Shown here: one piece after another, positions 1 through 32,000 of the stretch | Layout of the letters: the number at the start of each line of letters is the position of its first letter | Position numbering within the stretch: the stretch's first letter is position 1 | Source: Candidatus Saccharimonadota bacterium | GTDB taxonomy: Bacteria; Pseudomonadota; Alphaproteobacteria; CAJXXZ01; 1604HC | Assembly (NCBI RefSeq): GCF_008189285.1 | Contig: NZ_CP043315.1 | Span: forward strand, 90,001 to 122,000 | Direction of reading: 5' to 3' | Length of the DNA stretch: 32,000 nucleotides | Position numbers and translations under genes: made by a program | Notes under the pieces: model-generated | The model's input: the letters and a program-made list of their open reading frames with translations, nothing else | Database searches by the model: none | What the model was told of the DNA's origin: nothing

Positions 1-492
1 AATGTCAGTAGGAATTTCTAGATCTTTCAATCTTATTACATCGCCAATTGCGCTATTTTTCAAATCAAAATTGATCGCAGAAGGGATGTTGTCAGAGCTA
101 ACAACAGCTTTAATTCCCTTTGTCAAAACATTCAAAATTCCTCCTAATTTAATTCCAGGAGATATTTCTTTATTTTTGAATGATATAGGAAGAGTAACTG
201 TCATTTTTCTGTTAGGCTCTATAGCAAATAAATCTATATGAAGCGGCTTTCCACTCAATGGATGGTATTGCACATCCTTAATTAGCGCTTTGTATGATTT
301 ATTATTTAATGAAAAATCCAATTGAGATATCATTGCGTTTGGTTGAGTAAGCATGTGCTTAGCACTTTTGTAATCAATAGAAGCGTGTTCATGGCTATTT
401 TTTGAATACAATACAACAGGAACTTTTTCCTGCTTTCTTGCTTCTTTTGCAGCTTTGCTTCCTATATTTCTAGAAAAAAGATTTATATTCAT
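1..492 (-). CDS. rplY: 50S ribosomal protein L25 / general stress protein Ctc, N-terminal 164 codons (3' end runs off the left edge)
   Basis: Not in the supplied ORF track. Hand translation of the reverse strand from the ATG (complement of 490-492) gives MNINLFSRNIGSKAAKEARKQEKVPVVLYSKNSHEHASIDYKSAKHMLTQPNAMISQLDFSLNNKSYKALIKDVQYHPLSGKPLHIDLFAIEPNRKMTVTLPISFKNKEISPGIKLGGILNV... The frame is open to position 1 (492 nt = 164 codons). The blocks 'KVPVVLY', 'LIKDVQYHP..GKPLHIDL' and 'PGIKLGG' are typical of L25/Ctc. Confidence 0.75.
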   Translation of the reverse strand, partial: MNINLFSRNIGSKAAKEARKQEKVPVVLYSKNSHEHASIDYKSAKHMLTQPNAMISQLDFSLNNKSYKALIKDVQYHPLSGKPLHIDLFAIEPNRKMTVTLPISFKNKEISPGIKLGGILNVLTKGIKAVVSSDNIPSAINFDLKNSAIGDVIRLKDLEIPTDI

Positions 493-687
493 AATATATA
501 TAATTTAACTCTTATTATTGTAAATTTCAATGCTGATGAATCAATGAAAATCATTATCGTGCATTTATCAGTAAATAAGAGTGAAAATTTAAAATAATTA
601 ACAAGCAAACAAAGCTAATCAATAAATAAATTAGTTGAAAAAATTAATTGAAACAAATTTCGATTGGAGTATCGAAATTTCTGACAA

Positions 688-762
688 GGCGAACAACCGG
701 TCTCGAACCGGCGACCTCTAAAGCCACAATCTAGCGCTCTAACCAACTGAGCTATGCCCGCC
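688..762 (-). tRNA. tRNA-His (anticodon GUG) with genomically encoded G-1 paired to C73; no encoded CCA
   Basis: The reverse complement reads GGCGGGCATAGCTCAGTTGGTTAGAGCGCTAGATTGTGGCTTTAGAGGTCGCCGGTTCGAGACCGGTTGTTCGCC. It folds as a cloverleaf. The acceptor is GCGGGCA/TGTTCGC plus an extra G-1:C73 pair. The D arm is GCTC..GAGC. The anticodon stem is CTAGA/TTTAG with loop TTGTGGC. The T arm is GCCGG-TTCGAGA-CCGGT. Confidence 0.85.
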
Positions 763-787
763 ATCAACATAAGAATACAAAACAAAT

Positions 788-925
788 TTATGAATGACAA
801 GTATATTATGAATGATAAGTGAATTTTGAATAATTTAAAAATTTATGAATGATAGATGCATTTTGATAAATGCATTTTGATAATTTAAAATTTAAAGTTA
901 AATAATTTTCAAAGTTAAATAATTT
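788..925. repeat. Patchwork of short direct repeats in the divergent tRNA-His / gmk spacer
   Basis: 'ttatgaatga' occurs three times (788, 806, 843). 'atgcattttgataa' occurs as a perfect tandem pair (856-869, 870-883). 'ttttga(a)taatttaaaa' occurs twice (824, 875). 'aaagttaaataattt' occurs twice with period 17 (894-908, 911-925). Confidence 0.6.
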
Positions 926-957
926 AAAAATGTTAAAAAAATTAATTTTATGCTAAT

Positions 958-1506
958 ATGATCTCCATGAAGAAAATTGTAGTTCTAGTTGGGCCTTCCG
1001 GATCTGGAAAAACCTCGTTGGCTAATGCTCTTTCTTCAAAAGGTTTTTATAAACCCGTTACTTGCACCACTAGGTGTAAGAGACATAACGAAAAAAATGG
1101 GATTGATTACTTCTTTATTTCAGAGGAAGAATTCATTAACAAAAAGTACAATCAAGAATTAGTTGATTACGATTATGTTTTTGGAACTTGGTATGGAGTT
1201 GAAAGGGCAGAATTTCAAAAAAATGATAGCAATATCGTGATGCCTGCAACTTTTAAAGGGGTGTCGAATTTAAAATCTCATTTTGATAATGTTAGGTCTG
1301 TTTTTCTTAATCCTCCTAATGAAAATGTTTTAATGGAGAGAATGAGAGAGAGAATGATGTGTGAAAAATTGATAAATGACAGAATTCTAAATATTCGAGA
1401 TGAAATGCGCAATATGGAGAAATGTGATTATGTAATTTCTACTGATCAAGATTTAGATGCATCATGCACAGATTTAGAAAGGATCTTATGTTTGAAAAAT
1501 TTTTAA
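958..1506 (+). CDS. gmk: Guanylate kinase
   Basis: The P-loop is 'VGPSGSGKTSL'. It is followed by 'TTRCKRHNEKNGIDYFFISEEEF' and 'GTWYGV', which match the GMP-binding blocks TTR.PR.GE..G.dY.F and G..YGT. Size is 182 aa. An alternative start is the ATG at 967. Confidence 0.7.
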   Translation: MISMKKIVVLVGPSGSGKTSLANALSSKGFYKPVTCTTRCKRHNEKNGIDYFFISEEEFINKKYNQELVDYDYVFGTWYGVERAEFQKNDSNIVMPATFKGVSNLKSHFDNVRSVFLNPPNENVLMERMRERMMCEKLINDRILNIRDEMRNMEKCDYVISTDQDLDASCTDLERILCLKNF

Positions 1507-2816
1507 AAAGATACAAGTTGTATAAAAATTCTGAGCATTATTTGAGAAATAATATAATTTTAGCTCTTGGAGCTGTGAGCGCTGCAGTTTATGCGCTATG
1601 TTTTCACACTTTAATATACTGGTTGGCAGATTTGGAAGTTTCAGCGAAATCTCTTGGATTTGTCAGTCTTGGATATGTTGTAAGTGCGCTGAAAATTTTC
1701 TGGATTCCAATTTTTGAGAAATTTGATGTACCGTATTTGAAGAATTTCCTAGACAGACGAGCGTCATGGATTTTTCTTTGCATATTTATATCCGGTATTT
1801 TAATATCGATTGTGAGTTTTTTGCATCCTTTGCAAGATACTTACTATTTTGCAACATGCATTGCATTGTCTTTTTGTTGTTTTAATATAATGGATACATT
1901 ATTGAGAGCTCAAATATTGAAACTAGCCACAGATGATAAAGATCAGACAACCATTGTTGGATTAGGGGCATTTGGTTTCAGAACAAGCATGTATGTATGC
2001 ATTAATATATATTACTTACTTTATGCACAGTTCGGAATTTCATGGGAAAGCATATATAGAACTTCAGGAATTCTTATTATTTTTACTTCATTCTTATTAT
2101 TTTTACTTCCAAAAGTAACTGAATTAAGCAAAGTAAAATCATTTAAAGAGCTTTTGGTTGTTCCATATCAGGCATTTTTGCAAAAACATAGAAAATATAT
2201 TGTAAGTTTAATTGGATTTATGGTTTTCTTTAGATTGCAAGATAGATTGATTGCTCCTGTGTTTTATAAATTTATTACAAGTTTGAAACCAGTAAGCGTG
2301 TTTAGTTTTATTCCAGATATAGGAATTAGAACTATTTTCTCATCTTATAAATTTATAAGTGGACCTGTTATGGCAGTAAGTTTATTATTTAGTGTTAGAT
2401 TTTTAAGAAAACACAGCTATAGATCAAATGCTATTACAAGTGTGATTATACATTCATTAAGTTGTTTGCCTTTAGTATTTTTAAGTATGCAAAAAAATCA
2501 TATGGCATTATTTATAATTCTGACTCTATTTATTGAAAAGATAGCAAGAAGTTTTGCAAGCAATGTTTACTATATGTATCAAGCAAAGTTTTGTGATAAA
2601 GAGCATGCTGCAGGTCAAATTGCCATGCTTACTCTTATTGAATCTGTTGCAGGTGCGATTCTTGGAATTTCCTCAGGATATATAGCGCATTATCTAAATT
2701 GGACTGCGTTATTTATAGTGGCTACATTTATTAGCTTGCCTGTTTTATTCTTTATTAGAGGATTGCCAAAAGATTTGAATGATGCTTTAGGATCAAAAGC
2801 AGCATCTAAGAAATAA
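1464..2816 (+). CDS. ampG: AmpG-family MFS permease (muropeptide transporter-like)
   Basis: This is a polytopic membrane protein. 'LGFVSLGYVVSALKIFWIPIFEKFDVPYL...RRASWIFL' parallels the E. coli AmpG block 'IGFFSL...FKFLWSPLMDRY.PPF.GRRRGWLL'. The start is uncertain: the ATG at 1488 (MFEKFL...) is an alternative. Either start overlaps the end of gmk. Confidence 0.65.
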   Translation: MHRFRKDLMFEKFLKRYKLYKNSEHYLRNNIILALGAVSAAVYALCFHTLIYWLADLEVSAKSLGFVSLGYVVSALKIFWIPIFEKFDVPYLKNFLDRRASWIFLCIFISGILISIVSFLHPLQDTYYFATCIALSFCCFNIMDTLLRAQILKLATDDKDQTTIVGLGAFGFRTSMYVCINIYYLLYAQFGISWESIYRTSGILIIFTSFLLFLLPKVTELSKVKSFKELLVVPYQAFLQKHRKYIVSLIGFMVFFRLQDRLIAPVFYKFITSLKPVSVFSFIPDIGIRTIFSSYKFISGPVMAVSLLFSVRFLRKHSYRSNAITSVIIHSLSCLPLVFLSMQKNHMALFIILTLFIEKIARSFASNVYYMYQAKFCDKEHAAGQIAMLTLIESVAGAILGISSGYIAHYLNWTALFIVATFISLPVLFFIRGLPKDLNDALGSKAASKK

Positions 2817-2879
2817 GCATAATTCAATTGCAGGAAAATATTTTATTGAATGCAATTTTGTTACATCGCTTTTATTTAG

Positions 2880-2963
2880 TTTTTAGTTTTTAGTTTTTAG
2901 TTTTTAGTTTTTAGTTTTTAGTTTTTAGTTTTTAGTTTTTAGTTTTTAGTTTTTAGTTTTTAG
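2880..2963. repeat. Perfect tandem heptamer array (TTTTTAG) x12, preceded by one degenerate unit at 2873-2879
   Basis: Counted directly. Unit ends fall at 2886+7k up to 2963 with no substitution. Confidence 0.95.
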
Positions 2964-3152
2964 TTTTAACTTTTAACTTTTAACTTTTAACTTTTAACTT
3001 TTAACTTTTAACTTTTAACTTTTAACTTTTAACTTTTAACTTTTAACTTTTAACTTTTAACTTTTAACTTTTAACTTTTAACTTTTAACTTTTAACTTTT
3101 AACTTTTAACTTTTAACTTTTAACTTTTAACTTTTAACTTTTAACTTTTAAC
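2964..3152. repeat. Perfect tandem heptamer array (TTTTAAC) x27, abutting the previous array with no spacer
   Basis: Counted directly. 27 x 7 = 189 nt from 2964 to 3152 with no substitution. In the register AGTTTTT vs AACTTTT, the unit differs from the neighbouring one at 2 of 7 positions. Confidence 0.95.
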
Positions 3153-3214
3153 TAAAAGTGCGCAAAATTGCTTTGATAATTTTGTATAAATATCACAATG
3201 AATTTTTGTTTGAA

Positions 3215-4066
3215 TTATTTAAGAAGATCTTCTCTTTTGATATTTTTCATCAATTCATTCCATTCGTTTTTACTCATATTAGTATCTTCTTGATTAATAT
3301 TTTCATTATTTGACAATGCTTGAACAATTTTTATTCCGTCTTTCGATAAAGAAATTTGATTATAATTGTCAAAAGCTTCATAAGTAAATGGAACCCATGC
3401 TTTTAGTATGTTTTTAATTGCAATTGCATATTCTCTTATTTCAAATTGTGCATGACTAGAACTACGTAATTTAATAAATCTTAATAGGTTGTTTAAATCT
3501 ATTTTCCAGTAAAATTGAGTGTATAAATTAGTTGGAAGAACTCCTCGAGCAACTTCTCTAGCAACTTCATCTTCAATTAATTCTTGATACGCTTTATAAG
3601 AATCTTCATTGATTTGATTTATTTTTTCTTGAGATTTCTTTTGAATTGATTGATCAATATGTCCTCCTCTAGCTTGTTTATTACTCATATTTTGTCCTGT
3701 AATATGATTCATTTCAGGTAAGTAAAAATCACTTTCCATCTCTGAATATCTTGCAGAATACTCATTAACATTTGCTGTTCTATGCCTTAACCATTGGCGG
3801 GCAACAAATATAGGAGCTTTAATATGCAACTTTATTTCACACATTTCGAATACAGAAGTATGTTCATTGCGTAGAAGATATTTAATAAGGCTTTTATCAT
3901 TGCTAACAGACTTAGTTCCTTTTCCATATGAAATACGAGCTGCCTGAACAATAGCAGCATCATCTCCCATATAATCTATAACTCTGATGAATCCTTTGTC
4001 TAGTATTTTAGTTTCTTGACCAATAATTTTTTCCAAGCTTTCAACGCAAATTCTTTTTGTTTCCAT
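3215..4066 (-). CDS. thyX: Flavin-dependent thymidylate synthase ThyX
   Basis: The ThyX signature RHR-x7-S is present as 'RHRTANVNEYSARY'. Size is 283 aa. The N-terminal 'GFIRVIDYMGDD' is typical of the family. Confidence 0.9.
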   Translation of the reverse strand: METKRICVESLEKIIGQETKILDKGFIRVIDYMGDDAAIVQAARISYGKGTKSVSNDKSLIKYLLRNEHTSVFEMCEIKLHIKAPIFVARQWLRHRTANVNEYSARYSEMESDFYLPEMNHITGQNMSNKQARGGHIDQSIQKKSQEKINQINEDSYKAYQELIEDEVAREVARGVLPTNLYTQFYWKIDLNNLLRFIKLRSSSHAQFEIREYAIAIKNILKAWVPFTYEAFDNYNQISLSKDGIKIVQALSNNENINQEDTNMSKNEWNELMKNIKREDLLK

Positions 4067-4090
4067 GTAGAAATTAAAACATGAAATGCT

Positions 4091-4104
4091 ATCTATCGAT
4101 AGAT
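4091..4104. promoter_or_regulatory. 14-bp perfect palindrome ATCTATCGATAGAT, 25-38 bp upstream of the thyX start codon
   Basis: The palindrome is read directly and is flanked by direct 'aatgct' at 4085-4090 and 4109-4114. It lies in the murD-thyX co-directional spacer. A function as operator or weak terminator is not established. Confidence 0.3.
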
Positions 4105-4277
4105 TATCAATGCTAATTCTTGGTTATATATTTGTCATTCAGGTAATTAGAGAAATATAGCAGATAGAGTCATTAGAAAAAACAATTTTTTAAAGCTTAT
4201 TATTCATTTAAACTGAACCATTATTGATCTAAATTGAATTAATTTTATTGTTTCGACAAAAGATTAGGAAAGGTTTC

Positions 4278-5477
4278 TCATAAAATATGCTCTAAGGCTA
4301 AATTTTTGAACTCTTTCCCTCTTGATTGAAAATTTTCATATGAATCAAATGACTGAAATCCAGGGGAAAAAATTACTACTTCATCTTTCATCTTTTTTTG
4401 CAAATTTTTTATTGCATCTTCAAGGTTTTCATAAACAGAGCAGGGGATATTCATGTTAGTAAAAATTGAATTTAATTCATGGCGATTTTCACCAACAAGA
4501 AATGCATGTTTAATATTTTGGACTGGAATGCTTTTTAATGCATATTTAGATATTTCAGATTTTTTTCCTCCAGCAATCCAAAAGATATTTTTATGTTTTT
4601 TGGTTAAATAATTAGAGCATTCTAAATTTGTACTTTTGCTATCATTTATTATTAATGGATTTGAATTTATTATTTCCTGTCTGTGTTCTAGCAATTGAAA
4701 TGCTTTGCATGCATTTATTATATTTTGATCAGAAATTTCAAGCTCTCTGCATATTTGATACGCAGCAATTAATGACTCTTTAGAAATATGACAAAATTGA
4801 GACAATTCATCTGGAATAGAATAATTTATTGTATTTTGGCGTGTAATTTTTAGATTATCTAAGGCATTCTTCATATTTCTTAAAACATCTTCACCGATAA
4901 ATATTTTCTCAGATAAATCAGAAATATTTAACTTTGCATCACAATATTCTTGATAGGAATTATAAAATTCTAAGTGATGAGGCCTGATATTTAGAATTGC
5001 TCCTATGTCTAGCTTTATTTTTGTTATTTCTAGCTGAAAAGATGACAATTCAATTATAGGAATTTCATTATCTTGAAGTTCATTTAGCCCAATTCCAATA
5101 TTCCCCACAGCTCTTGATGGAATTCCATTGAAATTTAATATATGCGCAATTAATGACACTGTAGTCGATTTTCCAAATGATCCAGTGCATCCAATTCTGA
5201 TTTTTTTATTCTTTGAAAATTTAAAAAACACATCTATTTCATGTGTGATATTATTTTTTTTAACAAGATTTAGAAATTTGTGATATCTAATTCCAGGGCT
5301 TAAAACAATTTTATCTACTTTATGTTGATTTGCATCGAATAAGTTATATTTTGATTTCAATATCAAATCTTGCTTATCTTCTTGATCATCCCATATATAA
5401 AATTCTTGATTATTTTTTTTCAGAATCTTAGCGCATGATTGATTTGATACTCCAAATCCTAATAGCAAATAATTCAT
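4278..5477 (-). CDS. murD: UDP-N-acetylmuramoylalanine--D-glutamate ligase
   Basis: The Mur-ligase P-loop is 'GCTGSFGKSTTVSLIAHIL', and the gene sits immediately after mraY. I place the start at Met16 of the track ORF (MNYLLLGFGVSNQ...). This gives the classical ATGA overlap with the mraY stop at 5474-5477. Confidence 0.85.
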   Translation of the reverse strand: MNYLLLGFGVSNQSCAKILKKNNQEFYIWDDQEDKQDLILKSKYNLFDANQHKVDKIVLSPGIRYHKFLNLVKKNNITHEIDVFFKFSKNKKIRIGCTGSFGKSTTVSLIAHILNFNGIPSRAVGNIGIGLNELQDNEIPIIELSSFQLEITKIKLDIGAILNIRPHHLEFYNSYQEYCDAKLNISDLSEKIFIGEDVLRNMKNALDNLKITRQNTINYSIPDELSQFCHISKESLIAAYQICRELEISDQNIINACKAFQLLEHRQEIINSNPLIINDSKSTNLECSNYLTKKHKNIFWIAGGKKSEISKYALKSIPVQNIKHAFLVGENRHELNSIFTNMNIPCSVYENLEDAIKNLQKKMKDEVVIFSPGFQSFDSYENFQSRGKEFKNLALEHIL

Positions 5478-6556
5478 ATTATGAACAATATTATAAGTGC
5501 ATTCACAAGAATTGCAAAACAAACAAATAGTTTGGTAATGTTTTTTTCTTTCATATAATGTTCGAAATGATGATGAATTGGGGTAGTGATAAATATTTTT
5601 CGTTTAAATAATTTTATTGATATCATTTGCACGATAACAGACATAGCCTCTAGAACGAATACTATTCCAGCAAGTGTTAGAATCCATTCTTGTCCAATTA
5701 ACAAGTAATTAATTGCAATAAATGCCCCTAATGACATAGATCCAACATCTCCCATAAATATTCTAGCTGGATTGCGATTAAATTGCAGGAACGAAAATAT
5801 TGCAACAAATATTATTGCGTTGATCATTAGATCTGTTGATGGTCCAAATTTAATAAAGTGCATAATTGAAAATGATGTAATTGTGATCAATGAGCATGAT
5901 GCGGCCAATCCATCTAGTCCATCTGTTAAGTTAACAGCATTTGCAGTTCCGTTGATAACAAATGTCCACCATATTATAGACAAATAACTTATATCTAGAT
6001 TTTGCTTAAAAGCATAAAGAGTGAGCAATGAAGTTAAAATTTGCAAGATAAATTTATGAGAAGCTTTGATTCCTTTGTTGTTTTTTCTTATTATTTTCAA
6101 TGCATCATCTAATAATCCTATGAACCCAAATAGTGTAGTTAATATTATAATTAAATAATGATTAGCATTTAAATGAAGAAATTTGCTTAAATATAAAGAA
6201 GATAATATAAATGATGTTAAAAAAATCATTCCTCCCATGGTAGGTGTATTTTTTTTATGATTATGTTTGATGTATTTAGAAATAGGTTGTGAAAATTTAC
6301 CTCTAATAATTTTTATATAAGCGCTAGTGAAGAAAAACACTGAGTAACATGTGAAAATTAGAACGTTAGTTATGTTAGTTATTAATTTTAATTCAGTGTT
6401 CATAAAATCTGTGTTCATAAAATATGAAGATGAGTTTAAAGCAATTAATCCTATAAGCATTGATAAATATAACTTAGTTTTTCTCGTTTGATTAATAAAC
6501 GCCATTCCAAGATAGTTGGTTAGAAGTTGTAATTTAAATGCCATAATGATCCTCAA
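5474..6556 (-). CDS. mraY: Phospho-N-acetylmuramoyl-pentapeptide transferase
   Basis: MraY motifs present: 'NAVNLTDGLDGLAA', 'FMGDVGSMSLGA' and 'PIHHHFEH'. The protein is polytopic. The start may instead be the Met at 6544. The gene overlaps the end of murF. Confidence 0.9.
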   Translation of the reverse strand: MRIIMAFKLQLLTNYLGMAFINQTRKTKLYLSMLIGLIALNSSSYFMNTDFMNTELKLITNITNVLIFTCYSVFFFTSAYIKIIRGKFSQPISKYIKHNHKKNTPTMGGMIFLTSFILSSLYLSKFLHLNANHYLIIILTTLFGFIGLLDDALKIIRKNNKGIKASHKFILQILTSLLTLYAFKQNLDISYLSIIWWTFVINGTANAVNLTDGLDGLAASCSLITITSFSIMHFIKFGPSTDLMINAIIFVAIFSFLQFNRNPARIFMGDVGSMSLGAFIAINYLLIGQEWILTLAGIVFVLEAMSVIVQMISIKLFKRKIFITTPIHHHFEHYMKEKNITKLFVCFAILVNALIILFII

Positions 6557-7706
6557 GATATTTAGATATTAGCTTTACATCAGTAGAATTGCTACCTTTT
6601 AGCAATATTACTGCACCTTCTTCCATAATTCCTTCCAAATATTTACATAACTCTTCATAGTAATTAAATATTTTTCCTTTTGATGTTTTCCAAATATCTC
6701 CCAATAAAAGAAGATGATCTACATCATAATCAGCATGGTGATATTGTTCCGCATAATCTCCCAGCTCTTTCATTTCTCCAAGCACAGCAATTTTCTTGCC
6801 AGGAAATTTCATTAACTGTTTTATAGATGCTTGCAATGATATGGGATTGCAATTAAAACTTCCATCAATCATAGAGAAATTGATGTTGTCTTTATTCAAT
6901 TTCACTATATTGTTTCTTCCTTTTGACGGGGAATAATTTTTTATATTATTGCTTGCATTGATTAAATTTTCCATTTTTGCAATTTTCATAATAGGAAATG
7001 CATTTTGCTCGTATATATCATCATTTTGTTGAGAAATTTGATTAGAAAGATTGGCAGGACAATATTTTTCGCATATCTCAGGAAAAAAAGCATACTTACT
7101 AGTGTATTGCAAAAGTTGAGATTTCTCTTCAGCTATATGTTCTATATCTCTAAAATGTTCAATATGTCCTGCACCTATTGAAGTTATAATGGAGTAGTGT
7201 GGTTTTATTATTCGAGCCAACTCCTCCATCTCTCCTGGATGACTTGTTCCTGCTTCTAATATTAAATAATCAGGAATATTTTGAATATTACATATAGTTA
7301 GAGCTAATCCATAAATTGTATTATAACTTTCTGGAGATGCTAACACTTTTCTCTCTGAAAATGCAAATTTCATCTGTTCTTTTGTTGATGTTTTGCCTGC
7401 TGTTCCAGTTATTGCAATTACAGTAGAATTTAATTGATTTCTTACATTTTTAGTTAGTTTTATCATATATTCTTCTACGTTATTCACATAAATCACATGA
7501 TCATTTGGTATATTAACTGGCTTTGAAGCTACAATATATTTAAACCCATTATAAATTGCATTTTGTGCAAAATCATGTCCATCATAATGATTTCCTTGTA
7601 TGCAAAAAAACAAATCAGCTTTTTTTCGACTATCTAAGGAAATTCCAGAAATTGAATCATCAATCTGAAAAGTTTTAAGCATTATGTCATTGTTAATAAG
7701 TTTCAT
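6534..7706 (-). CDS. murF: UDP-N-acetylmuramoyl-tripeptide--D-alanyl-D-alanine ligase (short, 390 aa)
   Basis: The Mur-ligase P-loop is 'ITGTAGKTSTKE'. 'DGSFNCNPISLQASI' and 'AVLGEMKELG' are MurF C-terminal-domain blocks. The gene sits upstream of mraY. Confidence 0.8.
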   Translation of the reverse strand: MKLINNDIMLKTFQIDDSISGISLDSRKKADLFFCIQGNHYDGHDFAQNAIYNGFKYIVASKPVNIPNDHVIYVNNVEEYMIKLTKNVRNQLNSTVIAITGTAGKTSTKEQMKFAFSERKVLASPESYNTIYGLALTICNIQNIPDYLILEAGTSHPGEMEELARIIKPHYSIITSIGAGHIEHFRDIEHIAEEKSQLLQYTSKYAFFPEICEKYCPANLSNQISQQNDDIYEQNAFPIMKIAKMENLINASNNIKNYSPSKGRNNIVKLNKDNINFSMIDGSFNCNPISLQASIKQLMKFPGKKIAVLGEMKELGDYAEQYHHADYDVDHLLLLGDIWKTSKGKIFNYYEELCKYLEGIMEEGAVILLKGSNSTDVKLISKYLEDHYGI

Positions 7707-7720
7707 AATATTTACTAATG

Positions 7721-7793
7721 TAGGCTTGGCAGGATTTGAACCTGCGACAACACCGTTATAAGCGATGTGTTCTAACCCCTGAACTACAAGCCC
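7721..7793 (-). tRNA. tRNA-Ile2-like with anticodon UAU (AUA decoder); no encoded CCA
   Basis: The reverse complement reads GGGCTTGTAGTTCAGGGGTTAGAACACATCGCTTATAACGGTGTTGTCGCAGGTTCAAATCCTGCCAAGCCTA. The acceptor is GGGCTTG/CAAGCCT with a G1.U72 wobble. The anticodon stem is CATCG/CGGTG with loop CTTATAA. The T arm is GCAGG-TTCAAAT-CCTGC. The body resembles E. coli tRNA-Ile2 (ileX: ...CTCATAA...GGTCGCTGGTTCAAGTCCAGC), but position 34 is T rather than C. Confidence 0.8.
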
Positions 7794-7867
7794 TCCAAAA
7801 GATCTTAAGGCATAAATCGAATAGTATCAAGTTGCATGGTTGTGTAAATATATATTATTCTATTGTA

Positions 7868-8497
7868 ATGACATGGACATGCGGTAGAAGCAGAAAATTA
7901 AAAAATAATTTAGCAAAGAATTGTGAGAAAAATATTTGCAATAATGAAAATATAAGAGATGTAATAAATAATATTCCTAAAGAAAAGAAATTATGTTTAG
8001 ATATTGGATTTGGCTCTGGAGCAAGTGTTATGCAGACTTTGAAGGATGAAAATACCGTAGTTGTGGGTTGTGAGATTTTTAAGCCAGCTATTTTGCAAAC
8101 TCTCATGAGTGTTAATGATAATTCTAAAGTATTTTTATTTATGTCTTTTATTGATGACTTGATAAAGAAAATCCCATCTTGCTCATTTGATGAAATTAAG
8201 ATGTTATGCCCAGATCCATGGCCAAAGTATAAGCATCGCATGAGAAGGTGTTATAATATTTATAATTTTGATTTGAAAATTGCTAGAATTCTAAAAGGAA
8301 AAGGAAAGTTTATTATGGCCTCAGATATAAGTGAAATGACGCTTAATATGGTGAAATTATTTGATAGCCCTATATTTAACATTGAATGTAATAAATATAC
8401 TGATTATGATTCTTGTCCACATAAAACTGATTATTGCAGAAAAGGATTCAGAGCAGGAAGAGATGTGAATGAAATGATTTCTATCAAGGCTATTTAA
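7868..8497 (+). CDS. trmB: tRNA (guanine-N7)-methyltransferase
   Basis: The SAM-binding block is 'CLDIGFGSGAS', and the TrmB hallmark is 'CPDPWPKYKHRMRR' (FPDPW.K.RH.KRR). The track ORF starts at 7736, inside the tRNA-Ile gene. I therefore start at Met45 (ATG at 7868). Confidence 0.75.
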   Translation: MTWTCGRSRKLKNNLAKNCEKNICNNENIRDVINNIPKEKKLCLDIGFGSGASVMQTLKDENTVVVGCEIFKPAILQTLMSVNDNSKVFLFMSFIDDLIKKIPSCSFDEIKMLCPDPWPKYKHRMRRCYNIYNFDLKIARILKGKGKFIMASDISEMTLNMVKLFDSPIFNIECNKYTDYDSCPHKTDYCRKGFRAGRDVNEMISIKAI

Positions 8498-8513
8498 TGG
8501 AAAAAATTATTTA

Positions 8514-9329
8514 ATGAAATGCTTTATCATTGGAGGAACAACTGCTAGTGGGAAATCATCTTATGCTTTGGATTTAGCTAGCAAGATCAATGGATCTATC
8601 GTTAATGGAGACAGCAAGCAAGTTTACAATGTTTTGCCAACTTTGACTGCACAACCTGATAATTTAGAAAATCATTATTTATATGGATATTTTGACTATA
8701 ATCAAAGAATAAATATGATGATTTGGCTTAATGATTGCGTTAGAGCTATTAAAACTCTAATCGAAAGAAATAAAATTCCAATCATTGTTGGTGGCACTGG
8801 ATTTTATCTTAATGCTTTAAAAGAAGGGTTTATTCAAATACCCGATGTGAAATATGATCATGAATTAGATCTAATGAGCAATGAAGAATTAAAAACAAAA
8901 GCTACAAAATTAGATCCAGAAATAAATGTAAATCAGAATGATAAATATCGCTTGATTAGAGCTATTAATATTATGCTTGGTACAGGAAAAGCTTATTCTT
9001 GGTGGTTAAAACAAGAAAAGAAAAAATTACTTGATGTTGAGTTTCATTCAATCTATATATCTAAAACAAAAGAGCAAGTTGCAGAATCTGCATCAAAGAG
9101 GTTAGATAAAATGTTTATTAAAGCAATTGATGAAGTAAAAAATTTAAATAATACTCAAAAGCATATAAATTCAATTATAGGAGTTGATGAGATTAATATG
9201 TTTCTTAAGGATGAAATTTCTTTTGAAAAGATGAAAGAGTTGATATTAATAAGAACTATGCAATATGCAAAACAGCAAAGAACATGGTTTAAAGGGCAAA
9301 TGACTTTTGATGAAATTGTTGAGAAATAG
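8514..9329 (+). CDS. miaA: tRNA dimethylallyltransferase
   Basis: The P-loop is 'IGGTTASGKSSYALDLA' (GPTASGKT type). 'IVGGTGFYLNAL' and 'YAKQQRTWF' are conserved MiaA blocks. Confidence 0.85.
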   Translation: MKCFIIGGTTASGKSSYALDLASKINGSIVNGDSKQVYNVLPTLTAQPDNLENHYLYGYFDYNQRINMMIWLNDCVRAIKTLIERNKIPIIVGGTGFYLNALKEGFIQIPDVKYDHELDLMSNEELKTKATKLDPEINVNQNDKYRLIRAINIMLGTGKAYSWWLKQEKKKLLDVEFHSIYISKTKEQVAESASKRLDKMFIKAIDEVKNLNNTQKHINSIIGVDEINMFLKDEISFEKMKELILIRTMQYAKQQRTWFKGQMTFDEIVEK

Positions 9330-9521
9330 CATTTTGATGAAATTATTGAAATAGTTGCAATTTTACAATTTATACTTAAGAAATAAATACGCTTAGAAAT
9401 AGTTAACATTAATCTTGAGATGTATATTTAGAAGCATTTGCACAAAATAATAGCAGTTAAAATATTAATTTAATTTGAAAGCTAATTTGAAATAATTTTT
9501 GAAAAGCTCTAAATACCAAAA

Positions 9522-9597
9522 TGGTACTCCCTAGGGGAATTGAACCCCTGTTTCCGCCATGAGAGGGCGATGTCCTAGTCCACTAGACGAAGGGAGC
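9522..9597 (-). tRNA. tRNA-Glu (anticodon CUC) with genomically encoded CCA
   Basis: The reverse complement reads GCTCCCTTCGTCTAGTGGACTAGGACATCGCCCTCTCATGGCGGAAACAGGGGTTCAATTCCCCTAGGGAGTACCA. It is nearly collinear with E. coli tRNA-Glu (GTCCCCTTCGTCTAG...CGCCCTTTCACGGCG...GGGGTTCGAATCCCC). The anticodon loop is CTCTCAT, so positions 34-36 read CTC. The acceptor has a G1.U72 wobble. Confidence 0.85.
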
Positions 9598-9780
9598 TTT
9601 AAGTATTCATCATACAACGAGTTAGGGAATAATTCAATATACCTAGCGAACAATTTAATATAAATTTCTTAAATAGTGGGATGGTAGCAATTTAATATAA
9701 TTTTTTGAAGAAAAATTCATATGATTTGCACTTTAATTCAATTTATTGGTTTTTTATGGAAAATGAATTAGTTTAATATT

Positions 9781-10461
9781 ATGGCAAAGTGTTTGAACCA
9801 TATCGCATTTATTATGGATGGGAATAGAAGGTGGGCCAAAAAAAATAAATGCAGCGCTATGCATGGATATGAAGCAGGTTTCGAAAAAATGCTAGAAGTT
9901 GTTGATTTATGCGCTAAAATGAATCTGAAATATGCAAGCTTTTATAGTTTTTCTAAGGAAAATTGGTTTAGAAGCATTAAAGAATTGTATGGAATTTTCT
10001 ATTTAATTGAAAAACATGGCAAGCAAATCATTGAAAGATGGAGTAGTGCTGATTATAAAGTGAGAATTGTTGGAGATAAATGTAATTTGCCATATAAGGT
10101 TAAGAATTGGGCAGATGAGTTGGAAGAAAAAACACAAAATTGTACTGGATTGAATGTTTCTTTAGTTGTAAATTATTCTGGAAGAGATGACATTGTGAAA
10201 GCTATTGTGAAAATTATAGATAAGAAAAATGAAAATATAAATGAAAGCATAGTTAGTCAAAATTTGTATACATCAGATATTCCTGATCCTGATTTATGTA
10301 TCAGAACTGGAGGAGAGTCAAGGTTAAGCAATTTTTTCTTGTGGCAAATGGCATACACTGAGATTTCTTTTGTAGATATTTTTTGGCCAGATTTCTCTGA
10401 AGATAATTTAAATAATTTAATGAAGAATTGCTTGTCCAAAGATAAAAGATGGGGAGTTTAA
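9781..10461 (+). CDS. uppS: Undecaprenyl-diphosphate synthase (cis-prenyltransferase)
   Basis: 'HIAFIMDGNRRWAK' and 'IRTGGESRLSNFFLWQMAYTE' are the two hallmark UppS blocks. Confidence 0.9.
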   Translation: MAKCLNHIAFIMDGNRRWAKKNKCSAMHGYEAGFEKMLEVVDLCAKMNLKYASFYSFSKENWFRSIKELYGIFYLIEKHGKQIIERWSSADYKVRIVGDKCNLPYKVKNWADELEEKTQNCTGLNVSLVVNYSGRDDIVKAIVKIIDKKNENINESIVSQNLYTSDIPDPDLCIRTGGESRLSNFFLWQMAYTEISFVDIFWPDFSEDNLNNLMKNCLSKDKRWGV

Positions 10462-10579
10462 GAAATACTAAGAATTTAAATGTTATGAAATAAATATTGT
10501 TAAATTGCGTTAAATATATGGGATCATGCATATGCAATACAAGGTTTCTTTGTTTTTTGAAAAAATGTAGAATTCAGTA

Positions 10580-11221
10580 ATGAATTTCTTAAAGTCAAAT
10601 CTATTTAATAGATTAGTGTCTGGATTATTTTACGTTGGATTAATTGGATTATCAGCTTATTTAGAATATGACTCTTATTTATTTCTTACATTTGCATTTA
10701 TATTGATAATAGAATTATTTTGCGCATTAAGATTTAGCAAATCTAGCAAGAGAGTGAAATTTTTTGTTGGATTAATTGGGTTGTTGTATGTTGCAATTCC
10801 GAGTTATTTTGTTGGAACTATGGTAATGAAATTTGCTGGCATGATTATGATTTTTGCTTCATTGGTAGATACAACAGCGTATGTATTTGGACGTATGATT
10901 GGCGGTCCTAAATTAATAAAAATTAGCCCAAATAAAACATGGTCTGGAGCAATAGCGGGAATGCTTATTCCATCTACATTAGTGTCATTTTATATACTTT
11001 ACTCGCATGGAATTACTTTTGATTTTATGTTTTTTATGCAAATGATTTCTTATTTTTCATTTATGGCAGCAATTTCACAAATTGGTGACATTTTTGTTTC
11101 ATATGGAAAAAGGAAGTTAGACATAAAAGATTCTAGCAAGTTAATTCCTGGACATGGCGGCTTATGGGATAGAATGGATAGCGTTCTCGCTATCGCAATT
11201 GGCTTTTTGCTAATCAGATAG
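10580..11221 (+). CDS. cdsA: Phosphatidate cytidylyltransferase
   Basis: The CdsA signature region is 'SPNKTWSGAIAGM ... GDIFVSYGKRKLDIKDSSKLIPGHGGLWDRMDS'. The protein is polytopic, and the uppS-cdsA adjacency is conserved. Confidence 0.85.
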   Translation: MNFLKSNLFNRLVSGLFYVGLIGLSAYLEYDSYLFLTFAFILIIELFCALRFSKSSKRVKFFVGLIGLLYVAIPSYFVGTMVMKFAGMIMIFASLVDTTAYVFGRMIGGPKLIKISPNKTWSGAIAGMLIPSTLVSFYILYSHGITFDFMFFMQMISYFSFMAAISQIGDIFVSYGKRKLDIKDSSKLIPGHGGLWDRMDSVLAIAIGFLLIR

Positions 11222-11355
11222 CTTTGCTATCACAATTGGCTTCTTGTTAATCAGATAGGTTTTGCTATCACAATTGGCTTTTTGCTAATCAGATAGCTTT
11301 GCTATCTAATCTGATTATGCTTATCAATCGGATAATGGATAGCGTTCTAGCTATC
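11189..11355. repeat. Tandem echoes of the cdsA 3' end, each carrying its own TAG stop
   Basis: Copy 1 (11189-11221) is 'gctatcgcaattggctttttgctaatcagatag' and is the real gene end. Copy 2 (11226-11258) is 'gctatcacaattggcttcttgttaatcagatag'. Copy 3 (11264-11296) is 'gctatcacaattggctttttgctaatcagatag'. A partial fourth copy sits at 11297-11306. 'aatggatagcgttctagctatc' at 11334-11355 matches cdsA positions 11173-11194 at 21 of 22 positions. The periods are 37 and 38 nt. Confidence 0.85.
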
Positions 11356-11503
11356 AGTTTTTTCTAGCAAGATAATTGCTTTTTTATTGAAGTAAAATTC
11401 ACATCTAATATATTTTCACTATTATGATATGTTATTATTTGCCAAGGCAGCTTTGTCATATGATTGATATTTGCAAGACGCTTTAATTTATCATCTGTAA
11501 ATT

Positions 11504-12973
11504 TTAATTAATTTCTTTTTCTAATTTTATTATTTTATCATGTTCAATTTCATGTTGTGATGAAATTATTATGCTTGGAATATGCATTTTTAAGAATTGG
11601 ATCAATTTATTACCTGTTTTTATATCTATACAATTGAGGGACTCATCCATCACAAGAGCCCATATTTTTTTATGCAAAATTGATGCAGATAGACTAAGGA
11701 AATTATGCTCCCCTGAGCTAAATTGCTTTTGATCAAGAAGGTAGTTTTTTTCAGGAAAAAATTCAATCCATTTTTTATTGTTTTTAAGTTGCTCTAGTTC
11801 AGATTCAAATACGATTAAATCTTTTTCTTTGTATATAATATGACTTCTCCAAATATTTTGATTTTCCTGATTTAATTCAAAATTTCCATTTTTCATTATT
11901 CCTGATTTATAGAGGAATATTCCTGATATTAATTTACATAACGTTGTTTTTCCAGATCCATTATTCCCAAATATCAATATGCATTCATTAGGCTGGATAG
12001 AAAATGAAAGATTTTTAATAATATTTCGATCATCGTAATTAAATGAAATATTTTGAGCTTGAATATTGGAAAATATTATATTTTTACATTCATTTTTCTT
12101 GTGTTTTATATCAAGATTGATTCCATGAAGCAGTCCAATGATATGCCTAGATAATCCAAATAATTTTGTGATTTGTCCAATCATCATTGCTCCGTGCATT
12201 ATATAGATTGATTCCATTTTTGCAGGAACGTTAAAGTATATTAAAATCGAGAAAAATGCATATAAAGATATGTTTATTATAAGTGCAAATGATCTTATGT
12301 ATATTACTTGTTTATTGTATGCATTATATTCTTTTTGAAGTTTTGTTGTGACCTCATCTTGAAATAAAGAGGAAGATTGATGAAATGATTCTTTGTATTT
12401 TATAGCTAAAATCGATTGAGAATTTGTTGCATTATCAGCAGCATAAGCTTTTTTTATCATGGGGGTCCATTTTATAATTGCAAAAACATAAAATATAGAA
12501 TACGAAATAAATGCAGGAATTAGATATAGCAATATATTGCTGCGATACATTATTAGTCCATGAAGTGCAAATGAAAATAAATGTATGGAAAAATTAAATG
12601 ATGAATTTATTATTCTATGCATGTGATCTGATAATCGTTTAATTTGCCCTAATTCAACTGATTTATCTCCATCTGATGATATGTATGTTTTCACTGCATG
12701 GCTTTTAGCATCTATAATTATCGCATTAAATGCTTTGTATGTTAGTAAATTTCTTAGTTGTGGATATGCATTTGTAAGCAATTTTTTATTTATTATAATA
12801 AATGCAGAAATTGTTGATTTATCTACAAAAACAGAATAAAGAAGAAGTGGAAAAATCCCATTTGATGCAATATATATTGCAGATATCAAGATTAAGAGTA
12901 AAAAACGCAGTTTGAATTTCATTGCATTGTGTAAAAATATTTTTATCAAGCGAATATATAATGGAAAAATCAT
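11504..12973 (-). CDS. ABC transporter, fused permease/ATP-binding protein (exporter type)
   Basis: The N-terminal ~290 aa are hydrophobic. Walker A is 'GNNGSGKTTL'. The degenerate signature is 'FSSGEHNFLS' (compare LSGGQ). Walker B is 'ALVMDESLNCID', and the H-loop is 'IIISSQHE'. At 489 aa it is shorter than typical half-transporters. Confidence 0.75.
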   Translation of the reverse strand: MIFPLYIRLIKIFLHNAMKFKLRFLLLILISAIYIASNGIFPLLLYSVFVDKSTISAFIIINKKLLTNAYPQLRNLLTYKAFNAIIIDAKSHAVKTYISSDGDKSVELGQIKRLSDHMHRIINSSFNFSIHLFSFALHGLIMYRSNILLYLIPAFISYSIFYVFAIIKWTPMIKKAYAADNATNSQSILAIKYKESFHQSSSLFQDEVTTKLQKEYNAYNKQVIYIRSFALIINISLYAFFSILIYFNVPAKMESIYIMHGAMMIGQITKLFGLSRHIIGLLHGINLDIKHKKNECKNIIFSNIQAQNISFNYDDRNIIKNLSFSIQPNECILIFGNNGSGKTTLCKLISGIFLYKSGIMKNGNFELNQENQNIWRSHIIYKEKDLIVFESELEQLKNNKKWIEFFPEKNYLLDQKQFSSGEHNFLSLSASILHKKIWALVMDESLNCIDIKTGNKLIQFLKMHIPSIIISSQHEIEHDKIIKLEKEIN

Positions 12974-13152
12974 TATCCAATAATATGTTGCAGAGCAATT
13001 AATTGCAATTAAATTAATTTAAGAATATTGCAAAGCTGGATTGAAAAATCATTAAATTTATTAAGAAAATTAGGTAAATCTTAAAATCTTTAGAAAGCTA
13101 AATAAATCTTAAAATCTTGAATATTATGCGAAAATCTTCTAGCATGGATTGA

Positions 13153-14346
13153 ATGAATCTTAAAAAAACCTTCTCAGCTTTTTGGACTTTATCCGGATCA
13201 ATGTTGGAATATTATGACTACATGTTGTTTACGTATATGATGCCTTCTTTTGGGCCTATTTTGCTTCCATTTGAAGATAAATCGAAAAGTTTATTGTTTG
13301 GATATGCTTTGTTGTTTGCTGCATCTATATTGAGGCCAGTAGGGGCATGGTTTATGGGATATGTTGGAGATGTAGTAGGCAGAAAGCAAGGATTAATGAT
13401 TTCTATACTATGCATATCTATTGCCTCTTTGGGAATGGGGCTAGTTCCAAGCTATCAAACTATAGGAATATTCTCTGTGTACATAGTCTTTATGTTGAGA
13501 ATATTGCAAGCAATGAGCGCTGGTGGAGATTTAAATGGATCAGCTATATTTTTAATAGAGCATCTAGGAAAAAGGCCTGGATTTGCTAGTGGAATTGCTT
13601 GGGCTTCTACTGTTTTAGGTATGATTTTGGCATCATTTGCGAATTATATTGCTGTACAATACGAGCCAAATGGATGGCGTTATGCCTTTATTATAGGTGC
13701 ATCTATAGGTTTTGTAGGAATGATTATGAGAACTCACATTGTTGAGGGGGAGGGGTTCAAAAAGAAACCAAAGATAGATTGTTCTCCAAAGAGCATTTAT
13801 CCATATTTATCTGTGATTGGAATGGGAGCAGGTATAGGTGGAATGTACTATTACACAATGGTATTTTGCTTTAACTATATTAGACATCTGCATGATTGGA
13901 ATATAAATCTAGCATTGTGGCAGACATTTTGCTTTGCTATATATGCTGCATCTATTGTTTTGTCTGGATGGCTTAGCGATTATTTCAATTTAAATAAAAT
14001 AATGAAGTTTTTTGCATTTGCAATTATAGCATTTGCTTTTCCGTGTTTTATGTTTATGAAGTGCAATTACATGTTATTTTCTATTATTATGGTTATTTTG
14101 CTAGGAATGTTTGTTGGGCCATCGCATAATTTAACATTCAGTTTATTTCCTCCAAGATATAGATATAGATCAATTTCGGTTTGTTATGGAATAGGGACCT
14201 CTATTATAGGAGGCGCGACTTTGTATGTATGTACTAAATTTATAAGTACAAGTTTTCCTGCAATTTGGCTTATTTCCTGCGCGTTAATGGGCTACCTTGG
14301 AATTATATTTGCTGAAAAAAGTCCAAAAATAGAATACATAGATTGA
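13153..14346 (+). CDS. MFS transporter, ProP (proline/betaine)-like family
   Basis: It has about 12 hydrophobic segments. 'GYVGDVVGRKQGLMISILCISIASLGMGLVPSY' parallels the ProP/MHS block 'G..GDR.GR...L......M...T..IGL.P.Y'. Confidence 0.75.
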   Translation: MNLKKTFSAFWTLSGSMLEYYDYMLFTYMMPSFGPILLPFEDKSKSLLFGYALLFAASILRPVGAWFMGYVGDVVGRKQGLMISILCISIASLGMGLVPSYQTIGIFSVYIVFMLRILQAMSAGGDLNGSAIFLIEHLGKRPGFASGIAWASTVLGMILASFANYIAVQYEPNGWRYAFIIGASIGFVGMIMRTHIVEGEGFKKKPKIDCSPKSIYPYLSVIGMGAGIGGMYYYTMVFCFNYIRHLHDWNINLALWQTFCFAIYAASIVLSGWLSDYFNLNKIMKFFAFAIIAFAFPCFMFMKCNYMLFSIIMVILLGMFVGPSHNLTFSLFPPRYRYRSISVCYGIGTSIIGGATLYVCTKFISTSFPAIWLISCALMGYLGIIFAEKSPKIEYID

Positions 14347-14466
14347 TTGTTAATAAAAAATTACACTGTTAGTAATGTGAAGGCGCATATAAATTCATCA
14401 TATGAGCTATTTAACTGTAGATTTGTTTTCAAGATTCATTTTATTGATAATCTAGATATTATTTTA

Positions 14467-15762
14467 CTAAGCTTGATTTACAAATTCAATTAGAGAAATA
14501 GACGCTGGGTTATGCGATGAAGATGGATTGTAAATGCATAATTTTTCATTTTGCGCAAAGAATCTATCATTTGAATTTATTTTTATCATAATTTGCTGAT
14601 CCGAAATATTATTTATTGTTGCCAATTCTCTTTTTATTCCAAGAACTCTTGTTTCAATTGCTGTGTTTAACATTGATTCACTGGCAATAATACAATCTTG
14701 CATCCATTTATTCATATCAGAAGATCTAGCATTTTCATCAAAATCTACAAGAAGGAAAATTTCTTCATTAATAAGATTTTCATTAATCTGCATGAAGAAA
14801 ATTGATTCCTTTTGTTCGAAATTATGCAATATATATGGTTCTTTTATTTCATCAAGAATTCTTTGTATAAATGCAAATAAAGGGTTGAAGCTTTTTAGCA
14901 AATTATCATGATGATAAATCGGAATGTCATGAAATATAGCATCAACATTAAATATTGAAACATGGGCAATAAGATTTATCAGAGCAGAAAATAGAGCATT
15001 TGGATGAGAATTATTTGAATGTATAATATGCTCTACAGGCAAGATTCCTTGCATAAAAATAGAATGGATTGTAGATGGATTGTATGTCATTTTATTGACA
15101 TGAATCTGATTTTTTATATGCATTGTTTTATCTTTTAGCAATTTAATTAATCGCTTAATCTCATGAATAATATTAGTTGCCAACTTTACATTAATGCATG
15201 GAGAATCATATAAATCAATTTTTGGTCCAAAATTACTTGAAATCACTGAGCATATTTGTATTCCAGTATGGTTAACTGGAATTTCATTGAATGCAATTTT
15301 ATAGATTGGTTTTAATTTGAAGACACATGTTGAATTTTCTCCATTATTATAATCTTGAGTAGAATCTATTTGCACAGGTTGGTAGCTTTTATCATGTGAA
15401 TCCGACTCATATGTGTAGTGAGAATCTGATTTCACTAGAAATATCTTAAGAGACTGATTCTTTTTCATATGTTCTTTGAATTTTATTTCTATAGATTCAT
15501 CTTTATTCATTGGATAAAATATAATGCTTTTATCTTCTAAAATTGCTTCAATATTATTCAGGTATATTATTCCATCTTGCAAGTTGGAGTAATCCAAATC
15601 CATATCTACAATTCCCCAATGGTAAGGCATAGTTTTTGACAAGATATAAGACAATGCATTTTCTTGAGCTGTGTCAGATTGTTGGAAATGATGAGGAGAA
15701 AGAGGCATTCCTTCATACCAATGAATTTTGTAAGGACAGAATTTCTTTGTATTAGCATTCAT
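14467..15762 (-). CDS. tssK: Type VI secretion system baseplate protein TssK (ImpJ/VasE family)
   Basis: The N-terminus 'YKIHWYEGMPLSPHHFQQSD...PYHWGIVDMDLDYSNLQDGIIYLNNIEAILEDKSIIFYP' matches the TssK hallmark W.EG..L.P.HFQQ.D ... P..WG......d...L..G......l..i.pDG. Size is 431 aa, typical for the family. It overlaps the preceding TssJ-like gene by 11 nt. Confidence 0.75.
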   Translation of the reverse strand: MNANTKKFCPYKIHWYEGMPLSPHHFQQSDTAQENALSYILSKTMPYHWGIVDMDLDYSNLQDGIIYLNNIEAILEDKSIIFYPMNKDESIEIKFKEHMKKNQSLKIFLVKSDSHYTYESDSHDKSYQPVQIDSTQDYNNGENSTCVFKLKPIYKIAFNEIPVNHTGIQICSVISSNFGPKIDLYDSPCINVKLATNIIHEIKRLIKLLKDKTMHIKNQIHVNKMTYNPSTIHSIFMQGILPVEHIIHSNNSHPNALFSALINLIAHVSIFNVDAIFHDIPIYHHDNLLKSFNPLFAFIQRILDEIKEPYILHNFEQKESIFFMQINENLINEEIFLLVDFDENARSSDMNKWMQDCIIASESMLNTAIETRVLGIKRELATINNISDQQIMIKINSNDRFFAQNEKLCIYNPSSSHNPASISLIEFVNQA

Positions 15763-16264
15763 GATTTGCTCCTATTGAATATGTTTGTCTGTATTTTAAT
15801 CCGCTTTTGATTTTCCCTACAGAAGAGGCTTTTTCAATTGCATCTGGTCCAAGCTTAATGTTTAGATGCTTAACTTTAGGAGAAAGAGTAAAGCTGTTCT
15901 TTTTATCTGATTCATAAGACATAAATACTATTGCTCCGTAACATACTGGAGACCAATTTGCGATGCAAAATGCCTCTAATTTTGTTTGCGGTAGAGGTTC
16001 AAATGACCAAACTTTAATATGCTGAGAATTATGCGCAAGCAATGATTTCCTATTTTGAAAGTACTCTTTTCCTTTCATTTTAGAAATTGTATCCCATAAG
16101 CTTTGCTCAAATACTTGAATCAAGTCCAATCTTACAACAGAATTATTGTTCATATTTTGCGATGATAATATGCCTAATGTTTCCAAAGAATATCGTTTTT
16201 GTTTGTTTTCGCATCCTATTATCATGATTGTTAAGGCGCATAACATGCTTTTCCAATATTTCAT
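15752..16264 (-). CDS. tssJ: TssJ-like outer-membrane lipoprotein (T6SS SciN/VasD-like)
   Basis: The signal peptide carries the lipobox 'MIIGC'. Size is 170 aa. 'ILSSQNMNNNSVVRLDLIQV' and 'YGAIVFMSYES' parallel the TssJ blocks 'l.a...vNp....P.vvRlYqL' and 'y.gvvAafrd'. It sits in the canonical position immediately 5' of tssK. This is a by-eye similarity only. Confidence 0.5.
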   Translation of the reverse strand: MKYWKSMLCALTIMIIGCENKQKRYSLETLGILSSQNMNNNSVVRLDLIQVFEQSLWDTISKMKGKEYFQNRKSLLAHNSQHIKVWSFEPLPQTKLEAFCIANWSPVCYGAIVFMSYESDKKNSFTLSPKVKHLNIKLGPDAIEKASSVGKIKSGLKYRQTYSIGANHEC

Positions 16265-16705
16265 TTATTTGTTTTCTCTCTCTGTTATTGTTGCAATTAT
16301 ATGATATTCAGATCTTATGATTTCAGATGTTGTTAAAGCATGCTGAAAATCAAATTTATCTTTCAATTTTACTGAATATATATCTGAATTTTGACTTATA
16401 ACAACTCCTAATTCACCCACTTTATCAACAAAATCTTTTGCATCTTCTTTGTTTTTAAATGAACCTAAATTAATTTCATATTTTTTATGGTCAATTTTTT
16501 TAATATTTGATTTAGATTGCACATTTTGTATCATATATTTATGTGATTTTGAGTAATAAGACTGAATAAAAAAACCACATGCAAATGATAAACATGAGAA
16601 AATTACTAGTGTTAAGATAAAAAATACCGTAAAGCTAATGCCGACCCTTTGCTTTGGCTCAATCAGTTTATTTCCTAAATTATTTCTTAAAATTTGATTC
16701 TGCAT
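16265..16705 (-). CDS. Single-pass membrane protein with C-terminal SPOR-like (peptidoglycan-binding) domain
   Basis: The TM segment is 'ISFTVFFILTLVIFSCLSFACGFFI'. The C-terminal 'KYEINLGSFKNKEDAKDFVDKVGELGVVISQNSDIYSVKLKDKFDFQHA' follows the SPOR pattern (y.vqlGaF.n.enA..l..kl...G........y.V.vG.f....A). Its TAA stop (16265-16267) abuts the tssJ-like ATG (16262-16264) with zero spacer. Confidence 0.4.
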   Translation of the reverse strand: MQNQILRNNLGNKLIEPKQRVGISFTVFFILTLVIFSCLSFACGFFIQSYYSKSHKYMIQNVQSKSNIKKIDHKKYEINLGSFKNKEDAKDFVDKVGELGVVISQNSDIYSVKLKDKFDFQHALTTSEIIRSEYHIIATITERENK

Positions 16706-16832
16706 AATTCATCTTCCAAAATGTTTATATGGCTTAATGATTGATAAATAGTAAATTTTGCCCTATTAAACATGAATTATATTCAATCCATTGATATATA
16801 TTTCCTTTTATTGTAAAATTTGATGGTCAAAT

Positions 16833-16905
16833 AGGAGTGTAGCTCAATTGGTAGAGTATCGGTCTCCAAAGCCGACGGTTGGGGGTTCGAGACCCTCCAC
16901 TCCTG
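16833..16905 (+). tRNA. tRNA-Trp (anticodon CCA); no encoded CCA end
   Basis: The sequence is AGGAGTGTAGCTCAATTGGTAGAGTATCGGTCTCCAAAGCCGACGGTTGGGGGTTCGAGACCCTCCACTCCTG. The acceptor is AGGAGTG/CACTCCT with discriminator G73. The anticodon loop is CTCCAAA. It is nearly collinear with E. coli tRNA-Trp and sits in the conserved position 5' of secE. Confidence 0.9.
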
Positions 16906-16920
16906 CTCAGAAAGGATTCT

Positions 16921-17115
16921 ATGATTTTTTCTAAGATTAGAAGTTTCACCAACAGTATTAAATCAGAGTGGAGGCATCTTAGATGGCCCAGCAAAGCTGT
17001 TGTTTTAAGCTCTCTTAAATTAGTTATTATATTTTCAACAGTTTGCTCAATTATTTTTTTTGGAATTGATTTTATATTTTCAAATATAATAGGATGGGTG
17101 TTGAATAATGCATAA
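16921..17115 (+). CDS. secE: Preprotein translocase subunit SecE
   Basis: 'KSEWRHLRWPSK' is followed by one TM helix, the SecE C-terminal core. It sits between tRNA-Trp and nusG. The track ORF (16879) begins inside the tRNA. I use the ATG at 16921 (MIFSKIR...). Confidence 0.7.
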   Translation: MIFSKIRSFTNSIKSEWRHLRWPSKAVVLSSLKLVIIFSTVCSIIFFGIDFIFSNIIGWVLNNA

Positions 17116-17851
17116 AATTGATAACAATAGAGTTGAATACAGGATTAAAATAGCCGATGGATTCGAGAATAAGTTTAAGGATTTTATAGCCTCTCATAGC
17201 GATTTAATTTCTGATTGCAATTTAGAAGATGGAATTTTTATTGCTAGCTTTGCAAGTCAATCAACATATGAAGAATTTTATAAATTGGCTTCTAGAGAAA
17301 TGGATATTGTCTATGCTAAAAAAGATATCGATGATGATGCGCGTAGTAACTGGTATGCAGTTAACATTCCATCCAGAAGAGAAATCGGTATTGAGCAAAA
17401 ATTTATTGAATATTCTATAAATAACGAAGGAATTAATGAAATTCTTTTGCCTAAAACTGAATCTACTGTTTGGAAAGATCAAGTTAAAAAAACTGTAAAA
17501 GAATGCATGAGTCCTGGATATATATTCATAAAAACAACAAGTCCTGCATATATTATGAAGGCTGCGGCGGATATAGATGTTAGGGTTAGTGTTTTAGATC
17601 ATCCTGTATCAGAAGATGAAATAGAGAAACTAAGAATCAAAGAAAAGGAAGATTGCAATTTTGGTCAAAAACAGTCATATTCTGTAGGAGACCATATTTG
17701 TGTTTGTGATGGAACATTTAAAGGTCACAACGGATATATAGAAGAAATAGATGAGAAAAATGAAGGCCAGTTGAAGGTTGTTTTGCCTGTATTTGGAAGA
17801 GGCGTTTCTGTTAAACTTGGTTTTTCTGATATAAGAAAGGTGAATAAATGA
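17108..17851 (+). CDS. nusG: Transcription termination/antitermination factor NusG, with an ~80-aa N-terminal extension if the 17108 start is used
   Basis: The NGN domain starts at 'NWYAVNIPSRREIGIEQKF' (aa 81). The KOW motif is 'GDHICVCDGTFKGHNGYIEEID'. An alternative start is Met65 (ATG at 17300). Confidence 0.85.
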   Translation: MHKIDNNRVEYRIKIADGFENKFKDFIASHSDLISDCNLEDGIFIASFASQSTYEEFYKLASREMDIVYAKKDIDDDARSNWYAVNIPSRREIGIEQKFIEYSINNEGINEILLPKTESTVWKDQVKKTVKECMSPGYIFIKTTSPAYIMKAAADIDVRVSVLDHPVSEDEIEKLRIKEKEDCNFGQKQSYSVGDHICVCDGTFKGHNGYIEEIDEKNEGQLKVVLPVFGRGVSVKLGFSDIRKVNK

Positions 17852-18390
17852 GCATTAAAACAGATGTTTTAAAAAGCATAGTGGAGCAAAAAAATTCAGA
17901 TGAAGTTGATTATTCAAAGAATTTATTGAAAATGAAAAAAGATGCTTTTGTGTCTTTTAAGAAAGCTCCTAAAGCTGTCGTAAGACTGCATTTAGAGGGG
18001 GGAAAGGCTAGTCCTGCCCCTCCAGTTGGTCCTGCGTTAAGTCAACATAAGGTTAAGAATTTGATGCAATTTTGTAAGGATTTCAATGCTGCAACTCAAG
18101 GATCTCCAGCTGGAATTAAATTTCCAGTGGATATTTTTATTTTTGATGGCGGAGAAGTTTCATTCAAAGTTTTAAAAATGACCGCTAGTGATTTGATAAA
18201 ACAAAAAGCTGGAATTGAAAAAGGTGGATCCAAAGCTGGAAGAGACAAACATGCTGGATCTGTCACACACAAGGACTTAGTTGAAATAGCTGAGTTTAAA
18301 TTTAGTGATTTAAATACGTTGTCTATTGAAGGCGCTGTTAAAATTATCGCTGGTTCTGCAAGATCTATGAATATAGATATTGTGGAATAA
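17848..18390 (+). CDS. rplK: 50S ribosomal protein L11
   Basis: The L11 core is 'VRLHLEGGKASPAPPVGPALSQHKVKNLMQFCKDFNA'. The ATG at 17848 forms an ATGA overlap with the nusG stop. An alternative start is Met29 (ATG at 17932). Confidence 0.9.
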   Translation: MSIKTDVLKSIVEQKNSDEVDYSKNLLKMKKDAFVSFKKAPKAVVRLHLEGGKASPAPPVGPALSQHKVKNLMQFCKDFNAATQGSPAGIKFPVDIFIFDGGEVSFKVLKMTASDLIKQKAGIEKGGSKAGRDKHAGSVTHKDLVEIAEFKFSDLNTLSIEGAVKIIAGSARSMNIDIVE

Positions 18391-18434
18391 GCGAATACAG
18401 TGTACTATGGATTTTTGAAAGGTTTTGGTGTTTT

Positions 18435-19112
18435 GTGTCTAAAAACGAACGAGAAGTTTATGATGTTTTATCTGCTATAAAGCTCATACGAGAAAGCAAA
18501 AAAAGAAAATTTGATGAAACACTAGATTTCGGATGTGAAATTAACATAGGTTCATCTAAGGATCAAGTTAGCATTAGAGGGTCAGTGGATATGCCTGCTG
18601 GAACTGGAAAAAAAGTTGTTGTTGCAGTTTTTTGTGCTGATTCTGACAAATTTGATGAAATTAAAAAAGCTGGAGCTGACTATGTTGGAGCTGAAGATTT
18701 AGTTGATAGATTTAAAAGTGGAGAAATTAGCTGTGATGTGTGTTTGGCTAGCCCAGATGCTATGATCATGCTTGCTAAGATTAGTAAGATTTTGGGACCT
18801 AAAAAGCTTATGCCTAGCCCTAAATCTGGAACTGTTAGCAATGATATAGTTAATCTAGTATTATCTTTTAAAAAAGGTAAAGTTGTTTACAAAGCTGATG
18901 CGCAAGGAAACATATATGCTGGCATAGGAAGAATTAGTTTTTCAGATGAAGATTTGATTTTGAATTTCAATGCATTATTTGATGACGTGTTGTCAAAAGC
19001 GCCTTCAGTTAAGTCTTTATTTGTTAAAAGGGTCTTTTTATCTTCTACAATGGGTAGCAGCTCTTTTATGTTGGATAAAAAATCATTGAAATCAGGAGTA
19101 ACAAATGAATAG
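18435..19112 (+). CDS. rplA: 50S ribosomal protein L1 (GTG start)
   Basis: 'FDETLDFGCEINIG', 'GTGKKVVVAVF' and 'LGPKKLMPSPKSGTV' are L1 blocks. Gene order also supports the call. The GTG at 18435 is preceded by 'gaaagg'. Confidence 0.9.
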   Translation: MSKNEREVYDVLSAIKLIRESKKRKFDETLDFGCEINIGSSKDQVSIRGSVDMPAGTGKKVVVAVFCADSDKFDEIKKAGADYVGAEDLVDRFKSGEISCDVCLASPDAMIMLAKISKILGPKKLMPSPKSGTVSNDIVNLVLSFKKGKVVYKADAQGNIYAGIGRISFSDEDLILNFNALFDDVLSKAPSVKSLFVKRVFLSSTMGSSSFMLDKKSLKSGVTNE

Positions 19113-19584
19113 AGCTAAAAAAGAATTATTTGTATCAGAATTATCTAAAGAAATTGAAAATGTTTCTTATATTTACGTTTACGGATGTGGAAATGTTAGT
19201 TCTGAAGAATTGTTTAAAATTAGACTTGACGCTACTTATTCTGACATAAATGTTAAATTTGTTAAAAATACTCTTGCAAAGAGAGCTTTAAATGATCAAA
19301 TTCAACCTATGTTAGAAAAAACTAGTGTTTTGTGTTTTGGGTCTGGAGACCCTTTAAATGCAGCTCATGTTTTAGCTAGATATGAGAAAGAATATAAAGG
19401 TAGATTCGTTTCTAGAGGTGGCTTGGTTGAAAAGTCTCTTTGTGATAAATCTATGATTAAAAGGATGTCTTCCATTGGTTCTGTAGATGGATTGAGATCT
19501 TTGCTATTGGGAGTTCTTCAGGCTCCTATGGCTAGTTTTGCAAGAGTGTTAAATCTCATTGCTGAAAAAGAAGAAGGAAATTAA
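19105..19584 (+). CDS. rplJ: 50S ribosomal protein L10
   Basis: The size (159 aa) and its position between rplA and rplL fit L10. 'LRLDATYSDINVKFVKNTLAKRAL' is L10-like. It overlaps the rplA stop by 8 nt. Confidence 0.85.
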   Translation: MNRAKKELFVSELSKEIENVSYIYVYGCGNVSSEELFKIRLDATYSDINVKFVKNTLAKRALNDQIQPMLEKTSVLCFGSGDPLNAAHVLARYEKEYKGRFVSRGGLVEKSLCDKSMIKRMSSIGSVDGLRSLLLGVLQAPMASFARVLNLIAEKEEGN

Positions 19585-19588
19585 TAAG

Positions 19589-19957
19589 ATGAATAATATA
19601 AAAAATGATATTTTAGAAACAATAAGCAATATGCCTGTTTCTGAGCTTTTGCAATTAGTAAAAGATGCAGAAGAGAAGTGGGGAGTATCTGCGGCTGCTT
19701 CTGCAGCTCCTGCTGCTGACAGTTCTGAGAAAGAAGAAGAGAAATCTGATTTCGAAGTAGTTGTTGTTAGTATGAATGATGGAGCTAATAAAGTTGCATG
19801 CATTAAAGCTGTAAGAGCTATCACTGGGCTTGGCTTGAGAGAAGCTAAAGAATTAGTTGAGAGCGGTGGATCATTAGAAGGAAGATTCGACAAAGATGCT
19901 TCTGCTGGTCATAAGAAAGCTTTGGAAGAAGCTGGTCTTAAAATAGAATTAAAATAA
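19589..19957 (+). CDS. rplL: 50S ribosomal protein L7/L12
   Basis: 'ILETISNMPVSELLQLVKDAEEKWGVSAAA' is followed by an Ala-rich hinge and then 'KVACIKAVRAITGLGLREAKELVE...LEEAGLKIELK'. I start at the ATG at 19589, preceded by 'gaaggaaa', rather than the track start at 19559. Confidence 0.9.
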   Translation: MNNIKNDILETISNMPVSELLQLVKDAEEKWGVSAAASAAPAADSSEKEEEKSDFEVVVVSMNDGANKVACIKAVRAITGLGLREAKELVESGGSLEGRFDKDASAGHKKALEEAGLKIELK

Positions 19958-20024
19958 TAACTTAAGTTTATTATTTAATTTTAGCAAATTTTAAGCCATT
20001 CATTGGTTAGTATTTTCAATATTT

Positions 20025-20031
20025 AAAGGGG
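20025..20031 (+). promoter_or_regulatory. Shine-Dalgarno-like AAAGGGG upstream of the rpoBC ATG
   Basis: This purine-rich G-run stands out in an otherwise AT-rich spacer and lies about 10 nt before the ATG at 20042. Confidence 0.4.
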
Positions 20032-20041
20032 TTGTGTTCAT

Positions 20042-23000
20042 ATGTCATTTTATAAGGATTTTATTCGTAAATCTTTTGCAAAAACTGATGAGAGTTGTTT
20101 GTTAGTAAACGATTTAATCAGATTGCAAAGGGATTCTTATGATGAATTTTTGCAAGCAAATGTTTTGCCTGAAAAAAGAAAAGATAAGGGGCTTCAACTT
20201 GTTTTAAAGGAATTTTTCCCTATTGTTGGAATGTCGGGTCATTTGCGATTAGAATTTTGTGGATATGATGTTGCAGAGCCAATTTTTAGCTCTTTAGAAT
20301 GCAAAAGAAAAGGCCTTACATATAGCGGCGTTATTAGCATTTTATTGAGACTTGTTGTTAGCGAAACAGATGAGTCTGGAAAAACATCAGTCAAAGATAT
20401 TAGAGAGCAAAGTGTATATATTGGCGATTTGCCTTTTATGACCGATGCAGGAACATTTATTGTTAACGGAACTGAGAGAGTTGTTGTTTCTCAAATGCAT
20501 AGATCTCCAGGTGTATTTTTAGATATTGAGAAAAAGACAGGAACAACAGGACCTTCTCACGATATACATATTGCAAGAATTATACCTTATAGAGGATCTT
20601 GGATGGATATAGAATTTGACTCTAGTAACTTGCTTTATATAAGAATTGATAAAAATAGAAAAATACCTCTTTCTGCTCTTTTGATGTCTTGTGGAAATGA
20701 AGACTTGTCCAAAGAAGGAATGTCAAAAAGTCAAATTTTAAGAGAATTTTACGATACTGTTAAGTTTGAAGTTTTGGAAGATGGGTTAAAATTTAATATA
20801 GATTTTAAGAAACTGACTGGATCTAAATTAGACTTTACTATTTTTAACGAAGAAACAAGAGAAGTTGTTCTAAAAGAAGGGGAATTGATTAATAAAAGCT
20901 TGGCCTCTAAATTAGGAAAAATAAAAAATGATTTCTTCGTTGAGAAAAATGATATTAAAGACATATTTTTATGTGATGATATTGTTGGTGAGCTAAAAAG
21001 TGCTACAATTCCTTCTCATGAAGAATTAATAGAAAATAACATAACTTCATTTGATGGAATAATTATTGATGGATATCATAATGCTCCTTATATTTTAGAT
21101 TCGTTGAATGCATATTCATATAATAATCGTATTGAAGCTATGGTAGTAATTTATAATGCTATGAGACCGGGAGAAAGAGTCAAAATAGATGTTGTTCGCT
21201 CGTTATATAGATCATTATTTTCAGATCCTGATTATTACAATTTATCTCAAGTCGGAAGATTAAAGCTAAATCAAAGATTGAATTTGAATAGCTCTTTAGA
21301 GTGCATGACATTAACTCAAGATGATATTTTAGAAACATTAAAAGCTCTGATTAGGCTTAAAAAAGGATTAGAGCCTGTAGATGATATAGATAGCTTGGAA
21401 TTTAGAAGAGTTAGATCTGTTGGTGAATTAGTAGAAAATCAATGCAGAATGGCAATGGGAAGATTCTTGAAATCTGTTAAAGATAAGATGAGTGGATTAG
21501 ATATAGAATCAGTTATGCCATCTGATTTGATCGCCCATTCAAAATCTTTTACTGGTGCTGTTAGAGATTTCTTCTGCACTTCTCAATTTTCTCAATTTAT
21601 GGATCAAACAAATCCATTGTCAGAAATAAGTCACAAGAGACGTTTGTCTGCTTTTGGTCCAGGTGGTATTAGTAGAGAAAGATCAGTTTTGGAAGCCAGA
21701 GGTTTGCATGCAACTCATTATGGAAGAATTTGCCCTGTAGAGACTCCTGAGGGTCAAAATATTGGATTGATTAACTCATTATCTATTTTTAGTAAAATTA
21801 ATAAATTTGGTTTTATTGAGACGCCTTATCATCCTGTTGTTGATGGAAAAGTTCAATCTGATATAGTTTATTTCTCAGCTTCTGAAGATAAGATGTATGT
21901 AATTGCACATGCTGATCCAGATATAATAGATGATGATGGAAACATCACATCCTCTGCTGTGAAATGTAGATACAATCATGATTATATTATTTCAGAACCT
22001 AAAGACATTCAATACATAGATGTGTCTCCTAAGCAGATTATTTCTGTAGCCTCATCATTAATTCCTTTTGTTGATCACAATGATGCTGGAAGAGCTTTGA
22101 TGGGTGCAAATATGCAACGTCAGGCAGTTCCTTTGATAGAGCCTGATGCTCCATTGATTGGTACTGGTGTTGAAAGATCAATTATTCATAGATCTGCAGT
22201 TGCTTTGTATTCTAAAAGAGCTGGAGAAGTTGTTAGAGTAGACTCAACTTCTATCATGGTTAAAGTTGATGGATATGATATTGATGTATACAATTTAAGA
22301 AAATTCGAAAAAACAAATGATGGAACATGCATTAATCAAAAGCCTACTGTATTTGTTGGTCAAATGATTGCAGAAGATGAAATGATTGCAGAAGGATCTT
22401 CCATTCATAATGGAGAGCTTTCTCTTGGAAAAAATGTTAAGATTGCCTTTCTTTCATGGAAAGGTGGAAACTATGAAGACGCTGTTCTTATCTCTTCTAA
22501 ATTAGTTAATGATTTTTCATCTATACATCTTGAGAAATATGAAATTTCTGCGCGTGAAATTAAACAAGGTGTAGAGCAAATCACAAGAGATATTCCTAGA
22601 ATTAGCGAAGAATTTTTAATGAATCTGGATGAAAGTGGAATTGTTAATATTGGAGCTAAAGTAAAAGCTGGAGATGTTCTTGTTGGAAGAGTTACTCCAA
22701 AAGCTGAAGGCCCTGCTAGTGCAGACGAAAGATTGCTAAGAGCAATTTTTGGTGATAGAGCTTCCGATGTTAAAGATAGTTCTTTGAGAGTGCCTCCTGG
22801 ATTTTCTGGAACAGTTGTAGATGTTCGTGTTTTCACAAGAAAGGGAATGGAAAAGAATGAAAGAGCTCTTGTTATTGAGCATGAGCTTCTAAAGAATTTG
22901 CAAGATAAAAAGAATATTGAAATTGGAATTTTAAGAAAAAGCTTTGCTGGAAAACTGTCAGAGTTTATAGTTGGCCAAACATTAAGTAGAAAAATTGATG

Positions 23001-26000
23001 AGTTTAAACCTGGAATTATAATTGATTCTAGTATTTTTGCTCAAATATCTGAAACAAAAGATTTGAATATATTTTCTAAATCTGTAAAAGGGTTGCCAAA
23101 AGAAGCTGACGAGCTTTTGAAATCATATACTTCTAAAATTGAAAGCATATCAAGAAAGTTTTCAAGAGAAGAGAAGAAAATTTCTGCTGGAGATGATTTG
23201 TCTTCAGGTGTTATGGTTACTGTTCAAGTATTCTTGGCTGTAGAAAGAAAACTACAGCCTGGAGATAAAATTGCTGGTAGACATGGTAACAAAGGAGTTG
23301 TAGCAAGGGTATTAAACCTTGAAGACATGCCTTATACATCTAATGGAGAGCCAGTTGATTTGATATTCAGTTCTTTGGGTATTTCTTCTCGTATGAATCT
23401 TGGTCAAATTTTAGAAACTCATTTAGGATGGGCGTCTTTTAATTTAGGTAAAAAAATAAAAGAAATGCTTTCAGATGTTAAAGATGGAATCAAACCTTTA
23501 GAAGAACTTCGAGAACTTATAGATAAAGTATATGAAGATAATATAGAGATAAAATCAAAAACTGATGATGAAATTTCTAAATTTGCTGCTAATTTGACAG
23601 ATGGTATTCCATTTAGTTGCCCTGCATTTGATGGAGCTAGCCCTGAAAAAATTGGTGAAATGCTTGAGTTAGCAGGATGCGATTCTTCTGGACAAGAAGT
23701 GTTATATGATGGTCAAACTGGTATTCCGTTTGATCAAAAAGTTACTGTTGGAATCATGTATATTATGCAGTTGCATCACTTTGTTGATGAAAAAATACAT
23801 GCTCGTTCTGTTGGTCCTTACAGTTTGATAACACAGCAACCTCTAGGTGGTAAATCTAACTTAGGTGGTCAAAGATTTGGAGAAATGGAGGTATGGGCTC
23901 TTCAAGGTTATGGAGCTGCTTATACAATCAGAGAATGTTTGAATGCAAAGTCAGATGACCCAATAGGTCGTATGGAAGTTTTCCAAGCTATAAGCCAAGG
24001 TTATAACGTATTCGATCAACATGGTGTGCCAGAATCATTCCGTGTATTGTTGTATTCTTTGAGATCTTTGTGTCTAAATGTAAAATGTTTGTCATTGATT
24101 GATGAAAATCTTGTAGAGCAAGATTTAAGCAATTTGAGTCATTTAGATGCTTTGCAAATTTCTATTGCTAGCCCTGAAGATATATATAAGTGGTCTTATG
24201 GTGAAGTAACTAAAGCTGAAACTATTCATTATAGAACTTTGAAACCAGATTCTGACGGTTTGTTCTCAGCAAGAATTTTCGGGCCGATTAAAGATTATGA
24301 ATGCTTGTGTGGAAAATATAAGAAATTCAAATACAAAGGCGTAGTTTGTGAAAAATGTGGAGTTGAAGTTACTTTATCTAAAGTAAGAAGAGAGAGAATG
24401 GGTCATATTAATTTGGCTGCTCCTGTTGCTCATATGTGGTTCGCAAAATCTCTTCCAAGCAGAATTGGTATAATGCTTGACTTATCTGCTAGAGATTTAG
24501 AATCAATTTTGAATTTCGAAAAGTATATTGTTATAGAGCCTGCAACTTCTCCTTATGAAAAAGGAACTTTGTTTAGTGAAGTAGAGTATGAATCAGTTCT
24601 AGAAGAATATGAAGATGAAGGATTTGAAGCTGATACTGGAGCAGTTGCATTAGAAAGACTTTTGAAAGAAATAGATCTTGAAGAAGAAGTTGTTTCTATT
24701 AATAAAGAATTAGATGGAAACCCTAATGATACAAAAAGAAAGAACTTGATTAGAAAGTTGAAGATTCTTGAAGGATTTAGAAATTCTGGCACAAGACCTG
24801 AGCTTTGCATAATGAGAGTCCTTCCTGTTCTTCCTCCTGAGTTGAGACCATTAGTTACTCTTGAAGGTGGAAGATTTGCCTCATCAGATATTAATGATTT
24901 GATGAGAAGGGTGATAAACAGAAACAATAGATTAAAGAGATTGATTTCTTTGAGCGCTCCTATGGTTATTTTGCGTAATGAGATTCGAATGCTGCAAGAA
25001 TCTATTGATGCATTGTTTGATAATGAAAGAAAAAGTAGACCAATTACTCATGCAAATAGCAAGAGACAATACAAATCACTTGCTTACTCTTTGAAGGGTA
25101 AAAGAGGTATGTTTAGACAAAATCTTCTTGGTAAAAGAGTTGACTATTCAGGTCGTTCTGTGATTGTTGTTGGTCCTGAATTGAAGTTAGACCAATGTGG
25201 TGTTCCTAAGGAAATGGCTCTTGAGTTATTTAAGCCTTTTGTGATTTCTAGATTAGAATTAAGAGGGTTTGCTGCTACATATAAAATAGCAAAAACAATG
25301 GTTGAGCATAAGAGACCTGAAGTGTGGGATGTTCTAGATGAATGCATTAAAGATCACCCTGTTCTTTTGAATAGAGCTCCTACATTGCATAGATTAGGTA
25401 TTCAAGCTTTCAACCCTGTATTAGTGGATGGTAAAGCGATTAGATTGCATCCATTGGTGTGCACAGCTTACAATGCTGACTTTGATGGAGATCAAATGGC
25501 TATACATATACCTCTATCTATTGAGGCGCAAATCGAAGCTAGAGTTTTGATGATGTCTACTAATTGCTTGTTAAACCCTTCAAACGGTAAAGCGATTGTT
25601 AAACCTTCAAAAGATATGGTTTTGGGTCTTTATTATCTTACATTGATGTTTGAAACTGAGGCTAAAATTATTGTTAGAGATATAGCAGAAGCTGAACATG
25701 CAATGGAAAATGGAAAAATTAAAATAAGCACTCCTATTATAATTGAAATAGGTGATGAGCATGAATCTAGAGTTGTCACAACAACTTTGGGTCGTATGAA
25801 AGTTTATGAAATTACTCCAAAGCATCATAGAATTGAATTTGCTATGATCAATAGAGCTTTGAATACCGGAAATATTGCGGAACTTGTTGAAGCTGTTTAC
25901 GATCATTGTGAAAAAGATGTGGCTGTTAAATTCTTGGATCAACTTATGGGTCTAGGGTTCTTGTATGCAACAATATCTGGAGCTTCTTTTGGTAAGGATG

Positions 26001-28165
26001 ATTTAATTGTTCCAGAAGAAAAGCATGAATTAATTGCAAAAACAGATAAGTTGATTGATGAATATCACCAACAGTATATGGAAGGTATTATCACTAATGA
26101 GGAAAGACATAACAAAGTTACAACCGCATGGTCTAAATGCTCTGATTCTGTAGCTGAGCTTATGATGAATAGAATGTCTGCTATAAAAGATGGAAGAATG
26201 AACTCTGTATATATGATGTCTGATTCTGGAGCTAGAGGTTCTGATATGCAAATTAGGCAAATTTCTGGTATGAGAGGTTTGATTTCTAGGTCAGACGGAT
26301 CTATTCAGGAAGATCCTATTAAAAATAGTTTTAAAGAGGGTTTAACAGTGCCTGAATTCTTGTACGCTTCAGAGGGTGGAAGAAAAGGACTTGTTGATAT
26401 GGCGTTAAAAACAGCTAACTCTGGTTATTTGACTAGAAGATTAGTTGGTGTTTCTCAAGATTGTGTTGTTCAGCATGAAGATTGTGGTACAGAAGATGGA
26501 ATTACTATGAAATCTGTTTCTCAATCTGGAAGAATAATAGTTTCTTTGGGAGAAAAAGTTTATGGAAGAGTTTTGACTGAACCTGTTTCATTCGTAGTAG
26601 ATGGAAAAGAAACTTCATTAAATGTTGGGGATATAATCACTAAAGATATTGCCGAAGAAATTGATAAATCAGATATAGAAGAAATAATAGTAAGATCTCC
26701 AGTGTCTTGTGAAAATATAGATAGCACAGTTTGTGTAAAATGTTACGGTTATGATTTGTCTAAATCTGACACTGTTCAAGATGGTGAATCTGTTGGAGTT
26801 GTTGCTGCTCAATCTATTGGTGAGCCAGGAACTCAGCTAACTATGCGTACCTTTCACTTTGGAGGAGCTGCTCAAAACATTTCTGATGATTCATTTATTG
26901 ATTCAAATGTAGATGGTGTGGTAATTGCTGATGAAATTAAAACTATTCGCAAGAGCGATCATTACATTGTTATGAGTAGAAACAACGAATTGAAGATTAA
27001 AACTGATAAGAAAACATTTACTTATAATGTTCCTTATGGTGCTAAGTTATTCTTTGGAGACAAGGATAAAGTTAGCGCTGGATCCAGAATTGCTGAATGG
27101 GATTTGCATAATATTCCTATCTTGTCTGAGGTTTCTGGTCATGTCGTGTATCAAGATTTAGTAGAAGGGATTTCTCTTAAGAGTTCCGTTGATGAATCCA
27201 CTGGTTCAAGTAATTACATAATAAGTGATTGGAGCATTGTTTCTAAAAAGGCAAATCTACAACCTGCTTTGAAGATTGAAATTGAGGGTAGTGATAAGGA
27301 AAACTATTATGGTCTTTCTATCAATGATGTGATTTTGGTTAAAAATGGAGAATTTGTTGAGGCTGGAGAAATTATTGCCGCTCGAAGTCAAGGTGCAATG
27401 AAAACAAGAGATATTGTGGGTGGTTTGCCTAGAATTGAAGAATTGTTTGAAGCTAGAAACCCTAAATCAATTGCGATTTTAAGCGAAACTGATGGTAAGG
27501 TAAGTTTTGGAAAAGATTACAGATCCAAGAAGAAAATTATTGTTACATCTAGTGATGGGCACGAGCAAGAGTATGTTTCTGCTAAAGATAGATATATTGT
27601 TGTGCAAGATGGAGAGTTCGTAAAGAAAGGTCAAATAATAGTTGATGGAAATGCCTCTCATCATGATATGTTAAGAATTCTTGGAATTGAAGATATGGCA
27701 AATAACTTCATAGAAGAGGTTCAACAAGTATATAGAATGCAAGGTATTACTATTAATAACAAGCATATTGAAGTTGTTTTAAGACGAATGTTGAGTCAAG
27801 CTGAGATTATAGATCCAGCATCCAGCACTTTCTTGACAGGTGATATTATGGATATTAAGAAAATTAATACTCTTAATAAAATGCTTAAAGAAAGCAAAGA
27901 AGAAAGAATTAAATTCAGAAGAGTGCTTCAAGGTATTACAAAAATATCTACCTCATCTGGAAGCTCTTTCTTGTCTGCTGCTTCATTCCAAGATACAGCA
28001 AGAGTTCTGACAAATGCTGCTTTGTTTAATGAAATAGATTGGATTGTTGGTATTAATGAAAGTATTATGGTTGGATCATTGATTCCTGCTGGAACTGGAG
28101 CATTCACCAGAAGAGAAGAGATCTCTAAGAAAGAAAAATTGCAAAAGGAGTTCCTGTGCAATTAA
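20042..28165 (+). CDS. rpoBC: Fused DNA-directed RNA polymerase beta-beta' polypeptide (2707 aa)
   Basis: Beta blocks are '[14 protein letters not shown]', '[13 protein letters not shown]' and '[16 protein letters not shown]'. They continue without a stop into beta' blocks: '[27 protein letters not shown]', the Zn finger '[23 protein letters not shown]', the catalytic '[13 protein letters not shown]', and '[16 protein letters not shown]'. Confidence 0.95.
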   Translation: [2707 protein letters not shown]

Positions 28166-28202
28166 TTGTTTATAGACAAGAAATTAATTGTTTATAAACA
28201 AG
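28161..28202. repeat. 22-bp-period direct duplication overlapping the rpoBC stop; the second copy contains a 14-bp perfect palindrome
   Basis: Copy 1 is 'attaattgtttatagacaag' (28161-28180) and copy 2 is 'attaattgtttataaacaag' (28183-28202). 'ttgtttataaacaa' (28188-28201) is its own reverse complement. Confidence 0.7.
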
Positions 28203-28238
28203 ATTTATAGTATGATGTCCTTATCTATAGGAGGATGA

Positions 28239-29177
28239 ATGTTTTTAAAGAAACCTTATTTATTTTTATTAGCTGCTAATTTTATTTTTGCTGAAGTGCA
28301 AAATAACCAAACTAAAATTGTTGCTGAAGTTGGTCATAAAACAGGCAAAATAGTTAAGATTACTTATGAAGAAGTTTTTAAAAATATTTTAAAAATGTTG
28401 CAATCTAGAGGTGTGCAGCCATCTCAATTTGTAGAATTAGCTCAAAAGAATCCTAAGGTTTTTGCTGAGATTTTCTCTGCTACGAAAGAATCTATGATTA
28501 AAGACTCTGTTTTGCATTTTATTGCAAAAGAGAAAGATTACAGTTCAAACAAAGATTTCATTAATGATCTTGAAGAAGCTAAGAAAAATTTGATGATTCA
28601 GTATGAAAAAAGCAGATATGCAAAAAACGCATCATTTTCTGAGGCTGAATATCAAAATGCATATGATAATTTAATGAAAGAATTTAAGAACGTTAAGCAA
28701 TATTCAGGAAGAATGATTATTGTAAAAACAAAATCTAAAGCGGATAGCATAGTGAAGGCAATCGAAGGAAGAAATAAATCAAAATCTATTGAAGATTCAT
28801 TTATTGTTTTTGGCAAAGAGCATTCTATTGTTCCGTTTGATAGCAATAAAGGCGCATTTTCTATGGTTGAAATGGAAATCACCAAAGAGTATGGTAAAAA
28901 TGTTGCTGCTGCCGTTAATTCTGCTAAAATTGGCTCTGTAGTTGTTGAGCAATTTGGTCAAGATTCTAAATTGAGTGGAAATTATGGTGTGTTTTTGATT
29001 TCTAAATCAGAAGATGCAAAAAAACCTGAAATGAAAGATATAAAAGAAGCTTTGAAATCAAGATTAATAATAAAGAAAATAAACGAGCAAATTACCAAGG
29101 CAAGTAAAGATATAGGTGTCAAAAGATACAATAAAGATGGATTATTAGAAGAAGATTCTGCTAAATTAGTCAAATAG
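28239..29177 (+). CDS. Secreted parvulin-type PPIase / SurA-PrsA-Plp-like chaperone with a degenerate active site
   Basis: The signal peptide is 'MFLKKPYLFLLAANFIFAEV'. The layout is an N-terminal helical chaperone-like region followed by a parvulin-like segment: 'YSGRMIIVKTKSKADSIVKAIEG...FIVFGKEHSI...GAFSMVEM...GVFLISKSED'. The overall layout resembles rickettsial Plp as I recall it. Confidence 0.5.
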   Translation: MFLKKPYLFLLAANFIFAEVQNNQTKIVAEVGHKTGKIVKITYEEVFKNILKMLQSRGVQPSQFVELAQKNPKVFAEIFSATKESMIKDSVLHFIAKEKDYSSNKDFINDLEEAKKNLMIQYEKSRYAKNASFSEAEYQNAYDNLMKEFKNVKQYSGRMIIVKTKSKADSIVKAIEGRNKSKSIEDSFIVFGKEHSIVPFDSNKGAFSMVEMEITKEYGKNVAAAVNSAKIGSVVVEQFGQDSKLSGNYGVFLISKSEDAKKPEMKDIKEALKSRLIIKKINEQITKASKDIGVKRYNKDGLLEEDSAKLVK

Positions 29178-29798
29178 TTAAGATTTCTAATAATTTATAA
29201 AACTATAAATCAATTGGAGCTGCCCTTAAGCTCATTAAAGATTGCATGCTTATTTGTATAAAAATAAGATTAAGCTTCTTATGATTAAATTTCCAATGTG
29301 CTTTAAATGCATTTTCATTTTCTGAAATAAAAATTGAGCTGCAAATAATTTGATCTGCAAATAATCTATATTTTTTTAACAAAAGTTATGATTAGAATAT
29401 TGGCAAATGCAATCAAATTTGCATAAAATAACAATTAAATTTTCTAATTTTTTAGAGTTTAAATCAACAATTTTTCAATTATTGCTTAGAAATAATTTAA
29501 CTAAATAGAGATTTTATAGCTTTGAAGCATTTAATTTGCAGTTAATTAGCAAATAAAATTAAGCGATAATTTTTAAATAATTAATTCTTATCAAGAAGAA
29601 AATATTTATTTTAGTATGAAATGATTAAGTGTAGTTTAAAAGTTAGAATAATCAATTAAGATTCCAAATAGCAAATTAGGCAAATATTAAATTTGTATAA
29701 AATAAGGCAAACAAGGTTCATATTTTTCATATTTATAATAAGGTTGTTATTTTTTTGTTGAGATATCTGTTTTGTTTGTTGTATCATGAAATTATGGG

Positions 29799-30338
29799 GT
29801 GTGTGATATGGGATTAGCAGTTGCAAAAAAAAGATATGTTAGCAGACCTGTAGCTGTTCGTGGAAGGCCAGCTAAGCCTCCTTGCTCTTTTGGCCCAACT
29901 TATGAAATTATTAAACGCAAAGAAGAATTTGGGCTTAATGATTTTAATATGCCAATAAGCATGTTGTCATCAATGTATTCTTTAAAAAAGATATCTGAAG
30001 AAGAATATGAAGCTGCTAAATTCTATGAAGAGCTAGCTTACAAAGCAATAGGAACTACAGATTGCGCATCAAGAAAAACATCATCTTTATTATCTACTTT
30101 ATCAAATGAATCAAAAGGCAAAAAAGAATTTTCTAAGAATCATCAAAAAATTTGGAAAAAATGGATAAGAATAAGAGCAATTTTGATGGAATCTTCTAAA
30201 GAAATCGACAAAATTATATATCAAGTATTGGTGAAAAACAAACCTGCAAATCACATGCAAATAAATTTATTCAAAAATGGATTGGCAATTATTTATGATT
30301 ATTGTTCAAAAAGTAAGAAATATAAGAAAGAAATATAA
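29799..30338 (+). CDS. Hypothetical basic protein with an AT-hook-like motif
   Basis: The ORF is 179 aa from the GTG at 29799, with a more likely ATG at 29808. 'VRGRPAKPP' has the R-G-R-P AT-hook core. The protein is Lys-rich. I recognise no family. The ORF is isolated between 620-bp and 380-bp non-coding spacers. Confidence 0.45.
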   Translation: MCDMGLAVAKKRYVSRPVAVRGRPAKPPCSFGPTYEIIKRKEEFGLNDFNMPISMLSSMYSLKKISEEEYEAAKFYEELAYKAIGTTDCASRKTSSLLSTLSNESKGKKEFSKNHQKIWKKWIRIRAILMESSKEIDKIIYQVLVKNKPANHMQINLFKNGLAIIYDYCSKSKKYKKEI

Positions 30339-30510
30339 ATTCAGTAGGAAGTGATATAAAAATCAATCTTATTTGCAAAAATCAAAAAAAATCAATAATT
30401 TTAATTGGCTAGATAAGCTATAAATATACAGAAAGGTTTTTTAGAAATTAAAACTACAATTTGTGCATATAAGAAATATTTAAATTAACATTGTTTTTTA
30501 AATATTTCAC

Positions 30511-30636
30511 AAAACAGTCAAAATAAAACAGTCAAAATAAAACAGTCAAAATAAAACAGTCAAAATAAAACAGTCAAAATAAAACAGTCAAAATAAAACA
30601 GTCAAAATAAAACAGTCAAAATAAAACAGTCAAAAT
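30511..30636. repeat. Perfect tandem 14-mer array (AAAACAGTCAAAAT) x9
   Basis: Counted directly. Units start at 30511+14k, and the last ends at 30636, with no substitution. Confidence 0.95.
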
Positions 30637-30718
30637 GAAATTTAACAAATAAACAGAATTATTTATTTAATTTAATGGTCAAAAACATGCTTAATTAATA
30701 AATCAAAATTGTGTTTAA

Positions 30719-32000
30719 TTAAATTTTCCAATTAAATTTATCTAACTTCTTAAGTAAATTCTCAGATAAATTAATTTTACCAACTATAATTGGATTTTCA
30801 TTTTCAAAGTTAAGCATGATTTGCATTTTTCCATTTTTGTCCATATGAGGCTCAAGAATTTGATGTAAATTTTTGATTTCTTCCTGATCTTGAATTTTAA
30901 ACACTATTTGACCATCTGAGTTGATGAAATCATCCAAATGAACAACATTATTTGCAATTATGAATTTTGCTTTATCTTCTCCGTTTATGTGTATCTTTGA
31001 TCCAACGAATTTACTTAATACATCAGGCTTTTCTCTGGATATGAAGCGCCATATTCCAAATGGATCAGATACTATGCATATAGAGTATGTGTCTCCTCTT
31101 GGGCTTTTTTTGCTAATTATTTTTTCTAATTTTCCTACTCCAGAAATAGATTCTTCAGCGCTTGGTCGAATTGAAATCCATTTCATGTGAAATTTATTTA
31201 TTGCAAATTTATCAAGAGGGTGCTCTGTAAGATAAATTCCTAATGCCTCATGTTCATTGCTTAGCTTTGTGTCATTGTTCCAGTCTGTTATTTCAATTTG
31301 CTCAGTGAATAGAGTAGGAATAGAGTTATTTTTATCTTTCTTGCTCCATACTAATGCTCTATTTTTTTCTAAAGAATCAAATGCTCCAGATTTAATAAGA
31401 TTTTCTAATGTTTTTTTATTTACATTGGCTCTATTAAAAAAGTCTTCAATAGTAGCAAATGGTTTTTTAGAAATTATGTCATTTATGCAATGAATTCCAA
31501 CATTTTTAATTGCATTTAATCCAAATCTGATATTTCCATTTTCTATTGAGAACGATTCGCTAGATTTATTGATGTCAGGAGATAGAATGTTAATTTTTAA
31601 TCTACGTCCTTCATAAATAAATTCTGCCAGTTTATCAGTATTGTTTTGTTCTAAAATCATAGATGATACCAGAAGCTCAATTGCATAATGAGCTTTTAAA
31701 TATCCTGCTTGATATCCAATAAGGGCATATGGAGTCGCATGCGCTTTAACAAAAGCATATTTAGCAAAGCTTTCAATTTGTTCAAATAGCTCTATAGCCT
31801 TGTCCTCCTCGGAATTCATTTTTTCGCATATTCTTTTAGTGAAATCAATTTTGAGCTTTTTCATCTCTTCAGGCTTCTTTTTTCCTATTGCTCTTCTTAG
31901 CAAATCAGCTTCCTGCATTGAGTATCCAGCTAAACTTCTGGCAATTTCCAAAACCTGCTCCTGATAAACCAGAATTCCATATGTAGGCTTAAGTATTCTT
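30719..32000 (-). CDS. dnaE: DNA polymerase III alpha subunit, C-terminal part (5' end runs off the right edge)
   Basis: The frame stays open upstream of the track start. Hand translation of 31999-31952 gives RILKPTYGILVYQEQV, which joins 'LEIARSLAGYSMQEADLLRRAIGKKKPEEM'. This is the conserved DnaE 'YGI.VYQEQVM.IA...AG.S..EAD.LRRAMGKK' block. Confidence 0.9.
   Translation of the reverse strand, partial: RILKPTYGILVYQEQVLEIARSLAGYSMQEADLLRRAIGKKKPEEMKKLKIDFTKRICEKMNSEEDKAIELFEQIESFAKYAFVKAHATPYALIGYQAGYLKAHYAIELLVSSMILEQNNTDKLAEFIYEGRRLKINILSPDINKSSESFSIENGNIRFGLNAIKNVGIHCINDIISKKPFATIEDFFNRANVNKKTLENLIKSGAFDSLEKNRALVWSKKDKNNSIPTLFTEQIEITDWNNDTKLSNEHEALGIYLTEHPLDKFAINKFHMKWISIRPSAEESISGVGKLEKIISKKSPRGDTYSICIVSDPFGIWRFISREKPDVLSKFVGSKIHINGEDKAKFIIANNVVHLDDFINSDGQIVFKIQDQEEIKNLHQILEPHMDKNGKMQIMLNFENENPIIVGKINLSENLLKKLDKFNWKI

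What the first reader, a model, noticed from the sequence alone, without database searches (positions are those of the whole stretch)
14467..16705. Orphan T6SS-like tssJ-tssK module, co-operonic with a TM+SPOR-like protein, set against tRNA-Trp and lacking tssL/tssM
Seen in the sequence:
- Three minus-strand ORFs are packed as one unit. The stop of the first gene abuts the start of the second at 16264/16265, and the second and third overlap by 11 nt (15752-15762).
- The 431-aa product carries the TssK hallmark N-terminus ('HWYEGMPLSPHHFQQSD ... PYHWGIVDMDLD..L.DG').
- The 170-aa product has a lipobox (IIGC). Its TssJ-like size and blocks, and its position 5' of tssK, also fit.
- The 146-aa product is a single-pass membrane protein with a SPOR-like C-terminus.

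Established knowledge: in canonical T6SS(i) clusters tssJ-tssK is followed by tssL and tssM, which form the membrane complex. The peptidoglycan anchor is normally an OmpA/Pal-like domain on TssL, TagL, TagN or TagP.

Here tssK is followed after 120 bp by a convergent MFS gene. No tssB/C, hcp, vgrG, tssE/F/G, tssL/M or clpV is seen anywhere in the 32 kb.

The module occupies the slot directly 5' of tRNA-Trp-secE, which many bacteria fill with tuf. The surrounding genome otherwise looks like a reduced Rickettsiales-type genome, where T6SS is not a standard feature.

Three inferences are possible:
- A dispersed T6SS whose membrane anchor uses a SPOR domain.
- A decaying remnant that still has intact ORFs.
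- A repurposed TssJ/TssK pair.
Basis: partly seen in the sequence, partly recalled or inferred. Interest (0 to 1): 0.7.

Follow-up and report, generated by a model that had tools for sequence, protein, structure and literature searches.

The report
Overlooked TssJ-like and SPOR T6SS genes
This three-gene operon in a tiny protist-endosymbiont genome is one detached piece of an already published, scattered type VI secretion system, but it holds a TssJ-like lipoprotein that the literature reports as missing and a conserved cell-wall-binding (SPOR) partner protein.

Summary
Three tightly packed minus-strand genes (16705→14467) encode a membrane protein with a SPOR domain, a 170-aa lipoprotein and TssK.

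The window comes from Candidatus Cytomitobacter indipagum (Holosporales, not Rickettsiales). Its genome paper lists tssA,B,C,E,F,G,H,I,K,L,M plus vgrG and PAAR elsewhere in the genome. So the module is not orphan; it is a fragment of a dispersed T6SS.

TssK is certain: TIGR03353 scores 160 bits against a cut-off of 100.

The lipoprotein fails the curated TssJ models. However, its good AlphaFold model matches only solved TssJ-type lipoproteins (Serratia Lip, Francisella IglE). In 49 of 75 related loci, a member of its family sits exactly in the tssJ slot of [SPOR]-lipoprotein-tssK-tssL-tssM. The genome paper and a 2025 review say TssJ is missing in this lineage, and this result contradicts that.

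The SPOR partner is Pfam-positive. It lies upstream in 24 of 44 loci that have the lipoprotein next to tssK, and in 0 of 25 that do not.

All three genes appear to be under purifying selection. The trio was cut off from tssL-tssM in the Cytomitobacter lineage.

This is a modest novelty: a divergent TssJ and a SPOR-type peptidoglycan accessory.

The parts
16265..16705 (-). Gene 1: bitopic inner-membrane protein (146 aa). Short cytoplasmic N-terminus, one TM helix, C-terminal SPOR (peptidoglycan-binding) domain.
   Evidence: ORF. Pfam SPOR 23.4 bits against GA 21. 5 of 6 close orthologues are SPOR-positive. 10 of 10 more distant positional orthologues have a full-length SPOR domain at 29-59 bits. 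The single-sequence model's top PDB matches are DedD, CwlC and DamX SPOR domains.
16568..16642 (-). Predicted transmembrane helix of gene 1 (about residues 22-46, ISFTVFFILTLVIFSCLSFACGFFI).
   Evidence: Hydrophobic stretch read directly from the translation and conserved in all orthologues. Helical, with pLDDT 85-92, in the model.
16268..16489 (-). SPOR domain of gene 1 (about residues 73-146).
   Evidence: Pfam match covers residues 73-112. Beta-alpha-beta-beta-alpha-beta topology at residues 75-141. Foldseek hits to SPOR structures.
15752..16264 (-). Gene 2: TssJ-like lipoprotein (170 aa), a member of a large family that Pfam and NCBIfam do not name.
   Evidence: AF2 model pLDDT 84, pTM 0.79. 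Foldseek top 5 are Serratia Lip/TssJ 4a1r (E 3e-4, prob 1.00) and Francisella IglE 5amt (prob 0.97). A family member lies immediately upstream of tssK in 49 of 75 loci. No curated HMM hit.
16211..16222 (-). Lipobox I-I-G-C (residues 15-18; Cys18 would be the lipidated first residue of the mature protein; the next residue is Glu).
   Evidence: Read from the translation. Cys column conserved in 10 of 10 and 140 of 148 family members. +2 residue analysis.
14467..15762 (-). Gene 3: tssK, the T6SS baseplate subunit (431 aa).
   Evidence: TIGR03353 8.7e-47, 160 bits against cut-off 100; PF05936 1.8e-32. 29 homologues, all PF05936-positive.
16706..16832 (.). 127-bp spacer shared with the divergent tRNA-Trp gene; presumed promoter region of the operon. 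It has an exact TATAAT at 16781-16776 on the minus strand and a GGAAGA Shine-Dalgarno-like element 6 nt before the ATG.
   Evidence: Sequence read. The consensus scan called no minus-strand promoter here and found no more sites than expected by chance, so this part is inferred, not shown.

Best explanation
The three genes form one operon of the dispersed type VI secretion system of Candidatus Cytomitobacter indipagum. The operon supplies the parts that connect the cytoplasmic baseplate to the cell envelope.

- TssK (shown by profile match) is the baseplate subunit. In studied systems it docks the TssEFG-VgrG baseplate onto the cytoplasmic faces of TssL and TssM.
- The 170-aa lipoprotein (fold and gene position shown; function inferred) is the lineage's divergent TssJ. 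It would be exported, lipidated at Cys18, and bind the periplasmic end of TssM to nucleate the membrane complex.
- The 146-aa protein (domain shown; role inferred) sits in the inner membrane with its SPOR domain in the periplasm. There it would bind glycan strands of peptidoglycan and tether or position the membrane complex in the wall. OmpA/Pal-type domains on TssL, TagL, TagN or TagP do this job in other T6SSs.

The ancestral arrangement, still seen in many Holosporales-like genomes and some Rhodospirillales including Azospirillum brasilense, is SPOR-tssJ-like-tssK-tssL-tssM. In the Cytomitobacter/Nesciobacter lineage a rearrangement cut the block after tssK. That left this trio beside tRNA-Trp-secE, with tssL, tssM and the other components elsewhere in the 628-kb genome.
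For: Identity of the genome: 100% match to FZC35_00465 of Ca. C. indipagum.

Rest of the T6SS present elsewhere: George et al. Table S3 lists tssABCEFGHIKLM, vgrG and PAAR. Dispersed blocks are typical of Holosporales.

TssK: curated models passed.

Lipoprotein:
- Confident model. Its only convincing PDB matches are TssJ-type lipoproteins.
- Lipobox conserved.
- An exhaustive profile search finds a family of 1,122 proteins, none named by Pfam. Only 3 of 148 are weakly recognised by the TssJ or IglE models.
- The family occupies the tssJ slot directly upstream of tssK-tssL-tssM in 49 of 75 loci from several phyla.
- The Azospirillum member scores 67 and 140 bits against my profiles. Its A. brasilense Sp7 counterpart, AMK58_18785, is listed as TssJ and was strongly induced at the protein level.
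- Weak colinear sequence similarity to canonical TssJ.

SPOR partner:
- Pfam-positive in the window and in 15 orthologues.
- Upstream on the same strand in 24 of 44 lipoprotein-tssK loci, against 0 of 25 loci without the lipoprotein.
- Embedded in the complete Azospirillum cluster.
- TssL-SPOR fusions have been reported, so SPOR as a T6SS wall anchor has precedent.

Operon: abutting or overlapping start and stop codons here and in every relative.

Selection: intact, length-conserved ORFs in five reduced genomes. pN 0.17-0.29 against pS 0.59-0.78. TssK is as conserved as ribosomal protein L1.

Peptidoglycan synthesis genes (murE/F-type ligases, mraY, uppS) lie in the same window, so a wall to bind exists.
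Against: - The lipoprotein does not reach any curated TssJ model. TIGR03352 gives at best 16.8 bits in a relative against a cut-off of 31.6, and PF12790 gives nothing.
- The 90% hhalign probability falls to 5.6% (E 0.007) once the signal peptide and lipobox are removed.
- Foldseek TM-scores are only 0.45-0.61.
- I could not inspect the rest of the C. indipagum genome. The presence of tssL, tssM and the other genes rests on the published table.
- The same paper reports no Hcp, so whether the machine fires conventionally is open.
- The window's SPOR match covers only half the domain, and its structure model has low confidence (pLDDT 62).
- 20 of 44 lipoprotein-tssK loci have no detectable SPOR gene upstream on the same strand, so SPOR is an accessory of a subclade, not a core part.
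- An acidic residue follows the lipidated Cys in 8 of 10 close relatives. In E. coli, Asp at that position retains lipoproteins in the inner membrane, so outer-membrane location is not assured.
- Co-transcription and all protein contacts are inferred.
Confidence: 0.75

Rival explanations
1. The SPOR protein is simply the cell's FtsN/DedD-like division protein. It lies next to the T6SS genes by accident of genome compaction and has no role in secretion.
For: Its architecture (short cytoplasmic tail, one TM helix, linker, C-terminal SPOR) is that of FtsN, DedD and DamX. The best structural match is DedD. The Azospirillum counterpart hits the FtsN and RlpA models weakly. 20 of 44 lipoprotein-tssK loci lack it.
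Against: The linkage is conserved across very different genomic neighbourhoods and large divergence (TssK 27% identical), often with overlapping stop and start codons. It occurs in 24 of 44 loci with the lipoprotein and 0 of 25 without. In Azospirillum two such genes sit inside the complete T6SS cluster.
Confidence: 0.15
2. The lipoprotein is not a TssJ equivalent. It is a different beta-sandwich periplasmic accessory that happens to occupy the same gene position, and the system truly lacks TssJ, as published.
For: No curated TssJ model is met. Similarity of the mature domain to canonical TssJ is weak (E 0.007). TM-scores are around 0.5. T6SSs that work without TssJ are reported in other bacteria such as Agrobacterium and Acinetobacter (my recollection, not checked here).
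Against: The top five PDB matches are all T6SS TssJ-type lipoproteins, and probability then drops from 0.97 to 0.35 or less. The order lipoprotein-tssK-tssL-tssM is exactly canonical. Bridging members reach TIGR03352 (best 2.8e-5) and the IglE model. The Azospirillum member is already labelled TssJ.
Confidence: 0.12
3. A repurposed TssJ/TssK pair that now works outside a contractile T6SS, for example as an envelope or adhesion module.
For: The trio is physically separated from tssL and tssM. The published inventory lacks Hcp, so the apparatus may be unconventional.
Against: Sheath, baseplate, membrane-complex, ClpV, VgrG and PAAR genes are all reported as retained in a 628-kb genome, which implies selection for the whole machine. 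The same trio is contiguous with tssL-tssM in less reduced relatives. No TssK function independent of the T6SS is known (my knowledge).
Confidence: 0.06
4. A decaying remnant of a T6SS whose ORFs happen still to be intact.
For: The genome is undergoing extreme reduction. The module is detached from its partner genes. C. indipagum has 16 predicted pseudogenes.
Against: All three ORFs are intact, of conserved length and syntenic in five genomes whose synonymous sites are saturated. pN is far below pS. TssK is as conserved as rplA and the neighbouring MFS transporter.
Confidence: 0.03

Closest known systems
Canonical T6SS(i) tssJ-tssK-tssL-tssM block (e.g. Photobacterium toruni pCECT9189-1, locus L008; E. 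coli and Vibrio clusters in L089 and L094)
   Same: Same gene order: a small lipoprotein directly upstream of tssK, followed in less reduced relatives by tssL and tssM. TssK passes the same curated models.
   Different: Here the block is cut after tssK. The lipoprotein is too divergent for TIGR03352 or PF12790. The gene upstream is a TM-SPOR protein rather than the FHA protein TagH seen in L008, L089 and L094.
TssJ structures: Serratia marcescens Lip (PDB 4a1r) and Francisella IglE (PDB 5amt)
   Same: Lipoprotein of similar size. The predicted beta-sandwich, with a helical insertion after the second strand, superposes on both (TM 0.45-0.61, Foldseek prob 0.97-1.00).
   Different: 10-14% sequence identity. 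No curated-model hit. An acidic residue follows the lipidated Cys. TssM binding is untested.
Azospirillum brasilense T6SS cluster (locus L007; Sp7 genes AMK58_18765-18785)
   Same: Contains the same lipoprotein family directly upstream of tssK, preceded by TM-SPOR genes. This is the nearest free-living relative of the arrangement. The lipoprotein is already listed as TssJ there.
   Different: Complete contiguous cluster (tssL and tssM downstream; tssB, C, F and G nearby). Two SPOR genes instead of one. High GC and larger proteins.
Peptidoglycan-anchoring T6SS accessories: TagL, TagN, TagP, TssL with an OmpA/Pal-like extension, and the TssL(DotU)-SPOR fusions noted by Broms et al. 2012
   Same: A membrane-anchored protein presenting a peptidoglycan-binding domain in the periplasm and encoded with the membrane-complex genes. 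SPOR has been seen fused to TssL in 14 proteins.
   Different: The domain is SPOR, not OmpA/Pal (no OmpA hit). It is on a separate small bitopic protein rather than fused to TssL. SPOR domains recognise glycan strands stripped of peptides (established for FtsN, DamX and others; my knowledge), which implies different wall sites from OmpA-type binding.
FtsN / DedD / DamX division proteins
   Same: Identical architecture and the same domain family. DedD is the best structural match.
   Different: Conserved linkage to tssJ-like and tssK rather than to division genes. Much shorter linker in Cytomitobacter.

Membership tests
TssK (TIGR03353 / PF05936) | Score above the curated cut-off of the family models | tested here: met
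   TIGR03353 160.2 bits against cut-off 100. PF05936 113 bits against 23.4. Residues 12-378 of 431 are covered.
TssK (TIGR03353 / PF05936) | Encoded with other T6SS core genes, at least in relatives | tested here: met
   tssL follows tssK in 36 of 44 lipoprotein-tssK loci with enough downstream sequence, with tssM and often tssB further on. This is not so in this window.
TssK (TIGR03353 / PF05936) | Trimer that bridges TssFG and the TssL/TssM cytoplasmic domains | not testable with these tools
   Needs complex prediction with partner proteins I could not retrieve, or biochemistry.
TssJ (TIGR03352 / PF12790 T6SS-SciN) | Score above the curated cut-off of the family models | tested here: not met
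   No hit at E<=10 for the window protein. Best relative: 16.8 bits against cut-off 31.6. 2 of 148 family members reach E<=1e-3. No Pfam hit in 148.
TssJ (TIGR03352 / PF12790 T6SS-SciN) | Lipoprotein signal peptide with lipobox Cys | tested here: met
   I-I-G-C at residues 15-18. Cys conserved in 10 of 10 and 140 of 148 members.
TssJ (TIGR03352 / PF12790 T6SS-SciN) | TssJ beta-sandwich fold | tested here: met
   Model pLDDT 84, pTM 0.79. The top four PDB hits are chains of Serratia Lip/TssJ (E 3e-4 to 1e-3, prob 1.00, TM 0.45-0.57) and the fifth is IglE (prob 0.97, TM 0.41/0.61). The next hit has prob 0.18.
TssJ (TIGR03352 / PF12790 T6SS-SciN) | Detectable sequence homology of the mature domain to canonical TssJ | tested here: inconclusive
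   hhalign gives 90.5% probability, E 1.3e-6, with signal peptides included. After trimming them it gives 5.6%, E 0.007, over 111 colinear columns, against negative controls of E 0.16-0.26.
TssJ (TIGR03352 / PF12790 T6SS-SciN) | Gene immediately upstream of tssK in a tssJKLM block | tested here: met
   A family member lies within 400 nt upstream of tssK on the same strand in 49 of 75 loci.
TssJ (TIGR03352 / PF12790 T6SS-SciN) | Outer-membrane location and binding to the TssM periplasmic C-terminal domain | not testable with these tools
The acidic +2 residue makes sorting uncertain.
SPOR domain proteins (PF05036) | Score above Pfam gathering threshold | tested here: met
   Window protein 23.4 bits against 21, but only profile positions 2-46 of 76. 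5 of 6 close orthologues hit. 10 of 10 distant positional orthologues give full-length matches at 29-59 bits.
SPOR domain proteins (PF05036) | RNP-like beta-alpha-beta-beta-alpha-beta fold | tested here: inconclusive
   The single-sequence model has the right topology, but domain pLDDT is 53-82 and mean pLDDT is 62. Top PDB hits are DedD, CwlC and DamX, with weak E-values of 0.045-0.14.
SPOR domain proteins (PF05036) | Binding to denuded peptidoglycan glycan strands | not testable with these tools
   Requires sacculus pull-down with the purified domain.
OmpA/Pal-type T6SS peptidoglycan anchors (TagL, TagN, TagP, extended TssL) | OmpA/Pal/MotB-like peptidoglycan-binding domain | tested here: not met
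   No OmpA-family hit in any of the three proteins at E<=1. The protein is therefore not a member; it may work like one.
Complete T6SS in the genome | Presence of the core genes tssA-C, E-H, K-M, vgrG and hcp | not tested
   Only 32 kb of this genome was available. The published Table S3 lists all except tssJ and hcp.

The most novel reading that the evidence does not exclude
The TM-SPOR protein is a previously unnamed class of T6SS accessory. It is conserved in a clade spanning Holosporales endosymbionts and some Rhodospirillales. It would tether, or spatially target, the TssJLM membrane complex to denuded glycan strands of peptidoglycan, replacing the OmpA-type anchors of other T6SSs. Together with the cryptic TssJ family, this would mean that the 'TssJ-less, modified' T6SS described for Holosporales actually has a conventional three-part membrane complex plus a new wall anchor.
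Probability: 0.5. Interest if true: 0.55.

Novelty: new variant of a known kind. Interest (0 to 1): 0.4.

Why it matters
The T6SS is regarded as the main candidate host-interaction device of Holosporales. It is one of the few large machines kept in these roughly 620-kb genomes.

The genome paper and a 2025 review describe it as non-standard, partly because TssJ is 'missing'. If a TssJ-like lipoprotein is encoded directly beside tssK, one of the two claimed deviations goes away, and the gene inventories of these symbionts need revising.

More generally, about 1,100 cluster representatives of this lipoprotein family are invisible to the Pfam and NCBIfam TssJ models. Surveys that score tssJ presence with those models will therefore under-call it.

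The linked SPOR protein suggests a testable alternative way of fixing a T6SS in the cell wall. Genetically tractable Azospirillum carries the same genes, so it is an available test bed.

Tried and rejected
- An exact-sequence look-up of the window's TssK found no contig on record. The rest of the C. indipagum genome therefore could not be read, and the T6SS inventory had to come from the literature.
- Sequence-only searches of the lipoprotein profiles against PDB chains, and of the SPOR alignment, found nothing relevant. Only fold comparison did.
- Pfam and NCBIfam scans of the lipoprotein and its family were negative or sub-threshold.
- The attractive hhalign result (90% probability) was mostly signal peptide and lipobox, so I downgraded it.
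I used TssK instead and screened the loci with my own HMMs.
The single-sequence model has low confidence.
- The promoter/terminator scan gave no more sites than chance and no terminator, so operon boundaries remain inferred.
- The first 165-aa Azospirillum ORF I picked upstream of tssK was a spurious frame. The real lipoprotein gene is L007:14503-14952.
- An SLT-like ORF in the Azospirillum cluster could not be confirmed.
- An apparent truncation of dnaE at the window's end is an artefact of the window edge.
- dN/dS values are unreliable because synonymous sites are saturated. Only pN far below pS is used.


Full report
**1. What is in the sequence**

- 16265-16705 (146 aa)
- 15752-16264 (170 aa)
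- 14467-15762 (431 aa)

The first stop codon abuts the second start. The second and third genes overlap by 11 nt.

tRNA-Trp(CCA) lies 127 bp away on the other strand (16833-16906). It is followed by secE, nusG, rplK, rplA, rplJ, rplL and a 2,707-aa fused rpoB-rpoC. A convergent MFS transporter gene ends 120 bp beyond the tssK stop. GC content of the module equals that of its flanks.

I found no other T6SS gene in the 32 kb. I searched all stop-to-stop segments with 150+ T6SS queries, including 55 TssL, 54 TssM and 22 TssB sequences from relatives.

**2. Source organism and prior knowledge**

The 431-aa protein is 100% identical to FZC35_00465 of Candidatus Cytomitobacter indipagum, on a 628,024-bp contig. 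This is a Holosporaceae endosymbiont of diplonemid protists, not a member of the Rickettsiales.

- George et al. (bioRxiv 10.1101/719211) list tssA,B,C,E,F,G,H,I,K,L,M, vgrG and PAAR for this genome (Table S3). [quoted passage not shown]
- A 2025 review repeats that TssJ and TssD appear to be lacking. It also notes that the T6SS is conserved in almost all Holosporales genomes.
- Midha et al. 2021 describe dispersed blocks such as [tssK-tssL-tssM-tssA] as the rule in three Holosporales families. They found a 'tssJ-like gene' by InterProScan in one symbiont.

So the 'orphan' reading conflicts with the published inventory. I could not check that inventory myself, because only this window of the genome was accessible.

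**3. TssK**

TIGR03353 scores 160 bits (cut-off 100) and PF05936 gives E = 1.8e-32. All 29 database homologues carry PF05936. This assignment is secure.

**4. The 170-aa lipoprotein**

It has a lipobox (IIGC, Cys18) but no Pfam or NCBIfam match, even at E <= 10.

*Orthologues.* Orthologues with a lipobox lie directly upstream of tssK in:
- C. primus, Nesciobacter abundans and two further reduced genomes, all beside secE;
- the much more distant L006 (TssK 27% identical), in a different neighbourhood.

*Fold.* An AlphaFold model built on a 10-sequence alignment is confident (pLDDT 84, pTM 0.79). Foldseek against the PDB returns:
- the four chains of Serratia marcescens Lip (= TssJ, 4a1r; E 3e-4 to 1e-3, prob 1.00, TM 0.45-0.57);
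- then Francisella IglE (5amt; prob 0.97);
- then nothing above prob 0.35.

*Sequence.* The link to canonical TssJ is weak.
- Three relatives give sub-threshold TIGR03352 hits, the best being 16.8 bits against 31.6.
- Profile-profile comparison with seven PGAP-annotated TssJ proteins gives 90.5% probability.
- My control, which removed the signal peptide and lipobox, cut this to 5.6% (E 0.007; 111 colinear columns; negative controls E 0.16-0.26).

*Family size.* An exhaustive HMM search finds 1,122 cluster representatives at E <= 1e-3. Of the top 148, none matches any Pfam model. Only two reach TIGR03352 and one reaches the IglE model.

**5. Gene-position evidence**

A scan of one genome per species with a TssK alignment returned 80 loci. 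They come from Holosporales, Rhodospirillales (Azospirillum, Stellaceae, Magnetovibrionaceae) and also from Acidobacteriota, Desulfobacterales, Thioploca and others.

I screened them with my own HMMs:
- 49 of the 75 loci with enough upstream sequence have a family member within 400 nt upstream of tssK on the same strand.
- tssL follows tssK in 36 of 44 of these, and tssM also follows in most of them.

The common order is therefore [SPOR]-lipoprotein-tssK-tssL-tssM(-...tssB). That matches the canonical tssJKLM block seen in Photobacterium, E. coli and Vibrio.

The loci where tssK is not followed by tssL are Cytomitobacter/Nesciobacter (L009-L011) and their nearer relatives (L013-L015, L021). 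This indicates a lineage-specific break after tssK.

In A. brasilense the lipoprotein (L007:14503-14952) scores 67 and 140 bits against my profiles. Its Sp7 counterpart is listed as TssJ and was strongly induced at the protein level.

I conclude that this is the lineage's TssJ equivalent. It is shown by fold and position and is weak by sequence. TssM binding is untested.

**6. The SPOR protein**

- The window protein scores 23.4 bits against GA 21, over half the domain.
- Five of six close orthologues hit SPOR.
- Ten more distant positional orthologues, including two in the Azospirillum cluster, all have full-length SPOR domains at 29-59 bits.
- All share the FtsN/DedD-like layout: cytoplasmic tail, one TM helix, low-complexity linker, SPOR domain.
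- The single-sequence model has low confidence (pLDDT 62) but the right beta-alpha-beta-beta-alpha-beta topology. Its top PDB matches are DedD, CwlC and DamX.
- A SPOR gene lies upstream on the same strand in 24 of 44 lipoprotein-tssK loci, and in 0 of 25 loci lacking the lipoprotein.
- Broms et al. 2012 had already noted 14 TssL/DotU proteins fused to SPOR and compared them with OmpA-type anchors.
- My literature searches found no description of a separate TM-SPOR T6SS accessory. The library is incomplete, however.

**7. Function or decay?**

Synonymous sites are saturated, so dN/dS is not reliable. Still, pN is far below pS for all three genes in C. indipagum versus C. primus:

| Gene | pN | pS |
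|---|---|---|
| TssK | 0.17 | 0.74 |
| Lipoprotein | 0.21 | 0.78 |
| SPOR protein | 0.29 | 0.59 |

TssK (70% identity) is as conserved as ribosomal protein L1 (72%). Together with intact, syntenic ORFs in five genomes of about 620 kb, this excludes a decaying remnant.

**8. Mechanism proposed**

- Shown: the identities and domains, the conservation of the trio, and its ancestral contiguity with tssL-tssM.
- From established T6SS biology: TssK links the baseplate to TssL/TssM, and TssJ binds the TssM periplasmic domain and nucleates the membrane complex.
- Inferred: the SPOR protein tethers or positions that complex on peptidoglycan. The symbiont can still make peptidoglycan, as mur ligase genes, mraY and uppS are in the same window. 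Also inferred: the three genes are co-translated from one transcript that starts in the spacer shared with tRNA-Trp.

**9. Caveats**

- The rest of the T6SS is taken from the literature.
- Hcp is reported absent.
- The residue after the lipidated Cys is acidic in 8 of 10 close relatives, so outer-membrane sorting is uncertain.
- SPOR is an accessory of a subclade only.

**10. Verdict**

The module is an ordinary part of a known, dispersed T6SS.

It adds two things of modest novelty:
- a TssJ-like lipoprotein where the literature says there is none, belonging to a large family that the curated models miss;
- a conserved SPOR-domain partner that probably acts as a wall anchor.

Noticed in passing
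window 16879-17115 (+), probable true start near 16921: A SecE gene is present directly after tRNA-Trp. It is 60% identical over 60 aa (E 3e-27) to the Pfam-positive SecE of C. primus. The genome paper's Table S3 lists secABDFY (no secE) for C. indipagum, so this looks like another annotation miss. The longest ORF (TTG start) overlaps the tRNA, so the real start is probably an internal Met.
   Followed up: partly
window 20042-28165 (+): rpoB and rpoC are fused into one 2,707-aa ORF carrying all Rpb2 and Rpb1 domains. The same fusion (2,708-2,723 aa) is called in C. primus, Nesciobacter and L004. Such fusions are known from Wolbachia and Helicobacter (my recollection).
   Followed up: partly
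window 7720-7793 (-): ARAGORN calls a tRNA-Ile with anticodon UAU. Most bacteria read AUA with a lysidine-modified CAU tRNA, so this may relate to loss of tilS in the reduced genome.
   Followed up: no
window 17108-17851 (+): NusG is 247 aa, and the Pfam NusG N-terminal domain begins only at residue 81. An N-terminal extension of about 80 aa seems conserved in length in relatives (245-255 aa), and Pfam recognition of NusG is weak or faint in several of them.
   Followed up: no
window 16211-16222 (-) and alignment A3: The residue after the lipobox Cys is Asp or Glu in 8 of 10 Holosporales-like members of the lipoprotein family, whereas Ser and Gly dominate in the wider family. In E. coli, Asp at +2 is a Lol-avoidance (inner-membrane retention) signal, so the location of this TssJ-like protein may differ from the canonical outer-membrane one.
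   Followed up: partly
L007 12213-14497 (Azospirillum brasilense p1): The complete Azospirillum T6SS cluster carries two consecutive TM-SPOR genes (13021-13527 and 13745-14497) upstream of the tssJ-like gene. Before them lies an ORF with a lytic-transglycosylase-like motif (…MSVVESG…). A PDB sequence search of that ORF found nothing, so the SLT assignment is unconfirmed.
   Followed up: partly
L025, L027, L029, L030, L036, L044, L051, L057, L063, L064, L077 (mostly Holosporaceae MAGs with similar isolate names) and L037, L043, L060: In these Holosporales genomes tssK (often with tssL-tssM) has no adjacent lipoprotein or SPOR gene. I did not determine whether the lipoprotein is elsewhere in those genomes or truly lost.
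   Followed up: no
L018 4894-5760 (-) and L022 5895-6899 (-): In Insolitispirillum and a Magnetovibrionaceae MAG, a SPOR-domain ORF lies near the lipoprotein-tssK pair but on the opposite strand. The linkage may therefore persist in a divergent orientation.
   Followed up: no
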